From the IMG/VR virus record IMGVR_UViG_3300037420_000666: a stretch of 14,365 bases of DNA. One strand, written 5' to 3'. Positions 1 through 14,365 of the stretch are shown one piece after another. The position numbers and the translations under genes were made by a program. Source of the stretch: a virus (taxonomy: Duplodnaviria; Heunggongvirae; Uroviricota; Caudoviricetes). The notes under the pieces are model-generated. The model saw only the letters and a list, made by a program, of their open reading frames with translations. It did not search any database and was not told the DNA's origin. The number at the start of each line of letters is the position of its first letter. Within the stretch, counting starts at the first letter, position 1.

Positions 1-213
1 CTTGTCGCCGGGGTAGGTGCCGGCATGGAGCGAATGCTAGGCAGAGGGGGTGCCGCTGAAAATCGACCTTTTGCGCAAGGTGCGTTCTCGTTTGGAGAAC
101 CCTCGGGCGACCCCGATAACCCCGGATAGCCCCCGGCGCATATGAATCAAGGGCTTAGACATTGGGGTTGACCCCCGTCGCCCCCAATTTCTTCCCCGGA
201 TTCTTCCCTGGCG

Positions 214-1407
214 TCAGCTCGCTTTGCGCGTGGCTTGAGGGGTCTGCATTGCCGCTTCCAGGCGGCGCATCTCGCGCGCATCGGCATCGCCTTCAAGCCA
301 TCGGCTGTAGGTCGCCAGGAACTCTTTGACCGAGTGCCCCAGCTGCTTGGCGCCGAATGCCGGGTTTACGCCGGCCATGAGCAGCTGCGTCGCGTAGGTG
401 TGGCGCAGGTTGTACGGCTGGCGGTACCGGATGCCCAGGCGAGCGAGGGTGCGCTTCCACCAGCGCAGCAGGTTGAGGTCGCTCCCCCATGCCTCGCCGG
501 TCGGCCTGGTCCACACGAAGCCCCCGGCGATCTGGCTATGCGCACGCTGCCGCTGCAGTGCCGCCATGGCGCGGCTGTTGAGCAGCACCTGCCGCGGCGC
601 CCCTGTCTTTGTGCTGTCCCTGTGCTTGCCGCGGATCACGGTCTCATGCACCAGGGCGCGGCCGGATGCCAGATCAATTGATGGCCACTGCAGGCCGATC
701 AGCTCGCCCGTGCGCATGCCGGTGAAGCCCCAGAACTCGAAGACGTTCCATACCGACTCCGGGTAGTGCTGCCGCATTTCGTCGAGGATCGCCTCCAGCT
801 CCTCGGGTGTGAACGGGTCCGGGTCCTGCCTGCGCGCCTTCTGGGCTTTGATCGTGGCCGTGACGTCCTCGGGCATGAGCTTGTCCACCACGGCGGCGCG
901 CACCGCTTGGCGCAGCACCATCAGGTATTTGGTCTGCGAGCGAGGAGCGAGGTCCGGGTGCGCGGCAAGCGCGTGATTGAGGCTGCCGGCCTTCAGGTCC
1001 ACAAGCAGCTGGTCGCCCAGCTTGCGCCCCTTGTCGTCGCACGGCGCCGCCTTCCAGAAGCGGGCTGCGGCGGCGTAGCCGGCGCGGGTGGTGGGCTGCA
1101 CGCGTTGCGCGGCTAGCCAGTTGTCGAGGTGCTTGGAGAGCGTCAGGCCTTCGGCCGCCGCGGCCTCGCTGGGGAAGTAGCGCCCCAGGTCGAAGCGGCC
1201 CAGCTCGATGTCGCGGCGGATCTCGGCCGCCAGGCGCTCGGCGTACTTGATGGCGGCCGGCGTGGGCTGCACCGGCGCGCCATCGGCCTTCAGGGTGTAG
1301 CGGTGCTGGACTCCGCCGACCGTAAACGAGAGACGGATGCTGCGCTCCCGGACTTCAACCCCCGACCCCTTGCGACCCACTTCATCACCCCCTGCAAATC
1401 GACCCAC
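214..1407 (-). CDS. int: Phage tyrosine integrase (site-specific recombinase)
   Basis: 397-aa ORF. N-terminal arm-binding-type region (GRKGSGVEVRERSIRLSF) and C-terminal catalytic region (RHTYATQLLMAGVNPAFGAKQLGHSVKEFLATYSRWL) are typical of lambda-family integrases. The annotated start at 1407 is GTG with no Shine-Dalgarno; an in-frame GTG at 1380 preceded by AGGGGG is a likelier start. Position at the end of a leftward operon next to an Xis-like gene fits. Confidence 0.9.
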   Translation of the reverse strand: MGRFAGGDEVGRKGSGVEVRERSIRLSFTVGGVQHRYTLKADGAPVQPTPAAIKYAERLAAEIRRDIELGRFDLGRYFPSEAAAAEGLTLSKHLDNWLAAQRVQPTTRAGYAAAARFWKAAPCDDKGRKLGDQLLVDLKAGSLNHALAAHPDLAPRSQTKYLMVLRQAVRAAVVDKLMPEDVTATIKAQKARRQDPDPFTPEELEAILDEMRQHYPESVWNVFEFWGFTGMRTGELIGLQWPSIDLASGRALVHETVIRGKHRDSTKTGAPRQVLLNSRAMAALQRQRAHSQIAGGFVWTRPTGEAWGSDLNLLRWWKRTLARLGIRYRQPYNLRHTYATQLLMAGVNPAFGAKQLGHSVKEFLATYSRWLEGDADAREMRRLEAAMQTPQATRKAS

Positions 1408-1583
1408 AAGCGACCGTCTGGGTCGCGGAAATACTCCTGGCCTTCGAGCCAGCGTCCATCTTCAATCTTGCGCTCCATGGCCTTGACTGTCATGCCGGTG
1501 AGCGTCGCCGCCAGCGACAGCATCACGCGCTGCGCCGGCATGAGCTGCACCACGGTTGCGGCGGCTTGCGTGTTCGTTTCCAT
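1290..1583 (-). CDS. Putative excisionase / Xis-like small DNA-binding protein
   Basis: Small ORF immediately upstream of int and overlapping its 5' end in another frame, as lambda xis does. Core MTVKAMERKIEDGRWLEGQEYFRDPDGRLWVDLQGVMKWV resembles winged-helix excisionases. Start chosen at the internal ATG 1583 (METNTQ...), preceded by GGAGG; ATG at 1595/1616 are alternatives. Confidence 0.5.
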   Translation of the reverse strand: METNTQAAATVVQLMPAQRVMLSLAATLTGMTVKAMERKIEDGRWLEGQEYFRDPDGRLWVDLQGVMKWVARGRGLKSGSAASVSRLRSAESSTATP

Positions 1584-1640
1584 AGTTCCCTTCATCCTCC
1601 CGGGCTGGCACAGCATGCGCCATCCCGGGTTGCGTGGTCA

Positions 1641-2558
1641 TCAGGCGGCGTTCGCCGTTTGGCCTACGGCCGAGGCAGCGGCGCGGTCCAGGCGCTCCAA
1701 CTCAGCCAGGATCAAGGCGCCGGCCTTGACCAGCATCCGCCGCTCCGTGCCGGGCTTCCACCATTCGGGGGCCCACGGCCACAGCGTCGGCACATCGGCG
1801 CGCGGGTCGGCGTCCCCAACGCAATAGCACGCTGCTGCTGCGGCCATCTCGCCGCGCGAGTGCTCGTCGTCGTGCTCGGGCGTCCAGCCCTCGGCGCTGA
1901 CCTGGCGCGCACGCTCCGCGAGCACGTCCTGTGCGGCGGGTGTGATCGCCTGCAATGCCTCGCGGTGGGTCATCTCCCGGTCCACCGCGCGCGCAACGTC
2001 CTGCACCGATGCGCTCCAATATTCCGGCCGCATGTCGCGCGCCTTCGCTGCGCTCTCACGGGTGTTGGCCATGGCGACCACGCCGCAGGCCGCGTGACAC
2101 ATGCGCTCGCGCTCCAGCTCGGCGCGCAGCGCGCGGATCTCGTCTGCCGCCTGGATGCACGCCTCGGTGTCCAACTGGTCCCAGCAGTGGCCGCCGGCGT
2201 AGTTCGCGGCCATGGCGCGCAGGCGGGGCTCTTGGGATTCGGTGGTGACCGTAGGCGGCTGGGTCAGGGCGGCGCGGGCCTGCCATGCCTCCCAGGCATG
2301 AGCCAGCCCGCCGGCCGGCGAGTAGATGCCGTGCTTCTCGTCGCGGAAGGCGAACCCTGCGCGGATCGCCCAGCCCTCGAACGCTGCGCGCTCGTCCGGC
2401 TGCGCCCCGCTGGCGGCGGGCTGGGCCAGGGCCGCGCGCACAACTTCCATGCGTTCGCGCAGCAATGCGTAGTTGCCGCCGTGCGGCGTGCCGTCGATCG
2501 TTGCCAGCGCGTCGCTGGCGGCAGTGCGCAGGTCGGGCACGGTGGTGTTGGTGTTCAT
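1641..2558 (-). CDS. Ea22-like phage protein with C-terminal DUF550-type domain (recalled as dATP/dGTP pyrophosphohydrolase-like)
   Basis: Start set at internal ATG 2558 (MNTNTTVPDL...) with GGAG upstream; the longer frame begins at GTG and overlaps the upstream gene by about 210 nt. C-terminus WTPEHDDEHSRGEMAAAAACYC...WPWAPEWWKPGTERRMLVKAGALILAELERLDR matches my memory of the DUF550 signature found in lambda Ea22-like proteins. Sits where ea22 sits in lambda, between xis and the recombination genes. Confidence 0.65.
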   Translation of the reverse strand: MNTNTTVPDLRTAASDALATIDGTPHGGNYALLRERMEVVRAALAQPAASGAQPDERAAFEGWAIRAGFAFRDEKHGIYSPAGGLAHAWEAWQARAALTQPPTVTTESQEPRLRAMAANYAGGHCWDQLDTEACIQAADEIRALRAELERERMCHAACGVVAMANTRESAAKARDMRPEYWSASVQDVARAVDREMTHREALQAITPAAQDVLAERARQVSAEGWTPEHDDEHSRGEMAAAAACYCVGDADPRADVPTLWPWAPEWWKPGTERRMLVKAGALILAELERLDRAAASAVGQTANAA

Positions 2559-2572
2559 GGTGTTCTCCGGGG

Positions 2573-3820
2573 TTATGCGGCGAGGGCGGCAGCCCACATG
2601 TCGGGCTGCGTGGCGCCGTTCTGGTAGACGATCTCGGGCAGCACGGTGTCGGCGGTGGGCTCGTCGCCTTCCCAGCCGTCCGGCCACGTCTCGGCGGCGA
2701 TCAGCTCGCGGATGCGCGCCTCTTCCTTGGCGTTGATCAGGCTGATCTCGGGCCGGCGCAGGGCGCGCGCCGCGGCGTTGCACTCGGCCTGGATGCCCAG
2801 GACGCGCTCCAGCGCCATGGAGCGGGCCTCCAGCGTCAGCGGGCCCATGCGCTGCGGGTTCTTGGCGATCGCGCCCGACTTCAGGCGCTCGGCGCCGGCC
2901 TTCTTCAGGCGGTGCTGCGGTTCGCGCAGCTCACGCCACAGCCGCTTCAGCCCGCGCAGCGGCGCCAGGTACTGCCAGTGCGGCAGGGCCAGCACCGTCT
3001 CCAGCGCCTTCTCCTCCTGGGCCAGCGGGCAGCCGATGCAGCCTGTGCGCGCGTTGATCTCCTCGGCCTCGTCGCCGCCGTAGGCGTCCGCGATGGCGGC
3101 CGTGCTCCAGTCGCCGAACTCGGCCGCGGGCGCCCAGTGCTTCAGCCACTCCCACACGTGGCACACGCGCCAGTGCAGCAGCGGCGCGAGGGTTGCAATG
3201 CGGCCGCGCAGACCCTTCGCGTTCGGCAGCACCTGCTGGTACCAGCCTTGGCCGCACTCGGCGCCATCCTTGCTGCAGCTCATTTCGATGCGCCGGTCAC
3301 GGATGGCGCTCTCGCCCTGGCGCACGCCGGTGATCATCAGGAAGTTGCCTTGCAGCTGCAGCGCGTCCAGGCGCTGCTCCAGCGCGTGCTGCATCGGGTC
3401 GATCTTGATCTGCCGCGTGCACCACCTCAGCGTGTTGTTGTTCGGCGGCGGCACACCGCGACCCAGGATGTAGACCATAAAGCGCTTGTCCATGGGCGCA
3501 CGCACCACGTCCACCTGGATGCCGCGCTCGCGCAGCTCGTCCATGATCTGTTCGGCTGCGATGGCCAGCGGCGGCAGCTCCTGGCGCGTGTCGGCGTAGA
3601 AGATGGTCAGCGACTGCGGCGCCGCGATCTGCCCGGCGTCGATCAGCCAGCAGATCATGGTGAGCGTTGCGCTGCTGTCCTTGCCGCCTGACCAGGCAAT
3701 GCCCCAGTGCGGATGGTCCGGGCCGTAGGCCTGCAGCGACTGAATCGTGAGCTCGATGCTCTCGGTCATCTGCAGGCGCTGCGCGGTGGCGTCGAAGAAG
3801 CTGCTCTGTATGCGGCTCAT
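2573..3820 (-). CDS. PP-loop ATP-pyrophosphatase / PAPS-reductase-like protein (DndC- or phage DUF3440-like)
   Basis: Start set at ATG 3820 (MSRIQSSFFD...) with GAGGGAAGGA upstream; the longer frame starts at GTG 3889. Contains the canonical PP-loop SGGKDS (WGIAWSGGKDSSATL) and a cysteine-containing C-terminal half (TGCIGCPL). A 14-nt gap to the next gene suggests one operon. Confidence 0.8.
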   Translation of the reverse strand: MSRIQSSFFDATAQRLQMTESIELTIQSLQAYGPDHPHWGIAWSGGKDSSATLTMICWLIDAGQIAAPQSLTIFYADTRQELPPLAIAAEQIMDELRERGIQVDVVRAPMDKRFMVYILGRGVPPPNNNTLRWCTRQIKIDPMQHALEQRLDALQLQGNFLMITGVRQGESAIRDRRIEMSCSKDGAECGQGWYQQVLPNAKGLRGRIATLAPLLHWRVCHVWEWLKHWAPAAEFGDWSTAAIADAYGGDEAEEINARTGCIGCPLAQEEKALETVLALPHWQYLAPLRGLKRLWRELREPQHRLKKAGAERLKSGAIAKNPQRMGPLTLEARSMALERVLGIQAECNAAARALRRPEISLINAKEEARIRELIAAETWPDGWEGDEPTADTVLPEIVYQNGATQPDMWAAALAA

Positions 3821-3926
3821 CGTCCTGTCCTTCCCTCGTTTCTTCGTTGAGCCGGGGCGTCCACCACCCCGGCCCACCACCCCGATCACGCGCCCAACGC
3901 GTGCGGTGCGGTGATGCGGTGCACGG

Positions 3927-4592
3927 TCAGTGCACCCTCTTGAACTCCATGACCCACACCCACGGGTTCGCGCCCCATGAGCCGGCGCCGTTGATCTGCT
4001 CCCACAGCAGGCGATAGCCGCCCACGTAGTCGACCTCGGCCTCGTAGTGCGCGGCCATGCCGATGCGCTGCGCCGCGGCCTGTGCCTGACGGCTGCGCTC
4101 GGTCTGGTGCGTCGGGCACTTGCTCCACTCGACGCCTTCGGCGATGGCCTCGGCCCTGCTGCAGTCCTGCAGCCGCTCCACGCGCACGCTGGTCAGTTCC
4201 AGCGTGATGCGCGATGCCCAGCGGGGCATGTGGATCGAGGGGCGCCAAAACTCCATCGTGTCGCCCTCGTCCGCCGCGTAAATCACAGCAGAGCCGTCAG
4301 GGCGGCGCGACGGTATGTGGCGGTACACGTCATAACCACGCTCAAAGGCCTGCCACGTCTCGCGCACCCACAGTCGGTCGCCGGGTCGGCCGTAGGGACA
4401 CAGTTCGGCGGCCGCCTTCGGTCGCACCCACGACGGATCTGCAGGTTGCAGGCAGGCTGCCAGGCCCGGAGTGCGGTGCGTGATCTTCACGGCGCGCCGC
4501 GTCTGCGTCTTGGTGCCAGCCAGCAGCGCCCGCACCATCGGCGCGCTGAAGAGGATGGGGCGCTCGCGCGCCGCAGTGGTTGCGGCGCTCAT
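3927..4592 (-). CDS. Conserved phage protein, tentatively ASCH/PUA-like
   Basis: 221-aa ORF with ATG start and GAGG upstream. N-terminal ILFSAPMVRALLAGTKTQTRR resembles the ASCH G-x-K-x-x-x-R strand motif; assignment is from memory and tentative. Its start overlaps the stop of the upstream gene (4590-4596). Confidence 0.6.
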   Translation of the reverse strand: MSAATTAARERPILFSAPMVRALLAGTKTQTRRAVKITHRTPGLAACLQPADPSWVRPKAAAELCPYGRPGDRLWVRETWQAFERGYDVYRHIPSRRPDGSAVIYAADEGDTMEFWRPSIHMPRWASRITLELTSVRVERLQDCSRAEAIAEGVEWSKCPTHQTERSRQAQAAAQRIGMAAHYEAEVDYVGGYRLLWEQINGAGSWGANPWVWVMEFKRVH

Positions 4593-4593
4593 C

Positions 4594-5211
4594 TCAGTGC
4601 CTCGCCTCGCTGGTGGCGATGAACGCGTCCGTCGCGTCCATCACGGGCGCCTCGTCGTCGAGCAGGTCGGCTTGCTCGGGGTGGTCGGCGTCGAACGCGG
4701 CCTTGCTGCCGTCGATGGCCTCTTGCTTGGGCACCGGCGGCGTGAGCGTGATCACGATGCCCTGGCCGTTCTTCTTCCACAGCATCCCGGCCGCTTCTTC
4801 GTCCAGCTCGCTGGTGCCCACCCGGAAGCTCAGGTCCACGCTGCCGCCTTCGCACGGGTGGACCTTGAAGCCGTCCACCTTGCACGTGCCCAGGCGGATC
4901 GCGCTGCCGTCGTCGATGCCGTGGGCCACGGTGACGGCCCAGCCCTCGAAGCTGCGCTCCAGGCTCAGCGAGCCGATGCCCTGGGCGCGCAGCAGCGGCG
5001 TGGACTCCTCGATGCCGTCGAGCTGCGGCTGACCGTCTGCAGCCTTGTAGAGGGACATGCGCAGGCCCGGGGCCAGCGTGTCGAGGATCGTGTTCGGCGC
5101 GGTGATCGTGATGCCCAAGCTGACGGCGGGCACGCGCTCGTCGCCGTGCATCTCGGTGCGACCGGTGAAGCTGGTCAGCTTGGCCTGGGTGTCGGTGAGT
5201 TGGAACTGCAT
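4594..5211 (-). CDS. Hypothetical phage protein with acidic C-terminal tail
   Basis: 205-aa ORF, ATG at 5211 preceded by AGGAAA. No family recognised. C-terminal DADHPEQADLLDDEAPVMDATDAFI is strongly acidic. Stop is 1 nt from the next start. Confidence 0.7.
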   Translation of the reverse strand: MQFQLTDTQAKLTSFTGRTEMHGDERVPAVSLGITITAPNTILDTLAPGLRMSLYKAADGQPQLDGIEESTPLLRAQGIGSLSLERSFEGWAVTVAHGIDDGSAIRLGTCKVDGFKVHPCEGGSVDLSFRVGTSELDEEAAGMLWKKNGQGIVITLTPPVPKQEAIDGSKAAFDADHPEQADLLDDEAPVMDATDAFIATSEARH

Positions 5212-5245
5212 TTCCGGTTTTCCTGTCGTGAGGTGAGGGGCGGGA

Positions 5246-5566
5246 TCAGTACGGAACGGCCTCGGCCTCGATGCCGGCCGGCGTCTTGCCGCACTTGCAC
5301 GCTCCGCAGCCGGCGCACTTCTCGGCCAGGGCCTGGGCGTGCGCCTCTTCGGCGGCGATCTGCGCCACGGTCTCAGCGGGCAGGCCCAGGCGCTCGGCGG
5401 CGCGCTGGATTGCGTGGTCGGTGTTGCCGTGCACCTGGCGCATGGTCTCGACGGTGCTGGCTACGGTCGCGCGGGAAACGATGGGATCGGGCATATCGGT
5501 CTCGGTTGTGGTCATGCGGTGCCGGGCGCTGGCCCGGCGGGTTTTGAACTTGGAGCGGTGGGGCAT
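5246..5566 (-). CDS. Hypothetical small Cys-rich protein
   Basis: 106-aa ORF whose ATG overlaps the stop of the upstream gene (TGATG at 5564-5568). GC-rich third codon positions through the N-terminal extension. C-terminal cluster CAGCGACKCGK may bind metal. Internal ATG at 5515 is an alternative start. Confidence 0.5.
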   Translation of the reverse strand: MPHRSKFKTRRASARHRMTTTETDMPDPIVSRATVASTVETMRQVHGNTDHAIQRAAERLGLPAETVAQIAAEEAHAQALAEKCAGCGACKCGKTPAGIEAEAVPY

Positions 5567-6783
5567 CAGGCCGGCACGGCCTTGGCGGCACCCTCGGCCT
5601 CGGCGATGGCGGCGCGGGCCTCGACCATCTCGGGCGCGTGCTCGATCAGACCCTCTTCGTCGCTGTCGGCCATCGACGTCACCAGGGCGCGCAGCGCCTT
5701 CAGCAGCCGCGGGGCCGCATCGCGCAGGCGCTTGTCGGCTGCGGCGCGGGCTTCTTCCTCGCGCTGGCGGGCCGCGGCGGCTTCACGGGCCACGCGCTGC
5801 GCCTCGGCCAGCTCGGCGGCGGCCTTGCGCTCCTCGGCTTCGCGCGCCTCCCGTGCAATGCGGTCGGCCTCGGCGCGGGCTGCGGCGGCCTGGCGCTCTT
5901 GCTCGGCGAGGGCTTCGCGCTGGCGGCGCATCTCCGCTTCGTGGGCCTCGCGCTCGGCGCGCAGCTTCGCCTCGTGCTCGGCCCGCTCCTTGTCGCGCTT
6001 CAGGGCCGCAGCGATCTCCTCGGCCTCGCGCTGCTCGCGAGCCTTGCGCTCTTCCTCGGCGCGCGCGGCGGCGGCCTCCTCGTCGCGCTTCTTCTGCTCG
6101 GCGCGCAGCTTGGCCAGCTCGGCGCGCTCCGCGGCGAGGCGGGCGGCTTCGGCTTCGCGCTCCACCGCGGCAGCGTGCATGTCGCGCAGCTGCTTCAGCG
6201 TGTCGGCCTTTGCCTCCTCGGCCTTGCCGCGGTACTCCTCGAAGTCGTCGCCGATGGCAAGCGCCTCGATGTCCGCGATGTGCTGGGCGATCTGCTCGGC
6301 GGTGCAGCGCAGGGACGCCACCACGATGGCCTCGATGTCGTTGGCGATGCGGTCCTGGTGCGCCTTCACGCGCGCCGCCTCGGCCGCGGCCTTCGCCTGC
6401 TTCTCGGCTTCCTTGCGCTGCTCCTCAGCCTTGATCTGGGCGTCGTAGTGCTCTTCGCCAGCCAGCAGCTTCGCAGTGAGCTCGCCGGCAAAGCTGTCGA
6501 TGGCCTTGCCCAGGGCGAGCACCGGGGCCTTGGCGTCCTTGCGGGCCTTCTCGACAGCCAGGCGCGGCGTGCGCCAAGCGGCTCGGGCGGCGATGGCCGA
6601 CTTCATGCCGGCGGTGGTGCTGATCTCGGCGATCAGCACGTCCTTGGGGTGCTGCTTCTCCAGCTCGGCCAGGCCCGCGGCGATCTTGTCGAAGGCGCCC
6701 ACGTGCGTTTGCACGGTGGCGATGTTGGAGGCGATGCCGGCGACAGCGGCGGCGGCGGTGGTTTCTTGAGCGACGGTTTCCAT
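5566..6783 (-). CDS. Phage protein with a long E/R/K/A-rich charged helical repeat region
   Basis: Start set at ATG 6783 (METVAQETT...); the longer frame starts at GTG 6867 with no RBS and overlaps the exonuclease gene. The central ~200 aa are a near-continuous run of A/E/R/K (for example AEAARLAAERAELAKLRAEQKKRDEEAAAARAEEERKAREQREAEE), predicted coiled coil or single alpha helix. Confidence 0.7.
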   Translation of the reverse strand: METVAQETTAAAAVAGIASNIATVQTHVGAFDKIAAGLAELEKQHPKDVLIAEISTTAGMKSAIAARAAWRTPRLAVEKARKDAKAPVLALGKAIDSFAGELTAKLLAGEEHYDAQIKAEEQRKEAEKQAKAAAEAARVKAHQDRIANDIEAIVVASLRCTAEQIAQHIADIEALAIGDDFEEYRGKAEEAKADTLKQLRDMHAAAVEREAEAARLAAERAELAKLRAEQKKRDEEAAAARAEEERKAREQREAEEIAAALKRDKERAEHEAKLRAEREAHEAEMRRQREALAEQERQAAAARAEADRIAREAREAEERKAAAELAEAQRVAREAAAARQREEEARAAADKRLRDAAPRLLKALRALVTSMADSDEEGLIEHAPEMVEARAAIAEAEGAAKAVPA

Positions 6784-6811
6784 GTCCGTTTTCTCGGTCT
6801 GAAATGAGGGG

Positions 6812-7480
6812 TCAGGCGGCCAGCGGCATCGGGCGGCGCAGGGCGGCCTCGTGCTGGTCCACCACACGGCGGAAGTCCATCAGGTCGGACTCCAGGGCTT
6901 CGATTGCGTCGTCATCGCGGCGGATGCGCTGGATGAACAGGCTCTTGCCCACCGGTTCCAGCCAGGGGCAGAACACCACTAGGTCGCACCAGGCGCGGCC
7001 GGTGATCCAGAGTCCGCCCAGGATCTGGTCGCGGTACTCGTCGGCCGCGTGGGCCGGGTCCGTCCAGATCAGGCCCAGCTTGTCGCAAGCGGCCGGGCAC
7101 TTGATCTCGACCATGCCCACATCGCCCACGAAGCCGTCCGTGCTGTAGCCGAAGGCGCCGTCGTCGGTGAAGACGATGCCGGCCTCCATGGCCAGCGAGC
7201 CGGTGTGCTGCTCGTAGGCCTCGCGCGCTGCGGGCTCCAGCTCGGTGCCGCGCTTCATGGCCCACGTGACGAAGGTGTCATCCAGCGACGTGCCGCTGAT
7301 GCGCTCCATGGCCAGGGTCCATGCGTACTTGATGGCCTCGCTGCTGGGGTCGCCCGCCTTGCGGTCGCCGCTGGCGCGCTTCAGCTTCGAGCGGGCATCA
7401 CTGAAGCGGCTGGCGGTGATCACGCCGGCGCGCGCGGCCAGCCATTCCTGCGTGCCCTGTTGGACTTGAAGGAAGCGCAT
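6812..7480 (-). CDS. YqaJ-like viral recombinase-associated exonuclease (lambda Exo functional analogue)
   Basis: N-terminal QQGTQEWLAARAGVITASRFSDA is the hallmark YqaJ/PD-(D/E)XK exonuclease opening. ATG at 7480 lies 4 nt after the RecT stop, the classic RecT-exonuclease pair. Confidence 0.9.
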   Translation of the reverse strand: MRFLQVQQGTQEWLAARAGVITASRFSDARSKLKRASGDRKAGDPSSEAIKYAWTLAMERISGTSLDDTFVTWAMKRGTELEPAAREAYEQHTGSLAMEAGIVFTDDGAFGYSTDGFVGDVGMVEIKCPAACDKLGLIWTDPAHAADEYRDQILGGLWITGRAWCDLVVFCPWLEPVGKSLFIQRIRRDDDAIEALESDLMDFRRVVDQHEAALRRPMPLAA

Positions 7481-7483
7481 GGC

Positions 7484-8491
7484 TCAGGCCTCCAGCGCTT
7501 CGCCGCGCACCGCGATCAGCTTCTCCAGCCGCGTGCGCTCCTCGCCCTCGGGCAGCGTGGCCACGTCGTCGCCGATGAGCAACAACACCTGGGCGTCGCT
7601 GCAGCTGCCGATGCGCTGCTCCAACGCCACCACGTCCAGGCCCGGGGCAGCATCGGCGGCCGGCATGTCCACGGTGCGCGCAGCGTCGGCGTCGATCGCG
7701 GCTTGCTTCAGGCGCGGGTGGTGCTCGGCGAGGTGCTTGCGGTTGGCCGGGCCGGTGGACTTCCAGAATTCCTGGTACGCGGCCACGCCCTCGGCGGCGG
7801 CGTTCTCGGCGGCCTCCAGCAGGCCGGCGGGCATCTGCGGTGCTTCGGGCGCCTGCGGCTGCACGGTGTTGGCCGGGCCCATGTTCTTGGGTGGCGCGAT
7901 CTGCTCCAGCTCGTCGGGCGTGTAGATGCCCAGGATGGCGCCAGGCGTGTAGAGGCGGGCCCAGTTCTTGGCCTGCAGATATCCAAGCTGCTGTTTCGGG
8001 TTCGTCTTCCACAGCGGCGAATTCCTGGTCGTGACCGACTTCATGCACAGCCACTCGCCCCAGGTGATCTCCTGCTCGCCACGCAGCACCGCGCCCGCGC
8101 GGCACTCGACGGCTTCGCCGGTGCCCTTGAACTCGTACTTGAACGTGCCGTGGATCGCGCCGCTGGCCTGCACCACCGCGATGACCAGTTGCGCCTCGTA
8201 GCCCAGCGTGCCGTTGACCACGTGCGTCTTCTGGGCCACGGCGTAGGGGTTCATGCGCCACTGCGCGGCCTGCATCGCCACCGCCAGGCAGTCGCCCGTC
8301 TTGCCCTGCAGGTGCTTGGGCACGGTGATGGTGGCCTTGGCCATCTCCTGGGCCACCACGGCCAGGGCGTTCATGGTGGTGGCGTCCATCAGCAGGTCCA
8401 GCGCGCCAACGCGCGTCGGGCCTGCGGCCATGGCGGGCTGCTGCTCGATGGGGGCGGCCAGGGCCAGCGGTTGTTCGGTCATCGTGTTCAT
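7484..8491 (-). CDS. recT: RecT-family single-strand annealing protein
   Basis: 335-aa ORF. Motifs VPKHLQGKTGDCLAVAMQAAQWRMNPY...THVVNGTLGYEAQL...ECRAGAVLRGEQEITWGEWLCMKS fit the RecT/Red-beta family. ATG at 8491 preceded by GAGGA. Immediately upstream of the YqaJ exonuclease. Confidence 0.9.
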   Translation of the reverse strand: MNTMTEQPLALAAPIEQQPAMAAGPTRVGALDLLMDATTMNALAVVAQEMAKATITVPKHLQGKTGDCLAVAMQAAQWRMNPYAVAQKTHVVNGTLGYEAQLVIAVVQASGAIHGTFKYEFKGTGEAVECRAGAVLRGEQEITWGEWLCMKSVTTRNSPLWKTNPKQQLGYLQAKNWARLYTPGAILGIYTPDELEQIAPPKNMGPANTVQPQAPEAPQMPAGLLEAAENAAAEGVAAYQEFWKSTGPANRKHLAEHHPRLKQAAIDADAARTVDMPAADAAPGLDVVALEQRIGSCSDAQVLLLIGDDVATLPEGEERTRLEKLIAVRGEALEA

Positions 8492-8503
8492 GTGGTCCTC
8501 GGG

Positions 8504-8656
8504 TCAGTGAGAGAGGGCGCGCACCGCAGCGCGCAATGCGGTGAAGGGGCGGGCCCCGATGGCGCGCCAGGCGGTCCAGCAGGCGGCCACGCGGCGGCCG
8601 GCGCCGGGGATCTGGATGTGCGCCGTGGCGGCGCGGGAGGCGGTTGCTGCGTCCAC
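8504..8656 (-). CDS. Possible small ORF (about 50 aa), uncertain
   Basis: Fills the 167-bp gap between the zinc-finger gene stop (8659-8661) and the RecT start. Would start at GTG 8656, 2 nt after that stop. Product is low complexity (A/R-rich) and may be an artefact of GC-rich sequence. Confidence 0.2.
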   Translation of the reverse strand: MDAATASRAATAHIQIPGAGRRVAACWTAWRAIGARPFTALRAAVRALSH

Positions 8657-8658
8657 GG

Positions 8659-9135
8659 TCAGGCTCCCTTGCAGAAGTCGATGAGGGCGCGCACGCCGCG
8701 GCGGCGCTGGGTGGTGCCTCGCACGATCCAAAGGCCGGTGCCGGGCCAGAAGTCCACAAGCTGCTTCTGTCCGGCTCGCACAACCAGGTGCGCGCCGTCG
8801 TTCTTGCTTGTGAACTGGATGCCTTGCTCGGCCAGCATCTGCGCGCCCTCGGCGCGGTTGTTGGCGCGGCGCTGCTGGTCGGCCTGGATGTCGCCTTTCA
8901 CGGCGCGCCAGAAGTCGCCTACCGTTTCGCCGTCGTCATCGTCGCGCGGGCTCTTGGGAGGCTTGATGCCGTGCGCGTCCTTGCGGTGCTGGCTCAACTG
9001 CTCCGGCTGCGCAAAGCGGCGCGTGCACTTGTCGCAAGCGTGCGGCTTCTCTTGCTTGGCCGGCTGCTGGGTGGCGGCCTTGACCTTGCGGCGGTGCGCG
9101 TCGCGCTCGCGCCAGATGTCTCCGATGTCTCCCAT
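8659..9135 (-). CDS. Phage protein with a classical C2H2-type zinc finger
   Basis: Start set at ATG 9135 (MGDIGDIWRERDAH...) with GGAG upstream; the longer frame begins at TTG 9180. Contains CDKC-x12-H-x4-H (HACDKCTRRFAQPEQLSQHRKDAHG), which is C-x2-C-x12-H-x4-H spacing. The C-terminal half (GAHLVVRAGQKQLVDFWPGTGLWIVRG) was not recognised. Confidence 0.7.
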   Translation of the reverse strand: MGDIGDIWRERDAHRRKVKAATQQPAKQEKPHACDKCTRRFAQPEQLSQHRKDAHGIKPPKSPRDDDDGETVGDFWRAVKGDIQADQQRRANNRAEGAQMLAEQGIQFTSKNDGAHLVVRAGQKQLVDFWPGTGLWIVRGTTQRRRGVRALIDFCKGA

Positions 9136-9136
9136 G

Positions 9137-9229
9137 TCAGGCTCCAACGAGGACGCGGAACGCGTAGCCCGCGAGCGCAATCAGCGCCGTGCCGGCCATC
9201 ACGATCAGCTCGGGTGCGATGCGGTTCAT
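9137..9229 (-). CDS. Putative 30-aa hydrophobic micro-protein
   Basis: MNRIAPELIVMAGTALIALAGYAFRVLVGA, a single predicted transmembrane helix. Its ATG shares ATGA with the upstream stop (9226-9229) and its stop lies 1 nt before the next start (9135). The longer 87-aa frame has an implausible N-terminus overlapping neighbours. Confidence 0.4.
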   Translation of the reverse strand: MNRIAPELIVMAGTALIALAGYAFRVLVGA

Positions 9230-9363
9230 GCGGCACCCCGGCGCAGCTTCTTCAGCTGCTCGATGTCGGCACGGATCAGGGCGCGCGTGGCGGCCTTCAC
9301 TTCGGCGCAGTTCCGGCGCGGCAGAAGGATCTGCAGCGCGCGCTCGATGACTGCGGCGCTCAT
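9226..9363 (-). CDS. Hypothetical 45-aa protein
   Basis: Internal ATG 9363 (MSAAVIERALQILLPRRNCAEVKAATRALIRADIEQLKKLRRGAA) with GAGG upstream. Start lies adjacent to the upstream gene's stop codon (9360-9362) and its stop overlaps the next start. Likely helical. Confidence 0.45.
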   Translation of the reverse strand: MSAAVIERALQILLPRRNCAEVKAATRALIRADIEQLKKLRRGAA

Positions 9364-9866
9364 GCCGCGAGCCTCGACTGGTAGGCGTCGATCGCCGCAT
9401 CCGTCTTGGCCGCCTCGCACTCCAGGCGGTAGTCGCGCTCGCACGCGGCTTGCCACAGCTCGGCCGTCCTCGTGTCGATCAGGTCGGCGTCCAGGCCGTT
9501 CACGCGCTCCAGGATCACCAGCGGGCTCACGCGGCCGCTGGGGTCCTCGTCGGTCTCAATGCGGTACTGCAGCAGCACCGGGCGAATGCCGGCCTGCATG
9601 GTGCAGGTGTAGACGCCGCGCTCTTTGGAGGCGCCCAGGTACTGCTCCAGGTTGCTGATCTCGCGACACAGCGCGTGCACGTGGCCACGCAGGTTGCTCG
9701 CCTCGATGCGCGAGGCGCACAGCTCGCGGCGCAGCAGGCGCTCGGCGTCGGTGCGGCTCGTGAGGTCGTCGCCGTTCTCGGCGGCGCGGGCCTCGCCGAG
9801 CTGGGCGCACGTCGCGGCGATGCGCTCGGCGCGGTCCTGGGGGCGGGTGGTGGCGATGGCGGCCAT
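9360..9866 (-). CDS. Hypothetical phage early protein
   Basis: 168 aa from ATG 9866 (the track's first M at 9869 is GTG). Start overlaps the upstream stop (TGATG). No family recognised. Confidence 0.65.
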   Translation of the reverse strand: MAAIATTRPQDRAERIAATCAQLGEARAAENGDDLTSRTDAERLLRRELCASRIEASNLRGHVHALCREISNLEQYLGASKERGVYTCTMQAGIRPVLLQYRIETDEDPSGRVSPLVILERVNGLDADLIDTRTAELWQAACERDYRLECEAAKTDAAIDAYQSRLAA

Positions 9867-10513
9867 CACTTGCCCTCCGCTGCGGCGCCGTCATCCATCG
9901 GGTCGAAGACGCTGCCGTACATCGCGCGGTGCATCTCGTTCGCGGCAGCAAACGGACTCCCTCCCGTTTCGCGCTGCTCCATGGCGATTGCCATGATGTC
10001 CATGCCCTTGATCTGCTCGCGCAGCGCTTGCACCTCTGCATTCAGCCGTTGGATCTCCGCGTCGCGCGGGTCCGCCTGCGCCACCGTGCCGCCGCCTTGC
10101 ACCTCCGCTGCAGCGATGGCCTTGTCCAGATCGTCGCGGGCGCCGTTCCGGCTGCTCAGCAGGGAGAAGTAGTTCGGAGCGTTGGGGCCCTGCAGCTCGC
10201 GGTTGTCCAGCGCGTCCTGTGCGTCCAGGAAGTCGGTCAGCGCCGCCACCACGTTCAGCAGCTCGTCGCGCTGCTCGCGCAACTTCTGCGCCTCGGCAGC
10301 CAGTGCCGGCGCAGACGCCACCAATTGCGCTCTCGCTTCATCCGCCGCGTCGTCTGCGCCGTCGCTGTGGCACATGAAGCAGACGGTGGTGTCGGCGTCG
10401 CGCATGACGTGGCGGCTCCACTGCATGTATGGGCGCGGGTCGCGCTCAATGAACCAGCGTTCTTGCTGGACTGCCTGCGCCGTCCCGGCGCTGGTGTTGG
10501 TTTGGTCGGCCAT
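9866..10513 (-). CDS. Hypothetical phage early protein
   Basis: 215 aa, ATG at 10513, 4 nt after the upstream stop. Has a CxxC-like pair (VCFMCHSDG) and an acidic, coiled-coil-like C-terminal half. No family recognised. Confidence 0.65.
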   Translation of the reverse strand: MADQTNTSAGTAQAVQQERWFIERDPRPYMQWSRHVMRDADTTVCFMCHSDGADDAADEARAQLVASAPALAAEAQKLREQRDELLNVVAALTDFLDAQDALDNRELQGPNAPNYFSLLSSRNGARDDLDKAIAAAEVQGGGTVAQADPRDAEIQRLNAEVQALREQIKGMDIMAIAMEQRETGGSPFAAANEMHRAMYGSVFDPMDDGAAAEGK

Positions 10514-10516
10514 GGC

Positions 10517-10780
10517 TCAGGCCCCCAGGCGAGCGATCAGCATGGCGTCGGCCATGGCGTAGGCGCGGCGGGCATCGTCAAGACGGCCCGCCGTCGTGCT
10601 GCTCTCGCCGCGCTGCTCCATGACCATCGGCAGCGCCGCGACCGCGAAGTAGTCGCGCAGCGTCATGCCGGCCTGCGCGTGGCTGTAAATCTGCGTCTCG
10701 TGCAGCGTGGCCGGGCGCGCGAACGCCGGCCCGCCGTCGTTGATCTGCTGCGCCGCCCCGGCGCGGGTGGTGTCTGCCAT
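10517..10780 (-). CDS. Hypothetical protein, first gene of the leftward early operon
   Basis: 87 aa, ATG at 10780 preceded by GGAGGA, about 30 bp downstream of the PL-like promoter and operators. Occupies the position lambda N holds, but no N-like arginine-rich motif was seen. Confidence 0.6.
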   Translation of the reverse strand: MADTTRAGAAQQINDGGPAFARPATLHETQIYSHAQAGMTLRDYFAVAALPMVMEQRGESSTTAGRLDDARRAYAMADAMLIARLGA

Positions 10781-10806
10781 GTGTCCTCCGTGGGGTTGAT
10801 GGAGGA

Positions 10807-10835
10807 ATGTTAGGCATAGCCTTACTTGCCGTCAA
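10807..10835 (-). promoter_or_regulatory. PL-like early-left promoter (candidate -35 TTGACG, 17-bp spacer, -10 TAACAT on the minus strand)
   Basis: Minus strand reads TTGACG (top 10830-10835), a 17-bp spacer, TAACAT (top 10807-10812), then GGAGGA and the ATG at 10780. Operator repeats lie in the spacer and just upstream of the -35. Confidence 0.45.
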
Positions 10836-10848
10836 TAGGCTGCGCCTA
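10808..10848. promoter_or_regulatory. OL-like operator pair for the CI-like repressor
   Basis: TGTTAGGCATAGCCTTA (10808-10824; inverted arms AGGC/GCCT around a 3-bp spacer) and the perfect 13-bp palindrome TAGGCTGCGCCTA (10836-10848), centres about 25 bp apart. The 17-mer recurs exactly at 12793-12809. Confidence 0.55.
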
Positions 10849-11006
10849 CTTTTTGTTTGGCGGCGCCTTATCTGCTCGATGTGAAAGGCCCGTCGGGTAG
10901 CGGGCGCAGGAGTGCTGTAGCGCGCCGCCGCACTGCGACGCGCGGCCTACTGCTTCACCGTCCACGCGCTGGCCCGCATTGCTGCGCAGCGCATTCCCCA
11001 GACGTG

Positions 11007-11028
11007 AAAAAGCCCGCACGAGGCGGGC
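11007..11028 (-). terminator. Intrinsic (rho-independent) terminator of the repressor/cargo transcript
   Basis: On the minus strand a GC stem GCCCGC(11023-11028)/GCGGGC(11012-11017) with a 5-nt loop is followed directly by UUUUU (top AAAAA 11007-11011). Lies about 30 nt downstream of the J-domain gene stop (11060) and upstream of the PL region. Confidence 0.55.
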
Positions 11029-11059
11029 GCTTGGCTTGGCAGTGCGGCGGCGGCAGTGC

Positions 11060-11590
11060 TTAGTTTCGTCCGATCCAGCGGATACCAAGCCAGGCCAAGC
11101 CCGAAAGCAATGGAAGCGACAAGTTCAGGGCCAGGAACCCGTTCTCGGTAAGGTTGTAGTCCCATCTCCAGATGACACCCCAGAGCTGCACAGCAACTAC
11201 CCACAGAATGCTGGCAACAATCCAGGCGCGTGTCCGTCGCCTGCACTGCTCGCGGATCGCCTTCAAGCGCACTTCTGGCTTGGCAGCCTCAAGCACCGAC
11301 AGCAGCTTGGCGTGCCCGCCTCCATCTGCATATCGAAGGTAAGCGTCGTACTTCTTGCGCCGCTCCGGGTCTCCGAGGGTGTGCAAGGCCTGCTGAGTGA
11401 GCGCATACCGGGCGGGCGCGTCCTTGCTGCCACAGCCCGTTTTTGGGTGGTAAGTGGCGCTGAAAAAGCTGTGCGCCATTTCTATGTAGTCTTGCGTGGC
11501 ATTCGGCTGTAAATCAAGAACTCGATAGAAATCAACGATTCCATCTGCCCTTTTGAACTCGTCTAATACACGCTGCGCATCCTCGTCCAT
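11060..11590 (-). CDS. Membrane-anchored J-domain (DnaJ-like) protein with HPK in place of HPD
   Basis: 176 aa. Residues about 20-85 align along the whole J-domain pattern (DFYRVLDLQPNATQDYIEMAHSFFSATYHPKTG...ALHTLGDPERRKKYDAYL versus DnaJ DYYEILGV...YHPDRN...AYEVLTDSQKRAAYDQYG). The tripeptide is HPK (codons CAC CCA AAA, top 11441-11449). Two C-terminal hydrophobic segments (AWIVASILWVVAVQLWGVIW, FLALNLSLPLLSGLAWLGIRWI). Lower GC than the flanks; in the repressor-cargo region. Confidence 0.75.
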   Translation of the reverse strand: MDEDAQRVLDEFKRADGIVDFYRVLDLQPNATQDYIEMAHSFFSATYHPKTGCGSKDAPARYALTQQALHTLGDPERRKKYDAYLRYADGGGHAKLLSVLEAAKPEVRLKAIREQCRRRTRAWIVASILWVVAVQLWGVIWRWDYNLTENGFLALNLSLPLLSGLAWLGIRWIGRN

Positions 11591-11645
11591 ACCGCTCCCT
11601 TGTGATTATATTTAGCGAATTAACCTGAAATCAGTTTCGAATTTC

Positions 11646-11657
11646 TCGAATATTCGA
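11646..11657. promoter_or_regulatory. Perfect 12-bp palindrome TCGAATATTCGA with adjacent TTCGAA, upstream of the J-domain gene
   Basis: Located in the AT-rich 78-bp spacer between the 77-aa ORF and the J-domain gene. A perfect TATAAT (minus strand, top 11605-11610) lies 14 nt upstream of that gene's ATG. Candidate regulator-binding site and internal promoter. Confidence 0.35.
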
Positions 11658-11668
11658 TTGCGAGTGAG

Positions 11669-11902
11669 TCAGCGTATTCGCTGAGCCAATTCATCATCAA
11701 GCGCAGCTAACATCCCGCGAGCAAATGTTGGATTCCGATGGGCTTCGCCGCTGGTATTTACAACGAACCCTCGTTGTTTTGTCATTGCGGCGTATGCGAC
11801 CCCTATCACTTCGCCTCGTTCCGCTCGCTCCAGAAGGTTTCTTAAGTCGGCCACCACGTCGTGTGGGGCCTCCTCCCGAACGAGGCGAAACGGAGGCTTC
11901 AT
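11669..11902 (-). CDS. Hypothetical 77-aa protein coupled to the repressor gene
   Basis: ATG overlaps the repressor stop (ATGA at 11899-11902) and is preceded by AAGGAAA. Sequence MKPPFRLVREEAPHDVVADLRNLLERAERGEVIGVAYAAMTKQRGFVVNTSGEAHRNPTFARGMLAALDDELAQRIR; no family recognised. Lower GC than the flanks. Confidence 0.55.
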   Translation of the reverse strand: MKPPFRLVREEAPHDVVADLRNLLERAERGEVIGVAYAAMTKQRGFVVNTSGEAHRNPTFARGMLAALDDELAQRIR

Positions 11903-12744
11903 GACTTCTTTTCCTTGCCGCTTTCATCGGTACGGATGATCCGCTCCATGCCCGGCATGGGGCGGTCGCTGAAGTACTTACCGCCGGGCGGCTGTTCCTT
12001 CTGAACCGGAACAGCGCGCGCGGTGCGCCCGATCCTTTCCAAGAATCGAGGCAATTCCTCCCGTGGTTTTATTTTTCGTGCCGGCACAGGGTGCGGCACG
12101 TAATAGACCCAAGTTACTTCGGTGGGGCTGAAACTTAAAACTTCCGGCGAGTTATAACTTCCAAATCTCCACCCGCCGCGCCGGCTCAGCAGTCGCTTGA
12201 GCATAGTCGAACCATCGGCCAAGCGCACAAGAACGTCATCCTCAAGATCGGGGTCGCTGCTTGGCTCGACTAGCGCATATTCGTTTGGCATGTATTTGGG
12301 GATCATCGAATCTCCGACGACCCGGCAGACAAACGCGTAATCGTCGCTGCTGAGCACCTCGGCAAATTCGGTGGCCTCCGAAAGCCAGTTGTCATCGAAT
12401 ATCCGCTCCGGCATTCCTCCCTGGCAGGTGCCGCACACGTAGACCGGGCGGACGCTGCGCGCCGGGAGTGTCTGAGGCGGAGCACTCTCTGTCGCAACCA
12501 TGACTGACAGGCCAGCACTGACCGTGCCCGGGTAGGCCGTCAGGCCCCAATGCTCCGGCCCAACCACATTTGCAAACAGAGCCCAGAGCCCCGGCAGCTT
12601 CTCCTTCGAGATGGTTCCGCGGTTCACCCAGTCCTGGATCGTCGGCGGCTTGACCCCGAAATGCTCCGCCAGGGCTTTCTTGGTGATGCCCTTTTTTAGT
12701 CTGGCCGCCTCGATGGCTTGCCCTAGTTCGATCCCGGTAAGCAT
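11899..12744 (-). CDS. CI/LexA-like prophage repressor (N-terminal XRE-type HTH, C-terminal S24 peptidase domain)
   Basis: 281 aa. N-terminal HTH (LGQAIEAARLKKGITKKALAEHFGVKPPTIQDWVNRG) and an S24 autoproteolysis domain with Ser and Lys motifs (VVGDSMIPKYMPNEYALV ... DGSTMLKRL). Carries an unusual ~60-aa C-terminal tail. Divergent from a Cro-like gene; AGGA lies 10 nt upstream of the ATG. Confidence 0.9.
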   Translation of the reverse strand: MLTGIELGQAIEAARLKKGITKKALAEHFGVKPPTIQDWVNRGTISKEKLPGLWALFANVVGPEHWGLTAYPGTVSAGLSVMVATESAPPQTLPARSVRPVYVCGTCQGGMPERIFDDNWLSEATEFAEVLSSDDYAFVCRVVGDSMIPKYMPNEYALVEPSSDPDLEDDVLVRLADGSTMLKRLLSRRGGWRFGSYNSPEVLSFSPTEVTWVYYVPHPVPARKIKPREELPRFLERIGRTARAVPVQKEQPPGGKYFSDRPMPGMERIIRTDESGKEKKS

Positions 12745-12760
12745 CGCCTAATGGTCCTGA

Positions 12761-12813
12761 TAAGGCAGTGAGTAGGCAATTCCTTGCAGAATTGTTAGGC
12801 ATAGCCTTATCAT
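12761..12813. promoter_or_regulatory. OR-like operator/promoter region between the repressor and Cro-like genes
   Basis: Contains TGTTAGGCATAGCCTTA (12793-12809, identical to 10808-10824), an imperfect copy TAGGCAATTCCT (12773-12784) and half-site TAAGGC (12761-12766). Candidate rightward promoter: -35 TTGCAG (12784-12789), -10 TATCAT (12808-13), which places the transcript start at or next to the cro ATG (12820). Confidence 0.5.
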
Positions 12814-12819
12814 GGCGCC

Positions 12820-13119
12820 ATGAACGATCCCATCAACGACCTCGGCGGTCCGACTGCGGTGGCAAAGATGCTGTGCATCAAGGCCCCGTCCGTCGTCCAG
12901 TGGAAAGGCCGCATTCCGGCTGAACGGCGCGTGGACCTGGAGCGCGTCGCCTACCCCAAGTTCTGGGTTGAGCGCGCCGGCGACGACGTGCGCTGGCAGC
13001 GCGTGCCCGATCCCGAGTGGCCGCATCCCGATGGCCGCCCTTGTATCGACGTTGCCGCGATGCGCCCCCCGCTCCCCCAAGCCGCCGCCGCAGCTCCCCA
13101 GGCTGTGGCTGCGAGCTGA
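12820..13119 (+). CDS. Cro/YdaS-like HTH regulator
   Basis: 99 aa. DLGGPTAVAKMLCIKAPSVVQWKGRIPAERRVDLERV matches the YdaS/Cro-type HTH pattern (...QW..rG.iPaeR...iE..). Divergent from the repressor across the operator region. No Shine-Dalgarno upstream, so possibly leaderless. Confidence 0.75.
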   Translation: MNDPINDLGGPTAVAKMLCIKAPSVVQWKGRIPAERRVDLERVAYPKFWVERAGDDVRWQRVPDPEWPHPDGRPCIDVAAMRPPLPQAAAAAPQAVAAS

Positions 13120-13161
13120 CGCGCTCGCCCAGGCCCCACACCAAAAAGCAGGACCGAGAGG

Positions 13162-13416
13162 ATGCAAATGCAACCGGAGGACATGCCGTCCATGAGCTCT
13201 GACCTTTGCGATTTCAGAGGGAAGCTGACAGTCGAGGCCATGGCCATGCTGGAAGGCGAGGCCGCGGTTACCGGCGACGACAAGTCGGTGATCGCCCGCA
13301 GGGTGCTTCACGCCTGGGCCATGAGAAAGATGCATGCCCACAAGATCGCGCAACGCTGGCTTGCCGTCGAGGGACATGCGACGCCCGAACGGGGCGGTTC
13401 GGGGAGCCTGGCGTAA
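13162..13416 (+). CDS. Hypothetical early protein (CII-position)
   Basis: 84 aa, ATG at 13162 preceded by GAGAGGA. Its stop overlaps the next start (TAATG at 13414-13418). No family recognised. Confidence 0.55.
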   Translation: MQMQPEDMPSMSSDLCDFRGKLTVEAMAMLEGEAAVTGDDKSVIARRVLHAWAMRKMHAHKIAQRWLAVEGHATPERGGSGSLA

Positions 13417-13865
13417 TGGCCCGGCCGCGCATTACCCCGGCCTACAAGGCCCGGCGCCTGGAGCGCGAGCGCGCAGCCGAGTACCGCTTCGACGTGGATG
13501 CCTGGACAAAGGCCGCCGCCGAGACGCTGAGCATTCCGGCAGAGCACGTCGGGCTGACGGCCAGCGAGATCGAGGCGCTACCCGTGCCGGCTGCCCGCAG
13601 TGGTGTCCAACTCGTGTGCGCCGGCCCGGGCTGCGAGGAGTGCTTCAGCGCAGTGGCATCGGCGATTCGACAGCCATCTCGTACATGTGGGTCACCGTGC
13701 CCCAGCCCTGCAGCGGGTGAAGCCACTGCGACTCCAGCTGGATCGCGACCGCCGGGCTGTTTGCTCCATCTGGCTCCTCGCGCCACTCCAGTACCGCAAG
13801 AGGCGGCTGACCCGGCTCAAGCAGCAGATCCACGTTGTAGTGGGCCGTTTGGCCCGCGTGGGTGA
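13416..13865 (+). CDS. Hypothetical protein, 3' end uncertain
   Basis: ATG at 13416 is coupled to the previous stop. Codons up to about 13640 show strong G/C at third positions and a protein-like product (MARPRITPAYKARRLERERAAEYRFDVDAWTKAAAETLSIPAEHVGLTASEIEALPVPAA...). Beyond about 13645 third-position GC collapses and the product becomes P/A/G low complexity, so the true C-terminus is probably earlier or a frameshift is present. Confidence 0.35.
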   Translation: MARPRITPAYKARRLERERAAEYRFDVDAWTKAAAETLSIPAEHVGLTASEIEALPVPAARSGVQLVCAGPGCEECFSAVASAIRQPSRTCGSPCPSPAAGEATATPAGSRPPGCLLHLAPRATPVPQEAADPAQAADPRCSGPFGPRG

Positions 13866-13893
13866 GAAGTATGCGAACCTTCTTGACTTCCAT
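13645..13893 (-). CDS. Hypothetical 82-aa protein (convergent)
   Basis: ATG at 13893 is preceded by GGGAGGG at ideal spacing. Third codon positions are almost all G/C and the product is protein-like (MEVKKVRILLTHAGQTAHYNVDLLLEPGQPPLAVLEWREEPDGANSPAVAIQLESQW...). Confidence 0.5.
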   Translation of the reverse strand: MEVKKVRILLTHAGQTAHYNVDLLLEPGQPPLAVLEWREEPDGANSPAVAIQLESQWLHPLQGWGTVTHMYEMAVESPMPLR

Positions 13894-13974
13894 GGGGGCC
13901 CTCCCTGGGCTGGTGTGTGTAGGAGCCGCCAGCGTAACCGGGGAAGGGCGCCCGCCCTTCGCAGGGAGGCGCGC

Positions 13975-14365
13975 ATGACGCGCCCCCGCATTCCTGGCGG
14001 CAAGACCGACCGCCTGCTGTCTGCCCTGGCCACGCTGAAGCCTGGGCAGGTCATGACATCTGCCGAGCTGGCCGTGGCCGCAGGCGTCGAGTCGCCCCAG
14101 ATCCGCGCGCTGCTGCGCTACAGCATCGAGCAGGGCCGCGTGATCGTGAGCGCAACGAGCCCGCGCCGGCAGACGTATCGCCTGGGCGAGCCGGGCACGG
14201 CCGCTGCGCCCGCACCGAAGGCCGAGGCCAAGCCGGCCCAGGCCGAGGGCGGCTGCAAGCGCGGGCCGCGCGGCAAGACCATCACGGAGCCCTGGACCCC
14301 GCGCAAGGCGGGGAAGCCGGTCACGCCGGCAGCTGAGCAGGCCCGCGATGCCGCCATACCACCAG
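13975..14365 (+). CDS. Hypothetical protein with winged-helix-like N-terminus, 3'-truncated by the window edge
   Basis: Not in the supplied ORF track because it has no stop within the window. ATG at 13975 preceded by GGAGG with a 5-nt spacer. My translation: MTRPRIPGGKTDRLLSALATLKPGQVMTSAELAVAAGVESPQIRALLRYSIEQGRVIVSATSPRRQTYRLGEPGTAAAPAPKAEAKPAQAEGG... Third positions are G/C-rich throughout. Confidence 0.55.
   Translation, partial: MTRPRIPGGKTDRLLSALATLKPGQVMTSAELAVAAGVESPQIRALLRYSIEQGRVIVSATSPRRQTYRLGEPGTAAAPAPKAEAKPAQAEGGCKRGPRGKTITEPWTPRKAGKPVTPAAEQARDAAIPP

Follow-up and report, generated by a model that had tools for sequence, protein, structure and literature searches.

The excisionase and integrase genes of a 14,365-nucleotide stretch of Caudoviricetes DNA (IMG/VR record IMGVR_UViG_3300037420_000666; the whole stretch is hereafter called the window) very probably form an ordinary temperate-phage xis-int pair in which int begins at GTG 1380 on the minus strand, xis has lost the TAG stop codon present in most of its relatives, and the resulting extension of Xis is a tolerated by-product. 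According to this interpretation, Int would be translated from GTG 1380 with the help of an AGGGGG Shine-Dalgarno (SD) element that lies inside the xis codons for Gln-Gly-Val, and Xis would be translated from ATG 1583. In the lineage of the window the TAG would have become TTG, such that ribosomes read 22 further codons in an alternative frame of the sequence encoding the arm-binding domain of Int, and they would then halt at the next TGA (1292-1290). The predicted product is a Xis of 97 aa in which a normal winged-helix core is followed by a Ser/Arg/Ala-rich tail that is predicted to be unstructured. The junction is likely to lie at the far end of the leftward early operon of a temperate phage of a high-GC betaproteobacterium.

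The integrase and its start codon

The integrase frame is open on the minus strand from a GTG at 1407-1405 to its stop at 214 and contains a further in-frame GTG at 1380-1378, to which we have re-assigned the start. The resulting coding sequence (214..1380) specifies a protein of 388 aa that is, judging from its profile matches, a lambda-type phage tyrosine integrase with an arm-binding domain. It scores 61.3 bits against PF00589 (Phage_integrase; cut-off 27.1) and likewise 61.3 bits against PF12167 (Arm-DNA-bind_2; cut-off 22), the latter over residues 6-71 of the 388-aa form, and it matches the PHROG_1 integrase family at 2e-49. A profile of the integrase family also matches the solved tyrosine recombinases Tn1549 Int, XerD and lambda Int. 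In an alignment of 30 sequences, R223, K258, R326, H349 and Y358 (388-aa numbering) are invariant, and from their positions in the motif we take these to be the catalytic residues. The first His of the catalytic motif is replaced by Tyr323, which is itself invariant in this integrase family.

Homologous proteins point to GTG 1380 (1378..1380, minus strand) as the start: MGRKGSGVEVR, the sequence encoded from this codon, opens about 115 of the 120 best database homologues. Because the protein starts recorded in databases are the choices of gene callers, we compared the DNA of related loci, 160 from genomes and viral contigs together with three metagenomic contigs. A genome scan with the single protein had returned no confirmed relative, and it was the alignment-based repeat that found them. 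The alignment runs from Int residue 1, with ATG or GTG at the codon homologous to 1380, in 131 of about 150 related loci; that codon is ATG in most of the approximately 150 and GTG in about 15. Many loci carry an in-frame stop 1-13 codons upstream of the homologous int start with no start codon between the two, and in those loci the int start is therefore forced. The start given in RefSeq for bbp50 of Bordetella phage BPP-1 is the homologous codon as well, and the Pfam match to the arm domain opens five residues past the 1380 start.

The signals for initiation agree with this assignment. Seven nucleotides upstream of GTG 1380 lies the SD-like AGGGGG (1388..1393, minus strand), and the predicted pairing with the 3' end of 16S rRNA is -10.7 kcal/mol for this start, as compared with -2.7 kcal/mol for GTG 1407 and -3.3 kcal/mol for a third candidate, GTG 1272. 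In the background distribution 50% of windows reach -3 kcal/mol or lower and about 4% reach -8 kcal/mol or lower, and 126 homologous int starts have a median of -7.25 kcal/mol. The relative L003 has AAGGAG where the window has AGGGGG. GTG is a weaker initiator than ATG, the codon that most relatives use at this position. Taken together, the comparisons strongly support GTG 1380 as the probable start of a 388-aa Int.

The first-pass annotation of this DNA, which was made from the letters alone, had arrived at the same codon. Its proposal that the integrase starts at GTG 1380 and is nine residues shorter than a protein begun at 1407 is borne out by the homologue N-termini, the related loci and the SD pairing, and the AGGGGG that it placed upstream of 1380 is indeed present at 1393-1388. 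It had also described 1407 as lacking a ribosome-binding site, and the pairing predicted there is at background level. Conservation of the residues encoded upstream of 1380, which it had named as the observation that would speak against the shorter protein, is not what we found: homologues start at MGRKG and many have stops upstream. One statement needs correction, in that 1407 is not the annotated start, as it had been called, but the start of the longest open reading frame; the public JGI call is 1272.

An integrase of 397 aa begun at GTG 1407 (1405..1407, minus strand), the longest-ORF form that would share 118 nt with xis, is thus very unlikely. The codon is in frame and no stop intervenes before 1380, but an SD element is missing and the nine added residues ((M)GRFAGGDE) are unconserved, with many relatives carrying stops in the stretch. 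The nine codons are, rather, an alternative-frame reading of conserved Xis residues. Moreover, the corresponding codon is CTG in L003, and GTG at this position is confined to the window and to contigs identical to it.

Even harder to credit is the public JGI call for the identical sequence, which has int beginning at GTG 1272 (1270..1272, minus strand) and encoding 352 aa, thereby leaving xis and int without an overlap. This start was picked by the gene caller on four contigs, and it has the attraction that the long overlap disappears. It does so, however, at the cost of residues 1-36, with nine invariant positions among them (including R3, G7, R11, R16, F19, G23, T29 and L30), and of about half of the PF12167 arm-binding match, which is whole only with a start at 1380 or 1407. 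Its SD duplex is weak (-3.3 kcal/mol), none of 120 homologues uses it except the JGI call itself, and upstream of it the base composition by codon position has the pattern of coding DNA read in the int frame. We therefore regard the JGI call as a gene-caller artefact, a truncation that cuts off invariant N-terminal residues and half of the arm domain. The 36 residues were probably dropped because gene callers penalise long overlaps.

The excisionase, its neighbours and the attachment site

The excisionase-like frame, a candidate recombination directionality factor, is open from ATG 1616 to a TGA at 1292-1290, with further ATG codons at 1595 and 1583. The last of these (METNTQ...) is the probable start, giving a coding sequence of 97 aa plus TGA (1290..1583, minus strand): it agrees with the alignment of homologues at METNTQ, with the JGI call (97 aa) and with a predicted SD pairing of -10.3 kcal/mol. 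An identical database protein, P0121, is likewise called from ATG 1583 and is listed with a precomputed PF06806 hit. Scanned directly against Pfam, the window's Xis reached the threshold of no family, and close relatives score 17-19 bits, under the Pfam cut-off of 22. The protein does match the PHROG_539 excisionase family (3e-11). A database search with the single protein recovered only itself; a profile built from Xis relatives gathered 1453 database proteins with a modal length of 69 aa, many of them named excisionase by NCBI, with PF06806/DUF1233 present among them. Searched against PDB sequences, the Xis profile gave spurious matches only.

An AlphaFold2 model built with 38 homologues predicts a core at residues 19-71 (1371..1529, minus strand) with the order strand-helix-helix-strand-strand-helix and a pLDDT of 72-86. 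The modelled core has the small winged-helix (MerR-like) DNA-binding fold. In addition, xis lies immediately upstream of int on the same strand in the window and in 137 of 153 related loci. The label excisionase-like used in the first-pass annotation is thus well founded in the PHROG excisionase match, the family, the predicted fold and the position of the gene, and excisionase activity is the predicted function.

The window has a G+C content of 68%, and several of its other genes share the strand of xis and int. These include a CI-like repressor (11899-12744), a RecT-like annealing protein (7484-8491), a RecE-like exonuclease (6812-7480) and, two genes upstream of xis, a PAPS-reductase-like gene (2573-3889; PHROG_12882, E=2e-234). 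After the last of these comes a gene (1641-2558) whose product shows, in its C-terminal half, similarity at about 1e-40 to several PHROGs that have no assigned function. The CI-like repressor, RecT and exonuclease on one strand resemble the leftward early operon of lambdoid phages, and given these lambdoid-like neighbours on the same strand it is likely that xis and int are co-transcribed. Although the early-left layout is lambda-like, the integration module is most like that of the podophage BPP-1.

Expression signals of other kinds did not emerge from the scans. Lambda-type modules have a cII-dependent promoter (pI), within xis or at its beginning, that drives int by itself. In the window, a search for sigma-70-like promoters over 1-2000 found none, with the caveat that host-type promoters may not fit the pattern, and lambda cII-type TTGC-N6-TTGC repeats were not above chance, with none on the coding strand in xis; here too host promoters may differ. 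An Rfam scan of 1-2000 gave zero matches, and megablast of the xis-int junction against phage records gave no match.

Disagreement over start codons is not limited to int. The public JGI starts differ from the longest open reading frames for three neighbouring genes, int among them: the frame ending at 1641 is 305 aa in the JGI call (from 2558) and 380 aa as the longest ORF (from 2783), and the PAPS-reductase-like gene is 415 aa (from 3820) and 438 aa (from 3889), respectively. Start-codon ambiguity is widespread across this high-GC window.

The window is identical base for base to the 45-kb contig L167 from 1700 down to 89 and diverges from it beyond that point (position 4185 of L167). Past the break, L167 runs into endolysin and holin genes, and the window shares with the 10-kb contig L168 other DNA that ends in SD-ATG. 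Lying about 125 nt past the int stop, the break has the look of an attachment-site junction, and it lends indirect support to the predicted attP x attB recombination by Int. L167 and window/L168 would in that case represent two forms, one of them integrated and the other circular or attP-like. The xis-int sequence of the window was recovered in independent assemblies from two samples.

The overlap and the loss of the xis stop codon

The two frames share 91 nt if int starts at 1380 (1290..1380, minus strand) and 118 nt if it starts at 1407, which accounts for the range of about 90-118 nt given in the first-pass annotation. The reading frames of int and xis differ by an offset of 2 nt. The segment encoding the C-terminal extension of Xis, 22 residues with the sequence LKSGSAASVSRLRSAESSTATP, occupies 1293..1358 on the minus strand, where int encodes its arm-binding domain in a different frame. 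The TGA that ends xis (1290..1292) is made up of Leu30 (CTG) of int and the A of Lys31 (AAG).

The origin of this extension can be traced to a single codon. Codon 76 of xis, TTG (1356..1358, minus strand), takes its first two bases from the end of int codon 8 (GTT) and its third from the start of codon 9, and it stands at the site of the xis TAG in 61% of related loci. In an ungapped comparison, the int frame reads GGC GTA GAG in L003 and GGG GTT GAA in the window, and the xis frame reads GCG TAG and GGG TTG, respectively. Thus, GTT in place of GTA at int codon 8 leaves the Int protein unchanged, removes the xis TAG and lets Xis run on for 22 residues. Overlaps in the three nearest relatives measure -1 nt (L001), +1 nt (L002) and 25 nt (L003), so that the extension appears to be specific to the lineage of the window.

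At the high G+C composition of the window stop-free alternative frames are common, and the xis frame within int contains just 8 stops in 388 codons. When the window's int was resampled with synonymous codons, an overlap of at least 91 nt was obtained in 52% of trials, so that the distance over which xis stays open within int is no greater than chance would give. With the window's own Int sequence and neutral codon choice, the stop at +91 is the single likeliest one (33%).

Another feature of the nearest relatives concerns the junction itself. L001 (1950-2040) and L002 (2455-2545), whose int genes are 75-77% identical to that of the window, have junctions of the form TGA-g-ATG and TGATG with Xis ending in WVARGKGGC. 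The junction of the window resembles both the xis 3' end and the int 5' end of these two loci. The sequences hint that the overlapped segment may have been duplicated in the L001/L002 lineage or have collapsed in that of the window. Local alignment of the L001 and L002 junctions scored no better than shuffled sequences (p ~0.09 and 0.2). We also considered ribosomal frameshifting or a Xis-Int fusion, and rejected both: we saw neither a slippery sequence nor any other signal, and the homologues are separate proteins.

With the int SD element and start codon inside xis codons, ribosomes translating xis would pass over the ribosome-binding site of int. The xis stop of the window lies 91 nt downstream of the int start, which makes it unlikely that the two genes are coupled by stopping and restarting, as may occur at the TGATG of L002 and perhaps where the overlap is 25 nt. 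Nor does RNA structure appear to hide the int ribosome-binding site, since folding of 1320-1450 gave a result the same as that of shuffled sequence (z=0.02), and in the literature on translational coupling of excisionase and integrase we found nothing specific to this family. Coupled expression of the two genes, which the first-pass annotation ascribed to the overlap, is plausible only in the sense of co-transcription.

The arrangement may be compared with three phages. As in lambda, xis lies directly upstream of and overlaps int at the end of a leftward early operon by the attachment site, and an integrase with an arm-binding domain is paired with a small winged-helix Xis. In lambda, however, the overlap is 23 nt rather than 91 nt, and a short overlap of about 20-25 nt is absent from the window. 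The first-pass description of a lambda-like arrangement therefore holds for the order of the genes and the existence of an overlap and fails for its length, which is derived through the lost xis stop. The closest named phage is BPP-1 (Bbp49/Bbp50; NC_005357), whose integrase is 47% identical over its full length. It too has xis followed by int on one strand, an int start at the codon homologous to 1380 and a Xis of the same DUF1233-type family. It differs in having a 25-nt overlap, an ATG start and a TAG stop, where the window has a GTG start, a lost TAG and 91 nt, and in its helicase/kinase neighbourhood, as compared with the lambdoid early-left operon (CI-like repressor, RecT and exonuclease) of the window. 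Pseudomonas phage PS-1 (NC_029066), whose integrase belongs to the same broad family at 31% identity, is more distant than BPP-1, and its annotated excisionase/integrase overlap of 160 nt is unlike that of the window in length and stop position. Long xis-int overlaps are thus already in public annotation. The module in the window is of a known kind, set apart from the usual pattern of its family by an int that starts with GTG and by the loss of the common xis stop.

The family norm and the Xis tail

The xis stop could be placed relative to the int start in 137 loci, or 114 after dereplication. The family norm is a 25-nt overlap ending in TAG, found in 70 of the 114 (61%). This stop is formed by int codon 8 (GTA in 67 loci and ATA in 3) together with the G that opens the almost invariant Glu codon after it. 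Elsewhere in the same int genes GTA accounts for just 9% of Val codons, and its use at codon 8 is explained by the fact that it supplies the TA of the xis TAG. The xis stop of this family is therefore a constraint on a silent int site, holding the rare GTA at codon 8 (window 1359-1357).

Synonymous resampling, in which each Int protein and its codon usage were kept, indicates how far the loci depart from neutral expectation. The +25 stop is observed in 63% of loci and expected in 12%, and overlaps longer than 50 nt are observed in 15% and expected in 76%, with the qualification that the surveyed loci are phylogenetically related and the contrast between observed and expected values overstates the number of independent events. 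Given the excess of the +25 stop, the short xis-int overlap looks to be actively maintained in the family. The exceptions, overlaps longer than 50 nt in 18 of the 114 loci (approximately 16%), fall in at least three separate int lineages. Most of these loci belong either to one diverged clade, with int genes 65-75% identical and overlaps of 52-145 nt, or to a second small group. The stop at +91 is found in the window and in five other dereplicated lineages.

Past residue 71 the AlphaFold2 model of Xis has zero DSSP elements, with a pLDDT of 54-61 in the tail. The base composition at the three codon positions over 1380-1293 is 0.69/0.52/0.79 (GC1/2/3) in the int frame and 0.54/0.79/0.68 in the xis frame, a coding signature that fits the former and not the latter. 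Most simply, then, the tail would be a tolerated by-product and not a selected feature.

It is improbable, in our estimation, that the 22 residues are instead a selected functional extension of Xis, overprinted on the arm-binding domain of int, with the long overlap being adaptive. The recurrence of long overlaps in at least three int lineages would fit such a function, and their retention in a clade that has diverged to 65-75% int identity may mean that they are more than tolerated there. The tails are also alike, being Ser/Arg-rich (...SRSRS...), and the alignment to the PHROG_9668 'excisionase' family reaches into the tail. In lambda the C-terminal tail of Xis contacts Int. The likeness among tails, however, is to be expected, since each is an out-of-frame reading of the conserved SIRLSF... 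segment of int, and both the predicted lack of structure and the base composition following the int frame argue against selection on the tail as a protein. Moreover, the preference of the family as a whole for short overlaps over neutral expectation suggests that an extension is usually selected against, and the window's nearest relatives are without a tail. If a functional tail has nevertheless arisen repeatedly, it would alter the cooperation or contact between Xis and Int, or the stability or turnover of Xis, and a single Int-silent substitution would toggle Xis between a 75-aa and a 97-aa form.

With the tail most simply viewed as a by-product of stop-codon loss, the main value of the analysis is a correction of the annotation. 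The longest-ORF rule adds 9 spurious residues to Int and the public call removes 36, and GTG 1380 is the start to be used when Int is cloned or modelled. For the family, loss of the silent codon-8 position makes Xis longer by 10-40 residues, and although the mechanism is not new, the xis-int junction provides a tidy case of overlapping genes that constrain each other.

Follow-up and report, generated by a model that had tools for sequence, protein, structure and literature searches.

Three adjacent genes in the window, that is, the whole stretch of 14,365 nucleotides of viral DNA analysed here, raise the question of whether this phage carries a dedicated system of nucleotide chemistry, as a sequence-only reading had proposed, or whether the genes were acquired one by one and merely lie side by side. 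All three are on the minus strand and encode a PmgT-family ASCH-fold protein of 221 aa (3927..4592, phrog_874), a stand-alone DndC-clade PP-loop ATP pyrophosphatase-like protein of 415 aa (2573..3820, phrog_12882) and a protein of 305 aa (1641-2558) that we refer to as p305. Their adjacency and coordinates are confirmed, and genes called independently on the source contig agree.

Genomic setting

The trio lies in the early-left operon, at the end nearest the integrase, of a metagenomic P22-like temperate phage that probably has its host in the Burkholderiales. The genes had been described as tightly packed between the recombination genes and xis-int, which roughly holds within the trio, where the gaps are 14 and 106 nt, and not at its border, since p205, p106 and p405 separate it from the RecT/YqaJ recombination genes. 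These three additional proteins have no Pfam, NCBIfam or PADLOC match, lax thresholds included. The 106 nt spacer (3821..3926, minus strand) contains a GAAGGA ribosome-binding site 5' of the DndC-like start, and no promoter- or terminator-like sites were seen in a sequence scan of the two gaps. Scanning the window for Rfam families, tRNA, tandem repeats and promoters or terminators gave nothing relevant, and single-protein PDB sequence searches gave nothing useful.

The DndC-like protein and its neighbours

The assignment of the 415-aa protein to the PP-loop/PAPS-reductase superfamily is well founded, with WSGGKDSS at residues 43-50 and a Pfam PAPS_reduct (PF01507) score of 36.5 bits over residues 41-227, above the gathering cut-off of 22.5; the PP-loop motif SGGKDS itself (aa 44-49, 3674..3691, minus strand) is invariant in the alignment with DndC. 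Among the other Pfam families named for the trio in the sequence-only reading, DUF3440, DUF550 and ASCH were not recovered at E<=10. The DndC profiles of TIGR03183 and PADLOC span residues 22-384, the latter with an E value of 9e-31, and the TIGR03183 score of 94.4 bits is far below the equivalog cut-off of 290.4, so that the protein is not a DndC equivalog. Nor does it belong to SspD or BrxP, whose profiles score 34 and 39 bits, respectively, vs 105 bits for DndC. Its assignment to phrog_12882 has an E value of 2e-234. A pair of the IbrA/IbrB type was considered and rejected, there being no DUF3440 match (E<=10) and no ParB-like match among the neighbouring genes.

Homology to DndC (TIGR03183) covers both the PAPS-reductase core and the DndC-specific C-terminal extension, to approximately residue 383, at ∼24-27% identity, and the two proteins have in common the PP-loop, the RWCT cysteine and an R-x-G-C-x-x-C motif, although the phage protein lacks the last ∼110 residues of DndC. 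Cys134 and Cys261-x-x-Cys264 align with cysteines of Salmonella DndC, whereas an additional cysteine just before the DndC CxxC is absent and the phage protein instead has its own, family-specific pair, C182/C189, in an S-C-x6-C-G-Q-G motif. The six cysteines of the family are kept at 86-94% in 50 diverse representatives. With this cysteine pattern of its own, the family forms a separate clade of DndC. In phages the gene occurs singly, lacking any adjacent dndA, dndB, dndD or dndE, in contrast to the dndBCDE operon of Salmonella, and neither the window nor contig positions 18.9-45.1 kb yielded a dnd partner.

Relatives of the protein (335 overall) share 76-86% identity with it in 79 IMG/VR loci and 65-89% in 207 species genomes, where they are located in proteobacterial prophages, and identity is still 64% in a Microcystis phage, a cyanophage. 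By the measure of sequence identity, conservation of the family among phages of several bacterial phyla is unusually high. The DNA flanking the gene gave no phage match, and high identity combined with unmatched flanks fits a constrained enzyme that would move as a single-gene cassette. In Pseudomonas phages Dobby, phiC725A and D14A, Rhizobium phage RR1-A and Microcystis phage Mae-JY29 (64-79% identity) the phrog_12882 gene is found, as in the window, in the early or accessory region of a temperate phage, but it abuts a DNA methyltransferase there, whereas its neighbours here are the ASCH-fold gene and the gene in the Ea22 position.

That association is recurrent. Because the GC3-based gene caller used for the neighbouring loci is crude, neighbourhood statistics were drawn from tblastn searches with named queries and from clusters of the ORFs immediately on either side of the DndC-like gene. 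A DNA methyltransferase is present in 39 of 79 viral DndC-like loci vs 2 of 21 RecT-anchored control loci (p = 0.0006, a value that, like the others given here, is rough, given the phylogenetic redundancy among the loci and the small number of 21 control loci) and in 27 of 80 genome loci; between roughly one third and one half of the relatives have it next to the DndC-like gene. The immediate neighbours in 160 loci include 42 C5 methyltransferases, 8 combinations of SNF2 with an N6/N4 methyltransferase and 7 Dam enzymes. Fusions to a methyltransferase were absent from 150 representatives of the family, the single fusion seen being to DUF6884. The earlier statement that the partner in this phage is something other than the ParB-like nuclease is correct, with the refinement that the usual partner of the family is a DNA methyltransferase and that none is seen here in the 26 kb examined (contig 18.9-45.1 kb, beyond an initial 18.9 kb that presumably holds structural genes). 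The window is an ordinary example of the DndC-like family, minus its usual methyltransferase partner.

The ASCH-fold protein and p305

The 221-aa protein had been called ASCH/PUA-like, which is right at the level of the fold, a PUA-like beta-barrel with an N-terminal GxKxxExR-type motif, and not at the level of the family, as PF04266 is not matched. Pfam (E<=10), NCBIfam and PADLOC offer no family for it, and a PDB sequence search with a profile of the protein returned no match. Phage P1 PmgT is found by tblastn at 36% identity over 93% of the query (E 1e-24), which makes the protein a member of the PmgT family. Homologue alignment and hhalign identify the segment GTKTQTRR (aa 26-33, 4494..4517, minus strand) as the equivalent of GRKTITIR in E. 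coli YqfB, a protein half the size of the present one, which has two insertions by comparison. K28 and R33 are invariant among 45 homologues and T31 is at least 90% conserved; in a local, low-probability hhalign match the segment is placed on YqfB residues 1-29, such that K28/T31/R33 pair with K21/T24/R26. The catalytic residues of YqfB are Lys21, Thr24, Arg26 and Glu74 (PMC6972931), and the invariant E78 and E152 are candidates for the equivalent of Glu74, by sequence rather than by structural placement. The protein thus appears to keep the Lys-Thr-Arg signature of YqfB-type amidohydrolases and is probably a hydrolase or reader of modified cytosine in nucleoside, tRNA or DNA.

The DUF550 (PF04447) assignment of p305 did not survive searches at E<=10, with no match either for p305 or for 24 copies of its C-terminal domain. 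The description "Ea22-like" is apt in a restricted sense, in that the C-terminal domain is also found in mosaic proteins that NCBI names ead/Ea22-like. It is all that p305 has in common with proteins carrying Ead_Ea22 (PF13935), a family that p305 itself does not match. More generally, Pfam, NCBIfam and PADLOC provide no family for p305, lax thresholds included, and a profile-based PDB sequence search yielded nothing useful. Conservation among the homologues is confined to the C-terminal ∼95 residues. The N-terminal part (aa 1-204, 1947..2558, minus strand) is variable and belongs to no conserved family, its helices being predicted at low confidence (AF2 pLDDT mostly <75). The C-terminal domain (aa ∼205-300, 1659..1946, minus strand) is helical and undescribed, with no Pfam family, with E215, E223, D231, E288 and D291 invariant, and it is common, being present in 115 phage records of many kinds. 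The ead/Ea22-like proteins of lambdoid prophages and gp37 of Burkholderia phage BcepC6B have this domain in common with p305 and occupy the same place near xis-int in the early-left operon, although the N-terminal parts of these proteins are unrelated to that of p305. An all-alpha NTP-pyrophosphatase-like fold (the superfamily of MazG, dimeric dUTPase and AF0060) is weakly suggested. The protein is a mosaic, and its conserved four-helix domain could be a metal-dependent nucleotide pyrophosphatase.

Independent genes or a module

In our reading, to which we assign a probability of roughly 0.55, the trio represents independently acquired accessory genes of a P22-like phage and no dedicated three-gene system, with the DndC-like gene the clearest in its chemistry. 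The alternative closest to the original proposal would make all three genes a single DNA-modification or nucleotide-pool module, with the PP-loop enzyme as writer, the ASCH protein as reader or hydrolase and the C-terminal domain of p305 as a dNTP pyrophosphatase clearing the canonical nucleotide. The single operon with its short gaps lacking an internal promoter or terminator is consistent with such an arrangement, as are three folds compatible with nucleotide chemistry and the presence of the same three families in an Azohydromonas lata prophage (L247). The gene-neighbourhood comparison of 160 related loci, however, shows no conserved trio: that prophage is the only one of 159 other DndC-like loci to have all three genes, and there they are spread over ∼6 kb. 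The C-terminal domain of p305, so common among phages at large, is rare both in DndC-like loci (10/160) and in ASCH-like loci (5/80), and DndC-type chemistry works on polymer DNA rather than on the dNTP pool. We consider the module very improbable. If p305 is set aside as unrelated, the DndC-like and ASCH-fold genes might still work as a pair, often with a DNA methyltransferase as third component, that writes and reads or erases a modified base or backbone. In 34 of 159 DndC-like loci (∼21%) there is an ASCH-fold gene from one or the other of two non-homologous families, never from both, and the small ASCH genes, found directly beside the DndC-like gene in the order MTase-ASCH-DndC (L216, L244, L016, L017) or MTase-DndC-ASCH (L067-69, L262), are enriched (15/160 vs 1/101 controls, p = 0.004, for loci that are phylogenetically non-independent); C5 methyltransferases are also present in about 20 of 80 PmgT-type loci. 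Partial functional coupling of DndC-like and ASCH genes is possible because of this enrichment and co-occurrence. Yet in ∼79% of loci an ASCH-fold gene is missing within 5-6 kb of the DndC-like gene, only one of the 80 PmgT-type loci contains a DndC-like gene, with 79 lacking it, and the PmgT type, which is the one in the window, lies on either side of the DndC-like gene at distances of 60 nt to 5.6 kb, in variable order, and is not significantly associated when taken alone (p = 0.08 in viral loci, 0.64 in genome loci). A functional pair is, on balance, unlikely. We are more doubtful still about a minimal phage-borne epigenetic anti-restriction system in which the DndC-like enzyme, alone or with host IscS only, would be the nucleic-acid writer, producing phosphorothioate without DndD/DndE or an undescribed sulfur or cytosine modification, with the ASCH-fold protein (PmgT-type here, small ASCH elsewhere) as dedicated reader or eraser and a methyltransferase as optional targeting component.

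The targets could also be RNA, with the PP-loop/Fe-S enzyme thiolating tRNA in the manner of TtcA, TtuA or Ncs6 and the ASCH protein removing tRNA N4-acetylcytidine, which would reprogram host translation. Fe-S-dependent PP-loop thiolases do work on tRNA (background in PMC11185695), erasure of tRNA ac4C has been reported for ASCH proteins of several lineages (bioRxiv 10.64898/2026.02.27.708502) and the K-x-x-T-x-R motif of YqfB is retained in the ASCH-like protein. On the other hand, homology to DndC is full-length and includes the C-terminal extension, other PP-loop families match far more weakly and the recurrent neighbours of the DndC-like gene are DNA methyltransferases, and we regard RNA targets as improbable. 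Next to no weight is given to an auxiliary metabolic gene with CysH function in assimilatory sulfate reduction, notwithstanding the database name 'phosphoadenosine phosphosulfate reductase', the PHROG category 'moron, auxiliary metabolic gene' and older literature in which the phage gene is taken in this way (PMC2920897). The protein is not a CysH, since profile NF002537 scores 15.2 bits vs a cut-off of 154, whereas the DndC profiles reach 94-105 bits along the full protein, and the neighbours are DNA-modification genes; profile scores thus rule out sulfate assimilation of the CysH type.

Returning to the reading of independently acquired genes, the activities and the anti-defence role considered for the DndC-like protein are what we infer from domains, motifs, folds and neighbourhood statistics. 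Because its PP-loop is intact the protein should adenylate its substrate with ATP, releasing pyrophosphate. The six conserved cysteines could bind an Fe-S cluster and/or a persulfide, with sulfur presumably supplied by a host cysteine desulfurase, and the enzyme would then introduce a modification into nucleic acid, with phage DNA the likeliest substrate, or else interfere with phosphorothioate-based restriction of the Dnd, Ssp or BREX type 4 kind. The neighbouring DNA methyltransferase in relatives could provide DNA targeting; here the enzyme would act without one. DndC acts on DNA only together with DndD and DndE, and the lack of DndD/DndE-like genes beside the present gene counts against a DNA-modifying role. 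We nevertheless consider a putative role in DNA modification or anti-restriction plausible. The vibriophage protein p0018, a PAPS domain-Dam fusion, ties a phage PAPS-reductase-type domain, which the window protein also has, to DNA methylation, and it has been shown experimentally to be part of an anti-Dnd system that allows escape from Dnd (Piel et al., bioRxiv 10.1101/2021.05.05.442762). At the level of domains the two differ: this 479-aa fusion has a short PAPS domain, and the window protein has neither a methyltransferase domain nor a methyltransferase neighbour. The precedent is one of other architecture, and its effect was not separated from that of a second gene. In reviews, the PAPS reductases of phages are named among anti-defence candidates.

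Notice of stand-alone PAPS-reductase/DndC-like genes in phages goes back to phage 186 and phiE125, annotation still assigns them to sulfur metabolism and a 2024 Thermus phage preprint describes such proteins as still deserving investigation. Should the DndC-like enzyme indeed modify DNA or weaken phosphorothioate-based immunity, phages would have in it a widespread anti-defence tool made up of one gene. What is added here is a distinct DndC clade of unusual conservation, beside which DNA methyltransferases and, more rarely, ASCH-fold genes turn up repeatedly.

Relation to DndC and conservation of the DndC-like gene

The DndC-like protein (415 residues; minus strand, 2573-3820) carries the PP-loop that had been claimed for it from sequence alone, with WSGGKDSS present and Pfam PAPS_reduct matched above threshold. 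Residues 22-384 are matched by the DndC profiles of NCBIfam (94 bits) and PADLOC (105 bits), as against 15-39 bits for the CysH, SspD and BrxP profiles, but the score falls far under the 290-bit cut-off of the DndC equivalog, and the protein is no more than 24-27% identical to Salmonella DndC. Alignment establishes that true DndC and the phage protein have in common SGGKDS, ADT, RWC(134)T, G-x-R-x2-ES-x2-R and R-x-G-C(261)-x2-C(264), and that common positions extend as far as W383, so that the homology takes in the DndC-specific extension beyond the PAPS-reductase core. Absent from the phage family are the last ∼110 residues of true DndC and its cysteine before CxxC, and the family has instead an S-C(182)-x6-C(189)-G-Q-G pair of its own; six cysteines are conserved at the 86-94% level in 50 diverse representatives. 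The only domain fusion seen among close relatives is a 580-residue protein (P0287) with an N-terminal DUF6884 followed by PAPS_reduct.

The protein belongs to phrog_12882 (E 2e-234), and its family, with 142 representative clusters at E<=1e-30, is found in 335 IMG/VR contigs (leaving out the source contig, the best 79 are 76-86% identical) and, with 65-89% identity, in 207 out of 185,579 species genomes; homologues in Rhizobium and Microcystis phages are 64-70% identical. At the DNA level the gene is the only part of the 14-kb window with a match to known phages, ∼80% to those of P. aeruginosa, and its flanks give none. The best relatives of neighboring proteins are at most 63% (ASCH-like), 62% (RecT) and 34% (Int) identical. 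By these measures the gene looks like that of a strongly constrained enzyme, far better conserved than its neighbors and moving as a single-gene cassette. Conservation this high speaks for an enzyme rather than a protein inhibitor that evolves fast.

The ASCH-like protein and p305

The ASCH-like protein (221 residues; minus strand, 3927-4592) is a member of phrog_874 and is 36% identical to PmgT of phage P1, whose gene is a C1-controlled early gene. It has relatives in 157 phage records that span many hosts, variously annotated as hypothetical, "RNA binding protein" or "ASCH/YqfB-like", and the invariant residues include R21, K28, R32, R33, E78, R124, R128 and E152. With hhalign the segment ILFSAPMVRALLAGTKTQTRR is aligned with the N-terminus of YqfB, placing K28, T31 and R33 on YqfB Lys21, Thr24 and Arg26, and mutating any one of these inactivates the N4-acylcytidine amidohydrolase (PMC6972931). 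Diverse ASCH proteins are, in addition, reported to erase tRNA ac4C (2026 preprint, bioRxiv 10.64898/2026.02.27.708502). It is fair to infer from this a putative role in hydrolyzing or reading a modified cytosine.

The third protein, p305 (305 residues; minus strand, 1641-2558), had been assigned to DUF550, for which neither p305 nor 24 copies of its conserved C-terminal domain provide support; the conserved domain has no match among Pfam and PDB sequences. Conservation is confined to residues ∼205-300, predicted with pLDDT >90 and containing the invariant E215, R216, R218, Q219, E223, G224, D231, Y245, R273, E288, R289, D291 and R292, and the N-termini of homologues are mutually unrelated, which is normal for genes in the Ea22 position. 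Nearly all of the 115 phage records with this domain are annotated as hypothetical, one as a zinc-ribbon protein. All three genes belong to known, widespread, uncharacterized phage accessory families. A deletion scar in a P. aeruginosa prophage (L061:9983-10413; also locus L064) fuses two accessory genes: a PmgT/ASCH-like gene is cut off after its first ∼50 residues and passes, with a frameshift, into a gene for an Ea22-type C-terminal domain.

Partners of the DndC-like gene and its proposed activity

Loci were anchored on the DndC-like gene (80 viral, 80 genome), on the ASCH-like gene (80 viral) and, as a control, on RecT (22 viral, counts given out of 21), and all were searched with the window proteins and phage methyltransferases. 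A large C5 methyltransferase is present in 39/80 viral and 27/80 genome DndC-like loci (directly adjacent in 12 of the latter), in ∼20/80 ASCH-like loci and in 2/21 RecT loci, an enrichment at DndC-like loci with p = 0.0006 (viral) and p = 0.02 (genome). When the ORFs directly flanking the DndC-like gene were clustered over 160 loci, two C5 methyltransferase families (26 and 16) were obtained along with an SNF2+N6/N4 methyltransferase (8), Dam (7), a reverse transcriptase (7), a small classical ASCH protein (PF04266; 7), the PmgT-type ASCH protein (6) and DUF5131 (4). The regular partner of the family is a DNA methyltransferase. The window differs from the usual loci in having no such partner, and none was seen within the 26 kb of source contig examined.

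A PmgT-type ASCH gene is found in 17/80 viral DndC-like loci (including the source phage and two 36-residue remnants), 5/80 genome loci and 1/21 RecT loci, a non-significant association (p = 0.08 and 0.64), while the DndC-like gene appears in 1/80 ASCH-like and 0/21 RecT loci. The p305 C-terminal domain is found in 5/80 loci of each of the three sets and in 0/21 RecT loci. The small ASCH protein (∼125 residues) occurs in 15/160 DndC-like loci versus 1/101 control loci (p = 0.004), its gene often wedged between methyltransferase and DndC-like genes (right beside the latter in L230:5612-5989, L216, L244, L016, L017, L067-L069 and L262). The two ASCH families jointly cover 34/159 DndC-like loci, never the same one. 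The ASCH enrichment leaves room for a narrower form of what the sequence-only reading proposed, but, given the phylogenetic redundancy among the loci and the small number of controls, it is a lead and not a finding.

For the DndC-like gene it is established that the PP-loop is intact and the cysteines are conserved, that the protein is a strongly conserved homologue in the DndC clade, and that the gene is linked to DNA methyltransferases. DndC and SspD are ATP pyrophosphatases that require a cysteine desulfurase and DNA-handling partners, phage PAPS reductases gather in anti-defense hotspots, and one component of an anti-Dnd system is a vibriophage protein in which a PAPS domain is joined to Dam (bioRxiv 10.1101/2021.05.05.442762). 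We give somewhat better than even odds (about 0.55) to a DndC-like protein that would adenylate a substrate and move sulfur from host IscS onto nucleic acid or would otherwise subvert phosphorothioate-based restriction; the methyltransferase, where present, may supply DNA targeting.

A functional pair of ASCH and DndC-like proteins is doubtful. With DNA methyltransferases as the recurrent neighbors of the family, it is unlikely that the target is RNA. A single three-gene module for DNA modification, anti-restriction or nucleotide-pool manipulation, as the sequence-only reading had proposed, is a slightly poorer prospect yet: the three families were seen together only in the source phage and in an Azohydromonas lata prophage (L247), so that the trio is not a conserved module. 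CysH-like metabolism is very improbable beside the low CysH profile scores. The earlier observation is in this way partly confirmed and its interpretation partly supported. The window would gain much in interest only if the stand-alone DndC-like enzyme turned out to write a modification by itself.

Directly upstream of the DndC-like gene, L025 (3311-4753) and six other loci (7/160) carry an RVT_1 reverse transcriptase gene. Dobby-type C5 cytosine methyltransferases adjoin DndC-like genes at L002:2921-4831 and L061:6234-8147, with about six '(S/A)(V/I)ADPR' repeats between the catalytic halves that may be multiple target-recognition modules.

Source phage and gene order

The window (G+C ∼70%, its real genes on the minus strand) belongs to a 45-kb JGI metagenome contig, Ga0395908_0000467, that encodes an S24 repressor, Cro, a RecT/YqaJ recombination pair, xis (DUF1233), a tyrosine integrase, lysis genes, DnaB, a terminase and a P22-type portal and is, judged from this content, a temperate P22-like phage. 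The DndC-like gene of this phage is most closely related to genes from Aquincola, Azohydromonas, Variovorax and Piscinibacter, so that the host is probably a member of Burkholderiales. Peptidase_M15_3 and holin lysis genes lie right beyond int on the opposite strand (L004:14570-16917), an arrangement that suggests a free or complete phage genome for the contig rather than an integrated prophage.

The minus-strand order is RecT (7484-8491), YqaJ exonuclease (6812-7480), p405 (5566-6783), p106 (5246-5566), p205 (4594-5211), the ASCH-like gene, a 106-nt spacer, the DndC-like gene, a 14-nt spacer, p305, xis and int. Independent gene calls give the same products for the trio, whose ORFs and coordinates had been read correctly. 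A scan of the trio region found no promoter-like, terminator-like, Rfam or tRNA features, and with neither promoter- nor terminator-like sites the three genes are predicted to be transcribed together with the rest of the early-left operon. The p205 ORF, which has no match in Pfam, PHROGs, NCBIfam or PADLOC, stops 1 nt short of the ASCH-like start, and its relatives recur near DndC-like (15/160 loci) and ASCH-like genes (4/80). The p405 protein is highly charged, Ala/Glu/Arg-rich and probably coiled-coil, and a 33-nt tandem repeat lies inside its gene (5910-5976). A 173-residue ORF (8659-9180) contains a C2H2-like motif, 'CDKCTRRF...HRKDAH'. Between 11000 and 12500 the G+C content drops from ∼0.70 to 0.52-0.61 across the immunity region, to which belong a DnaJ-domain protein with hydrophobic C-terminal segments (11060-11590), the S24 repressor (11899-12744) and Cro (plus strand, 12820-13119).

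Follow-up and report, generated by a model that had tools for sequence, protein, structure and literature searches.

A conserved phage protein family with a predicted helical rod of eleven-residue units, encoded beside recombination genes and distantly related to DUF1351

What might a long, alanine-rich and highly charged helix be doing among the recombination genes of a tailed phage? The question is raised by a minus-strand gene in a 14,365-nucleotide stretch of viral DNA (IMG/VR record IMGVR_UViG_3300037420_000666; "the window" is this whole stretch), which lies directly downstream of genes for a RecT-type annealing protein and an exonuclease, as the first-pass annotation had stated and as the Pfam matches of both neighbours bear out (Table 1). 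That annotation had described an uninterrupted A/E/R/K run of about 200 residues in the central half of the protein, and had offered several roles for it: a spacer or ruler, a DNA or membrane tether, a partner of the annealing machinery.

The gene is real. The open reading frame first reported is present, its product being 405 residues long, and 28 nt separate its start from the stop codon of the exonuclease gene; the N-termini of homologues align to its M1. The same product is called on 8 contigs, in four of which the 1218-nt coding sequence is identical base for base; since these four represent four samples and independent assemblies, the risk of assembly error that had been raised can be excluded. 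The codon statistics that had been proposed as a check also speak for this frame: the GC content at codon positions 1/2/3 (0.80/0.48/0.90) is that of coding DNA, like that of the RecT and exonuclease genes, and the profile is absent from three long shadow ORFs on the plus strand. Neither an internal promoter nor a minus-strand terminator was found from RecT to the downstream genes, and a tRNA search of the window found none. The 106-residue ORF that follows in translational coupling was not matched by tblastn in any of 125 related loci and is not conserved beside homologues, so that a conserved partnership between the two was rejected.

Table 1. Features of the gene and of its neighbours in the window (residue numbers refer to the 405-residue product; AF2, AlphaFold2).
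Feature	Position	Strand	Basis or remark
Whole gene	5566..6783	-	405 codons plus TGA stop (5566-5568); ATG start at 6781-6783
Conserved N-terminal helical domain, distantly DUF1351-like, residues 1-203	6175..6783	-	alignments, AF2
Most conserved segment, residues 56-100	6484..6618	-	invariant or near-invariant columns in alignments A1 and A3
First short charged helix, residues ~110-140, inside conserved helix 57-159	6364..6456	-	composition scan
Predicted hairpin tip, residues 160-178	6250..6306	-	AF2 of the window protein and of short variant P0078
Run without Gly, Pro, Ser or Asn, 171 residues (187-357)	5713..6225	-	sequence scan
A/E/R/K tract proper, residues 204-357, 154 aa	5713..6174	-	>=90% AERKQD
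Proximal conserved part of the tract, residues 204-230: AAAVEREAEAARLAAERAELAKLRAEQ	6094..6174	-	alignment
Distal variable rod, residues 231-357, degenerate 11-residue units	5713..6093	-	register table, autocorrelation
Best TRF array, the sole tandem array of unit size	5910..5976	.	33-bp period, 2.0 copies, 82% matches
Conserved C-terminal motif RDAAPRLLKAL, residues 354-364, closing the rod	5692..5724	-	alignment, pattern
C-terminal region, residues 358-405, variable in the family	5569..5712	-	AF2, alignment A4
Downstream 106-aa ORF	5246..5566	-	its start codon overlaps the stop codon of the gene (TGATG)
YqaJ-type exonuclease, next gene upstream in the operon	6812..7480	-	Pfam YqaJ 8.6e-17; phrog_149 4e-34
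RecT-type single-strand annealing protein (SSAP)	7484..8491	-	Pfam RecT 2.1e-23; phrog_561 1.7e-81

The extreme composition that had drawn attention to the protein is confirmed, its best 100-residue stretch being 91% A/E/R/K/Q/D compared with 37-62% in the other 13 proteins of the window; the description of the tract, however, has to be amended. Its length is 154 residues, or 184 (residues 185-368) at a looser threshold of 75% AERKQD, rather than about 200; it sits in the C-terminal half of the protein rather than in the centre; and it is not a pure A/E/R/K run, since leucine, glutamine and aspartate (5, 4.5 and 3%) accompany alanine (34%), glutamate (23%), arginine (19%) and lysine (6%). Charged residues make up 51% of it (E+R+K 48%) and large hydrophobic ones 8%, with a net charge of -3. 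The DNA between about 5750 and 6450 had been called correspondingly repetitive, the upper end of this range being explained by the separate short charged helix of residues ~110-140. The tract DNA is indeed codon-poor, with 21 codon types, GCC, GAG and CGC together accounting for 58% of codons, but it is not tandemly repetitive: TRF reports only three small arrays, direct repeats are 68-80% alike (families D3, D5 and D6 being spaced 33 nt apart), and the longest exact repeat is 16 nt, versus 7-14 nt in other 462-nt stretches. A comparison among homologues, also proposed earlier, revealed a tract of at least 60 residues in 145 of the best 150 cluster representatives (median 134); the family median of the longest run free of Gly and Pro is 142 residues (IQR 105-166).

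The family to which the protein belongs is large. There are 1,197 word-indexed homologues, and a profile of the N-terminal domain (alignment A3) matched 8,096, 4,088 and 1,360 clusters at E<=1e-3, 1e-10 and 1e-30, respectively, each cluster being counted by its representative at 50% identity; the matched domain is N-terminal in all of the best 150 representatives listed. None of the ten longest relatives carries a domain fusion, and P0188 (739 aa), an apparent fusion with YqaJ, was discarded as a frameshifted merge of neighbouring genes. No homologue was found among 72,556 plasmids. Searches of Pfam, NCBIfam and PADLOC gave no match to the window protein (in Pfam not even at E<=10, for the full length and for residues 1-220), its PHROG matches are families of unknown function only (16469, 17928 and 1376), and neither the single sequence nor the N-domain profile has a relative among PDB sequences; no enzymatic domain was found in Pfam, NCBIfam, PADLOC or PDB sequences. 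The best Foldseek hit in the PDB has an E value of 0.78, and the BFVD fold search returned uncharacterised phage proteins only.

A link to a named family is provided by the homologues. Four of them (P0077, P0084, P0085 and P0096) exceed the gathering threshold of Pfam DUF1351 (PF07083), which is 27.8 bits; P0077 (31.9 bits) is 47% identical to window residues 21-200 (E 3e-28) and P0096 (34.6 bits) 39% identical to the same residues (E 2e-30). Matches to DUF1351 at E<=0.01 are limited to 5 of 64 relatives. The homologues above the threshold match it over positions 12-120, and only the N-terminal half of the 210-position profile is covered. On the basis of these intermediate sequences we regard the window protein as a distant relative of DUF1351, a name already given to a relative in one deposited Pseudomonas phage record. 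Pfam describes DUF1351 as a family of about 230 residues, whereas the proteins of the window family have about 380-400 residues, including a rod of 60-220 residues in eleven-residue units. DUF1351 is an uncharacterised phage family; in Firmicutes, duf1351 adjoins recT, redbeta, erf and sak4 (PMC8093625). The habit of adjoining recT/redbeta, erf or sak4 in early operons is shared by the two groups (PMC8093625), whose hosts differ, those of the window family being Proteobacteria and not Firmicutes.

Conservation and structure prediction divide the protein into parts. AF2 gave an all-helical model both for the window protein (pLDDT 82.5, pTM 0.47) and for P0078, a natural short variant of 283 residues (pLDDT 90.7, pTM 0.61), and shows long helices only, in agreement with the helical tract that had been proposed. 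The N-terminal domain, with 16-21 invariant residues in alignments A1 and A3, has predicted helices at 10-44, 57-159 and 162-174. Its best conserved segment has the consensus TTxGMKxAxxxRxxxRxPRxxxExxRKxxKAPxLxLGKxID and carries a basic stripe (R67/R71/R74/R81/K82/K85); residues 57-159 are the sole net-positive segment (+4) of a net acidic protein (-13). Within the same helix, the short charged stretch is also conserved (D114, Q116, I117, K118, E120, E121, R123, E125 and E127). The predicted hairpin tip, consisting of a small helix and the sole Gly-containing turn before the tract, is followed by a segment in which E212, R215, E219, R220, E222, L223 and R227 are nearly invariant, and residues 204-230 probably belong to the helix with which the hairpin returns. 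The model of the window protein has pLDDT values above 92 up to residue ~250, and in P0078 helix 178-264 equals helix 57-156 in length; these models suggest packing against helix 57-159, at least for residues 179-250. The predicted tertiary arrangement of the window protein as a whole is uncertain, and the model has a break at 275-277 (pLDDT <50) where no turn-forming residue occurs. At the other end, A357, L361 and L364 of the C-terminal motif are invariant among close homologues, the motif being pattern-matched in only 58 of 345 family sequences; beyond it, a short helix is predicted at 383-396. A mutual-information analysis (Neff ~110) recovered mostly clade markers; pairs 143-187, 153-175 and 24/34 with 70-88 fit antiparallel helices and are too weak to serve as evidence.

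The distal part of the tract has an eleven-residue unit, a repeat absent from the first-pass annotation. In the window protein arginine occupies position 6 in eight consecutive units (270-357), and the tract has autocorrelation at lags 11 and 22. Across the family, 43% of alignment gaps of at least 5 residues are multiples of 11, and the distance between the conserved N- and C-terminal anchors, as obtained from the 58 members whose C-terminal motif was found by pattern, clusters at 218-220, 229-231, 240-242 and 252-253; this quantisation is significant modulo 11 (Rayleigh p ~1e-6) and not modulo 7, 18 or 4. The length of the rod thus changes in steps of 11 residues, which could be a by-product of slippage by 33 bp rather than of selection on the register. 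In the family-wide register, large hydrophobic residues favour unit positions 1, 4, 5 and 8 and alanine positions 2, 3, 6, 10 and 11. The first set corresponds to positions a/d/e/h of hendecad (right-handed or straight) coiled coils, with which the family shares the eleven-residue periodicity and a register kept by insertions and deletions in elevens; it differs from them in that large hydrophobic residues fill only 13-22% of the core positions. Helix 57-159 has no significant hendecad periodicity (best period 3.68, p ~0.13). A canonical heptad coiled coil was rejected, the 3.5-residue periodicity being absent both from the tract, where the observed power is reached by 51% of shuffles, and from the family, where the mean power at this period is only 0.62 of the expected value and autocorrelation at lag 7 gives a z of 0.4.

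The association with recombination genes that had been noticed in the window turned out to be strong and recurrent. Of 94 loci, 53 have an SSAP (ERF or RecT) and 49 a YqaJ exonuclease within three genes of the family member; the modal order is SSAP (-2), YqaJ (-1), gene, 22 loci having YqaJ at -1 and 27 an SSAP at -2 (the RecT counts over these loci, with the ERF set taken as exclusive, agree with the Pfam counts). Among 67 IMG/VR loci, the genes at +-1 include 20 YqaJ and 11 RecT, and those at +-2 include 22 ERF, 8 YqaJ and 7 RecT; in 28 genome loci the counts are YqaJ 9, ERF 6, RecT 5, DUF3799 3 and AAA_24 2, the last being presumably the Sak4-type family. Isolated phages show the same: in Xanthomonas phage Tenjo a recombinase, an exonuclease and SSB lie near the gene, and in Pseudomonas phage F116 the gene (p18) stands between an exonuclease and a group comprising a 3'-5' exonuclease, SSB and RdgC. 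The specific partnership with RecT that had been suggested is not borne out, because the family adjoins ERF, RecT, AAA_24 or RdgC, depending on the locus, and, below 60% identity, the type of SSAP shows no correlation with similarity of the N-domain; even one pair with 67% N-domain identity is split between an ERF and a RecT neighbour. That genes adjoin in a compact early operon is weak evidence for a physical partnership.

The explanation that we tentatively prefer is that the gene encodes a non-catalytic, all-alpha-helical and very elongated accessory of the early recombination/DNA-metabolism module, belonging to a divergent, proteobacterial-phage branch of DUF1351. The protein would begin with an N-terminal head and stalk that are conserved (helices 10-44 and 57-159, with the tip at 160-178). 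A return helix would start at residue 179 and take in the first ~27, conserved tract residues; next would come the variable rod, devoid of helix breakers and made up of degenerate units of 11 residues (33 bp), which a conserved amphipathic C-terminal motif, AAPxxLxAL, would close. Such a protein may serve as a rigid scaffold or spacer. Two partners generic to recombination modules, and not one particular SSAP family, might be bound by the conserved basic surface of the N-terminal part and by the C-terminal motif; DNA or DNA ends, the YqaJ exonuclease and a host factor such as SSB are the candidates. The hendecad rod would set the separation of the partners and keep the helical register.

According to a different reading, the whole tract might be a free, monomeric single alpha-helix (SAH) of the ER/K type, that is, a semi-rigid spacer or constant-force spring with the N-terminal domain and the C-terminal motif at its ends, possibly binding DNA along its length as the CAF-1 KER does. 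This is unlikely, if far from negligible. The charge pattern is the one expected: opposite charges at i/i+4 are enriched (z +2.6 against shuffles), like charges are depleted (4 pairs versus 19 expected, z -4.4) and the charge-class autocorrelation at lag 4 has a z of -3.4. As in the SAHs of myosin VI/VIIa/X, INCENP and CAF-1 KER, there are opposite charges at i/i+3 and i/i+4, helix breakers are absent (171 residues here without Gly or Pro), no hydrophobic heptad seam accompanies the few large hydrophobic residues, and the helix lies between two functional ends. The low-confidence break at a site without turn residues and the single 11-residue length steps, which fit a symmetric hairpin poorly, are also on its side, and a precedent exists in the CAF-1 KER, an SAH able to bind DNA and to serve as a spacer (PMC10335832). 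On the other hand, the tract has only 51% charged residues, with 34% alanine and far more arginine than lysine, and is less charged than the canonical SAHs of the literature (PMC5347031). Residues 204-230 are conserved in sequence and apparently packed; the tract of the 283-residue variant is modelled as one helix equal in length to helix 57-156 (pLDDT >90), which suggests packing rather than a free helix; and the weak two-faced eleven-residue register is not required of an SAH.

It is also rather improbable that the gene has an early function unrelated to recombination (host take-over, interference with cell division or the nucleoid, anti-defence) and merely shares an early-left operon with the recombination genes. 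Such an idea would account for the 27 of 94 loci without a recognised SSAP or YqaJ within three genes and for some long contigs in which no recombination gene is annotated near the family member; early operons are mosaic, and the 106-residue ORF downstream is not conserved with the gene. Nevertheless, the adjacency described above is frequent, it recurs in Proteobacteria and Firmicutes, the recombination proteins concerned are of four or more kinds, and PADLOC gives no match.

Among the roles first suggested, that of spacer or ruler for the rod stays live, because a rod of variable, quantised length parts two conserved ends. Its strictest version, a passive, ATPase-free ruler or tether in which a straight rod spaces the partners in 1.65-nm (11-residue) increments and its register is selected, seems to us quite improbable. 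In KfrA-type plasmid proteins (PMC7821693, PMC7783346), a DNA-binding N-terminal head is joined to a long alpha-helical coiled-coil tail, the same plan of head plus long helical tail on a mobile element; KfrA_N (PF11740) matches neither the window protein nor any of 64 relatives, and the window family has no plasmid homologue.

RecT/exonuclease modules commonly need a third function of the Gam type, and known nuclease inhibitors are far smaller than 405 residues. That the gene provides this function, protecting linear DNA ends or inhibiting a host nuclease such as RecBCD on behalf of RecT/YqaJ, is decidedly unlikely. In agreement with it, the gene occupies the slot beside SSAP genes that lambda Gam, Mu Gam, Sipho_Gp157 and DUF2483 hold in other phages (PMC8093625), it occurs independently of the SSAP family, and its product, all-alpha, elongated and net acidic, recalls those small, non-enzymatic, helical proteins. 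It has, however, no sequence or fold relation to them; no similarity to lambda Gam or Mu Gam was found in Pfam, PHROG annotations or the PDB, nor to solved inhibitors. The tract is almost neutral (-3) and therefore not a DNA mimic. In one locus a Sipho_Gp157 gene shares the operon with the family member; the two are therefore not simple alternatives.

An envelope-spanning tether resembling TolA was rejected and can be practically dismissed: the tract shares with TolA domain II a long, Ala/Glu/Lys/Arg-rich helical composition, which is probably why JGI labels P0030, P0048, P0049, P0063 and P0117 "colicin import membrane protein", but the two defining features of TolA are absent, there being no transmembrane segment (the highest 19-residue Kyte-Doolittle mean is 1.13, at residues 10-28, and the N-termini of homologues are polar) and no TolA domain in Pfam (C-terminal domain III being absent from Pfam and NCBIfam matches); besides, the gene belongs to a phage and stands in an early operon of cytoplasmic DNA metabolism, and composition has likewise earned other homologues the label "SbcCD ATPase subunit". 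Equally negligible is an artefact, be it GC-rich DNA that does not code, a frame wrongly chosen or a repeat that was misassembled or had slipped: a GC content of ~70% does give long ORFs in several frames and the tract uses few kinds of codon, but wrong-frame and non-coding readings are rejected by the codon-position GC profile, found in the frame of the gene only, and misassembly by the exact agreement of four independent assemblies, the scarcity of TRF arrays and the imperfect repeats (none exact beyond 16 nt), while thousands of protein-level homologues share conserved motifs.

As for what the family may mean, phage SSAP/exonuclease pairs underlie recombineering and often perform poorly outside their native hosts. 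If the ruler or tether were true, the protein would be an unrecognised third component needed by RecT/ERF-YqaJ systems in those native hosts. The gene, a very common putative accessory with at least 1,360 clusters when proteins are grouped at 50% identity, accompanies RecT, ERF and Sak4-type modules both in Proteobacteria and in Firmicutes, and the family is an obvious candidate for a missing helper function. A prokaryotic rod quantised in eleven-residue steps, with a conserved end on either side, offers, in addition, a clean natural system for asking whether the length and the phase of a charged helix are selected. Even if the protein were a neutral passenger, the analysis would still correct the misleading labels of "colicin import membrane protein" and "SbcCD ATPase subunit" borne by its homologues.

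The distal rod of the rod protein, which is encoded downstream of RecT and the YqaJ exonuclease, is built as an 11-residue repeat, and this is our main new result. When the charged tract of the window protein is written out in 15 rows of eleven, 10 of the rows carry Arg at unit position 6 (eight of them consecutive, over residues 270-357) and Ala is dominant at positions 2, 3, 10, and 11; the residue-class autocorrelation peaks at lags 11 (z 2.7) and 22 (z 2.4). Lag 11 also gave the highest autocorrelation over 196 homologue tracts (mean z 1.8), lag 7 being flat. The comparison of repeat length among relatives proposed in the first-pass annotation revealed that it varies, in steps of 11 residues. 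Indeed, aligned close relatives exhibited indels of 11, 11, 11, and 22 residues, and in 131 pairwise alignments (55-97% identity) 43% of the tract gaps of at least 5 residues were multiples of 11; a gap length of exactly 11 occurred 46 times, vs. three times for 10 and twice for 12. The spacing between the N-domain anchor D114 and the conserved C-terminal motif (R-x-AAP-x-L/M-L-x-AL, residues 354-364) falls into groups at 218-220, 229-231, 240-242, and 252-253; dereplicated to 26 clusters of the N-domain (residues 1-203), it is concentrated modulo 11 (Rayleigh p ~1e-6) and shows no significant concentration modulo 7, 18, or 4. The unit corresponds to 33 bp of DNA, traces of which are the sole unit-sized TRF array (5910-5976) and several direct repeats spaced by 33 nt.

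The tract spans 154 residues (204-357; DNA 5713-6174), 90% of them A/E/R/K/Q/D, and the best 100-residue stretch of the protein reaches 91% vs. at most 62% in any other protein of the window. The charged tract noticed at first is thus real and extreme, but the estimate of about 200 residues was too long, its position is the C-terminal rather than the central half, and its uninterrupted A/E/R/K purity was overstated: Leu, Gln, Asp, His, Ile, Val, and Met are sprinkled through it, and it contains 34% Ala, 23% Glu, 19% Arg, and 6% Lys. The DNA range described as repetitive (about 5750-6450) also covered a second, short charged helix at residues 110-140, apart from the tract. The tract draws on few codons, three of which make up 58% of it; for assembly purposes its DNA does not count as a tandem repeat, its longest exact repeat being 16 nt and TRF finding three small arrays and no more. 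The expectation of slippage is right on the evolutionary time scale, because indels come in elevens and the DNA unit is 33 bp, but wrong as an assembly concern, since contigs of two JGI metagenomes and two Logan assemblies, four samples in all, carry the same 1218-nt CDS without a single difference. This identity, the 16-nt maximum repeat, the small arrays, and a coding GC profile (0.80/0.48/0.90 at codon positions 1/2/3, as for RecT and the exonuclease) exclude an artefact; the rod gene is real. Three long plus-strand shadow ORFs of 369-389 aa (5271-6434, 5339-6448, and 5638-6807) overlie it, in all of which that signature is absent; in such a GC-rich tract they represent a hazard to automatic gene callers.

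AlphaFold2 (AF2), run with a 64-sequence alignment, predicted the window protein to be all-helical (pLDDT 82.5, pTM 0.47; helices 10-44, 57-159, 162-174, 179-274, 278-372, and 383-396), with confidence >92 for residues 120-250 and <50 at 273-275. The model was better (pLDDT 90.7, pTM 0.61) for a natural short variant, a family member of 283 aa whose tract has 75 residues; in it, a single helix 178-264 is about equal in length to helix 57-156. This latter model would agree with a long hairpin of antiparallel helices at whose far end helix 6-45 packs; we infer the packing from helix lengths, model confidence, and conservation. In the alignments, the first 27 tract residues are conserved (E212, R215, E219, R220, E222, L223, and R227 are nearly invariant), as is the facing part of helix 57-159 (D114 to E127). 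Thus, the tract would consist of two parts, a conserved proximal one belonging to a folded stalk and a variable distal one. Fold searches returned only generic long hairpins, three-helix bundles, or uncharacterised phage proteins.

The distal part may be a free rod of the ER/K single alpha-helix (SAH) type. Gly, Pro, Ser, and Asn are absent over 171 residues (187-357) of the window protein, the family median Gly/Pro-free run is 142 residues, and the tract shows a strong i/i+4 charge pattern and no heptad periodicity. Moreover, the AF2 break at 275-277 lacks turn residues and bisects 179-372 exactly, which is what AF2 would produce by merely folding a long helix back onto itself, and length steps of one unit are ill-suited to a symmetric hairpin. 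However, the charge content of the tract is only 51%, which counts for packing, and the distal tract may instead be packed in a hendecad coiled-coil-like manner. When hendecad positions were counted in 57 tracts, starting at the C-terminal motif and moving backward, large hydrophobics favored positions 1, 4, 5, and 8, the a/d/e/h of hendecad coiled coils (13-22% vs. 3-5% at 2, 3, 6, and 10), Ala (38-49% at 2, 3, 6, 10, and 11) marked a second face, and the positional contrast was greatest at period 11. On both readings, the element is helical and stiff, with a length of about 11-26 nm.

The curated libraries gave no name for the rod protein, and its PHROGs matches are all to unknown-function families. 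A word-indexed search yielded 1,197 homologues, and the profile of the N-terminal 203 residues yielded 8,096, 4,088, and 1,360 representatives of 50%-identity clusters at E<=1e-3, 1e-10, and 1e-30, the domain being N-terminal in 150/150 of the best representatives listed. Relatives reside in prophages of Burkholderiales, Xanthomonadales, Halomonas, and others and in isolated phages (Xanthomonas phages Tenjo and CP2, Pseudomonas phage F116 and its kin, Vibrio phage VvAW1), and a plasmid search found none; the family is very large and phage-borne. Transitive homology places the protein in a divergent branch of DUF1351 (PF07083), the closest known kind, itself uncharacterised, because four homologues exceed the Pfam gathering threshold across the first half of the profile while the window protein and 59 of 64 relatives have no match to the model at E<=0.01. 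The passing homologues share 39-47% identity with window residues 21-200 (E 3e-28 and 2e-30), in alignments falling outside the low-complexity tract. The branch differs from DUF1351 in being mostly missed by the Pfam model and in its much longer rod. SAH, TolA domain II, KfrA, and the hendecad coiled coil are likenesses and not memberships, and the source labels “colicin import membrane protein” and “SbcCD ATPase subunit” of some homologues are best explained by composition. Three of the long relatives (P0214, P0232, and P0137) carry a second copy of a “tip” module inside the charged region (GIQQQVIIAQxGxxGVRxGGTIECIRETLxET...), which suggests modular duplication of stalk-tip units. A 739-aa homologue (P0188), with short YqaJ motifs amid out-of-frame stretches, was rejected as a family-YqaJ fusion, being a frameshifted merge of two adjacent genes.

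The window (GC ~70%) has as its real genes the minus-strand early operon of a temperate phage.

Genes and ORFs of the early region in the window
Feature	Coordinates	Strand	Remarks
Integrase	214-1407		early operon
305-aa ORF	1641-2558	-	without matches
DndC-like PAPS-reductase	2573-3889	-	438 aa
phrog_874 protein	3927-4592	-	221 aa; unknown-function family
205-aa ORF	4594-5211	-	early operon; family unassigned
106-aa ORF	5246-5566	-	early operon
Rod gene	5566-6783	-	405 aa
YqaJ exonuclease	6812-7480	-	early operon
RecT	7484-8491	-	early operon
Several small ORFs			early operon
215-aa protein	9866-10513	-	coiled-coil-like, early
J-domain (DnaJ) protein	11060-11590	-	adjoins CI-like repressor
CI-like S24 repressor	11899-12744		Cro on opposite strand
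Cro-like gene	12820-13119		opposite to CI-like repressor

The ATG of the 106-aa ORF, which encodes a Cys-rich motif (CAGCGACKCGK) and has no homologue in 125 related loci, overlaps the rod-gene stop (TGATG), suggesting translational coupling. The 205-aa protein has an acidic C-terminal tail and homologues near rod-protein relatives in 10 other loci; 5 of its 59 homologues end in an H-NS DNA-binding domain (PF00816), making the 205-aa protein probably DNA-associated. The DndC-like protein (Pfam PF01507 7e-9; phrog_12882 2e-234; PADLOC DndC 1e-30; well under the TIGR03183 cut-off) is encoded between the recombination genes and the integrase, and with its flanking genes, those of the phrog_874 protein and the 305-aa ORF, may form a phage DNA-modification module. 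The 215-aa protein, the second coiled-coil-like one in the window, matches SbcC-like, SMC-related, and LmuB models weakly and below threshold, and the DnaJ protein ends in a strongly hydrophobic segment (19-aa Kyte-Doolittle mean 2.11). GC drops to 0.50-0.61 over the immunity region (~11200-12800) vs. ~0.70 elsewhere, which suggests a mosaic origin. In the source contig, the 45-kb JGI contig Ga0395908_0000467 (locus L001), lysis genes (Peptidase_M15_3, holin) directly follow the integrase (15512-19108), an arrangement that suggests a phage genome in excised or circularly permuted form and not an integrated prophage.

The proximity to the recombination module noted at first holds generally: by local profiles, a single-strand annealing protein (SSAP) and/or YqaJ gene lies within three genes in 67 of 94 loci (SSAP in 53, with ERF 32 and RecT 21; YqaJ in 49), and the commonest order, SSAP (-2), YqaJ (-1), family gene, is that of the window. 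Within two positions, 28 genome loci showed YqaJ (9), ERF (6), RecT (5), DUF3799 (3), AAA_24 (2), and SSB (1); in 67 viral contigs, immediate neighbors include YqaJ (20) and RecT (11), and second neighbors ERF (22), YqaJ (8), RecT (7), RdgC (2), and AAA_24 (2). In Tenjo the family gene is followed by recombinase, exonuclease, and SSB; in F116 an exonuclease gene flanks it on one side and a 3'-5' exonuclease/SSB/RdgC group on the other; in one metagenomic phage it occurs together with NinB and an AAA_24 ATPase, which we take to be of the Sak4-type family. The SSAP type is shared by 47-53% of pairs at 30-60% N-domain identity vs. 51% by chance, and one 67%-identity pair has ERF beside one locus and RecT beside the other. 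The SSAP family does not track N-domain similarity; therefore, the association is with the module and not with one SSAP family. DUF1351 of Firmicutes phages has the same habit, duf1351 adjoining recT/redbeta, erf, or sak4 (PMC8093625).

None of the libraries tried assigns the rod protein an enzymatic function. A basic surface (R67, R71, R74, R81, K82, and K85) is conserved in its N-terminal part, within residues 57-159, the sole net-positive segment of the protein, and the quantised rod separates this surface from the C-terminal motif, which is amphipathic. The family recurrently adjoins SSAP/exonuclease/SSB genes, whatever the SSAP family. It is possible, and we propose it tentatively, that the protein is a helical architectural accessory of the module, a scaffold, tether, or spacer whose two ends would each hold a partner common to all modules, such as DNA or DNA ends, the YqaJ exonuclease, or a host factor such as SSB. 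We consider the structural half of this composite reading, a helical rod of elongated shape whose two ends are conserved, considerably likelier than the whole, and a specific tether mechanism considerably less likely. An early function unrelated to recombination seems unlikely, although the absence of a recognizable SSAP or YqaJ nearby in 27 of 94 loci counts in its favor; in some long contigs all neighbors of the family gene are unannotated. Gam-like DNA-end protection or nuclease inhibition appears more doubtful still. The duf1351 slot of Firmicutes phages is filled elsewhere by gam, gp157, or DUF2483 (PMC8093625); in one locus (L047, 7216-7713) a Sipho_Gp157 gene shares an operon with a DUF1351-passing family member, which argues that Gp157 and the rod family are not interchangeable alternatives. 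A TolA-like reading is excluded.

The rod protein is of an unsurprising kind, but its family is very widespread and placed to matter for recombineering, and the hendecad length quantisation of its rod is unusually clean.

Follow-up and report, generated by a model that had tools for sequence, protein, structure and literature searches.

The question raised by this locus is what a C2H2 zinc finger of apparently classical type is doing in a small early protein of a tailed phage. The window, i.e. the whole stretch of 14,365 nucleotides analysed here, belongs to the Caudoviricetes record IMGVR_UViG_3300037420_000666, and the gene in question occupies its positions 8659..9135 on the minus strand, stop codon included. 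The gene starts with an ATG and encodes 158 residues arranged as a basic N-terminal helix, the C2H2 finger, an acidic linker and a C-terminal domain; the product has a net charge of +9 and a pI of 9.9, and contains three cysteines and five histidines in all. An independent gene caller agrees with the ATG. A longer frame from a TTG at 9180 is unlikely, since it would run into the upstream ORF and since the ATG is also used in the 89%-identical relative P0001 and by the JGI/Logan gene callers. Four metagenomic contigs have the identical 158-residue gene among their gene calls, and one of these, a phage contig of 45 kb, also encodes a terminase, DnaB, lysis proteins and an integrase.

The window corresponds to the early-left arm of a temperate phage. 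Read in transcription order, the minus strand begins with a cI-like repressor made up of an HTH and an S24 peptidase, from which a Cro-like gene diverges on the plus strand, and continues with a J-domain protein and several small ORFs without a family match. The finger gene comes next, and then the genes for the RecT single-strand annealing protein (7484..8491, minus; PF03837, E 2.1e-23), which is the next large gene downstream, and the YqaJ-type exonuclease (6812..7480, minus; PF09588, E 8.6e-17), followed by further unknown ORFs, a PAPS-reductase-like protein and the integrase. The finger gene, located upstream of RecT on the same strand with a gap of 167 nt, and both recombination genes all lie downstream of the repressor and the divergent Cro-like gene; the sequence-only reading, which had taken the product for a phage early protein encoded upstream of RecT, agrees with this gene order and strand. 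On its other side the finger gene is preceded by a small ORF (9137..9229, minus), the stop of which stands 1 nt ahead of the finger-gene ATG (TGA-C-ATG at 9133-9139), and a 30-residue gene has been called at the same position in the loci L003-L006. Judging from this junction, the two genes are likely to be translationally coupled. A scan of positions 8300-9500 around the finger gene gave no promoter or terminator signal above background and, together with the upstream stop 1 nt from the ATG, this identifies the finger gene as an internal member of the operon.

Concerning the finger itself, it covers residues 32-55 (8971..9042, minus) and reads C34-DK-C37-TRRFAQPEQLSQ-H50-RKDA-H55, with the ligand codons at 9034-9036 (C34), 9025-9027 (C37), 8986-8988 (H50) and 8971-8973 (H55) of the minus strand. 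The spacing C34-x2-C37-x12-H50-x4-H55 fits the classical C-x2-4-C-x12-H-x3-5-H, and the hydrophobic core—Phe41 four positions after the second cysteine and Leu47 three positions ahead of the first histidine—occupies the classical positions; the spacing with its Phe and Leu had been described before, and the translation contains both exactly so. In 2,000,000 shuffles of the protein's own sequence, the spacing alone occurred at a frequency of 2.4e-4 and the spacing combined with the two hydrophobic positions at 8.5e-6 and, because of the latter value, the motif is not regarded as an effect of composition. There is no aromatic residue two positions ahead of the first cysteine, where both the query and P0001 have a histidine (His32); among the relatives, this position is taken by Phe in P0055 (KPFVC), P0277, P0280, P0288 and P0289 (PKFKC), and by Leu in P0164 (NLKC).

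The best Pfam family is zf-C2H2 (PF00096), matched by residues 32-55 over the whole 23-position model with 19.1 bits (E 0.0017), yet this score is under the gathering threshold of 25.2 bits; the profile search names the family anticipated from the motif and leaves the segment outside its curated membership. Searching residues 26-63 with phmmer against all PDB sequences yielded 252 matches, the best 60 of which are all eukaryotic-type C2H2 fingers. It should be pointed out that summing over repeats inflates the E-values of multi-finger proteins and that clean values come from single-finger constructs, such as those solved by NMR, 2em3_A and 2yrj_A, both matching at E about 2e-4. These alignments extend into the flanks: EKPHxC ahead of the finger and H..G-I-K-P behind it share the register of the canonical TGEKP linker, and relatives possess similar flanks (HGVKPP in P0063, GIKPP in P0008 and YKPFVC in P0055). 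The finger segment carries a charge of +4.

The AlphaFold2 model of the finger consists of two strands (residues 32-33 and 39-40) and a helix (44-55) with pLDDT of about 88, and P0277, the most divergent of the fingered relatives, is also modelled as beta-beta-alpha (pLDDT 88-97); the expected fold was accordingly obtained for both proteins, albeit from a program trained on thousands of C2H2 fingers, which folds the motif regardless and the model of which is, therefore, not independent of the motif. Foldseek found no significant match for the query model in the PDB, the top short local superpositions being classical fingers (ZBTB24 over 27 columns at 1.7 A, SALL3 over 30 columns at 2.3 A). In our judgement, the segment is very probably a genuine zinc-binding beta-beta-alpha unit. 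It is preceded by the basic helix of residues 4-22, DIGDIWRERDAHRRKVKAA (9070..9126, minus; AlphaFold2 helix, pLDDT 76-85), the net charge of residues 1-27 being +3. This helix repeats the N-terminus typical of the family, its motif GD(I/F)WR recurring at residues 73-77, where the stand-alone relatives start. The linker behind the finger (residues 56-72; 8920..8970, minus) passes from the TGEKP-like GIKPP into the acidic, low-confidence PRDDDDGE (pLDDT 54-74), with a net charge of -4 for residues 63-72, and the acidic part separates the basic helix and the finger from the C-terminal domain.

As to the type of the finger, the bacterial world knows the Ros/MucR proteins (PF05443), which have Cys2His2 zinc coordination, as predicted for the query, and basic flanks that aid their DNA binding (PMC9779718), although they are alphaproteobacterial chromosomal regulators and not phage early proteins. 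In Ros the pattern is C-x2-C-x9-H-x3-4-H, with a 9-residue spacer, and lies within a 58-residue globular domain of a different fold (PMC9779718). The query has a spacer of 12 residues, not 9, and shows no Pfam ROS_MUCR match at E<=10, in line with the departure from Ros/MucR spacing that had been claimed for it. Both the sequence and the model support the finger as being of the classical eukaryotic type and not of the Ros/MucR type. With the eukaryotic Krüppel/TFIIIA-type fingers (PF00096; ZNF568, ZBTB24, Zif268) it shares C-x2-C-x12-H, the Phe and Leu of the core, a basic residue after the second cysteine, the predicted beta-beta-alpha structure and the flanks in TGEKP register. It differs from them, however, in being one finger and no array, in having H-x4-H instead of the common H-x3-H, in the histidine replacing Tyr/Phe two residues ahead of the first cysteine, in the sub-threshold Pfam score, and in belonging to a proteobacterial phage, in which it is joined to a phage-specific domain.

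One classical finger reliant on flanking basic segments is also the equipment of the Drosophila GAGA factor and of AFV1p06 (PMC3541406), the latter being, like the query, a small viral protein and the only DNA binder among viral single-finger proteins to have been characterised (PMC3541406). AFV1p06 is, however, from an archaeal virus and without the second histidine; neither of the two has the C-terminal domain of the query or any similarity to it beyond the finger, and the DNA binding of the query is only predicted. According to the literature, bacteria have practically no classical fingers and archaea and archaeal viruses only few (PMC3541406), and canonical C2H2 fingers are 'nearly absent in bacteria' (2025 preprint, bioRxiv 10.1101/2025.07.27.667033). 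A tblastn search of 50,697 phage records with the finger segment returned no match better than E 0.6, and the rarity in bacteria and phages that had been assumed for such fingers is borne out by both papers and by this search. UniProt labels at least one uncultured Caudovirales protein a C2H2-type finger, so that the kind is not unknown in phages. Zinc-binding accessory proteins of another sort are encoded in the exo-xis region of lambda, namely Ea8.5 (PDB 2M7A) and Orf73/TraR (PMC8614690), which are non-essential and, like the query, small and encoded close to the recombination genes within the early-left operon of a temperate phage (PMC8614690). Ea8.5 adopts, however, a hybrid homeodomain/zinc-finger fold and Orf73 uses a C4 site binding RNA polymerase (PMC8614690), and no match to them, in sequence or fold, was seen in the Pfam and structure searches with the query.

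The sequence-only reading had presented the finger as the defining feature of the protein and the C-terminal 70 residues as an unrecognised tail; both views have to be reversed. The approximately 86 residues of the C-terminal 'WPGTG' domain (residues 73-158; 8662..8919, minus) are the conserved core, found in more than 1,700 clusters, whereas the finger is an optional and rare addition, seen in about 5% of the representatives listed. Almost all of the first-round homologues (32 of 34) are proteins of 87-113 residues that align to residues ~73-158 only. A profile search of 1.84 billion representatives retrieved 1,733 proteins at E<=1e-3, 968 of them at E<=1e-10, and most representatives of the family are stand-alone proteins of about 90 residues without the finger. 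The model of the domain, which is of very high confidence (pLDDT 94-98), shows a long helix, then an antiparallel sheet of five strands and a helix at the C-terminus. The motif D128-F-W-P-G-T-G-L-W136 (8728..8754, minus) forms the hairpin turn between strands 3 and 4; it is invariant in set A1, and its W, P, T and G are so in the diverse set A4, too. In the deliberately diverse set the residues G114, H116, W130, P131, T133 and G134 are invariant; N-x-G-A-H-L and D-F-W-P-G-T-G-L-W are common to the family, and the query possesses all the invariant residues. The domain is net positive in each of the 311 members retrieved (311/311), with a median charge of +6 and a median pI of 10.3.

PHROG 27571, for which no function is assigned in PHROG, matches residues 77-156 (E 1.6e-6), and a BFVD search with the domain led to uncharacterised phage proteins only. 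Neither Pfam, NCBIfam nor PADLOC contains a match to the domain, no PDB relative was found by sequence, and the motif is not mentioned in the searchable literature. A candidate family, DUF4224 (PF13986), was discarded for residues 93-120, its score being 13.9 bits against a cut-off of 22, the hhalign probability against a bona fide member 0.45%, and the weak match recurring in only three of 40 diverse members.

The distribution of the finger over this family makes clear why it is considered an accessory. A CCHH unit occurs in 8 of the about 150 listed representatives, and in at least 12 clusters when the additional search is included. It is N-terminal in query/P0001, P0008, P0051, P0053, P0055, P0063, P0164, P0277, P0280, P0288 and P0289, and on the C-terminal side of the WPGTG domain in P0124. 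In the alignment of eight N-terminal-finger sequences, C34 and H50 are invariant and C37 is aligned in 7/8, while the distal histidine follows after x4 in five and x7 in three; the conservation of ligands that had been demanded of homologues is seen in those relatives that carry the extension, most homologues being without the whole segment. The fingers have C-x-x-C-G-[RK]-R-[FV] plus the histidine ligands in common, and vary at the base-reading helix positions -1, 2, 3 and 6, P0051 being Gly-rich there. The 1,456 ORFs neighbouring the domain gene served as a background, in which a loose CCHH spacing occurred three times and never together with the hydrophobic signature; a split 'Rosetta-stone' pair, i.e. 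a separate finger gene beside a finger-less domain, was not found among them.

When the domain cores are compared, about seven groups of fingered proteins can be distinguished, and the nearest domain relatives of each group are finger-less (59-67% identity vs 42-60% to the other fingered groups), which indicates repeated gain or loss of the finger. Between the query and P0001 the finger has accumulated 3 synonymous and 1 non-synonymous changes and the acidic linker 3 and 9, respectively, a contrast that is suggestive only, there being just 27 differences in total. Apparent full-length relatives in the isolate genomes L015, L016, L017 and L046, covering residues '8-157', turned out to be tblastn pieces joined from different frames, the true genes there being stand-alone domains.

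The finger is not the only addition to the WPGTG domain. P0063 bears a Zn-ribbon plus a finger; the N-terminal extension of P0097 looks winged-helix-like by eye, with no family match; P0303 has a KOW/SH3-like N-terminus, from reading its sequence only; Cys-rich C-terminal tails are present in P0149 and the L050 ORF, and P0134 is a tandem duplication. In P0101, a single cluster, a full RNase H follows the domain (PF00075, E 1.5e-40). A structural match to the RNaseH of Caulobacter phage Sansa was obtained at E 0.027, and sequence searches with the full fusion protein or with its domain part found no such fusion in this cultured phage. RNase H1 enzymes have a hybrid-binding domain preceding the catalytic one, and the order domain-linker-RNase H of P0101 resembles, by analogy, that layout. 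A second, word-indexed search for Pfam fusion partners of the family led to domain-less entries only.

In the annotated phages PS-1 and Pm86 and on the long contigs, the gene always belongs to an early operon of uniform strand, with the immunity region to one side and the integrase to the other. Within 2.5 kb, the neighbours met most often in the 95 non-identical loci are the YqaJ exonuclease (15), SSB (15), a cytosine methylase acting on DNA (11) and proteins of the RecT/Bet type (8 and 7); when the 1,456 neighbouring ORFs of these loci were clustered, no conserved partner gene was present in more than 16% of loci. As regards the proximity to RecT, from which a functional tie had been surmised, the position stands, but the tie is only regional, the relatives having no fixed neighbour.

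Based on the above results, the temperate phage would make, from the finger gene, a small and basic early protein of two modules, with the C-terminal alpha/beta WPGTG domain as its functional core. This domain probably binds nucleic acid, a reading adopted because of its basic charge, the Zn-ribbon, winged-helix-like and RNase H add-ons, the DNA-metabolism neighbours and the place in the early operon; the target in early development may be DNA or intermediates such as ssDNA or RNA:DNA hybrids, and the role of the product would lie around recombination or replication. In the lineage of the query, a Krüppel-type finger would have been added before the domain, with the basic helix ahead and the flexible acidic linker behind. 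The finger would bind one Zn(II) via C34, C37, H50 and H55 and serve as an accessory clamp on nucleic acid, mostly without sequence specificity, by which affinity is raised or substrate preference shifted, for which GAGA and AFV1p06, needing their basic extensions, and the binding domain ahead of some RNase H enzymes may be considered analogues. That the finger is accessory is argued by the finger-less majority, the about seven fingered groups, the C-terminal finger of P0124 and the unshared helix positions. Weighing against the proposal are the RNase H fusion being limited to one cluster, the lack of a neighbour in more than 16% of loci and the sub-threshold Pfam score. For the proposal as a whole—the basic WPGTG protein binding nucleic acid around recombination or replication with the finger as a non-specific clamp—we see an even chance. 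With respect to the roles named at the outset, a DNA-binding regulator or a recombination or anti-defence factor, the evidence leans more to nucleic-acid binding of a general kind than to a regulator with sequence specificity.

Of the alternatives, the one faring best is a host-takeover or anti-defence factor, the WPGTG domain of which would bind, inhibit or redirect a host protein (e.g. RecBCD, cf. lambda Gam). In the gene order of lambda, gam has the position equivalent to that upstream of the annealase/exonuclease pair, and the finger gene, immediately upstream of such a pair, sits in the gam position, although recombinase adjacency is seen in a minority of loci. The gene also looks like a small, non-essential early one, patchily distributed over the mosaic early regions of many temperate phages, and the invariant surface-type motifs W-P-G-T-G and G-x-H could represent a protein-binding epitope; the fusions with RNase H and nucleic-acid-type modules are, however, better suited to substrate binding, and the strongly basic character of the protein is unlike that of DNA-mimic inhibitors. 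The search for known anti-phage defence and anti-defence proteins retrieved no PADLOC family at E<=10, and a match to Pfam Gam is missing as well. The lambda Gam is an acidic helical dimer; a Gam-type RecBCD inhibitor was rejected for the query, which has a pI of 9.9, an alpha/beta domain and no Gam among its Pfam matches at E<=10. We hold host takeover to be unlikely, and it is similarly doubtful that the finger would act in it as a protein-interaction or localisation module.

A sequence-specific regulator of early or lysogeny genes, with the finger helix and the basic N-terminal helix reading a DNA site and the C-terminal domain oligomerising, is decidedly improbable. Single fingers with basic extensions are able to bind DNA specifically (PMC3541406), the query does combine a classical finger with a basic N-terminal extension, and the segment that looks winged-helix-like in P0097, though matching no family, could be counted on the same side. 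In about 95% of the family, however, neither a finger nor any other module for reading DNA can be recognised; what is conserved is the C-terminal domain, for which the invariant W-P-G-T-G hairpin would be odd if it served mere oligomerisation; helix positions -1, 2, 3 and 6 are unconserved and, in P0051, rich in glycine; and the gene lies deep in the operon, away from the immunity region. It is very unlikely that the domain is a small enzyme, e.g. a nuclease or a nucleotide-modifying one with H116, D128 and N112 as invariant residues, for which the finger would hold the substrate: the invariant polar G-x-H, N and D with the W-P-G-T-G loop are more like an active or ligand site than a scaffold and the gene neighbours belong to DNA metabolism, but there is no fold or profile similarity to a known catalytic domain, 86 residues are few for an enzyme, and the P0101 fusion puts the domain where a non-catalytic binding domain usually sits. 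Finally, an incidental Cys/His pattern in a disordered or helical N-terminal extension of 70 residues without zinc binding, to which the sub-threshold Pfam score, the histidine in place of the first conserved aromatic and the many relatives managing without the region might point, is hardly credible in view of the shuffle frequency of 8.5e-6, the ligands kept in about seven divergent lineages as compared with zero full-signature motifs in the 1,456 neighbouring ORFs, and the significant similarity to genuine fingers.

Returning to the WPGTG protein with an accessory finger, a broader version of that proposal would be that Krüppel-type fingers with TGEKP-like flanks are mobile modules in temperate phages of Proteobacteria, repeatedly joined to a WPGTG domain binding nucleic acid in early recombination or replication, which we regard as rather improbable. 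The origin of C2H2 fingers is debated, the Ros/MucR proteins having been proposed as the ancestor. If the fingers were mobile in this way, either a transfer of fingers from eukaryotes to phages or a viral/prokaryotic reservoir of fingers distinct from Ros/MucR would follow, and the WPGTG domain would be a new DNA/RNA-binding fold. A single phage finger that is Krüppel-like down to the linker and was gained several times would also offer a case for studying how fingers move and what a lone finger contributes. The larger practical point, and a more valuable lead than the finger, is the WPGTG domain, which occurs in considerably more than a thousand lineages of phages and prophages and sits among recombination genes. 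Knowing its activity would provide an annotation for a 'hypothetical protein' that is common in the early regions of temperate phages, and could be of relevance to recombineering systems based on RecT/exonuclease modules.

That label is borne by all the stand-alone proteins compared here, i.e. PS1_16 of PS-1 (Pseudomonas), ORF17 of Pm86 (Pasteurella), the protein of BA3 (Thalassomonas) and gp39 of EBPR podovirus 3. They are homologous to residues 73-158 of the query with 32-54% identity (tblastn) and agree with it in the invariant motif, the place in the early operon and the proximity to Bet/Exo, differing by being without the finger and the basic N-terminal helix. Beta- and Gammaproteobacteria account for most hosts of the family as a whole, the outliers being one phage of Microcystis and one of Enterococcus.

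The finger protein begins with MGDIGDIW (residues 1-8; minus strand, 9112-9135), which resembles the start typical of its family, MGDMGDFW..., and carries a second copy of this motif in the form VGDFWR at residues 72-77 (minus strand, 8905-8922). It looks as if the finger segment has been inserted behind a duplicated N-terminal helix. Apparent matches to nearly the full length (residues 8-157) in four isolate genomes (L015, L016, L017 and L046; ~6001-6453) were rejected, being tblastn pieces joined from different frames; there an unrelated basic 85-aa ORF lying upstream resembles the N-terminal helix of the query.

The WPGTG domain, the conserved C-terminal domain of the finger protein, also occurs in other architectures: it is joined to RNase H in cluster representative P0101, duplicated in tandem in P0134, and followed by Cys-rich C-terminal tails of the pattern CxxC...CxxC in P0149 and in the ORF at 4404-4886 of L050. 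P0303 exhibits a KOW/SH3-like and P0097 a winged-helix-like N-terminus, both labels having been assigned by eye only. Concerning the hosts, the domain is present on contigs binned as a Thermoplasmatales archaeon MAG (L032) and a Synechococcus MAG (L018), as well as in two phages, one of Microcystis and one of Enterococcus (records PP438425.1, PQ571292.1); either the hosts extend beyond Proteobacteria, or some contigs have been mis-binned.

All the surrounding genes described here lie on the minus strand. The finger gene and RecT are 167 nt apart, and within this gap lies a 50-aa ORF (8504-8656), annotated by gene callers on two related contigs (L004, L127) but not on the others. Immediately 3' of the YqaJ exonuclease gene, a coiled-coil-looking Ala/Glu/Arg-rich ORF of 405-433 aa (5566-6867), has no Pfam match; related contigs also have it among their called genes. 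The interval from the recombination module to the integrase includes the gene of a PAPS-reductase-like protein (2573-3820; PF01507, E 6.5e-9). The phage early-left operon also harbours the gene of a J-domain protein (11060-11590; PF00226, E 1.6e-10), whose two hydrophobic segments at the C-terminal side probably both span the membrane; the protein could be a membrane-anchored phage co-chaperone.

Follow-up and report, generated by a model that had tools for sequence, protein, structure and literature searches.

A conserved candidate gene for a hydrophobic micropeptide within a compact early operon of a lambda-like temperate phage

On the minus strand of the window (the whole 14,365-nt stretch of viral DNA analyzed) lie the genes nearest the promoter of an early-left (pL-type) operon under repressor control, which belongs to a lambda-like temperate phage or prophage of a high-GC proteobacterium. 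Six ORFs of 87, 215, 168, 45, 30, and 158 amino acids succeed one another on this strand through five junctions of +3, −1, −4, −4, and +1 nt. We favor an explanation, to which we assign a probability of roughly 0.55, in which this is an ordinary early operon, its micro-ORFs are real, and the 30-aa hydrophobic peptide pep30 is a membrane partner coupled to its neighbors. The function considered alone, that of a partner or anchor embedded in the membrane and produced at a constant ratio to soluble neighbors, is proposed tentatively and at less than even odds. An initial annotation of this DNA described five ORFs joined by overlapping or adjacent stop and start codons; the sequence reads as described, except that the chain comprises six ORFs. 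The genes of the chain and one candidate continuation are listed below.

10780-10517, minus strand: orf87, which opens the operon and has a strong SD sequence (GGAGGA) and a match to phrog_2201 (E 2.5e-15)
10513-9866, minus strand: orf215, coiled-coil-like, starting 3 nt past the orf87 stop
9866-9360, minus strand: orf168, whose start overlaps the orf215 stop
9363-9226, minus strand: orf45, a small basic protein with ATGA overlaps with orf168 (at its start) and pep30 (at its end)
9229-9137, minus strand: pep30, 30 aa, MNRIAPELIVMAGTALIALAGYAFRVLVGA, a hydrophobic single helix, with its stop 1 nt before the orf158 ATG
9135-8659, minus strand: orf158, a putative N-terminal C2H2-type zinc finger (residues ~31-55) plus a DFWPGTGLW domain (phrog_27571)
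8504..8656, minus strand: candidate orf50, with a GTG start 2 nt past the orf158 stop and a GC3 of 0.88 versus 0.67-0.68 in the other frames

The junctions read TGAgccATG (+3 nt) between orf87 and orf215, which share a reading frame; TGATG (−1) between orf215 and orf168; ATGA (−4) between orf168 and orf45 and again between orf45 and pep30; and TGAcATG (+1) between pep30 and orf158, which lie in different frames. All six ORFs terminate with TGA. An SD-like motif is positioned 3–7 nt upstream of every start codon (anti-SD duplex of −5.6 to −10 kcal/mol); that of pep30, GGGGUG, is predicted to pair within a hairpin (z −2.1), an indirect hint that pep30 translation may depend on that of the gene upstream. 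The GC content at each codon position is gene-like in every ORF of the chain (GC3 0.84–0.95, GC2 0.46–0.56), and the GC3 frame plot changes phase at the junctions. Spacings of −4 and −1 are the most frequent among co-directional genes across prokaryotes, and coupled pairs are recognized by distance as co-directional genes with a −4 or −1 overlap or a gap well below ~20 nt (PMC10666635). All five junctions fall within this range. Termination-reinitiation coupling has been shown by experiment in other genes with the same junction geometry (PMC6728339, PMC10666635). The ATGA and TGATG pairs described by Huber et al. in 2019 (PMC6728339) and 2023 (PMC10666635) share with the chain their junction types (−4, −1, and gaps of ≤3 nt) as well as SD-like motifs within the upstream gene, whereas coupling here is read from sequence and the feature is generic and operon-wide. 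The initial annotation took the junctions to indicate translational coupling. Their geometry matches that of experimentally coupled genes, from which we infer that a ribosome ending one cistron would restart on the next, aided by the SD-like motifs inside the upstream gene.

From orf87 down to a PAPS-reductase-like gene, successive junctions measure +3, −1, −4, −4, +1, +2, +12, +3, +28, −1, +34, +1, and +106 nt, 9 of the 13 being ≤3 nt. The entire operon is thus about as closely packed as the flagged chain, which is not distinctive. Junction tightness beyond chance is a sign of real ORFs and not a peculiarity of this stretch. As an arrangement, the start/stop chain is standard operon compaction and teaches nothing new. 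The candidate orf50 would fill an apparent 167-nt gap and extend the chain to RecT. It is called by IMG in L002 and L004 and uncalled for L001; it has no family match and no significant similarity to a 63-aa ORF at the equivalent position in lineage L008.

The initial annotation placed the chain in a phage early operon, and the surrounding features bear this out.

12744-11899, minus strand: cI-like S24/HTH repressor
12820-13119: P22_Cro-like gene, diverging from the cI-like repressor gene
10807..10835, minus strand: pL-like sigma-70 promoter, TTGACG-17-TAACAT, located 27 nt before the start codon of orf87
10800..10824: operator-like repeat with the near-palindrome TTAGGCATAGCCTTA, which overlaps the promoter at its −10 box and spacer (repeat families D2 and D5)
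8491-7484, minus strand: RecT, downstream in the same operon (recombination module 6812..8491)
7480-6812, minus strand: YqaJ-like exonuclease, downstream in the same operon

The pL-like promoter is the sole promoter-like site in positions 8300–12000, where shuffled sequences gave 0.3. A second operator-like copy (12785–12809) separates the cI-like gene from the Cro-like one, and a weaker copy is found at 10853–10872; repeat family D2 spans 25 nt at 88% identity. A terminator follows the upstream DnaJ-TM gene, and a tyrosine integrase is also encoded downstream on the same strand as the chain. The region thus shows main features of a lambdoid pL operon: a repressor with operator copies at two early promoters, one of them directly upstream of the operon, followed on the operon strand by genes for recombination and integration. 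An N-type antiterminator and nut sites, also typical of such operons, are not among the features identified. In lambda, the space between pL and the recombination genes is occupied by accessory genes such as ral, kil, cIII, and ea10. The chain genes follow the same positional logic, being small, fast-evolving, mosaic, directly controlled by the repressor, and located upstream of recombination genes and integrase, but they have no sequence similarity to any of these accessory genes. Neither Kil nor CIII of lambda is known to be a transmembrane micropeptide. An 869-aa plus-strand ORF that runs across the region (7049-9658; GC3 0.70, GC2 0.60) was rejected as a high-GC artefact.

The 30-aa ORF has a GC3 of 0.84, and its 23-aa Kyte-Doolittle maximum of 1.94 compares with 1.78 and 2.20 in two other lineages. 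The next highest gene hydropathy in the window is 1.37, and values of at least 1.9 occur in 0.06% of six-frame windows. With no more than 50 residues and one membrane-length hydrophobic stretch, pep30 has the features of a small single-pass membrane protein. An 87-aa ORF (9400-9137) that contains pep30 was set aside, with a GC3 of 0.64 and an extension that runs into both orf45 and orf168. In lineage L008 the copy is 27 aa long (MSAELIAVAGTTALALAGYLVRIVAGA); ATGA joins it to an unrelated 125-aa gene upstream, and a stand-alone zinc finger comes next. In lineage L122, a 29-aa hydrophobic ORF shares an ATGA overlap with an orf45 homolog and precedes an unrelated gene. A hydrophobic ORF of 27–30 aa is therefore found in the same coupled position in three lineages, with the upstream or downstream neighbor exchanged, and the single-helix peptide pointed out in the initial annotation proves both credible and conserved. 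The L122 copy is 40% identical and was missed by an HMM built from the other two copies; it may be an analog rather than a homolog.

Differences between the window and L008 peptides are distributed 9/4/9 over the three codon positions, and neutral simulation preserved both identity and hydrophobicity in 0.6% of runs (p ~0.006). Because 11 of 25 codons are substituted non-synonymously between these two peptides, in every case within the set of hydrophobic and small residues, selection would appear to act on hydrophobic character rather than on a specific sequence. Such selection would also fit a non-specific membrane-active peptide. Within a block that is 94.5% identical in lineage L004, the numbers of synonymous and non-synonymous codon changes are 1 and 0 in pep30, 5 and 4 in orf45, and 8 and 17 in orf158.

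Searches with pep30 yielded no match in Pfam, PHROGs, NCBIfam, or PADLOC and none in cultured phages by tblastn, and blastn with the chain found nothing among 50,697 phage records. A protein search of a 5.8-billion-cluster set, with the query padded to 40 aa, returned only pep30 itself. Reciprocal HMM comparisons of pep30 with small TM ORFs upstream of DFWPGTG genes in L062, L079, and L084 were empty, and by sequence these would be analogs at best. Two other roles were considered and rejected. The peptide is not a candidate holin, as it does not lie within a lysis cassette, and a readthrough or frameshift fusion with orf158 lacks a conserved recoding design, the spacing being 1 nt in one lineage versus 3 nt in others.

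A gene-like composition is likewise seen in orf45 (GC3 0.85), for which a 44-aa homolog with 70% identity (P0045) is present on another phage contig; the L004 homology block begins exactly at the orf45 ATG. Its AF2 model, a helix-turn-helix hairpin with a pLDDT of 78, suggests a small basic two-helix protein. No match to orf45 was found in PADLOC, NCBIfam, Pfam, or PHROGs, the protein search returned only itself, and viral-contig scans with orf45 patterns recovered only the source contig. Matches to Bacillus phage polymerases in tblastn against cultured phages (E at least 1) were attributed to chance, and orf45 has no similarity to the 125-aa gene upstream of the L008 peptide. Both orf45 and pep30 appear to be genuine genes. 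Upstream of them, L004 and L122 carry another gene in place of orf168, which has no match in PADLOC, NCBIfam, Pfam, or PHROGs. Profile searches gave no family assignment for orf215, whose matches to LmuB, SbcC, and SMC were dismissed as coiled-coil noise.

On the other side of pep30, orf158 carries a DFWPGTGLW domain that is widespread in proteobacterial prophages. Its N-terminal motif, C34-x2-C37...H50-x4-H55, fits the C-x2-C...H-x3-5-H spacing of C2H2 fingers and is invariant in three aligned sequences; the score against Pfam PF00096 is 19.1 bits, below the cut-off of 25.2. The AF2 model (pLDDT 86) contains a beta-beta-alpha finger with a pLDDT of ~88; Foldseek matches to C2H2 fingers were weak (E 0.5 or worse), and the C-terminal domain of the model had no significant Foldseek match. 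Scanning metagenomes with the zinc-finger alignment produced two weak matches, which were discarded as unrelated. Among 100 unique DFWPGTG loci, a small hydrophobic ORF ends at the start of the gene in 8 of 96, compared with 2.0% of other same-strand ORFs and 1.2% of antisense ORFs (Fisher p 0.0014 and 1e-4), p-values that are optimistic, since spurious ORFs are part of the baseline and the enrichment comes from ~5–6 independent peptide families. Over 90% of DFWPGTG genes have no pep30 upstream, and the L122 peptide is followed by neither a zinc-finger nor a DFWPGTG gene before the contig ends.

Several other explanations of pep30 were weighed against that of a coupled partner. The peptide could be a membrane-active toxin or host-takeover factor, made early after induction and acting, independently of its neighbors, on the inner membrane or on a membrane protein of the host, with effects on such processes as division, transport, or superinfection exclusion. 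A single hydrophobic helix of 27–30 aa with small-residue motifs, encoded in an early operon and apparently selected for hydrophobic character more than sequence, would suit this role, as would the persistence of the peptide when either neighbor is exchanged. In related early regions, moreover, unrelated small TM ORFs with tight junctions at both ends are recurrent, 16 of them along the operon strand versus 2 antisense. We nevertheless regard such a factor as unlikely. Similarity to defence, toxin, or phage families and matches to cultured phages are absent, and the sequence does not tell a toxin from a benign membrane subunit. Pairs joined by −4 or −1 overlaps or very short gaps are enriched for subunits of complexes (PMC10666635, PMC6728339), and tight ATGA coupling is more typical of co-functioning products (PMC10666635). 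The toxin-like or takeover role that the initial annotation suggested thus drew no support from PADLOC, Pfam, PHROGs, or NCBIfam, nor from a promoter, antisense signal, or Rfam family belonging to the peptide itself. Its most specific form, the toxin of a type I toxin-antitoxin pair within the prophage, is barely credible. In size and in its single hydrophobic helix, pep30 does resemble TisB, Ibs, Ldr, Hok, and Fst, and type I toxin loci are described in prophages in PMC12648545. A type I toxin mRNA, however, has its own promoter and leader, whereas pep30 has neither a promoter of its own nor a structured leader and is tied into a long operon by start/stop overlaps, between ATGA and 1-nt junctions, with no promoter-like site in positions 8300–10800. 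The opposite strand has no promoter-like site and shows neither a coding nor an RNA signal; its single weak terminator-like site is no more than chance would give. Scans of a kind that could miss a novel sRNA matched no Rfam family. Nothing supports a type I locus, and we disfavor it.

It is improbable, in our estimation, that pep30 is functionless as a peptide, whether as a relay or spacer ORF kept open by ribosome passage from orf45 to orf158 and by the rarity of stop codons in 70% GC DNA, or as a leftover of mosaic recombination. The ORF would often survive without selection, as 76% of neutrally mutated pep30 copies remained open in simulation, and the mosaic breakpoint relative to L008 lies within the opening codons of the peptide ORF; low identity between lineages and the orphan status of pep30 in the protein database point the same way. 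Nonetheless, a hydrophobicity that is nearly absent elsewhere is kept in all three lineages, although a relay needs no hydrophobic product. Moreover, codon position 2 is the least changed, GC3 is gene-like, and pep30 is the least diverged segment in the comparison with L004. Quite improbable, too, is a stable gene fission in which pep30 is the split-off membrane anchor of a TM-plus-zinc-finger protein, formerly single or still so elsewhere, whose halves reassemble after coupled translation. In both L008 and L122 the TGA of the peptide and the ATG that follows 3 nt later share a frame, the ORF directly upstream of the DFWPGTG gene in L027 fuses a TM helix to a Cys-rich segment at the equivalent position, and the zinc finger itself is fused to the DFWPGTG domain in the window and free in L008. 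Against this, the window ORFs lie in different frames across their 1-nt gap, and in every lineage each of the ORFs is preceded by an SD and begins with a start codon of its own. No homology between the L027 ORF and pep30 was detected, and no fused pep30-zinc-finger protein was found in protein or metagenome searches.

If pep30 is instead a coupled membrane partner, as we prefer, it would be made in fixed proportion with orf45 (upstream) and the zinc-finger/DFWPGTG protein (downstream) and would most likely insert into the inner membrane. There it would recruit its soluble neighbors soon after induction, shortly ahead of recombination-gene expression. The hydrophobic ORFs enriched before DFWPGTG genes, the 16-to-2 strand bias of doubly coupled small TM ORFs, and the TM/Cys-rich fusion in L027 hint at such a partnership. 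Bacterial small membrane proteins such as KdpF, CydX, AcrZ, and MgtS act as subunits or regulators of larger proteins. With its ~30 residues, one hydrophobic helix, and an operon shared with presumed partners, pep30 is similar to these proteins; it differs from them in that it has no homology to them, its presumed partners are soluble-looking phage proteins, and its membrane insertion is predicted. Bacterial proteins of this class are treated in a review (PMC12648545). The peptide is carried by three lineages only, which counts against the preferred explanation. A broader proposal, which we consider distinctly unlikely, unites a tiny membrane helix, a zinc-binding module, and the DFWPGTGLW domain as the three parts, fused to varying degrees, of a recurrent early module that temperate phages of proteobacteria would carry just upstream of the recombination genes. 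In such a module the micropeptide would tether the other parts to the inner membrane, non-homologous peptides would substitute for one another between lineages, and coupled translation would set the stoichiometry. The unrelated small hydrophobic ORFs that precede DFWPGTG genes hint that this common prophage protein works at the membrane, which offers a handle for its study.

If expressed, pep30 and orf45 would enlarge the poorly charted set of phage-encoded microproteins. The initial annotation expected automated annotation to miss both. In this lineage they are called by the IMG and Logan callers; the expectation holds for other copies, as the 29-aa ORF of L122 is uncalled and the 27-aa and 29-aa copies are absent from the protein collection. 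Gene callers thus catch phage microproteins part of the time, the peptide being called in one lineage and missed in two.

The window is a lambdoid immunity and early region. A repressor gene with domain matches to HTH and S24 peptidase (12744-11899, minus strand) lies opposite a P22_Cro-like gene (12820-13119, plus strand), and a 25-nt repeat that includes the near-palindrome TTAGGCATAGCCTTA is located between them at 12785-12809. A second copy of this repeat at 10800-10824 overlaps the spacer and -10 box of a sigma-70-like promoter (10835-10807, minus strand), the sole one found in 8300-12000, which lies 27 nt upstream of orf87, the first of the following six ORFs, named by their length in amino acids.

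10780-10517, minus strand: orf87; next junction TGAgccATG
10513-9866, minus strand: orf215; next junction TGATG
9866-9360, minus strand: orf168; next junction ATGA
9363-9226, minus strand: orf45; next junction ATGA
9229-9137, minus strand: pep30, a hydrophobic single-helix peptide; next junction TGAcATG
9135-8659, minus strand: orf158; last ORF of the flagged chain

Downstream on the same strand are genes for RecT, a YqaJ exonuclease, four ORFs that have no family match, a PAPS-reductase-like protein, and a tyrosine integrase. Together, these features place the six ORFs as the first genes of the early-left operon; an early-operon setting had been proposed from the sequence alone. The PAPS-reductase-domain protein (415 aa; 2573-3820, minus strand; Pfam E 6.5e-9) is encoded in this operon, with the recombination genes on one side and the integrase on the other.

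The initial annotation had described a chain of tight start/stop junctions and a hydrophobic peptide within it. The window sequence contains exactly this peptide and five such junctions among the six ORFs. When the same gene model is extended downstream, junction distances are +3, -1, -4, -4, +1, +2, +12, +3, +28, -1, +34, +1, and +106 nt; 9 of the 13 do not exceed 3 nt, and TGA is the stop codon of every gene in the extended chain. Such a chain is not unusual and represents ordinary operon compaction. Co-directional prokaryotic genes lie at distances of -4 and -1 far more often than at any other, and termination-reinitiation coupling has been demonstrated experimentally at junctions of this type, declining steeply by ~20 nt (PMC6728339, PMC10666635). 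The earlier proposal of translational coupling along the chain is therefore reasonable, and such coupling is plausible.

The DNA of the window is ~70% GC and contains long spurious ORFs in all frames; real genes were told apart from artefacts by codon-position GC. All six chain ORFs have a GC3 of 0.84-0.95 and a GC2 of ~0.5, the phase of a sliding GC3 frame plot switches at the junctions, and an SD-like motif precedes each start at normal spacing. An 87-aa frame that extends pep30 upstream is not gene-like (GC3 only 0.64). Codon-position GC of 0.79/0.60/0.70 likewise marks as a high-GC artefact an 869-codon plus-strand open frame (7049-9658) antisense to RecT, orf158, pep30, orf45, and orf168.

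Four lines of sequence evidence indicate that both micro-ORFs, orf45 and pep30, are real genes. Their exact sequences are present in a public protein collection as IMG hypothetical proteins, and both are called on several JGI and Logan contigs. The expectation that automated annotation would miss them thus fails for the IMG and Logan calls and holds for a 29-aa counterpart on contig L122. On L004, a close variant, a 94.5%-identical block starts exactly at the ATG of orf45, and the upstream gene differs. In this block, synonymous and non-synonymous codon changes number 5 and 4 in orf45, 8 and 17 in orf158, and 1 and 0 in pep30. A search of 1.84 billion representative proteins found one diverged homologue of orf45 (P0045; 44 aa, 70% identity), which is encoded on L122, a different phage contig whose operon likewise begins beside a cI-like repressor. 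Directly after P0045, with an ATGA overlap, lies the uncalled 29-aa ORF MNPLFRLGDLVVAAVLVLALASAALQIGV, whose stop is 3 nt before an unrelated next gene. On IMG/VR contig L008, a 27-aa homologue of pep30 (pep27; MSAELIAVAGTTALALAGYLVRIVAGA) overlaps an unrelated 125-aa gene through ATGA and is followed, 3 nt after its stop, by a 66-aa stand-alone zinc finger of the orf158 type (zf66), then by a nuclease and a RecT-like gene. A short hydrophobic ORF thus holds the same coupled position in three lineages with its upstream or downstream neighbour swapped.

Between the window and L008 peptides, 22 of 75 aligned nucleotides differ (9/4/9 by codon position), and all 11 amino-acid changes exchange hydrophobic or small residues for one another. 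Identity and hydrophobicity were jointly kept in 0.6% of neutral simulations. The three peptides score 1.94, 1.78, and 2.20 for hydropathy over 23 residues; the window's other genes peak at 1.37, and a value of 1.9 is reached by only 0.06% of stop-free windows drawn from all six frames. The hydrophobic micropeptide appears genuine. An HMM of the other two peptides does not detect the L122 copy, which is only 40% identical and possibly analogous, not homologous, to them.

The orf158 protein is a putative, classical-looking C2H2-type finger fused to a DFWPGTGLW domain (phrog_27571) that is frequent in beta- and gammaproteobacterial prophages. C2H2 fingers are uncommon in phage proteins. The finger scores 19.1 bits, under the Pfam cut-off; its C-x2-C...H-x4-H motif is invariant and its AF2 fold is beta-beta-alpha. 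A long helix and a 5-stranded sheet make up the AF2 fold of the DFWPGTGLW domain (pLDDT above 90), for which no significant PDB match was found. The motif MGD[IM]GD[IFY]W occurs N-terminally, before the finger, and, in most relatives, at the start of the DFWPGTGLW domain, which suggests an insertion or duplication.

What might pep30 do? Searches of Pfam, PHROGs, NCBIfam, and PADLOC gave no match to pep30, orf45, or orf168; no relatives were found among 50,697 cultured-phage records, and a search of 5.8 billion protein clusters with pep30 returned no other protein. It is an orphan and would extend a class already known, the small membrane proteins of phages and bacteria. Upstream of DFWPGTG-family relatives, no pep30 homologues were found; non-homologous small hydrophobic ORFs occupy these sites instead. 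One ends at the DFWPGTG gene's start codon in 8 of 96 cases, compared with rates of 2.0% among the remaining same-strand ORFs and 1.2% among antisense ones, and small TM ORFs with tight coupling to both neighbours were counted 16 times on the operon strand versus twice on the antisense strand; these counts are only suggestive, because they comprise ~5-6 independent peptide families against a noisy baseline. On L027 (~2370-2610, plus strand), a 77-aa ORF immediately precedes a DFWPGTG-family gene, with an 8-nt overlap at the start of that gene. This ORF links a strong TM helix with a segment rich in Cys and His (MFIWTISDAISIVALALVALVFLAVYGKTVLSQVRCKHDGSVHETSACDAICAQCGK...) and could correspond, in fused form, to the TM peptide and zinc finger that are separate in the window. 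Overlapping gene pairs are enriched for complex subunits (PMC10666635). On these grounds, the most economical reading is that pep30 would act as a coupled membrane partner or anchor.

Two rivals must be weighed against a partner or anchor. One, in line with the initial annotation, is that pep30 may act as a free-standing membrane-active toxin or host modulator. A type I toxin locus is unlikely: pep30 is without its own promoter, the search for an antisense promoter found none, the only plus-strand terminator-like site is weak and within chance expectation, and no Rfam family matched. The pep30 gene lies outside any lysis cassette. The other rival is a function-less relay ORF, against which the retained hydrophobicity counts. 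The gap to the next gene is 1 nt and out of frame in the window, and 3 nt and in frame on both L008 and L122; this difference excludes a conserved fusion of the two genes by readthrough or frameshifting. Overall, the architecture is ordinary and the initial interpretation is partly supported.

Several minor observations concern the junctions. A GTG-initiated candidate of 50 codons (orf50; 8504-8656, minus strand) begins 2 nt past the orf158 stop, has a GC3 of 0.88 in that frame only, and is called by IMG in contigs L002 and L004; gene callers disagree. The 167 nt that appear empty between orf158 and RecT probably hold this additional small gene, which, if real, extends the tight chain to RecT. 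One string, TGAGCCATG with GGAGG or GGGGG before it, forms the junctions orf87/orf215 (10513-10519, minus strand) and RecT/YqaJ (7480-7486, minus strand), and likewise pep27/zf66 in L008 (2995-3003). Each time the two genes share a reading frame, such that TGA readthrough would fuse the pair; the recurrence is probably just a favoured SD-stop-start design. The junction CGGGGTGCNGCATGAACC (17 specified bases; 9226-9243, minus strand) was found in 16 further IMG/VR contigs (L125-L140) representing ~10 further unrelated gene pairs (~11 counting the window's own). In every case it falls at a true gene boundary where both reading frames are open, the upstream protein ending in RGAA and the downstream one starting with MN. 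Its recurrence could mean that selection has converged on an SD-plus-ATGA design, or that the sequence is a portable boundary for mosaic exchange. In an unrelated viral contig (L133; 6270-6511, minus strand), directly downstream of an HTH regulator, a 49-aa soluble ORF overlaps a 31-aa hydrophobic ORF (MNPVVLVTVILIAYVVVGLLAAAAVVLLVRG) through ATGA; the layout resembles orf45/pep30, with sequence similarity limited to the junction.

The interval from the repressor gene to the early-left promoter contains a gene for a 176-aa protein (11590-11060, minus strand) with an N-terminal DnaJ (J) domain and C-terminal hydrophobic helices, which had no match in a PADLOC search. This is the position of rexAB in lambda. 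The gene has a GC content of 0.52-0.61 versus ~0.70, is followed by a terminator-like hairpin (11028-11012, minus strand), and looks like a lysogeny-expressed moron.

Follow-up and report, generated by a model that had tools for sequence, protein, structure and literature searches.

The viral DNA analysed here, a stretch of 14,365 nucleotides hereafter called the window, carries a 17-bp repeat at both ends of its immunity region, which raises the question of whether this repeat is the operator of a lambda-style switch or owes its presence to something else. Pattern search of the whole window found the repeat, TGTTAGGCATAGCCTTA, in two exact copies (10808-10824 and 12793-12809), both on the + strand and with 0 mismatches, as the sequence-only reading of the locus had claimed; no third copy was present in the window even at up to 3 mismatches. 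Dinucleotide shuffles gave a chance expectation of 0.02 copies, with two or more copies in 0 of 200 shuffles. The exact core AGGC-N3-GCCT occurs three times in the 14.4 kb, always within the two regulatory regions, and all seven TWAGGC hexamers of the window lie inside the same two stretches of about 80 bp each.

When the motif is extended to the 15-bp palindrome TTAGGC-N3-GCCTAA (TTAGGCNNNGCCTAA) with up to 2 mismatches, five copies are found against 0.15 expected (0/200 shuffles). They start at 10810, 10835, 10856, 12737 and 12795, all in the two regulatory regions, three of them ahead of the leftward operon (OL1-3), the other two at OR (OR1 and the site at the repressor ATG). The related sites listed by the sequence-only reading, TAGGCTGCGCCTA at 10836-10848, TAGGCAATTCCT at 12773-12784 and TAAGGC at 12761-12766 (an orphan half-site on the + strand), were recovered both by reading the sequence and by pattern search, but that list had overlooked two more sites, at 10856-10870 (TTTGGCGGCGCCTTA) and 12737-12751 (GTAAGCATCGCCTAA).

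The genes around these sites have the arrangement expected from the earlier calls, which Pfam bore out: a leftward 281-aa protein with HTH_3 and Peptidase_S24 domains (the repressor, 11899-12744, - strand) and a divergent 99-aa protein of the P22_Cro/YdaS family (12820-13119, + strand, probably leaderless), the latter sharing 38% identity with YdaS (E 5e-8). On the - strand the repressor is followed by a 77-aa gene of no assigned function overlapping its stop codon (11669-11902) and by a 176-aa J-domain (DnaJ) protein (11060-11590), the last gene of the repressor operon. A terminator-like hairpin with a T-run, found by terminator scan at 11012-11028 on the - strand, would end this operon ahead of OL. 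Beyond OL, the leftward operon opens with an 87-aa gene (10517-10780, - strand) that has GGAGGA 4-9 nt before its ATG; RecT and YqaJ-type genes for recombination follow further along. When the immunity region and the entire window were compared with GenBank phages by BLAST, the only matches were a weak one to the repressor gene and one PAPS-reductase gene, and no related immunity region was found.

The repressor comprises a RacR-type HTH (aa 1-66), a disordered linker, an S24 domain (about aa 98-227) and a disordered tail. Its residues 1-72 are homologous to the DNA-binding domain of E. coli RacR (BLASTP, 56% identity over 72 aa, E 5e-27), and its N-terminal half alone matches the NCBIfam RacR model NF049929 (positions 1-81 of 150, E 4.6e-26). 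The full-length score of 91.9 bits stays below the equivalog cut-off of 200 bits, because the C-terminal half is an S24 domain and not the helical domain of RacR. Pfam identifies this half as Peptidase_S24 (E 4e-11), Ser146 and Lys183, which form the S24 Ser/Lys dyad, are invariant in 15 homologues, and the predicted fold of the domain has lambda CI and LexA as best matches. Its assignment as a CI/LexA-like, putatively self-cleaving domain is thus supported by the Pfam match, the invariant dyad and the predicted fold. The N-terminal domain, for its part, matches the RacR model and not the N-terminal domain of lambda CI; in a PDB sequence search it gave only weak generic HTH matches, with no phage repressor among them and no solved RacR-type domain. 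An IMG/VR protein search with the full repressor as query returned zero relatives, and a protein search with the N-terminal domain alone returned at least four short proteins.

RacR operators, with the form (T/A)TAGGC-n3-GCCTA(T/A), have been defined by DNase I footprinting with purified RacR (PMC9638921), and EMSA with RacR showed three complexes (PMC5700373). The half-site TAGGC-N3-GCCTA, put forward beforehand as the recognition sequence of the window repressor, is the same as this footprinted operator, and the DNA-binding domain of that repressor is of the RacR type. The operator family is therefore already known, a point that the sequence-only reading had not recognised. By homology with RacR, the repressor of the window phage would be expected to bind these sites, and its recognition sequence can be predicted from a footprinted system.

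At the leftward end, a promoter scan called a candidate early promoter, PL (10807-10835, - strand, 9/12), with a -35 TTGACG (10835->10830), a 17-nt spacer and a -10 TAACAT (10812->10807). OL1, the exact 17-mer at 10808-10824 (15-bp operator 10810-10824), sits in the PL spacer and overlaps its -10, so the overlap of operator and promoter proposed for this side agrees with the scan. OL2 (10835-10849, ATAGGCTGCGCCTAC), which has perfect TAGGC/GCCTA arms, abuts the PL -35 and is 25 bp from OL1, centre to centre. OL3 (10856-10870) is a weaker site, 21 bp from OL2.

At the rightward end, the candidate promoter PR (12784-12813, + strand) was assigned by family alignment and by homology to the mapped PydaS promoter, which has the elements TTGACA/TAATAT (PMC9638921). 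Its -35 TTGCAG (12784-12789) and -10 TATCAT (12808-12813) are 18 nt apart and resemble the sigma-70 consensus poorly (8/12, under the threshold of the scan, which did not call it), so that the proposed overlap with the operator holds here by eye and by homology, not by scan. The predicted start, at about 12820, coincides with the cro ATG. OR1, the exact 17-mer at 12793-12809 (15-bp operator 12795-12809), occupies the spacer of PR and overlaps its -10. OR2 (12772-12786, GTAGGCAATTCCTTG) has an intact left arm and a degenerate right arm, departs from the palindrome at 4 positions and overlaps each of the two divergent candidate promoters at its -35. Its core, TAGGCAAT[T/G][C/G]CT, is kept across related loci, and the triplet is invariant in the selected OR2 sites, a conservation that could come from the -35 role alone. 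An 11-mer equal to the OR2 core, AGGCAATTCCT, also lies at 12049-12059, within the coding sequence of the repressor; a second copy of this kind is absent from all other loci, and the one in the window is probably due to chance. OR3, the site at 12737-12751 (GTAAGC-ATC-GCCTAA), is centred on the repressor start codon (12742-12744). A candidate leaderless repressor promoter resembling P_RM is suggested by the sequence and the family alignment at 12751-12779 on the - strand, with a -35 TTGCCT (12779->12774) inside OR2, a 17-nt spacer and a -10 GACCAT (12756->12751) placed 6 nt from the A of the repressor ATG. Both divergent genes, repressor and cro, would thus probably be leaderless.

To compare this arrangement with that of other phages, related loci were collected by a back-translated scan of genome and metagenome contigs in which the RacR-type N-terminal domain was the sole criterion. 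A total of 133 loci were scanned, 54 from genomes and 79 from metagenomes (80 metagenome loci having been fetched). The 54 genome loci hold 187 sites, 86 of them at -150 to +20 of the repressor ATG and 96 downstream of the repressor, mostly as pairs with a spacing of 24-25 bp; the cro side has the other 5, in about 290 kb. The 79 metagenome loci show the same distribution. Over the 133 loci, the sites recur near positions -60, -35 and 0 as counted from the repressor ATG, with a second cluster, the pair 24-25 bp apart, on a leftward promoter that lies downstream of the repressor. Among 47 unique loci, the sequence at the repressor start, TTAGGC(A)ATG, hardly varies. More than 100 loci keep the operator layout, so the two-cluster OL/OR arrangement, initially proposed from the window, is supported by its recurrence in relatives of many genera, E. 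coli K-12 Rac among them. The repressor family is large and mosaic (hosts include Pseudomonas, Burkholderiales, Xanthomonadales and Nitrosomonas), its RacR-type DNA-binding module being followed in some members by S24 and in others by different C-terminal domains; these classes were assigned by regular expression, a crude procedure that undercounts S24 variants and gives a lower bound.

Across the related loci the arms of the sites are conserved while the central triplet varies. The A/T at position ±8 is also conserved, although it lies outside the pattern used for site selection, in agreement with the published ATTAGGC monomer logo. The window's own repressor recurs in three contig copies, each 100% identical to the window; within-lineage variation is therefore absent and these copies carry no footprinting information. 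A further relative is the locus L038, from a different phage whose repressor is 57% identical and which has no nucleotide similarity to the window detectable by blastn. It conserves the 77-aa gene beside the repressor and carries the same sites with arms kept and triplets changed, a comparison that is not fully independent because flanking sequence, too, is common to the OL regions of both phages. OL1 has homologous sites in L038 and in K-12 Rac; at the OL2 position L038 has TAGGCGCAGCCTA, with identical arms and a different triplet; and OL3 is conserved there as TTTGGCAGCGCCTCA, a third site being present also in the locus L069.

Could these sites be something other than operators? A generic dispersed (REP-like) or chance repeat lacking any regulatory role has next to no probability left. 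The exact 17-mer does have 34 occurrences in the IMG/VR viral contig collection, but these are single copies in unrelated contigs, about the number estimated to arise by chance for a 17-mer at that collection size. Within the window, the motif does not occur outside 2 x 80 bp, and the cro-side flanks of the related loci hold about 13 background matches in some 554 kb, against hundreds at the expected positions. Nor does it seem at all likely that the palindromes work as hairpins in RNA or DNA, for instance as intrinsic terminators. The terminator scan flags OL2 with its T-run (10836-10848, + strand) and the equivalent Rac sites, yet the stems are of just 5 bp with a 3-nt loop, no + strand gene reads into OL2 and its T-rich linker is on the non-transcribed side. 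In the RacR system, moreover, A/T-rich linkers between operators were interpreted as bendable DNA (PMC9638921). The terminator assignment was rejected.

A further explanation, which we regard as quite unlikely, is that the 17-mer is shared as core promoter sequence, for example after duplication of a promoter cassette, and binds no protein as an operator. Both copies do sit in promoter spacers and supply bases to the -10, and at OL the window and L038 can be aligned beyond the sites. However, both 17-mers read the same way on the + strand and the promoters point in opposite directions, which makes the copies inverted with respect to the promoters, whose -10 hexamers differ (TAACAT and TATCAT). 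In addition, it is the symmetric arms that are conserved between phages while the central triplet changes, more copies exist beyond the promoter cores (OL2, OL3 and the ATG site), and the same motif is footprinted by RacR. The sites might instead serve mainly the Cro-like YdaS homologue, or some other early protein, with the S24 repressor recognising something else. Cro and the repressor share their operators in lambda-type switches, and the Rac papers report that YdaS, too, has binding sites in the intergenic region and that it represses PydaST. Against this, the motif tracks the RacR-type N-terminal domain by which alone the loci were collected, the footprint was obtained with purified RacR, and the two regions contain no other repeated palindrome, which leaves this alternative improbable, if less so than the preceding one.

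Operator function is thus the preferred explanation: the two 17-mers are very probably, as judged from the sequence, OL1 and OR1, the operators nearest the promoters in a lambda-style switch between lysis and lysogeny that is governed by a repressor with a RacR-type HTH. For the window phage we infer binding itself, the order of site filling, cooperativity or looping, the leaderless starts and SOS induction, which would combine as follows. The repressor, as a dimer, would recognise a palindrome of 15-17 bp, (A)TTAGGC-N3-GCCTAA(T). In a lysogen, occupation of OR1 on the rightward cro promoter and of OL1 on the leftward early promoter, both between -35 and -10, would keep the two lytic operons off, while the flanking OL2, OL3 and OR2, 21-25 bp away, would be filled cooperatively. 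These spacings, and the 1985 bp between OL1 and OR1, are compatible with cooperative binding and OL-OR looping. At high repressor levels, OR2 over the -35 of the repressor promoter and OR3 over its start codon would provide negative autoregulation; this intergenic region is probably also a target of the Cro-like YdaS homologue. As the S24 domain has the conserved Ser/Lys dyad, RecA-stimulated self-cleavage is proposed for induction: DNA damage would trigger it, separating the DNA-binding and dimerisation domains and inducing the prophage.

The central triplet deserves separate mention. Identity of the OR1 triplet with an OL triplet is far commoner inside one phage than between phages: it holds in 11 of 22 cases against 3.3 expected (P ~5e-5) and, after the most conservative de-duplication, in 5 of 12 against 1.3 expected (P ~0.004), the window's exact 17-mer being one instance of this match. 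It is conceivable, and we suggest it only tentatively, that the presumably uncontacted triplet of RacR-type operators is not free. If the match reflected selection and not gene conversion, the triplet would tune affinity by indirect readout and could determine immunity specificity, which matters because the TTAGGC half-site is common to more than 100 phages of Beta- and Gammaproteobacteria, whose repressors have almost identical recognition helices.

In summary, the window switch is a new case of the known RacR-type switch and not a new mechanism, and the general understanding of such switches is unchanged by it. What is gained is the annotation of the window (a repressor, a Cro analogue, 6 operator sites, 3 candidate promoters and 1 terminator) and the extension of the RacR operator code (A)TTAGGC-N3-GCCTAA(T) beyond enterobacteria, the papers cited here having examined it in Enterobacteriaceae only. 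With RacR/YdaS the window shares a homologous DNA-binding domain, the half-site with its 3-bp spacer and flanking A/T, and the intergenic inverted repeats (OR1 and, with one degenerate arm, OR2). The divergent YdaS/Cro-type gene has an operator in the spacer of its candidate promoter, as RacR O1 lies on PydaS, and OR3 has its counterpart in a RacR operator with an n3 spacer overlapping the racR ATG; a leaderless promoter, PracR3, was mapped in Rac, and isolated monomer sites were also seen in the RacR footprint (PMC9638921). The repressor transcript is likely leaderless in the window too. Also common to both is the pair of sites on the leftward promoter downstream of the repressor: in K-12 Rac such a pair lies upstream of ydaG on TTGACA-17-TATAGT, with the geometry of OL on PL. 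This Rac pair is absent from the published descriptions of RacR operators (PMC9638921, PMC5700373) and would account for the joint derepression, with ydaS, of ydaG, ydaF and kilR (40-70-fold) reported upon disturbed RacR control (PMC11014345). The window differs in its CI/LexA-type S24 domain in place of the helical domain of RacR, in having three OL sites, located 2 kb away past a three-gene repressor operon, in its probably leaderless cro with no YdaT/CII homologue identified, and in its host, a high-GC and probably betaproteobacterial one instead of an enterobacterium.

Lambda, with its CI/Cro switch and its OL and OR (structures 3bdn and 8gmu), is the other natural reference. As in lambda, repressor and cro diverge, the leftward operon carries recombination genes, and tandem operators about 2.2-2.4 helical turns apart lie in two clusters (three sites in 10810-10870, three in 12737-12809) on divergent candidate early promoters separated by about 2 kb. 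The repressor's own promoter would be under the control of one operator, and the predicted S24 fold is closest to lambda CI. In contrast, the DNA-binding domain and operator sequence are unrelated to those of lambda, the window sites being 15-17 bp with a 3-bp unspecified centre, and OR2 is centred at about -35, on the -35 of the candidate repressor promoter, whereas the lambda site is at about -42, next to it; activation by bound repressor is therefore not expected. The likeness to phages 434 and P22 is one of operator pattern, HTH kinship having been approached only through the PDB search, in which no phage repressor was matched. In 434 and P22, central base pairs that are not contacted are read indirectly, and their operators and those of the window family alike have conserved symmetric arms around a variable centre, which in the window family appears to be non-random.

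The 17-mer TGTTAGGCATAGCCTTA that the sequence-only reading placed at both ends of the immunity region occurs without mismatch at 10808-10824 and 12793-12809, with 0.02 copies expected by chance and none of 200 shuffles containing two; a pattern search allowing up to three mismatches revealed no further copy in the window. When the site was generalised to the palindrome TTAGGC-N3-GCCTAA, counting copies with at most two mismatches, five were found versus 0.15 expected. Three lie upstream of the leftward operon (starting at 10810, 10835 and 10856; OL1 to OL3) and two in the divergent intergenic region (12737, OR3; 12795, OR1), where a sixth site, OR2 (12772-12786, GTAGGCAATTCCTTG), has one arm intact. 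All seven TWAGGC hexamers of the window fall within two ~80-bp stretches holding operator sites. The other elements listed by the earlier reading were likewise located, its inventory being correct in what it included while overlooking OL3 and OR3, the latter having the repressor ATG at its centre. The OR2 core (12774-12784) recurs as AGGCAATTCCT towards the 3' end of the repressor gene (12049-12059), probably by chance, since such a second copy is absent from all other related loci.

The right-hand sites are flanked by the genes for a 281-aa repressor with HTH_3 and Peptidase_S24 domains (11899-12744, minus strand) and a 99-aa Cro-like protein of the P22_Cro/YdaS family (12820-13119, plus strand). 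OR1 fills the spacer of the candidate rightward promoter PR, from TTGCAG (12784-12789) to TATCAT (12808-12813). On the left, OL1 fills the spacer of the sigma-70-like candidate PL (TTGACG-17-TAACAT, 10835->10807, minus strand), OL2 abuts its -35, and the operon behind it extends to RecT and YqaJ genes. Downstream of the repressor, a minus-strand gene (11669-11902) overlaps the repressor stop codon (ATGA); its 77-aa product has no match in Pfam, NCBIfam or PHROG, is 49% identical to that of the gene following the repressor (6879-7136) in L038, the nearest different phage, and is, judging from sequence, conserved as a partner of repressors of this type. The repressor operon also includes a gene (11060-11590, minus strand) whose 176-aa product begins with a J-domain (DnaJ), and which may be an accessory gene expressed in lysogeny. 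It is followed by a terminator-like hairpin (11028->11012, minus strand), with PL ~140 bp beyond. The GC content of the immunity region (11000-12800) is 46-60%, versus 68% for the whole window, which fits a horizontally exchanged module. Elsewhere, a PAPS-reductase/DndC-like gene (2651-3798) is the sole part of the window ~80% nucleotide-identical to known phages, namely Pseudomonas phages D14A, Dobby and phiC725A.

The window is part of a metagenomic contig of 45 kb, and two other contigs, being identical to it, add no information; no similar immunity region was found among GenBank phages. The L038 repressor is 57% identical overall and ~80% in the N-terminal domain, and blastn detected no nucleotide similarity between L038 and the window. 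The same sites nevertheless occupy the same places in L038 (TAGGCAATTCCT and TTAGGCGTTGCCTTATCAT at OR; TGTTAGGCATTGCCTTA, TAGGCGCAGCCTA and TTTGGCAGCGCCTCA at OL), with the arms kept and the central triplets changed. Using the N-terminal domain as sole query, 53 loci were gathered from species-representative genomes (Pseudomonas, Cupriavidus, Achromobacter, Bordetella, Comamonas, Sphaerotilus, Nitrosomonas, Lysobacter, Escherichia, Klebsiella, Proteus, Morganella and Erwinia), together with 80 metagenome loci. In nearly all of them the motif lies near positions -60, -35 and 0, counted from the repressor ATG, and it recurs as two copies spaced 24-25 bp, located 0.55-6 kb downstream of where the repressor gene starts; on the cro side of the collected loci, 554 kb contained a background of 13 hits. 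The three bases at the centre of OR1 and OL sites contribute little information. Position +/-8 is A/T-biased though unused in site selection, and the site therefore extends to 17 bp. In two loci, L039 and L040, a further operator-like site (TGAGGCTATGTCTAA and TGAGGCTATGGCTAA, respectively) lies ~77 bp upstream of the repressor's start codon; its 3-bp spacer holds the cro ATG, mirroring the site over the repressor ATG.

The triplets follow a regularity of their own. In 11 of 22 non-redundant loci the OR1 triplet also occurs at an OL site of that phage (3.3 expected by permutation, P ~5e-5), and in 5 of 12 versus 1.3 expected (P ~0.004) when one locus per triplet class is retained; the exact TGTTAGGCATAGCCTTA pair of the window is one such case. 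Indirect readout, gene conversion or shared descent could each be the cause.

Among the OR2 sites that were selected the triplet does not vary, unlike those of other sites, which would be explained by TTGCCT within OR2 belonging to the candidate repressor promoter. On the repressor strand (12744-12779, minus) this hexamer is followed by 17 nt, GACCAT, 6 nt and the ATG. Among 47 unique loci, ATTGCC at -37 to -32 and the AT of ATTAGGC at -8/-7 are conserved at a fixed distance from the ATG, and the repressor mRNA is probably leaderless. For cro, the window (12808-12822) has the ATG 7 nt past the -10 TATCAT, with no Shine-Dalgarno sequence, and ~20 betaproteobacterial and Xanthomonadales loci (L038, L041-L043, L045, L048, L055, L064, L071-L075 and L081-L085 have window-like starts) place it 9-12 nt past the operator end, also with no Shine-Dalgarno sequence. 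Such an arrangement implies a putative leaderless cro mRNA in the window and these relatives. Pseudomonas and enterobacterial loci have a cro leader with a Shine-Dalgarno sequence.

In the AlphaFold model of the repressor, aa 1-66 form a confidently predicted N-terminal domain of five helices, which a disordered linker joins to a beta-rich domain followed by a disordered tail; the top PDB fold matches of the model are lambda repressor and LexA. Homologues show no variation at Ser146 and Lys183. The ~40-residue tail past the S24 domain (aa 242-281) is predicted to be disordered, and many homologues have similar variable tails. The C-terminus is of the S24 kind in at least 21 of 54 genome-derived loci (L038 and the 53 of the scan), the remainder carrying RacR-type or further C-terminal domains. 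At least three C-terminal kinds accompany the RacR-type DNA-binding domain (proteins P0122-P0124; loci L039-L091): an S24 peptidase, the helical domain of RacR and a ~60-aa domain ending in RFLKR. One DNA-binding module is thus combined with different partner domains across phages, which indicates domain shuffling among prophage repressors.

In the mechanism that we propose, repressor bound to OR1 and OL1 would block PR and PL, respectively, and sites next to these, at distances of 21-25 bp, would be occupied through cooperative binding. Occupancy of OR2 and OR3 would repress the repressor's own, probably leaderless, promoter, as suggested by the candidate promoter geometry, in which OR2 holds the -35; this agrees with the protection by RacR of the corresponding Rac region only at higher concentrations (PMC9638921). 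RecA-dependent induction is predicted from the S24 domain.

The closest characterised system is that of the Rac prophage, to which the E. coli loci of the collected set belong. RacR, YdaS and YdaT are treated as analogues of CI, Cro and CII, respectively (PMC11879457). In EMSA the racR-ydaS intergenic region forms three complexes with purified RacR (PMC5700373), and the DNase I footprints of RacR there yielded a monomer motif, ATTAGGC, and operators of the form (T/A)TAGGC-n3-GCCTA(T/A), with O1 on the mapped PydaS promoter (TTGACA / TAATAT), the spacer of one operator overlapping the racR ATG and the strongest racR promoter producing a leaderless transcript (PMC9638921). The recognition sequence predicted from the window alone thus equals this operator, and the proposed OL/OR-style switch is supported. 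The feature is real and was correctly interpreted, but belongs to an operator family already characterised experimentally. K-12 Rac itself (L092 2127-2169; NC_000913.3 ~1419626-1419668) carries an OL-like pair of RacR-type sites, ATAGGTAATGCCTAA and ATAGGCTATGCCTAA, spaced 25 bp, on a leftward promoter of near-consensus sequence (TTGACA-17-TATAGT) that lies upstream of ydaG, between this gene and racR. The RacR papers searched make no mention of this pair; ydaG, ydaF and kilR are derepressed 40-70-fold along with ydaS, in a study terming the RacR regulon uncharacterised (PMC11014345). The Cro-like protein shares 38% identity with YdaS, and repressor aa 1-72 are 56% identical to RacR aa 1-77 (E 5e-27). 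By sequence criteria the repressor is not a RacR equivalog, because only half of it aligns to the NCBIfam RacR model (positions 1-81; 91.9 bits, below the cut-off of 200) and its C-terminal half is an S24 domain. The window repressor thus resembles RacR in its DNA-binding domain, but differs from it in having an S24 C-terminal half.

Follow-up and report, generated by a model that had tools for sequence, protein, structure and literature searches.

The window, by which we mean the whole 14,365-nt stretch of viral DNA analyzed here, carries a lambda-type immunity region with two similar hairpins between its last repressor-operon gene and its early-left promoter. The most probable reading of this junction is that immunity-operon transcripts end at the first hairpin, T1, the functional equivalent of lambda T_IMM, and that the second, T2, is a decayed resident terminator that would act as a slight back-up at most. 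This reading draws on the anatomy and folding of the two elements, on the operators and promoter next to them, and on the arrangement of the same junction in nine related phages.

Layout of the immunity region

Along the minus strand, PRM and a cI-like repressor are followed by the small ORF, the J-domain gene, T1, the spacer, T2, OL3 to OL1, and PL (Table 1). A Cro-family gene is divergent to the repressor, and 3' of PL lie an 87-aa ORF, further early genes, and RecT. The 15-bp palindromic operator TTAGGCATAGCCTTA is present at both OL1 and OR1, with weaker copies at OL2 and OL3, and the PL-like promoter is the sole sigma-70-like match of the strict scan in the window. The sequence-only reading had spoken of a "PL region" and an "immunity transcript"; the shared OL1/OR1 operator, the repressor, Cro, and the PL context together make both terms well founded.

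Table 1. Features of the immunity region, with positions in the window unless a relative is named
Feature	Position	Strand	Basis or remark
First early-left gene, 87 aa	10517-10780	minus	
PL-like early-left promoter, TTGACG-17-TAACAT	10807-10835	minus	Promoter scan
OL1 (TTAGGCATAGCCTTA)	10810-10824		Overlaps -10 hexamer of leftward promoter; identical to OR1
OL2 (TAGGCTGCGCCTA)	10836-10848		Overlaps -35 hexamer; palindrome read from sequence; conserved in L040
OL3 (TTTGGCGGCGCCTTA)	10856-10870		Two mismatches to TAAGGC-N3-GCCTTA; aligns with L040 operator
T2 tail, C-UUU-CACAUC (CUUUCACAUC)	10878-10887	minus	10878-10886 on plus strand is GATGTGAAA
T2 hairpin, GCCCG / CUACCCGA / CGGGC	10888-10905	minus	Degenerate, predicted weak terminator hairpin; arms GCCCG 10905-10901 and CGGGC 10892-10888
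T1-T2 spacer, ~95-100 nt, GC-rich	10906-11000	minus	
Inverted-repeat arm B	10923-10941		In spacer, 17 nt upstream of T2 hairpin
T1 U5 tract	11007-11011	minus	Followed by tail CACGUC, 11001-11006; 11001-11009 on plus strand is GACGTGAAA
T1 stem-loop, GCCCGC / CUCGU / GCGGGC	11012-11028	minus	Scan, folding, identity with L040; arms 11028-11023 and 11017-11012, loop 11022-11018
Inverted-repeat arm A	11034-11052		Between J-gene stop codon and T1; 17/19 complementary to arm B
J-domain (DnaJ-domain) cargo gene, 176 aa	11060-11590	minus	Pfam PF00226, E = 1.6e-10; last repressor-operon gene
AT-rich gap, GC 0.385	11591-11668	minus	Ahead of J-domain gene
Small ORF, 77 aa (orf77)	11669-11902	minus	Directly 3' of repressor gene
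Repressor, HTH and S24 domains	11899-12744	minus	Domain match
OR1 (TTAGGCATAGCCTTA)	12795-12809		Covers -10 of rightward promoter
Small-ORF copy in L007	1467-1682		
Small-ORF copy in L039	3316-3597		
Small-ORF copy in L040	4379-4636		
Small-ORF copy in L041	4339-4599		
Small-ORF copy in L051	5072-5281		
Small-ORF copy in L197	3800-4057		
Small-ORF copy in L200	3831-4088		

Judged by its repressor, the closest cultured relative is Acidovorax phage Aval (44% identity). Blastn of the region found no match among cultured phages and, among plasmids, only a 36-nt terminator-like match. Scans of viral and metagenome sequences with the repressor and the J-domain protein returned no relatives, and a pattern scan of metagenomes for the OL2/-35 motif gave chance matches only. 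Within the window, GCAGTGC was considered as a repeated binding motif and occurs 6 times against 6.95 expected. GC3 ranges from 0.51 to 0.70 in the immunity-operon genes (11899-12744, 11669-11902, and 11060-11590) and from 0.85 to 0.93 in the early-left genes (7484-10780); the immunity module differs in compositional history from the rest of the phage.

The small ORF always lies directly behind the repressor gene. Its product has 71 to 93 aa, no Pfam match, and 44 to 98% identity (47 to 98% when the relatives are compared with one another), and it is conserved across phages that differ in repressors, operators, and cargo. In these phages it apparently accompanies cI as a constant partner.

The cargo slot that follows is variable and holds unrelated genes in eight relatives, including L007, L040, L041, L197, L200, and L051. 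In the window it is occupied by the J-domain gene, with a GC content of 0.57 compared with 0.67 to 0.73 in the early genes. The J-domain protein has one homologue only among 5.8 billion database proteins, 75% identical and encoded in the heteroimmune relative L039 (about 3633-4163), which has a different immunity region. A tblastn search of phages with the J-domain protein found none, and a genome-contig search returned only generic DnaJ domains from unrelated bacteria. The C-terminal half of the protein looks hydrophobic and Trp-rich. A prophage-expressed J-domain co-chaperone in a rex-like slot may have a lysogenic-conversion or exclusion function.

Morons are phage cargo cassettes that carry a promoter and a terminator of their own (Cumby et al., "The moron comes of age," PMC3594210), and the J-domain gene has some moron features. 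It lies in a variable slot, has a lower GC content than the backbone, recurs in heteroimmune L039, and is followed by a terminator of its own, T1; own terminator and variable presence among related phages are thus both found. Ahead of it, the AT-rich gap contains a perfect TATAAT (11610-11605), and a separate cargo-gene promoter may lie there. However, the corresponding -35 hexamer, CTGATT, is poor (18-nt spacer, 11605-11634), the strict scan makes no call, and the L039 homologue has no evident promoter ahead of it. The GC content of cI and orf77 is equally low, so the cassette boundary of the J-domain gene is unmarked by composition.

The T1 and T2 hairpins

T1 starts 31 nt 3' of the J-gene stop codon (11060-11062), and the operator/promoter region comes next. 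Its stem consists of six G-C pairs closed by a 5-nt loop, with UUUUU directly 3' of the stem, and folds with a dG of -12.3 kcal/mol; 12 of 200 shuffles fold equally well. It is one of only two minus-strand matches of the terminator scan in the 14.4-kb window, where all matches of the scan taken together (8) equal the number expected (8.0). The T-tract score is 3.79 and the d'Aubenton-Carafa-type score +21.9, the latter serving as a rough guide only. With a GC-rich stem within the 5- to 14-bp range, an adjoining U run, and a position past a stop codon, T1 is a canonical intrinsic (Rho-independent) terminator as far as sequence can tell. The sequence-only reading had described exactly this element, a minus-strand terminator with a GCCCGC/GCGGGC stem and U5 at 11007-11028 behind the J-domain gene, and the folding calculation it called for bears the description out.

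The all-GC stem of T1 would form in the nascent RNA, and U5 would release the transcript about 45 to 50 nt past the J-gene stop codon. Termination at this point would keep repressor-operon transcripts off the OL operators and the PL promoter. Such insulation of PL, also proposed from the sequence, finds support in the anatomy of T1, the operator-controlled promoter beyond it, the nine relatives, and the lambda T_IMM precedent. Because the T1 stem is short (6 bp) and GC-rich and is equaled by 12 of 200 shuffles, a fraction of transcripts may plausibly pass it, and T2 would then have a role.

T2 sits about 120 nt beyond T1 on the minus strand and ends 17 nt before OL3. It repeats the T1 arrangement with a weaker U tract, as had been noted at 10878-10905. 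Five G-C pairs enclose an 8-nt loop, a C separates the stem from the U run, and the run itself has three U only. Folding yields -9.1 kcal/mol, a stability matched by 35 of 200 shuffles. The terminator scan does not call T2 because it has fewer than five T in eight; its T-tract score is 1.51 against 3.79 for T1, and its d-type score, with the same reservation as above, is -40.5 against +21.9. The predicted termination efficiency of T2 is correspondingly low: its contribution is probably little or none, and it may still stop a minority of read-through transcripts.

The two elements are nonetheless alike. Both units are 30 nt long, from GCGCCCGC to CAYRUC, with the same orientation and the 8-nt 5' block GCGCCCGC in common, and they agree at 20 of 30 positions without gaps. 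When the extended units are aligned locally with gaps, the score is 31, compared with 22.4 +/- 3.7 for shuffles, 30 of 1,000 of which reach 31. The plus-strand motif GAYGTGAAA is present in the window only at 10878 and 11001, where 0.06 occurrences are expected, and two matches were seen in 0 of 200 shuffles. The alignment and 9-mer statistics together indicate that the T1/T2 repeat is real, modestly exceeding the likeness of two members of one terminator class.

Read on the opposite strand, GAYGTGAAA consists of the three final U of the U tract and the next six bases (CACRUC), and its surroundings recur widely. The 19-mer GTGCGGGCTTTTTCACGTC is found exactly in 23 IMG/VR contigs with otherwise unrelated flanks, typically just past a coding region and often just ahead of promoter/operator-like sequence. 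The looser pattern GCCCGCCNNGTGCGGGCTTTTT matches at least 120 IMG/VR contigs (L076-L195) with diverse flanks, and the same stem, loop, and U-run type throughout these contigs led us to reject the idea that T1 is a special mobile element. Among the matches listed, 119 distinct examples show a preference in the bases after the U run, with Y at position 3 in 112, G at position 4 in 75, and C at position 6 in 81. The T1 tail CACGUC fits this preference at every position, and the T2 tail CACAUC misses the G only. GAYGTGAAA, being a complemented U-run end with a class-typical tail, therefore belongs to a terminator class that is very common, and it is not a separate module. The tail after GCCCGCCNNGTGCGGGCTTTTT reads roughly Y-D-Y-G-Y-C, and NNYGYC is present in 56 of the 119 examples among the matches listed. 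The tail bias may be partly phylogenetic because a similar ribosome-binding site stands behind many matches: many GCCCGCCNNGTGCGGGCTTTTT terminators have CCTGGAGA and a start codon next, and homology of the loci, not a signal for termination, may explain part of the bias.

Junction terminators in relatives

Two routes led to more distant relatives: shared proteins, identical or homologous, and the terminator pattern. All eight metagenomic copies of the phage itself show 100% identity wherever they cover 10400-11700. The common layout in the relatives is repressor, conserved small ORF, variable cargo slot, one or more terminators, and OL/PL. All nine relatives have a strong terminator at the junction, those that were folded giving a dG of -12.5 to -17.2 kcal/mol with at least five U, and in six of the nine it abuts the outermost operator, where T2 lies in the window. 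The comparison with related prophages that the sequence-only reading had proposed thus returns a junction terminator in every relative and two terminators in L040 and L041. T2 is the weakest of the junction terminators compared (5-bp stem, 8-nt loop, three U).

A single strong terminator is present in L007, L039, L042, L197, L200, and L051. In L007, L197, and L200 its tail runs into the first operator, GGCGGGCTTTTTCTTGCC, and the L051 terminator is of the T1 sequence type. L007 is heteroimmune; it encodes an identical copy of the 87-aa first early-left protein behind a different immunity region, and its homology to the window picks up again just past the PL -10 hexamer. L041 carries an operator-fused terminator and a second one about 60 nt upstream, behind an extra membrane-protein (cargo) ORF.

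L040 is the closest relative and nearly homoimmune, with 57% identity in the repressor, 78% in Cro, and 89% over 46 nt of the OL region. Its two terminators are about 260 nt apart. The upstream one (5141-5171) is identical to T1 at 30 of 31 nt, has unrelated flanks, and follows an unrelated 113-aa gene. The downstream one, a strong counterpart of T2, ends 16 nt before OL3, compared with 17 nt for T2 in the window; a MAFFT alignment of the two gives about 57% identity, which in GC-rich DNA establishes positional equivalence only. Between the L040 terminators, on the reverse strand at 5175-5422, there is an apparent frameshifted small gene (KKDLEIALTPLKTDLAVLKWGVG / LVIAGVAAQLMKSFFG*), convergent with the immunity operon and ending 8 nt from the upstream, T1-like terminator of L040. 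It is possibly a decayed cargo gene.

T2 thus occupies the slot at which relatives keep a strong, operator-fused resident terminator, and in this phage that terminator would have decayed to a 5-bp stem, an 8-nt loop, and a U run of UUU. In the simplest history, cargo cassettes would arrive with a terminator upstream of the resident one, or recombine at it; a terminator placed after the variable cargo slot would then do the former job of T2, and as long as it worked, the resident copy would be free to decay. The T2 tail is closer to the T1 tail than to that of the L040 counterpart, so T2 could instead have an origin other than the resident terminator. It may be a local duplicate of T1, or it could be the terminator of a lost cargo gene.

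Alternative readings and known systems

The spacer between T1 and T2 offered few features. It has no convincing ORF or coding-like GC3 signal, and no sigma-70-like promoter even under relaxed rules. Rfam 15 gave no match at gathering thresholds, the best sub-threshold hit being isrK (18 bits versus 50 required), over T1 only. Comparison with the L040 spacer revealed no likeness, the score being matched in 175 of 500 shuffles. A gene remnant was rejected since six-frame fragments of the relatives' immunity-to-PL regions match only translated T1, and a small RNA was rejected for want of a promoter and an Rfam family. An inverted repeat, arms A and B, brackets T1. Its 17 matches in 19 are reached in 0 of 200 dinucleotide shuffles of the region, and the arms are the only such pair with a 20- to 150-nt loop in the whole window. 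They pair in the minimum-free-energy folds, the overall z-scores of which (-0.4 to -1.1) are no better than shuffles, and part of their sequence is of the low-complexity (GCC)n/(GGC)n kind, a property that shuffling does not reproduce. No comparable inverted repeat was found in L040, L041, L007, or L039. A MITE was considered and dropped: no target-site duplication is readable at the ends, and L040 has T1 without the arms.

Four other readings of the junction were weighed against a working T1 and a decayed T2. That both terminators function in tandem, T2 catching read-through and making OL/PL insulation tighter than either would alone, is unlikely, though less so than the rest. The sequence-only reading had offered tandem terminators as one option, and the positional part of it stands: T2 retains a GC hairpin and UUU in the correct orientation at the site of the relatives' strong terminator, L040 and L041 have two strong terminators at the junction, and pairs also occur in the unrelated viral contigs L046 and L056/L059. 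The functional part fares worse, as the short stem, long loop, interposed C, and three consecutive U of T2 fail both the scan and the score, its fold is no better than shuffles, and the junction terminators folded from relatives all have at least five U and a dG of -12.5 kcal/mol or lower. E. coli rrnB T1-T2 exemplifies tandem intrinsic terminators. Like rrnB, the window has two co-oriented hairpin-plus-U elements no more than about 120 nt apart where a transcription unit ends, but T2 lacks a proper U tract and its stem is weak, and it probably does not work as one half of a tandem pair. At the other extreme, T2 might never have been a terminator, its likeness to T1 being coincidental and the interval a nonfunctional GC-rich spacer left by cargo-cassette recombination. 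Short GC hairpins are common in DNA of 68% GC, terminator-like sites in the window are as frequent as in shuffles, and the T2 fold and the extended-unit alignment (30 of 1,000) are unexceptional or marginal. We nevertheless regard coincidence as quite improbable, given that GAYGTGAAA is confined to these two hairpins, that the units share length, 5' block, and orientation, and that T2 lies within 1 nt of the position of the strong L040 terminator relative to OL3.

The remaining two readings assign the repeats a function other than simple termination. One extends the duplicated regulatory module put forward in the sequence-only reading: GAYGTGAAA and its hairpin would bind a protein or otherwise regulate, for example as an extra operator or an antitermination site, instead of being terminator sequence. 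The one point in its favor is the repetition itself, and we consider it extremely improbable: the same tail type stands behind unrelated phage terminators (119 distinct among the matches listed), the motif does not resemble the phage operators TAAGGC-N3-GCCTTA, and it lies upstream of PL, whereas nut/put sites act downstream of PL in lambda and HK022. The other is that the T1-T2 interval encodes a functional RNA in which arms A and B form a helix of about 17 to 19 bp around T1 for RNase III-type processing or stabilization, with its end at T2; variants are a sib-like retroregulatory device and a small RNA derived from the 3' UTR. The 17/19 complementarity, its uniqueness in the window, and its dominance in the minimum-free-energy folds point toward this, and the preferred reading, a working T1 with a decayed T2, leaves the inverted repeat unaccounted for. 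Against it stand the unexceptional overall folding energy, the low-complexity content of the arms, the lack of a comparable repeat in the four relatives searched, a spacer with neither promoter nor Rfam match, and metagenomic copies that are 100% identical; nor is there a known cause for RNA polymerase to read through T1. We think a functional RNA very improbable. In lambda sib/tI retroregulation, read-through completes an RNase III hairpin, and the window shares with it the geometry of a terminator hairpin between complementary arms, and that only; unlike in sib, read-through and RNase III cleavage are hypothetical here, the arrangement is not conserved in the four relatives searched, and no antiterminated promoter is known to feed the operon. 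Since the T1 hairpin lies between the arms, the long helix would form only in RNA that reads through T1. There is a small chance that arms A and B with the weak T2 make up a read-through-dependent RNA device, a duplex of about 17 to 19 bp that would be processed or degraded and end at T2. If true, the device would be a posttranscriptional fail-safe against immunity-operon read-through disturbing OL/PL.

The closest parallel for T1 is lambda T_IMM, an intrinsic terminator that lies directly 3' of rexB and at which transcripts from PRM end (bioRxiv 10.1101/2021.04.19.439022). Like T_IMM, T1 is of the intrinsic type and lies directly behind the last cargo gene of the repressor operon, just upstream of OL/PL; transcription through it is co-oriented with PL, and the gene order and the operator shared between OL and OR are as in lambda. 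The position between the last cI-operon gene and OL/PL, in the same orientation, is found again in all nine relatives. The window differs from lambda in having no sequence homology to it, a different host group, a J-domain protein in place of RexA/RexB as cargo, and a spacer of about 100 nt with a degenerate second hairpin between terminator and OL3. A T_IMM-type immunity terminator with a vestigial second copy is ordinary biology and will not surprise phage biologists.

For annotation, the finding gives a predicted 3' end for the lysogenic transcription unit of repressor and cargo and, with it, places the left limit of the immunity module of this uncultured lambdoid phage of Burkholderiales type. 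It also yields a rule for the group, in which a conserved pair of cI and small ORF is followed by a variable cargo slot, with one or two terminators closing the slot directly ahead of OL3. The presence of the same terminator sequence beside unrelated cargo genes fits the idea that mosaic exchange has its joints at terminators.

What the first reader, a model, noticed from the sequence alone, without database searches (positions are those of the whole stretch)
11060..12750. Lower-GC island spanning the repressor and its cargo
Hand counts of sample 60-nt blocks give about 53-62% GC across 11100-12120 against about 75-78% in the recombination region (for example 5581-5640). The J-domain gene, the 77-aa gene, the AT-rich spacer between them and the repressor gene all share the shift. 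This suggests the immunity module was acquired or exchanged as a mosaic unit, or is under different constraints.
Basis: seen in the sequence. Interest (0 to 1): 0.4.

Follow-up and report, generated by a model that had tools for sequence, protein, structure and literature searches.

The report
Low-GC mosaic immunity operon of prophage
The low-GC patch is real: it is the repressor operon of a lambda-like temperate phage, assembled by recombination from pieces shared with otherwise unrelated phages, which is a well-known pattern in phage evolution, though two of its genes have unknown function.

Summary
Observation confirmed. Window 11060-12750 is 57.2% GC against 69.5% elsewhere. The maximum-likelihood segment is 11061-12880 (LRT p about 2e-24; 0 of 20000 block permutations). 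The shift is at synonymous sites: GC3 is 0.67, 0.51 and 0.70 for the J-like, 77-aa and CI genes, the three lowest of 35 genes; GC2 is unchanged.

The island is the lysogeny operon cI-77aa-J of a lambdoid/P22-like phage from a metagenome. It lies between an identical 15-mer operator at PL (10810-10824) and PR (12795-12809), and ends in an intrinsic terminator.

Comparisons locate mosaic junctions at about 10750 and about 13070-13094. L034 shares only OL/PL, the terminator, CI, OR and cro. L075 shares the gene right of cro but has an unrelated cro. L007 shares only the J gene plus terminator, the CI S24 domain and RecT.

Homologous CI and 77-aa genes in three phages of equal GC have normal GC3 (0.81-0.91), so the low GC is not a constraint of these families. 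A small dip (median -2.6 points, 55 of 60 loci) is generic; this one (-12.2) exceeds all 60.

The "J domain" has HPK instead of HPD and sits in a hypervariable cargo slot. This is a known kind of feature and of modest interest. No donor was identified.

The parts
10748..10755 (.). Left mosaic junction (approximate). Similarity to L034 ends here, just inside the start of the 87-aa early-left gene.
   Evidence: blastn match 10755-10871 and the 60-nt identity profile. Contigs L004 and L005 both end at 10778.
10807..10835 (-). PL-like sigma-70 promoter TTGACG-17-TAACAT. It drives the early-left operon: GGAGG at 10785-10789, ATG of the 87-aa gene at 10780.
   Evidence: The only promoter-like site reported in 10500-13500. 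Hexamer coordinates.
10810..10824 (.). OL operator candidate TTAGGCATAGCCTTA (pseudo-palindrome AGGC-N3-GCCT). It lies between the -35 and -10 of PL.
   Evidence: The 15-mer occurs exactly twice in the window; 0 of 200 shuffles give 2 matches. It is present at the homologous PL and OR of L034 and in no other unrelated locus among the 56 loci fetched by then; the other matches are contigs of this same phage.
10856..10870 (.). Weaker second operator-like site TTTGGCGGCGCCTTA. Its half-sites match 10 of 12 positions of the strong 15-mer.
   Evidence: Repeat family D2; coordinates. Inference only.
11012..11028 (-). Intrinsic terminator GCCCGC-CTCGT-GCGGGC followed by TTTTT, starting 31 nt after the J-like gene stop. 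It ends the cI-77aa-J operon.
   Evidence: Terminator scan. 97% identical to 31 nt in L034. An equivalent hairpin plus T-run follows the J homolog in L007.
11060..11590 (-). 176-aa membrane protein. It has an N-terminal J-like domain (res 20-82) with HPK at res 48-50 (window 11441-11449), and two C-terminal TM helices (res ~122-141 and ~152-170). GC3 0.67. It is cargo in a variable slot.
   Evidence: Pfam DnaJ 41.3 bits against a cutoff of 27.8. PDB J-domain hits. HPK in both members. Hydropathy. Only one close relative among 5.8e9 proteins. Absent from L034 and L074-L077.
11591..11668 (.). AT-rich spacer (38.5% GC). On the - strand it carries TATAAT (11610-11605), AAGGGAG before the J ATG, and a 12-bp palindrome TCGAATATTCGA (11646-11657).
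   Evidence: Not conserved in L007, where the gap is 35 nt.
11669..11902 (-). 77-aa protein of a conserved, uncharacterised family (motif GEAHRNPTFARGM). Its ATG overlaps the CI stop codon (ATGA). GC3 0.51.
   Evidence: 151 homolog clusters; alignment A1; 49 viral and 16 genomic loci. The 4-nt overlap with the upstream ORF recurs in many loci. No Pfam or PADLOC family. No informative fold match.
11899..12744 (-). 281-aa CI repressor. HTH at res ~11-49, Ala-Gly at res 77-78, S24 domain with GDSM (res 144-147) and MLKR (res 181-184), plus a ~75-aa C-terminal extension. GC3 0.70.
   Evidence: Pfam Peptidase_S24 4e-11 and HTH_3 5e-6; PHROG 4 transcriptional repressor 2e-25. Motif positions.
12784..12813 (+). 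PR candidate TTGCAG-18-TATCAT with OR operator TTAGGCATAGCCTTA (12795-12809) between the hexamers. The -10 ends 6 nt before the cro ATG.
   Evidence: The operator sits in the same position as in PL. The promoter is below the scan threshold (3 of 6 in the -35), so it is an inference.
12820..13119 (+). cro (99 aa, P22_Cro family), divergent from cI. GC 63% in the first 50 codons and 76% in the rest.
   Evidence: Pfam P22_Cro 1.4e-8; composition; 78% aa identity to L034 Cro.
13070..13094 (.). Right mosaic junction at the 3' end of cro. The window resembles L034 to the left of it and L075 to the right.
   Evidence: Identity profiles and blastn: L034 match 12542-13063, L075 match 13094-13407 at 77%.

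Best explanation
The island is the lysogeny-maintenance (immunity) operon of a lambdoid/P22-like temperate phage that probably infects a high-GC betaproteobacterium. The operon is cI (HTH + S24 autocleavage repressor), then a translationally coupled 77-aa gene, then a membrane J-like protein, and it ends at an intrinsic terminator. The same 15-bp operator flanks it, sitting between the -35 and -10 of both PL and PR, so one repressor can shut both early promoters (inferred). Its GC is low at synonymous sites because this stretch was assembled by recombination from a different sequence pool than the rest of the genome, and has not drifted to the composition of its present genome. At least three sub-modules have separate histories: cro-OR-CI(HTH) together with OL/PL; the CI C-terminal domain and the 77-aa gene; and the J-like gene with its terminator. 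The J-like gene is moron-like cargo in a slot that holds a different gene in almost every related phage. Shown here: the composition shift, the gene identities, the repeated operator, the terminator, the junctions, and the variability of the slot. Inferred: repressor binding, co-transcription, a lower-GC origin, and what the cargo does.
For: - Composition: 57.2% against 69.5% GC. GC3 is 0.51-0.70 against 0.74-0.95, with GC2 unchanged.
- Gene identities: S24+HTH repressor, P22_Cro, DnaJ-domain hit.
- Operator: the 15-mer occurs only at PL and PR. It is conserved at the same two places in L034, which shares the CI HTH. Apart from contigs of this same phage, it is absent from all other loci fetched by then.
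- Promoter and terminator: PL promoter and terminator. The terminator is conserved in L034 and L007.
- Junctions: L034 shares only ~10750-10918, the terminator, and 11692-13070 in graded fashion; its flanks are unrelated. L075 shares 13094-13407 (77% nt) and 6046-7836 but has an unrelated cro. L007 shares J plus terminator (74% nt), CI residues 86-233 (70% aa) and RecT, with a different HTH, Cro and operators.
- Control against a family constraint: CI and 77-aa homologs in L074, L075 and L077 (background 68-69% GC) have GC3 of 0.81-0.91.
- The 77-aa gene is an outlier: across 60 loci its GC3 tracks background GC (r = 0.80). Expected 0.86, observed 0.51, z = -4.4.
- Host range of the family: hosts span about 51-69% GC, mostly Burkholderiales and Nitrosomonadales.
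- Cargo slot: heterogeneous in 52 loci.
- Precedent: morons are described as having deviating GC and their own terminator (PMC3594210). Immunity segments are exchangeable among lambdoid phages (PMC9119081).
Against: - No donor or near-identical copy in a lower-GC genome was found. The closest 77-aa relatives (68-69% aa) lie in 63-65% GC phages with GC3 0.70-0.88. The closest CI is only 57% identical.
- L034, with the same immunity type, also has a deep dip (-10.7 points) although its shared segments are only ~74% identical to the window. If both have sat in high-GC hosts since they diverged, some force other than recency may be keeping GC low.
- A small dip is generic to these modules (55 of 60 loci).
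- Only one strong operator per side was found, whereas lambda has three.
- PR and PRM are weak matches and are not supported by the scan.
Confidence: 0.7

Rival explanations
1. The low GC is kept by selection on lysogen-expressed regulatory genes rather than by recent acquisition. Candidate pressures are rare or AT-ending codons that keep expression low, AT-rich DNA for promoter and operator function, or binding by an H-NS/MvaT-like silencer.
For: The repressor module is lower in GC than the rest of its own locus in 55 of 60 loci (median -2.6 points, Wilcoxon 6e-10). L034, with the same immunity type, keeps a -10.7 point dip despite ~26% nucleotide divergence. The intergenic spacer and OR are the most AT-rich parts, at 38.5% and 49%.
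Against: CI and 77-aa homologs in three phages with the same background GC have normal GC3 of 0.81-0.91. The window's dip exceeds all 60 comparison loci. Its 77-aa gene lies 4.4 SD below the family trend. The effect is in coding GC3, not only in regulatory DNA.
Confidence: 0.2
2. The island is an artefact of metagenome assembly, a chimeric join of two phages.
For: The source is a metagenome contig. Several contigs break near the left junction.
Against: Five further contigs (L002-L005, L057), recovered separately from the JGI, Logan and IMG/VR collections and all but one from samples other than the window's, are 100% identical wherever they overlap the window. L003 crosses both junctions, L004 the right junction, and L002 the left junction with the left two-thirds of the island; L057 lies wholly left of the island. 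The gene order is a coherent lambdoid layout, with matched operators on both sides.
Confidence: 0.02
3. The dip is a chance fluctuation or a by-product of amino-acid composition.
For: Gene-to-gene GC varies in the window. One example is the 77-78% peak caused by an Ala/Glu/Arg-rich protein.
Against: LRT p about 2e-24. 0 of 20000 permutations. GC2 is unchanged while GC3 falls by 0.2-0.4. These are the three lowest GC3 values of 35 genes.
Confidence: 0.01

Closest known systems
Immunity (imm) region of lambdoid phages: lambda OL/PL - rexB - rexA - cI - OR - cro, and the imm434/imm21 replacements
   Same: A divergent cI/cro pair. The same operator occurs at the left and right early promoters. Lysogen-expressed accessory genes lie downstream of cI and end at a terminator before OL/PL. 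The segment is exchangeable between otherwise different phages (PMC9119081).
   Different: Only one strong operator per side could be recognised, whereas lambda has three. The accessory genes are unrelated to rexAB and have no PADLOC hit. The first accessory gene overlaps the cI stop codon by 4 nt. CI has a ~75-aa C-terminal extension.
Morons of HK97, HK022 and other prophages (for example HK97 gp15)
   Same: The J-like gene is an extra gene absent from related phages at the same position. Its GC deviates, and a factor-independent terminator follows it (definition from PMC3594210).
   Different: No convincing promoter of its own. The TATAAT at 11610-11605 lies only 14 nt from the ATG and would cut the Shine-Dalgarno sequence. 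The gene is more likely read through from the cI promoter.
Phage J-domain protein Rki of RB43, and bacterial membrane J-proteins such as DjlA
   Same: There is a recognisable J-domain sequence (Pfam above the gathering score). As with DjlA, it is joined to a membrane anchor (DjlA comparison from general knowledge).
   Different: The HPD tripeptide needed for functional interaction with Hsp70 (PMC3486835) is HPK here, and HPS, DPK, GPS or LSK in distant relatives. The anchor is C-terminal with two TM helices, whereas DjlA has an N-terminal TM (general knowledge). The gene sits in a temperate phage's lysogeny operon, not in a lytic phage like RB43.

Membership tests
Lambdoid immunity region | CI-type repressor with an N-terminal HTH and a C-terminal S24 (LexA-like) autocleavage domain | tested here: met
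   Pfam Peptidase_S24 4.3e-11 and HTH_3 5.3e-6; PHROG 4 at 1.7e-25. GDSM at res 144-147, MLKR at 181-184, Ala-Gly at 77-78.
Lambdoid immunity region | Divergently transcribed cro-type gene across a short operator region | tested here: met
   P22_Cro 1.4e-8. The gene at 12820-13119 (+) lies 75 nt from the cI start.
Lambdoid immunity region | The same operator sequence overlaps both early promoters (OL/PL and OR/PR) | tested here: met
   An identical 15-mer at 10810-10824 and 12795-12809, with 0 of 200 shuffles giving two matches. It lies between the -35 and -10 at both sites. It co-occurs with the homologous HTH in L034 only. Only one strong site per side.
Lambdoid immunity region | The repressor binds these operators and confers immunity | not testable with these tools
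   Needs EMSA or ChIP and superinfection assays.
Lambdoid immunity region | The segment is exchanged as a block between otherwise different phages | tested here: met
   L034 shares only this block. L075 shares the flanks but not cro. Junctions lie at ~10750 and 13070-13094.
Moron | An extra gene absent at the same position in related phages | tested here: met
   The J-like gene is absent from L034, L074, L075 and L077. The slot holds heterogeneous ORFs in 52 loci.
Moron | [quoted passage not shown] | tested here: met
   57.1% GC and GC3 0.67, against ~70% and ~0.88. The L007 homolog has GC3 0.64 in a 67% GC background.
Moron | Own terminator | tested here: met
   Hairpin plus T-run at 11028..11012. 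It is conserved together with the gene in L007.
Moron | Own promoter, active in the repressed prophage | tested here: inconclusive
   No site passed the promoter scan. A lone TATAAT lies 14 nt from the ATG, with no -35. Expression was not tested.
J-domain proteins (Hsp70 co-chaperones) | Sequence match to the J domain | tested here: met
   Pfam DnaJ 41.3 bits against a cutoff of 27.8, covering profile positions 1-63 of 63. 30 PDB J-domain chains match at E <= 0.01.
J-domain proteins (Hsp70 co-chaperones) | Conserved His-Pro-Asp tripeptide between helices II and III | tested here: not met
   HPK in the window protein and in its L007 homolog. HPS, DPK, GPS and LSK in distant relatives. It should therefore be called J-like, not filed as a functional JDP.
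J-domain proteins (Hsp70 co-chaperones) | Stimulates DnaK ATPase | not testable with these tools
   Needs biochemistry.
Known anti-phage defence systems (PADLOC, including RexAB) | Profile match of the cargo proteins to a defence-system component | tested here: not met
   No hit for the J-like protein. Only a 0.015 Cas2-like chance hit for the 77-aa protein.

The most novel reading that the evidence does not exclude
The 77-aa protein could be an unrecognised, widespread component of the lysogeny switch. It forms more than 150 clusters, its start often overlaps the stop of repressors of several different types, and it has neither a family nor a known fold. It might, for example, be a stoichiometric partner that modulates repressor stability or induction. 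The J-like HPK membrane protein could be a prophage-encoded decoy or membrane tether for DnaK. Alternatively it could be a two-TM effector that excludes superinfecting phages. Nothing here excludes these readings, and nothing tests them.
Probability: 0.12. Interest if true: 0.55.

Novelty: new member of a known kind. Interest (0 to 1): 0.25.

Why it matters
Compositionally deviant, exchangeable immunity regions and morons are textbook features of lambdoid phages, so the island itself teaches little that is new. What it does offer:

- A clean, well-delimited example in an uncultivated high-GC phage, with both junctions mapped to within about 25 nt.
- A testable operator/repressor pair.
- Two uncharacterised lysogen-expressed genes worth a look. 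One is a conserved small protein that is repeatedly coupled to phage repressors. The other is a degenerate J-like membrane protein occupying a cargo hotspot.

Tried and rejected
- GenBank phages: megablast and blastn of the window and the island found only a PAPS-reductase match (~80%) and a 130-160-nt CI fragment, so they were no use for breakpoints.
- Left-flank 215-aa protein: scans of viral and metagenome contigs found only the same phage (L057) or nothing, so no phage with the same left flank and a different immunity region was obtained.
- PADLOC on the cargo and on 52 slot neighbours gave nothing meaningful.
- Rfam and tRNA scans found nothing.
- Contexts of distant J-like and 2-TM relatives were too short to interpret.
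- Looking for a lower-GC donor through the closest CI and 77-aa relatives found none.
- An own promoter for the J gene was considered and judged unconvincing.
- Assembly chimera and amino-acid-composition explanations were rejected.
Full report
**1. Observation**

A sliding GC profile shows one sustained dip. Windows between about 10950 and 12900 fall to 0.48-0.63, against about 0.65-0.78 elsewhere.
- Positions 11060-12750 are 57.2% GC against 69.5% for the rest of the window.
- The best two-breakpoint segment is 11061-12880, at 56.9%.
- A likelihood-ratio test gives chi2 = 113.6, p about 2e-24.
- The three 500-nt island blocks lie 4.6-6.8 SD below 23 outside blocks.
- None of 20000 permutations of 100-nt blocks produces a 1.7-kb stretch this low.

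It lies in an Ala/Glu/Arg-rich coiled-coil segment of a 405-aa protein. The real contrast is therefore about 12 points, not about 20.

**2. Nature of the shift**

Per-gene codon-position counts show a synonymous-site effect.
- GC3 is 0.67 for the J-like gene, 0.51 for the 77-aa gene and 0.70 for CI.
- The other 32 genes on 20.8 kb of the source contig have GC3 of 0.74-0.95.
- These three are the lowest of 35 genes (exact P = 1.5e-4).
- GC2 is unchanged, at 0.44-0.48.

cro and the two genes to its right are intermediate, with GC3 of 0.76-0.79. The spacer 11591-11668 is 38.5% GC and the cI-cro intergenic region is 49%. No Rfam family or tRNA lies in the window.

**3. What the genes are**

The window is part of a 45-kb metagenome contig (JGI 3300037313). 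Its layout is lambdoid/P22-like: integrase, excisionase-like, PAPS reductase, YqaJ exonuclease, RecT, then J-like, 77-aa and CI facing Cro, then DnaB, terminase and a portal-type head-tail connector (Pfam Head-tail_con).

- **CI (11899-12744, minus strand).** It has an HTH plus a Peptidase_S24 domain. It carries GDSM, a downstream Lys and an Ala-Gly site, consistent with RecA-stimulated autocleavage. That last point is inferred from the LexA/CI family.
- **Cro (12820-13119, plus strand).** It matches P22_Cro.
- **The 176-aa protein.** It matches the DnaJ domain above Pfam's cutoff and matches PDB J domains. It has two C-terminal hydrophobic helices.
- **The 77-aa protein.** It has no Pfam, PHROG or PADLOC family.

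**4. Regulatory anatomy**

The 15-mer TTAGGCATAGCCTTA occurs exactly twice in the window, at 10810-10824 and 12795-12809. None of 200 shuffles gives two matches.
- The left copy lies between the -35 and -10 of the only promoter-like site the scan found. That site is TTGACG-17-TAACAT on the minus strand, at 10835..10807. It sits upstream of the early-left 87-aa gene.
- The right copy lies between TTGCAG and TATCAT, just upstream of the cro ATG. This PR assignment is below the scan threshold, so it is an inference.

A GC-rich hairpin with a T-run on the minus strand (11028..11012) starts 31 nt after the J-like gene's stop codon.

The CI stop codon and the 77-aa start codon overlap as ATGA.

The most economical reading is one lysogenic transcript, cI-77aa-J, ending at that terminator. 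The same repressor would occlude PL and PR. This reading is inferred.

**5. Comparison with other phages**

*L034.* This phage comes from a sister sample of the same project. It shares only the following with the window:
- cro, OR and the CI HTH (window 13070-12541, 68-83% nt identity);
- the CI S24 domain (57-60% nt);
- the 77-aa gene (49% aa);
- the terminator (97% over 31 nt);
- OL/PL (10918-10748, 55-83% nt).

L034 has no J-like gene and its flanks are unrelated. The degenerate operator pattern TWAGGCNNNGCCTWA occurs in L034 exactly at its OR and its PL. Apart from contigs of the window's own phage, it occurs in none of the other loci fetched by then (56 in all). That co-variation with the HTH supports the operator assignment.

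*L075.* This phage is 77% identical from 13094 to 13407, which covers the last codons of cro and the 82-aa gene. It is also about 70% identical over 6046-7836. Its cro is unrelated and its CI is only 50% identical.

Together, L034 and L075 place the right junction at 13070-13094. The left junction against L034 is at about 10750.

*L007.* This phage shares the J-like gene plus terminator (74% nt), CI residues 86-233 (70% aa) and RecT. It has a different HTH, a different Cro and its own repeated operators.

The immunity block is therefore exchangeable and is itself mosaic.

**6. Constraint or history?**

I compared the repressor/77-aa module with the rest of its own locus in 60 loci that encode a 77-aa homolog.
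- The module is lower in GC in 55 of 60 loci (median -2.6 points, Wilcoxon 6e-10). A small dip is therefore generic.
- The window's value is -12.2 points, beyond all 60. The next lowest is L034 at -10.7.
- Across these loci the GC3 of the 77-aa gene tracks background GC (r = 0.80). The expected value at 69.5% is 0.86 and the observed value is 0.51 (z = -4.4).

Three phages with 68-69% GC backgrounds (L074, L075, L077) carry CI homologs (~50% aa) and 77-aa homologs. Those genes have normal GC3 of 0.81-0.91. Only the small cargo gene that follows them is lower, at 0.70-0.82.

Low GC3 is therefore not an intrinsic property of these families. That favours history (exchange with a different sequence pool) over constraint.

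Two caveats apply.
- No donor was found. The closest 77-aa relatives (68-69% aa) sit in 63-65% GC phages. The closest CI other than the window's own sequence is 57% identical.
- L034 keeps its dip despite about 26% nucleotide divergence, which leaves room for a selective contribution.

**7. The cargo**

*The 77-aa family.* It has at least 151 clusters.
- It is found in phage-sized contigs and in prophages. Hosts are mainly Burkholderiales, Nitrosomonadales and some Gammaproteobacteria.
- Its start often overlaps the stop of an upstream ORF. About half of those upstream ORFs have a recognisable HTH and a few have an S24 domain.
- Its AlphaFold model (pLDDT 77; helix, two strands, helices) has no informative structural match.

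*The slot after it.* It holds a different gene in nearly every locus. Adhesin_E, BamE-like, HIRAN and Zn-ribbon each appear once and the rest have no family. Many of these ORFs have hydrophobic segments.

*The J-like protein.*
- It has one close relative among 5.8 billion proteins.
- Both copies carry HPK where J domains carry HPD.
- Distant relatives from an exhaustive search have HPS, DPK, GPS or LSK at that position.
- An H-to-Q change in the HPD tripeptide abolishes functional J-domain/Hsp70 interaction (PMC3486835). That the Asp is also required is general knowledge and was not tested here.
- I therefore call the protein J-like and do not file it as a co-chaperone.
- Its C-terminal two-TM module (LWGxIWRWD...PLL...RWI) also occurs with other N-termini.

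It meets three of the moron criteria: it is an extra gene, its GC deviates, and it has its own terminator (PMC3594210). A promoter of its own is not convincing.

**8. Artefact check**

Five further contigs (L002-L005, L057) were recovered separately from the JGI, Logan and IMG/VR collections, and all but one come from samples other than the window's. All are 100% identical to the window wherever they overlap it.
- L003 and L004 span the whole island. L003 crosses both junctions and L004 the right one.
- L002 covers the left junction and the left two-thirds of the island.
- L005 covers only the J-like gene and the 5' part of the 77-aa gene, and ends at the left junction.
- L057 lies wholly to the left of the island.

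The join is real.

**9. Verdict**

It is the immunity operon of a lambdoid temperate phage, a recombinational mosaic with moron-like cargo. This is a known kind of feature with new members. The main interpretation (mosaic exchange) is supported, with two corrections: it is not a single unit, and the exchangeable block is wider than the low-GC stretch. Interest is modest. The two uncharacterised lysogen-expressed proteins are the only parts that might repay experiments.

Noticed in passing
window 11441-11449 (res 48-50 of the 176-aa protein): The J domain has HPK instead of the canonical HPD, in both known members. Distant relatives have HPS, DPK, GPS or LSK, so this is a degenerate J-like family.
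   Followed up: partly
window 11063-11250 (res ~113-175 of the 176-aa protein): The C-terminal two-TM module (LWGxIWRWD...PLL...RWI) recurs at 44-53% identity in proteins with unrelated N-termini, such as P0250, P0254, P0257-P0259, P0278, P0315 and P0370. It has no Pfam family.
   Followed up: partly
window 11899-11902: The CI stop and the 77-aa start overlap as ATGA. The same 4-nt overlap with the upstream ORF recurs in roughly half of 49 viral loci, although the upstream repressors are of different types.
   Followed up: partly
window 10336-10778: Contig ends cluster at the left mosaic junction: L004 and L005 both end at 10778, L003 at 10685 and L057 at 10336. This may reflect co-existing variants that differ to the left of the immunity region.
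   Followed up: no
window 12808-12822 and 12742-12760: The candidate PR -10 (TATCAT) ends 6 nt before the cro ATG, and no Shine-Dalgarno sequence precedes either cro or cI. Both mRNAs may be leaderless.
   Followed up: no
window 2651-3798: The PAPS-reductase/DndC-like gene is the only part of the window with a GenBank phage match. It is 79-82% nt identical to Pseudomonas aeruginosa phages such as D14A, Dobby and phiC725A. This is a separate mosaic patch.
   Followed up: no
window 5566-6783: The 405-aa protein has a long Ala/Glu/Arg-rich coiled-coil region. That region causes the window's GC maximum (77-78%) and an AT skew down to -0.66.
   Followed up: partly
window 13645-13893 (- strand): An 82-aa gene lies antisense within the rightward early operon. 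Its GC3 is 0.76 and it has no family. It may be another inserted gene.
   Followed up: no
window 11899-12129 (CI res 206-281): CI has a ~75-aa C-terminal extension beyond the S24 domain. It is partly shared with L034's CI, and its function is unknown.
   Followed up: no
window 11646-11657: A perfect 12-bp palindrome TCGAATATTCGA sits in the AT-rich spacer between the 77-aa and J-like genes. It is not conserved in L007.
   Followed up: no

Follow-up and report, generated by a model that had tools for sequence, protein, structure and literature searches.

The window analysed here is the whole stretch of 14,365 bp, which forms part of a 45-kb metagenomic contig of a temperate phage (JGI Ga0395908_0000467). 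On its minus strand, a cI-like gene, a gene for a 77-aa protein, an untranslated spacer, a gene for a J-like protein, an intrinsic terminator and a pL-like promoter follow one another in this order. A Cro-like gene, whose start lies at 12820, diverges from the cI-like gene. The features of the locus are listed below.

11899 to 12744, minus strand: gene for a CI-like repressor with HTH_3 and Peptidase_S24 domains; first gene of the operon.
11669 to 11902, minus strand: gene for a 77-aa protein of an uncharacterised family found behind phage repressor genes; overlaps cI by ATGA.
11591 to 11668, minus strand: junction spacer of 78 nt that separates the 77-aa gene from the J-like gene; AT-rich (38.5% GC) and untranslated.
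11646 to 11657, no strand: perfect 12-bp palindrome TCGAATATTCGA with arms CGAAT/ATTCG.
11636 to 11641, no strand: TTCGAA, a 6-bp palindrome; the third TCGA core in the spacer.
11605 to 11610, minus strand: TATAAT, reading ATTATA on the top strand; candidate for a −10 hexamer, with the ATG 14 nt further on.
11595 to 11600, minus strand: Shine-Dalgarno sequence AGGGAG, read from the sequence, 4 nt ahead of the J-like ATG.
11060 to 11590, minus strand: J-like gene of 176 aa with an N-terminal J domain (Pfam DnaJ PF00226, E = 1.6e-10, passing the cut-off).
11007 to 11028, minus strand: intrinsic terminator GCCCGCCTCGTGCGGGC followed by TTTTT, with a hairpin of −12.3 kcal/mol; a T_IMM-like end of the immunity operon.
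10800 to 10835, minus strand: pL-like promoter TTGACG-17-TAACAT upstream of the early-left genes; its operator block recurs in the cI/cro intergenic region.

We evaluated the spacer with respect to its composition and motifs. A preliminary description had reported a 78-nt, AT-rich gap between the ORFs of the 77-aa protein and the J-domain protein. The coordinates of both ORFs (11669–11902 and 11060–11590) agree with this, and the spacer forms the deepest GC trough in the window. The lowest GC content was 0.346, in a 78-nt frame around the spacer, versus a mean of 0.68 (sd 0.068), and that of the cI/cro control region (0.449) was above this trough. The motifs named in that description were also recovered. 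The palindrome TCGAATATTCGA was found at 11646–11657 and is perfect over 12 bp, TTCGAA is present at 11636–11641, and exactly 14 nt (11591–11604) separate the perfect TATAAT from the ATG at 11590–11588.

The probability of these motifs was estimated by shuffling the spacer while keeping its dinucleotide composition. A perfect 12-bp palindrome was obtained with P = 0.029 and a coding-strand TATAAT with P = 0.043; TCGAA/TTCGA occurs in four copies, and a 5-mer repeated at least four times was obtained with P = 0.085. Throughout the window, TATAAT/ATTATA occurs only once, while four perfect 12-bp palindromes were observed versus 7.1 expected from mononucleotide shuffles. Close copies of the spacer palindrome were absent elsewhere in the window, the best matches having two to three mismatches and lying inside coding sequence. 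Thus, the AT-rich composition of the spacer is clearly beyond chance, and the individual motifs, given this composition, are only mildly unusual. The sequence TTCtcGAAtaTTC (11643–11655, plus strand), just upstream of the J-like gene, matches the eukaryotic heat-shock-element pattern TTCnnGAAnnTTC. As no bacterial factor is known to read this pattern, the match is almost certainly a coincidence brought about by the TCGA repeats.

The transcriptional organization of the operon was predicted from its junctions and signals. The cI-like and 77-aa genes overlap by ATGA (11899–11902) and are translationally coupled. In the spacer (11591–11668), no terminator-like site, that is, no G+C-rich hairpin followed by a T run, was found. 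The folding energy of the spacer RNA was −13.3 kcal/mol versus −17.5 kcal/mol in shuffles (z = +1.3), so that it folds more weakly than its own shuffles, and Rfam covariance models gave no match to the spacer at E ≤ 1. As the spacer contains neither a terminator nor a stable hairpin, nothing in it would stop a transcript from the repressor promoter, and the first intrinsic terminator along the operon is the one after the J-like gene (11028–11007). Read-through from the repressor promoter into the J-like gene, as proposed in the preliminary description, is therefore supported by the architecture: the ATGA overlap, the terminator-free spacer and the same layout in the orthologous locus L035. The predicted co-transcription of cI, the 77-aa gene and the J-like gene is well supported by this arrangement.

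The promoter TTGACG-17-TAACAT itself occupies 10835–10807. A 25-nt block is common to 10800–10824 and 12785–12809 with 88% identity, and it holds dyads of the TTAGGCATAGCCTTA type and TGTTAGGCATAGCCTTA. The two copies are likely the OL and OR operators of the CI-like repressor. Because the shared block flanks the cI, 77-aa and J-like genes, the J-like gene lies inside the immunity unit. It is the last gene of the immunity operon, the place that rexB takes in lambda.

A candidate pR, TTGCAG-18-TATCAT (12784–12822, plus strand), reaches to within 6 nt of the start codon (ATG, 12820) of the cro-like gene. This distance between the TATCAT −10 and the ATG implies a leaderless cro mRNA. Another perfect 12-bp palindrome, CATGGCGCCATG (12811–12822), overlaps the cro-like start codon. 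At its N-terminus, the repressor is similar to RacR (NCBIfam NF049929; the match, with E = 4.6e-26, does not reach the cut-off of that family).

We characterized the J-like protein by its sequence. Transmembrane-like segments were found at residues 121–143 and 151–170, in the C-terminal part. Residues 47–52 of the J domain are YHPKTG in both the window and L035, so that HPK replaces HPD, and distant J-like relatives have HPS, DPK, GPS or LSK where HPD is expected. It is probably a J-like protein without the usual stimulatory action on DnaK. The GC3 of the J-like gene is 0.67 in the window and 0.64 in L035 versus 0.85–0.95 for backbone genes, and the gene is compositionally foreign in both phages. 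Its relatives are very few. When 5.8 billion clustered proteins were searched, at first with one sequence as the query and afterwards with a profile of two sequences, only two clusters were returned, the protein itself and one relative. Searches for further J-like loci gave only generic DnaJ in genome contigs, nothing in viral contigs and one unrelated DnaJ in metagenome contigs. A DNA pattern search with the back-translated J-like gene gave one off-frame false match, and a profile made from the distant relatives found canonical DnaJ of large phages and no added locus. Five contigs carry an identical J-like protein; they are 100% identical to the window, four of them being shorter, and offer no comparative variation.

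The orthologous locus L035 has the order repressor, 93-aa homologue of the 77-aa gene, J-like gene, terminator and pL, as in the window, and the equivalent terminator directly follows its J gene. The two J-like proteins share 74% identity over all 176 residues with the same start; the start codon is confirmed because the L035 protein aligns from residue 1 (MDQEEQQ versus MDEDAQR). The L035 spacer is 35 nt long, its J-like gene starts with GTG and AGGAG lies upstream. The stretch matching TATAAT reads TATGCG in L035, and no promoter-like site was found upstream of its J gene. The alignment of the J-upstream regions of the window and L035 was no better than chance (P = 0.245). These conservation tests rest on n = 2, because L035 is the sole diverged orthologous locus. 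The repressors of the window (11899–12744, minus strand) and L035 (2363–3304) are 71% identical in the C-terminal (S24) half; their N-terminal DNA-binding domains are unrelated and the operators differ. Judged from these alignments, the pair reads as a clean case of an immunity-specificity swap by domain exchange.

The 77-aa protein belongs to a family of 151 clusters at E ≤ 1e-3. No match to the protein was found in Pfam, PHROG, PADLOC or NCBIfam, or by tblastn against isolate phage genomes. Its AF2 model (pLDDT 84) has an alpha-beta-beta-alpha arrangement and gave no significant fold neighbour in the PDB. The family gene is always located just downstream of a repressor-type gene. We examined 59 family loci (from L035–L089 and L098–L100). 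Seven of them, recognized by eye (L039, L046, L068, L071, L074, L086 and L100), have a terminator and a pL-like region right behind the small gene. An inverted-repeat scan confirmed four of these cargo-less loci; the sequence of L072 is the same as that of L071. Other loci carry unrelated cargo behind the small gene, after short spacers with a Shine-Dalgarno sequence. Many of these cargo genes (loci L036–L100, 0–150 nt after the small gene) encode signal-peptide or lipobox-like N-termini. The position behind the 77-aa gene thus reads as a cargo slot, and the genes in it are candidates for lysogenic-conversion or exclusion functions. From its position, one may speculate that the 77-aa protein is a RexA-like partner of CI.

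On balance, and with modest confidence, we favour the reading that the spacer is an ordinary intra-operon junction that also serves as the leader for translation initiation on an acquired cargo gene; weak, adventitious transcription initiation at TATAAT may come in addition. The spacer would be the internal untranslated junction of a PRM-type immunity operon composed of cI, the 77-aa gene, the J-like gene and the terminator. Relatives end the operon in the slot after the 77-aa gene or carry an unrelated gene there, often for a lipoprotein or membrane protein. Here, the J-like membrane cargo may have arrived with an AT-rich, unstructured leader bearing its own Shine-Dalgarno sequence. Because there is no translational coupling across the spacer, ribosomes must load afresh on the J-like gene, and we infer that the unstructured A/U-rich leader with its Shine-Dalgarno sequence provides what ribosomes would need to bind independently to a polycistronic mRNA rich in GC. 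In the lysogen, most transcription of the J-like gene would come from the repressor promoter by read-through and would stop at 11028–11007. TATAAT may add weak constitutive initiation, as is often the case in AT-rich DNA; the hexamer is not conserved and not evidently regulated.

The best surviving alternative gives this hexamer a larger role, and its model is lambda, in which the cI-rexA-rexB operon ends at T_IMM and a further promoter, PLIT, located within the distal part of rexA, also serves rexB (bioRxiv 10.1101/2021.04.19.439022). As in lambda, the repressor gene is first in the immunity operon, accessory genes lie on the same lysogenic transcript and a membrane protein is last; an intrinsic terminator stands right after the last gene, followed by the early-left promoter and operators. 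PLIT would be the counterpart of a spacer promoter for the J-like gene. The housekeeping sigma factor would then start transcription approximately 7 nt past TATAAT, giving a short leader of approximately 8–10 nt in addition to read-through, and the J-like protein would still be made when PRM is off, as is RexB from PLIT.

One argument for this alternative is the lambda precedent, in which an additional promoter serves the final gene of the immunity operon. In the window, the candidate −10 precedes the last gene of an operon that begins with cI and has a T_IMM-like terminator. The hexamer at 11610–11605 matches the sigma-70 −10 consensus at six of six positions, is the only one in the window and lies within the deepest AT trough. 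The A/T-rich sequence upstream could serve as an UP-like element, and consensus −10 elements are able to fire despite poor −35 elements. The phage also seems tolerant of minimal leaders, since the cro-like gene begins 6 nt past its TATCAT −10. Two other cargo spacers of the family, those of L056 (which contains TATAAT) and L067, look AT-rich.

Against this stands the quality of the rest of the promoter. The best −35 candidates, CTGATT at 18 nt and ATTTCA at 15 nt, each match at three of six positions. There is no TG of an extended −10, the bases upstream of TATAAT being AAA and not TGn, and a consensus promoter scan made no call at the spacer TATAAT. The best −35/−10 composite scored 9/12 at a non-optimal spacing, which is reached by 14% of shuffled spacers. 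Transcription would start at approximately 11598, inside the Shine-Dalgarno AGGGAG (11600–11595); an mRNA with its ribosome-binding site at the very 5′ end is awkward, not disqualifying. In the one orthologue, L035, the hexamer is replaced by TATGCG in a 35-nt spacer with no promoter-like site. The gene needs no promoter of its own because it already lies in a lysogenically expressed operon. There are also differences from lambda itself: PLIT lies inside the rexA coding sequence, whereas the candidate −10 here occupies non-coding DNA only 14 nt ahead of the J-like ATG; the accessory proteins here showed no RexA or RexB homology in family scans of both; and the candidate promoter is not conserved in the one orthologous locus. 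The separate, regulated promoter that the preliminary description had suggested for the J-like gene is thus weakly supported by the sequence, given the weak −35, the lack of TG, the start within the Shine-Dalgarno sequence and the lack of a −10 in L035. We regard a PLIT-like promoter as rather unlikely.

Another alternative concerns the palindrome, which the preliminary description had proposed as the binding site of a regulator. Comparison with related loci gave an ambiguous answer to this proposal. The exact palindrome was not found in L035 or in 62 related loci, but its arms CGAAT/ATTCG are shared with L035. There, TGACGAATAggTATTCGTCA (3588–3607) is a 9 + 2 + 9 inverted repeat that spans the stop codon of the 93-aa gene, and the arms are common to this repeat and to TCGAAT|ATTCGA of the window, each just upstream of the J gene. 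In this alternative, the dyad would have a function in cis: it would accompany the J-like gene and tune its expression relative to cI, either as a protein site (an operator or a roadblock) or as an RNA or DNA hairpin for processing or stability of the distal mRNA. Such a role is compatible with both the junction and the PLIT-like promoter.

It speaks for a functional element that each J gene is immediately preceded by an AT-rich inverted repeat and that the two repeats have their arms in common. In shuffles of the L035 upstream region, an arm of at least 7 was obtained with P = 0.006 and an arm of at least 6 containing CGAAT with P = 4e-4. Four such dyads occur in 629 kb of loci, corresponding to 5e-4 to 9e-4 expected per 83 nt, and no AT-rich dyad was found after the small gene in 57 other family loci. 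A coincidence therefore seems unlikely, with a probability of roughly 1e-3 to 1e-2 when post hoc recognition is allowed for. Both arms are kept in an otherwise unalignable spacer, which points to selection; the shared dyad hints that some of the spacer is maintained for more than ribosome loading. The L035 dyad is also predicted to form an RNA hairpin of −8.5 kcal/mol (z = −3.1).

The two dyads differ in geometry, however. The arms abut in the window (gap 0) and are 4 bp apart in L035, and the distance from the dyad to the start codon is 61.5 nt versus 35.5 nt, a difference of 26 nt. One rigid dimer site does not fit both dyads, because the arm gap differs by 4 bp and the position also differs. 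An RNA-structure role is not conserved, because the hairpin of the window palindrome is negligible (−2.4 kcal/mol, z = −0.3). The motif was recognized post hoc with n = 2. The CI operators, of the TTAGGCATAGCCTTA type, do not resemble the palindrome TCGAATATTCGA, and L035 has no adjacent promoter for the dyad to regulate. The 77-aa protein was considered as the binder and rejected, as its model gave no DNA-binding fold match and the 57 other loci of its family have no AT-rich dyads after the gene; this leaves the element with no candidate binder. We consider a functional element that tunes J expression unlikely. The dyad may be a cis-element that has been conserved, or it may be left over from the end of a shared cassette. 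That it is a dedicated cis-regulatory element, moving with the rare J-like cargo and gating expression inside the immunity operon via an unnamed factor, appears very unlikely. If such gating were true, the last gene would be uncoupled from repressor synthesis, a PLIT-like logic achieved by another device.

Other functions of the spacer were considered and rejected. It does not act as a terminator, attenuator or structured RNA on the present evidence of no hairpin with a T run, a weak fold and no Rfam match, and it is not the CI-bound pL/OL control region, as the shared operators and TTGACG-17-TAACAT sit downstream of the J-like gene (10800–10835). A decayed 3′ end of the 77-aa gene was rejected because the downstream frame, translated by eye, is unlike the C-terminus of the family. 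An antisense promoter on the plus strand was not compelling (best composite 8/12), and no convincing match to sigma-32, sigma-E, sigma-54, LexA, IHF or ARG box sites was found by eye against their consensus sequences.

The favoured reading, an operon junction ahead of acquired cargo, was compared with further known systems. Hendrix and colleagues reportedly introduced the concept of the moron, an accessory gene that is inserted between conserved genes and has a promoter and a terminator of its own. The J-like gene resembles a moron in its atypical composition (GC3 0.64–0.67 versus about 0.9), its variable slot, the AT-rich sequence upstream and the terminator after it. Unlike in morons, the terminator here is the operon's own and stands at the same place in cargo-less relatives, the candidate promoter is absent in L035, and the host operon alone can explain expression. 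As for the protein, E. coli DjlA is a membrane J-domain protein. A J-domain protein encoded by a phage is also known, namely Rki of the T4-related phage RB43 (PMC3486835). The gene studied here is likewise a phage gene with a Pfam J domain, and its product would be anchored in the membrane as is DjlA. It differs from both in having HPK for HPD, in lying in the immunity operon of a temperate phage and in its C-terminal transmembrane segments.

Features of this kind are already familiar, and there is little to make the case for one in this spacer. By-products of the analysis are nevertheless useful: a large uncharacterised family of 77-aa proteins coupled to CI-type repressors, the cargo slot behind it, and a very rare HPD-less J-like membrane protein. 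If a regulated promoter in the spacer were real, it would provide a second case, outside lambda, in which the last gene of an immunity operon is expressed independently of the repressor. Such a case would bear on how prophage accessory functions, such as exclusion and abortive infection, stay on during induction.

Follow-up and report, generated by a model that had tools for sequence, protein, structure and literature searches.

The cro-like gene of this high-GC temperate phage begins a few nucleotides after a candidate promoter, and the question raised by the locus is whether its mRNA carries any 5' untranslated region (5' UTR) at all. Leaderless mRNAs are rare in well-studied Proteobacteria, and in phage switches, to our knowledge, they are textbook material only for the lysogeny-side repressor (lambda cI). 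An earlier note on this DNA had proposed leaderless translation for the cro-like gene. Our analysis of the sequence leads us to consider this quite probable: transcription of the gene would begin at a PR-type promoter under repressor control, with +1 at the A of the cro AUG or within 1-2 nt of it.

The switch locus and the start of the cro-like gene

The window, by which we mean the whole stretch of 14,365 nucleotides analysed here (IMG/VR record IMGVR_UViG_3300037420_000666, Caudoviricetes), has a G+C content of 68% and is part of the 45-kb metagenomic phage contig JGI Ga0395908_0000467, where genes for RecT, YqaJ and a PAPS reductase are found on the left arm and those for DnaB, the small terminase subunit and the portal on the right arm. 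The Cro-like gene (12820..13119, +) encodes a protein of 99 aa that matches the Pfam family P22_Cro (PF14549) over residues 5-43 with 34.8 bits, above the gathering threshold of 30.2, and that scores 28.8 against PF15943, just under the cut-off of 30. Divergent from it is the gene of a cI-like repressor (11899..12744, -) of 281 aa with HTH_3 and Peptidase_S24 domains in Pfam, for which the gene call on the 45-kb contig is identical, and 75 bp lie between the two start codons. The locus is of the lambdoid CI/Cro switch type: a repressor with HTH and S24 domains stands divergent from a small Cro-like gene in a phage genome. A DNA search of positions 11600-13500 against GenBank phages was uninformative, with only matches of about 70% to the cI genes of two Pseudomonas phages.

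Several features surround the repressor gene. The cI-like protein continues for about 80 residues past its S24 domain, the Pfam match ending at residue 199 of 281. An ORF of 77 aa with no Pfam match (11669-11902, -) overlaps cI by 4 nt at its stop, an arrangement suggestive of translational coupling. Also downstream of cI is an ORF of 176 aa (11060-11590, -), whose product has a DnaJ (J) domain at the N-terminus and a hydrophobic C-terminus that probably spans the membrane; it is preceded by TATAAT and the Shine-Dalgarno (SD) sequence AAGGGAG (11591-11615). The majority of the window's ORFs clear a GC3 cut-off of 0.72; the DnaJ-domain ORF, cI and ORF 11669-11902 do not, and are moron-like.

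No start upstream of ATG 12820 is possible, because an in-frame TAG stands at 12802, and the out-of-frame ATG at 12812 opens an ORF of only three codons. A protein search found 110 homologues of the Cro-like protein. Thirty-five of these were aligned; they have a conserved N-terminal motif, M-S-x-L-I-x-x-L-G-G-P-T-A-V-A, with almost no variation at Met1, G9 and A15. A start farther downstream, at ATG 12868 (Met17), would have a weak GGTGG upstream and a distance of about 48 nt from promoter to start, and Met17 is conserved in the alignment too (…VA[RK]ML…). However, residues 1-16 are conserved as protein, and such a start would truncate the HTH because these residues include part of the P22_Cro match; we rejected it on the Pfam match and the alignment, and regard it as extremely improbable. 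The Pfam match from residue 5, the near-invariant Met1 and the in-frame upstream stop indicate that ATG 12820 is the true start. Several database gene calls that had been extended upstream read P-Y-x-x-x-M, that is, CCN-TAY-NNN followed by 6 nt and ATG, all of it translated, and this gave the first hint of a -10 element at a fixed, conserved distance from the start codon.

The earlier note had also stated that no purine-rich SD precedes this ATG within 15 nt, and the sequence there, CCTTATCATGGCGCC, is indeed without a purine run. When the 20 nt upstream were examined, the duplex that the cro start could form with the antiSD had a free energy of -1.5 kcal/mol, the weakest among 20 ORF starts in the window, where many other genes carry GGAG, GAGG or GGAGG upstream. 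A contrast is found within the same operon: the second rightward gene (13156..13416, +, with its start at 13168) has the canonical SD GAGAGGA (13156-13162) 5 nt upstream of its ATG. The program-made ORF list places the start of this gene at ATG 13162; the SD and the JGI call (L131 10349, equivalent to window position 13168) favour ATG 13168. The first 18 nt of the predicted cro mRNA (AUGAACGAUCCCAUCAAC) are unpaired in the minimum free energy fold.

Promoter anatomy and its conservation in related phages

Upstream of ATG 12820, on the + strand, we identified a -35 hexamer TTGCAG (12784..12789, 3 of 6 positions shared with TTGACA), an 18-nt spacer, a -10 hexamer TATCAT (12808..12813, 5 of 6 shared with TATAAT) and a GC-rich discriminator of 6 nt, GGCGCC (12814..12819), which contains no SD and has C at -1. 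TATCAT therefore ends 6 nt 5' of the ATG, as the earlier note had read it, and both its coordinates and its letters were confirmed. A scan for sigma-70 promoter and terminator consensus sequences over positions 12300-13300 gave nothing above thresholds, and it missed the cro promoter because the -35 matches at only 3 of 6 positions. With 6 nt and 18 nt, the spacing itself falls in the range by which leaderless genes are recognised (6-8 nt between -10 and start codon, PMC6028130, and 16-19 nt between -35 and -10), though the -35 of the window is weak. The window has one TANNNT-N6-ATG where 0.60 would be expected, so that the coincidence at a single locus is not significant alone; TTGNNN-N18-TANNNT occurs twice against 0.63 expected, and the complete TTGNNN-N18-TANNNT-N6-ATG, a pattern chosen post hoc, once against 0.01 expected, a count that 1 of 200 shuffles reached. 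Taken alone, the promoter in the window is weak evidence, and the case for more than chance rests on its positional conservation in relatives.

To this comparison we brought 130 related loci, comprising 36 from IMG/VR, 80 from metagenomes and 14 from species genomes (Rubrivivax, Pelomonas, Pseudaquabacterium, Aquariibacter, other Burkholderiales and one Lysobacterales MAG). Met1 was anchored in each locus with a family HMM, and 95 non-redundant upstream regions with an HMM score of at least 75 were kept; 199 ORFs of the same loci served as controls, crudely called as the first ATG of ORFs of at least 100 aa with high GC3. TANNNT ends 6, 7 or 8 nt before Met1 in 42, 20 and 15 of the 95 relatives, respectively, over a background of about one at each other position of the 70 upstream nucleotides. 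Together these make up 77 of 95 (81%), against 9 of 199 control ORFs (5%; Fisher p = 1.7e-42, to be read in the light of the fact that the relatives are not phylogenetically independent). TTGNNN has its own peak 29-31 nt from the start (24, 26 and 17 of the 95), which corresponds to spacers of 17-18 nt, and C occupies position -1 in 75% of relatives versus 42% of controls, giving with the A of the ATG the pyrimidine/purine context typical of start sites. The start codon is ATG in 91 of the 95, under a start-picking rule that favoured ATG. A core SD at proper spacing was found in none of the relatives (0/95) versus 47/199 controls (p = 2e-9), and the mean antiSD duplex is -1.8 versus -4.1 kcal/mol (p = 6e-10).

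This conservation of geometry does not appear to be identity by descent, as judged from the variety of the sequences: the 95 relatives use 26 kinds of -10 hexamer and 68 kinds of discriminator, and the geometry is retained after clustering of the last 40 nt, in 60 of 76 clusters at 70% identity and in 33 of 48 at 60%. The five closest relatives present the same picture on a small scale. They conserve the operator-like and -10 block TTAGGC-NNN-GCCTTAT-NAT, while the 5-6 nt that separate it from the ATG vary freely (GGCGCC, GTGGGC, GCGCGC, TGCCGC, GGGGC); a conserved block followed by a free discriminator points to a constraint on spacing and not to a ribosome-binding site. Their -35 is TTGACG or TTGACA and lies 2 nt further downstream than the TTGCAG of the window. 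Across the family, G and C prevail at positions -6 to -2 without an excess of purines, and each of these positions has 69-84% G/C. Such a composition is reminiscent of stringently controlled promoters, which have GC-rich discriminators, but the GC background of 68% could account for it equally well.

What the sequences show directly is the promoter anatomy, a start without an SD, which codon is the true start and, over about 95 diverged relatives, a conserved placement of -35, -10 and ATG. The earlier proposal of a leaderless cro-like gene thus finds support in sequence, from the -10 at 6-8 nt in 77/95, the -35 TTG that matches it, the C-A junction and the 0/95 with a core SD. Since an AUG that abuts its promoter has been kept in about 100 diverged phages of one bacterial order, the layout is selected and not accidental. 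The coding sequences of the family also start in an A-rich, G-poor and accessible stretch: nucleotides 4-18 contain 32% A and 16% G (controls, 18% and 28%) and have an unpaired probability of 0.645 versus 0.55 (p = 1e-5), a comparison of A-richness and accessibility that is confounded by the conserved N-terminal peptide.

It is important to consider how exactly the first transcribed nucleotide can be placed. The choice of transcription start at sigma-70 promoters commonly shifts by 1-2 nt. Transcription could accordingly begin 1-4 nt before the AUG, for example within G12814-C12819, with SD-independent translation of an mRNA bearing a very short leader. The spacing of 7 or 8 nt in 35 of the 95 relatives, and of 8 nt in the Variovorax phage VarioGold, speaks for this, and in those 35 a leader of 1-2 nt is just as likely as none. 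Against it, the spacing in the window is exactly the modal 6 nt (42/95), initiation favours the context C(-1)/A(+1), and the other discriminator nucleotides are G or C only. We hold such a short leader to be unlikely here, and it would still count as leaderless under the operational definition of a 5' UTR of less than 5 nt (PMC7563307).

Candidate operators and the divergent cI side

The promoter is covered by repeats that may serve as operators. Candidate operator O1, the imperfect palindrome TTAGGC-ATA-GCCTTA (12795..12809, +), is situated in the spacer and overlaps the -10, and its block is the one kept in the five closest relatives. Candidate O2, TAGGCAATTCCTT (12773..12785, +), is a direct repeat of O1 (repeat family D1) located 23 bp upstream and abutting the -35; its block (T)AGGCAATTC is invariant in the same five relatives. 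The window therefore has two candidate sites of the TAGGCA type 23 bp apart. Perfect palindromes with arms of at least 5 nt cluster in the family at -16 to -18 from the ATG, that is, in the spacer and running into the -10, with smaller clusters near -40 and -64, a layout that would be expected of OR1/OR2/OR3-type operators over a real promoter.

Other symmetries were identified in the same region. An inverted repeat CAATTC-N6-GAATTG (12778-12795) is centred on the -35 hexamer, and a 9-nt inverted repeat, TGATAAGGC / GCCTTATCA (12758-12766 / 12804-12812, 37 nt apart), brackets the promoter; they could serve as further sites for a regulator or act as a looping pair. A palindrome of 14 bp without mismatch, TCATGGCGCCATGA (12810-12823), covers the last letters of the -10 together with the discriminator and the cro ATG. 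We rejected it as a protein site: L003 is the one relative that repeats it (with CATGCGCGCATG at that position), the other relatives are without it, and it probably arises as a side effect of CAT-N6-ATG when the spacer is GC-rich.

The candidate operators bear on a further explanation, in which cro is expressed from a leadered mRNA that starts at a promoter farther upstream, in or beyond the cI start region, and is translated independently of an SD (S1-mediated, or by way of an unstructured leader), TATCAT being incidental or part of an operator. The scan called no sigma-70 promoter in 12300-13300, so that the promoter's position is a prediction, and the TA of the -10 overlaps the operator-like palindromes; because the TANNNT signal shares part of its sequence with them, some of its conservation could be operator-driven. 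An operator alone, however, leaves the T at -7, the TTG 17-18 nt upstream and the C-A junction unexplained. No other positionally conserved TTG or TANNNT peak was found in the 70 nt upstream of the 95 relatives, and just 75 bp separate the two start codons. A promoter farther upstream thus seems improbable to us, and we retain the reading in which transcription starts at or next to the A of the cro AUG.

From these elements we infer the exact transcription start, the binding of the repressor to the palindromes and the mechanism of translation, which together would operate as follows. A sigma-70-type early rightward promoter, TTGCAG-18 nt-TATCAT, would lie within the 75-bp cI/cro gap. In the lysogen, the S24-type repressor would occupy both O1 (TTAGGCATAGCCTTA), in the spacer and overlapping the -10, and O2, the second copy 23 bp upstream, and so block the promoter. 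Upon cleavage of the repressor by RecA-stimulated autocleavage, sigma-70 RNA polymerase would initiate at A12820, the predicted +1, and the cro transcript would begin with 5'-pppAUGAACGAUCCC. Because this mRNA would have neither a 5' UTR nor an SD, Cro would be made by the leaderless route, in which a 70S ribosome, or a 30S subunit with IF2 and fMet-tRNA, binds the 5'-terminal AUG; the downstream genes of the transcript would use ordinary SDs. Since read-through RNA also lacks an SD, Cro would be translatable only from RNA started exactly at PR.

The same analysis was extended to the opposite arm of the switch. Among the 59 relatives that have a divergent ORF of at least 100 aa located 55-95 nt away, TANNNT stands 6-8 nt before the ATG of the cI-like gene in 27, and at exactly 6 nt in 21, which suggests that in those relatives the cI-like gene may be leaderless too, as in PY54 and lambda. 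The hexamer on this side is usually TAGGCT, in a TAGGCT-NN-CCTA palindrome that abuts the ATG (e.g., L002, L004, L016, L096, L099, L101 and L111). In the window, the region upstream of cI (12745-12760) reads GACCAT-TAGGCG-ATG, where GACCAT is a poor -10. A broader proposal, which we offer tentatively, is that this clade of Burkholderiales temperate phages might have a switch devoid of 5' UTRs, with cro leaderless in about 80% of members and cI, at a distance of about 70 bp, in about half (27/59), the latter from a TAGGCT that doubles as operator half-site, so that both arms would depend on SD-independent initiation. If both arms were leaderless, they could be tuned jointly by the state of ribosomes and initiation factors (e.g., in the SOS response or under stress), beside their control by transcription.

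Comparison with known switches

The earlier note had implied that leaderless translation of a lytic-side regulator would be new, which was overstated. In the Yersinia telomere phage PY54, RACE identified single mRNA species for cI and for cro, each beginning with AUG, and a strong -10 immediately precedes cro (PMC4488713); this is the sole experimentally shown leaderless cro in the literature that we searched. The immB region of PY54 resembles the window in its divergent cI and cro genes and its short intergenic region. PY54 differs in its gammaproteobacterial host and its linear plasmid prophage, and it was absent from our sequence hits. The evidence also differs in kind: it is experimental in PY54, where both genes are leaderless, whereas it is comparative for the window, where the geometry is clear on the cro side only.

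In lambda, the cI mRNA made from PRM starts at the A of its AUG and has no SD, which is the classic case of a leaderless switch gene (PMC8630535, PMC4488713). PRM and the window promoter have in common a regulator of the lysis-lysogeny decision, the lack of an SD and operators, in the window candidate ones, that overlap the promoter. The side of the switch is the opposite one: the leaderless gene belongs to lysogeny in lambda, and the probably leaderless gene of the window to the lytic side. The cro mRNA of lambda, transcribed from PR, has a leader and an SD.

Mapped transcription starts are also available for paaR2/ydaS of E. coli O157:H7 and racR/ydaS of the Rac prophage, both from cryptic prophages (PMC8630535, PMC9638921). 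As in the window, a Cro-like gene of the YdaS/P22_Cro type is divergent from a cI-like repressor gene across a short gap (97 bp in paaR2/ydaS). The leaderless transcript of these systems is on the repressor side (paaR2; racR P3), and ydaS is not reported as leaderless in these two sources.

Genome-wide surveys of hosts place the signal in a wider frame. The published signature by which group C of GeneMarkS-2 recognises leaderless genes combines a Pribnow box 6-8 nt ahead of the start codon with the lack of an RBS (PMC6028130), and in Cupriavidus CH34, a member of the Burkholderiales, leaderless transcripts account for 4.67% of primary transcription start sites and are enriched in transcription regulators (PMC7563307). 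These surveys cover host genomes as a whole, whereas our study follows one phage gene family, in which the layout is kept in about 80% of members.

A cultured phage with this layout was also identified. The Variovorax phage VarioGold (OP296522.1; L134, 1407-1446), which is mitomycin-inducible and carried by Variovorax sp. ZS18.2.2, has TTGACG-17 nt-TAGATT-8 nt-ATG and no SD in front of a distant Cro homologue (39% identity) that was the sole match in our protein search of phages, and a divergent S24 cI lies 76 bp away. The published description of VarioGold makes no mention of an SD-less cro layout (PMC9658991). VarioGold thus offers a cultured system for the study of leaderless translation in Betaproteobacteria, and the conserved spacing gives annotators of high-GC phage genomes a simple guide to cro starts and PR promoters. 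Known concepts are left unchanged by a leaderless cro; what is new, on the evidence of these sequences, is the clade-wide conservation of a leaderless-type cro layout, of a kind already known from PY54 and from lambda cI.

Follow-up and report, generated by a model that had tools for sequence, protein, structure and literature searches.

The window, i.e. the whole stretch of 14,365 nucleotides that was analysed, is the reverse complement of part of the JGI contig Ga0395908_0000467 (45 kb, sample 3300037313), and has a GC content of about 68% (0.680). It is the immunity and early region of a temperate phage. A CI-like repressor gene, recognised by matches to HTH and S24 peptidase domains, lies on the minus strand at 11899-12744 and is followed on the plus strand by cro (12820-13119) and by an early gene for a protein of 84 aa, named ORF84 here (13162-13416; the JGI call starts at 13168 and gives 82 aa), which has homologues with 78% and 88% identity and a codon score of +0.27. 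At the right end, a gene for a protein of 169 aa, also called by JGI, starts at 13975 on the plus strand and exits the window at 14365; on the contig it is followed by a gene for 286 aa and then by a DnaB gene, both rightward. The features described below are located in this early rightward operon, between ORF84 and the 169-aa gene. Further upstream, GC content falls to 0.52-0.61 over 11001-12500, compared with about 0.69 elsewhere; this segment spans the CI-like repressor and its neighbour, a gene for a 176-aa DnaJ-domain protein on the minus strand (11060-11590).

Two open reading frames face each other in this interval. The plus-strand ORF, indicated as P, encodes 149 aa (13416-13865, with its ATG at 13416 and its TGA at 13863-13865). 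Its ATG overlaps the TAA of ORF84 in the string TAATG, and a Shine-Dalgarno-like GGGGAG is found at 13401-13406, 9 nt before the ATG. The minus-strand ORF, called by JGI, encodes 82 aa and runs from 13893 to 13645; it is preceded, 5 nt before its ATG, by the ribosome-binding site GGGAGGG (minus strand, 13899-13905), the core of which is kept in 15 related leaders. The two ORFs overlap over 221 nt (13645-13865).

An earlier note on this DNA had described a loss of third-position GC bias (GC3) in P near 13645, in a frame open to 13865, opposite a minus ORF with gene-like composition and a strong ribosome-binding site. The frame-specific GC3 analysis which it had suggested was carried out and bears out this description. 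GC at the three codon positions in the plus frame is 0.73/0.58/0.86 over 13416-13644 and 0.73/0.78/0.45 over 13644-13865, the corresponding values for the minus ORF are 0.72/0.41/0.76, and sliding windows place the switch of GC3 between 13641 and 13670. A log-odds score of codon usage, with 14 genes of this contig as the training set, is concordant: over 13416-13600 the plus frame scores +0.77 bits/codon, the top value of the six frames and above that of cro (+0.30), while over 13648-13893 the frame of the minus ORF scores +0.38 and that of the plus ORF -1.28, the lowest of six. The switch of the coding signal between strands far exceeds chance; the openness of the plus frame alone does not.

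The minus ORF is, by its homologues and by the pattern of its substitutions, a real gene. Homologues of its product were found in unrelated samples (P0002, 65% identity, and P0003, 54%). In an alignment of three sequences, differences at codon positions 1, 2 and 3 amount to 0.24, 0.17 and 0.57, with Nei-Gojobori dN/dS of 0.17-0.46 and dS of 0.8-1.6. No match to the protein was obtained in Pfam, PHROG, PADLOC, NCBIfam or PDB sequences, its AF2 model (pLDDT 46) is too poor for a fold search, and neither profile scans of viral and genome contigs nor scans of viral and metagenome contigs with the DNA pattern for GQ[PA]PLAVLEW revealed further homologues. The fold detected downstream of the gene does not exceed shuffled sequence in stability and lacks a counterpart in the related contig L002.

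The part of P lying antisense to the minus gene (13647-13865, 73 codons and the TGA) has a different standing. When the same three-sequence alignment is read in the plus frame, dN/dS rises to 1.45-3.3, and the minus gene shows no suppression of synonymous change (dS 0.82-1.58, third positions differing at 45-57% of codons). In this frame plus position 1 pairs with minus position 1, and a stop results wherever TT|A, CT|A or TC|A spans a codon boundary of the minus strand. Stops of this kind occur at 2.3% of codons in 15 genes of the contig, which corresponds to a probability of 0.18 for 74 open codons; when the minus protein is kept fixed and its synonymous codons are redrawn, the probability that the frame stays open this far is 0.51 for the window, 0.24 for L002 and 0.46 for L003. 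Since openness is thus expected by chance (P 0.18-0.51), the open tail frame needs no special explanation. The TGA which finally closes P at 13863 corresponds, on the opposite strand, to CTC|A at Leu10-Thr11 of the minus protein.

Set against what marks dual coding, both frames are open, but purifying selection is not found in both and P is not longer than expected by chance. By these values, only the leftward gene is kept by selection in the overlap, and the tail of P appears as a tolerated by-product. It is very unlikely that the tail of P, or at least its first 15-20 codons including a fourth Cys (SRTC), is functional and overprinted on the minus gene. In agreement with such overprinting, the window, L002 and L003 all have a plus frame that stays open opposite the minus gene, the fourth Cys is common to the window and L002, and the conserved motif described below adjoins the overlap; the fourth Cys, however, is the antisense of an invariant THMYE in the minus protein and is replaced by Gly in L003, and the plus-frame dN/dS, the unsuppressed synonymous divergence of the minus gene, the openness expected given the minus protein (P 0.24-0.51) and the codon score of the tail all argue against it. 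The possibility, raised in the earlier note, of two genes truly overlapping in antisense for about 220 nt holds for the ORFs, and probably for their translation, and fails for a selected coding pair, purifying selection being confined to the minus frame. Long antisense 'shadow' ORFs opposite real genes are known from GC-rich genomes (Mir et al. 2012, PMC3454372). The tail resembles them as a long stop-free frame, antisense to a real gene in a GC-rich genome and dropped by gene callers, but differs in being entered from a gene-like ORF with its own coupled start. Antisense ORFs of Pseudomonas have been claimed as functional and reported to be under purifying selection (PMC8850804), unlike the present case, where selection tests in the shadow frame are negative.

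The same note had alternatively proposed that a frameshift or sequencing error conceals the end of the plus gene near 13645. The coding signal does stop abruptly at about 13646, and a single assembly covers 13564-13974, the otherwise matching contig L024 ending at 13563. There is, however, no stop in any plus frame over 13556-13717, and the other two frames reach their first stops at 13718 and beyond 13960; as no plus-frame stop is nearby, a one-base indel cannot end the gene near 13645. Moreover, in L002, an independent assembly about 70% identical at the nucleotide level, a plus-type ORF likewise crosses the whole homologous minus gene with no stop at that point, and in the window the minus gene is intact through the region. 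An assembly or sequencing error, be it an indel or a base, that erased the true end of the plus gene around 13640-13660 is therefore extremely improbable.

P itself is chimeric, being formed by 7 captured codons, about 70 gene-like codons and the 73-codon run-on tail, and is gene-like only up to about 13646. Homologues of P were absent from searches of 5.8 billion proteins, with the 149-aa sequence as query, and of 1.84 billion representatives, and its first 77 aa retrieved only low-complexity matches to long proteins. The earlier note had taken a plus protein conserved at full length, facing a minus ORF devoid of homologues, as the outcome that would speak against its reading; the reverse was observed, homologues being found for the minus protein and none for P. 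In the JGI annotation of the full contig P is not called and 13417-13644 is left without a gene; a partial P is called as a gene on L024, where the contig ends at window position 13563. The AF2 model of P has an overall pLDDT of 51, too poor for a fold search, with low values beyond residues 1-30 and 33-49 in the tail. Similarity to the 169-aa protein is confined to residues 1-15. An alignment to Cro-like proteins (33% over 67 aa, E=0.013 in a single comparison) is weak and serves as a lead only.

Evidence for selection in the plus frame comes from a Cys motif at its gene-like end, RSGVQLVCAGPGCEECF (13596-13646), whose counterpart in L002 is RSGVELVCAGPNCHRCW. The two segments differ at 18 of 51 nt and share 12 of 17 aa, the best agreement of the six frames; in a permutation test on this single sequence pair of 17 codons, 6.2 identical residues were obtained on average and none of 20000 permutations reached 12. 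The identical residues include a Ser encoded by AGT in one sequence and by TCC in the other. Judged from this comparison, 13596-13646 is the last stretch of P with evidence of selection. In L002 the motif sits in the 48-nt spacer after cro and is preceded by just 5 codons, which is odd for a real protein. Scanning viral contigs with the plus-motif pattern gave no match. A terminator or RNA structure was also considered as the source of the conservation of 13596-13646 and was rejected, because the segment folds no better than shuffled sequence and the structure is absent from L002.

As a separate observation, at 1271-1277 of L002 the TGA of the Cro-like gene is followed after one base by the ATG of an antisense ORF of 102 aa (TGAgATG). 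This ORF bears the conserved Cys motif, and the geometry could permit translational coupling.

From these thin data, translation of P is probable, and so is selection, present or recent, on its first 77 residues. A P devoid of function, i.e. a translated or untranslated relic made of a donor-gene fragment on a displaced start, whose coding signal has not yet decayed, is rather unlikely. It would agree with the missing homologues, the chimeric start, the unconstrained tail, the lack of a JGI call over 13417-13644 and the low AF2 confidence past residues 1-30; it is hard to reconcile with a codon score of +0.77 bits/codon, above that of neighbouring real genes, and with a motif which holds 12 of 17 residues at 35% nucleotide divergence from L002, including the Ser AGT/TCC switch.

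The origin of the chimera emerged from contigs reached via homologues of ORF84 (L022, L019 and L024), and lies beyond what the earlier note could see: the whole interval 13437-13974 is an indel relative to a sibling phage. In contig L022 (sample 3300037423) the same TAATG joins ORF84 to the 169-aa gene with nothing in between. Positions 15-274 of L022 correspond to window 13177-13436 (85% identity) and 254-644 to window 13975-14365 (92% nucleotide identity), and the junction alignment shows 538 bp of the window to be absent from the sibling. An imperfect direct repeat of 21 bp borders this module: the left copy, ATGGCCCGGCCGCGCATTACC (13416-13436, plus strand, translated as MARPRIT), matches the start of the gene in L022 at 21 of 21 positions, and the right copy, ATGACGCGCCCCCGCATTCCT (13975-13995, plus strand, MTRPRIP), matches the left one at 15 of 21. 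ATGGCCCGGCCGCGCATTACC is thus the original start of the 169-aa gene, which in the window has a diverged duplicate start. The junctions are exact after codon 7, past which L022 reads like the 169-aa gene of the window. The GGGGAG at 13401-13406 serves the 169-aa gene in L022; in the window its place is taken by a replacement Shine-Dalgarno sequence, GGGAGG (13964-13969, plus strand), identified from the sequence and the junction alignment. The indel and the repeat are consistent with an insertion accompanied by duplication of the start, or with a deletion between repeats in L022. The start of the 169-aa gene, used as a pattern, gave no match in viral contigs, and no duplicated gene start beside cassettes elsewhere was found by blastn-short, a search which also missed the window's own repeat.

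L024, which shares its sample with L022, matches the window at 100% identity until it ends at 13563, which implies that forms with and without the module coexist. The slot itself is variable, being occupied by a different gene in L019, a contig of more distant relationship: at 4294-4476 of this contig (and in L020 and L021), between the ORF84 homologue and a replication-region gene, lies a Cys-rich ORF of 60 aa (GVWLSCGKCGKH...HVCC), a positional analogue of P. The comparison between P and the L019 protein was not significant.

The arrangement is best explained by an ordinary cause, a moron-like insertion with a run-on ORF, and it is quite probable that a module of this kind entered the start of a gene, that the displaced start captured the incoming DNA, and that the resulting ORF runs on in antisense. 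According to this reconstruction, the 538 bp (13437-13974) would have been placed, relative to the sibling, after codon 7 of the 169-aa gene, carrying the leftward gene of the cassette (13645-13893) behind its conserved 64-nt leader, a rightward coding stretch of about 70 codons, and a diverged copy of the first 7 codons with a new Shine-Dalgarno sequence, by which the 169-aa gene would be restored. The displaced original Shine-Dalgarno sequence, the TAATG coupling to ORF84 and the MARPRIT codons would now drive the rightward insert, giving rise to the chimeric P. Because P lacks a stop of its own, ribosomes that translate the early rightward mRNA would read through the cassette in antisense up to the first chance TGA, at 13863.

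Like phage morons (as defined in PMC3594210), the module is extra DNA between conserved genes, absent from a close relative, and contains a small accessory gene for which independent expression is possible. The minus gene is the cargo of the cassette, and the cassette is inferred to be transcribed on its own. It departs from morons in several respects: its GC content (0.686) equals that of its surroundings (0.668 and 0.739 in the flanks, 0.680 in the window); no terminator-like site was found for the cassette; and the module opposes the direction of the operon, sits inside the first codons of a gene and duplicates that start. A search of the cassette for a sigma-70 consensus promoter gave no match.

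The 64-nt leader of the minus gene (13894-13957, minus strand) contains the 12-mer GGGCGGGCGCCC (13946-13957), the invariant TACGCTGGCGG and the GGGAGGG site. It is more conserved than the gene that it precedes, with conservation starting sharply at GGGCGGGCGCCC and stopping at the ATG. Pattern scans detected it in 7 viral contigs, 1 Lysobacterales MAG and 7 metagenome contigs. The copies include those of the window, L002 (891-954), L003 (1271-1335) and L004 (6863-6930 and 7331-7398), along with L005, L006, L008, L009, L011 (two copies), L012, L013, L015, L016 and L017. In 15 copies, 64-68 nt long, 41 columns are invariant, and the invariant sequence includes TACGCT (TAnnnT), with no -35 element. 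At least 13 small ORFs (61-118 aa), unrelated to one another, have the leader directly before their ATG, which always lies 13-14 nt past the search pattern. None of ten cargo proteins scanned has a known function. No match to the leader was found in Rfam, isolated phages or plasmids, searches of INPHARED phages and PLSDB plasmids gave no match for the region, the leader or the minus protein, and a literature search with the core sequence returned only irrelevant matches.

A common secondary structure is predicted for the leaders. RNAalifold folds them into a long hairpin, whose outer helix pairs GG[G/U]CGCCC with GGGCG[C/A]CC just before the AUG, and single leader sequences fold alike; in three copies the outer helix shows a covariation of G-C to U-A. 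In an alignment of 19 copies, fitted to the structure model and therefore favouring the structure, pairing holds in 94.7% of cells and double changes are seen in 5 pairs, a result matched by none of 500 shuffles, with slid controls giving 31-49%. The predicted hairpin probably sequesters the Shine-Dalgarno sequence. A covariance model revealed further, diverged copies and tandem cassettes.

The nearest described analogue of the leader is represented by the SAS/ESAS sequences of Cluster K mycobacteriophages, which share a 13-bp consensus, GGGATAGGAGCCC, found in many copies per genome (PMC3203893). The resemblance concerns the leader alone: in both cases a conserved sequence containing a Shine-Dalgarno motif abuts the ATG of unrelated, non-structural genes and is associated with an upstream inverted repeat. 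The sequences themselves are different, GGGATAGGAGCCC being absent from the leader, which is 64 nt long as compared with 13 bp; the leader is present in 1-2 copies per contig versus dozens; and its phages are from GC-rich Proteobacteria, with one copy in a Lysobacterales MAG, rather than mycobacteriophages. In the fold-back inhibition of IS10, an upstream arm pairs with the ribosome-binding region, so that read-through transcripts started upstream are translated poorly. The upstream arm of the leader is similarly predicted to be able to pair with the ribosome-binding region, which would reduce translation of transcripts begun further upstream, the difference being that no transposase is present here. 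The leader may be an undescribed cis-regulatory RNA, which would gate the translation of diverse small phage accessory genes.

The convergent geometry could also be functional in itself, in that a leftward RNA, antisense to the 3' part of P and to the early rightward mRNA, would damp expression of early and replication genes, as lambda oop RNA does on the cII-O mRNA. Cassettes with the leader lie between cro and the replication genes in the window and in four other contigs, L002, L004, L005 and L016; judged by Cro-like C-termini, the same would hold for L013 and L015. In these other contigs they are convergent with cro and follow it immediately. In lambda, oop RNA is described as antisense to the cII 3' end and as acting on the cII-O mRNA via RNase III (Krinke and Wulff 1987, 1990, cited in PMC5869508). 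The present unit has in common with oop its leftward orientation, its location and its complementarity to the 3' end of an early rightward ORF. However, oop RNA is short and non-coding and has its promoter and terminator defined, while the leftward unit here encodes a conserved 82-aa protein. A search for a promoter or terminator of the cassette identified none. In addition, cargo ORFs are protein-coding, the one tested being under selection, and most cassettes elsewhere do not overlap the convergent gene, from which they are separated by gaps of 3-237 nt. On the whole an antisense function appears doubtful. It is quite unlikely that the module is a conserved convergent two-gene unit, pairing the cassette protein of 82 aa with a small protein that bears a Cys motif (CX4CX2C, and a fourth Cys encoded in the overlap), in which the C-terminus of the plus protein was overprinted on the antisense strand of the cassette gene and convergent transcription couples expression.

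As for annotation, the minus gene is to be kept, and the region should not carry a sequencing-error flag; an entry for the plus ORF, should one be made, ought to describe a chimeric ORF whose run-on tail is unselected rather than a conserved protein of 149 aa. Read as a moron-like insertion, the locus offers a clean natural example of how an accessory module within a gene start gives a new ORF through captured translation signals, and the frame which runs into the antisense strand of a neighbour provides raw material for de novo C-termini. The leader, common to many unrelated small genes near cro, may mark a hotspot of accessory ORFans in uncultured phages, and the fact that it is shared hints at what may be a common mode of translational control.

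Cassettes occur in tandem pairs in L003 (839-1596), L004 (6508-7398), L005 (1075-1586), L006 (5352-5919) and L011 (2779-3361). The second copies are more diverged (23-85 bits), and the segment 839-917 of L003 keeps just both GGGCGCCC arms around a different centre. In the window, L013, L015 and L017, the Shine-Dalgarno sequence and ATG of the divergent gene are only 17-22 nt from the palindrome or 12-mer of the leader, a spacing too short to accommodate separate promoters. In L013 and L017, as well as in L016, where the distance is about 135 nt greater, the divergent gene begins with MS[LI][DE]RKD[LV]R and resembles the ORF84 type, possibly ribbon-helix-helix.
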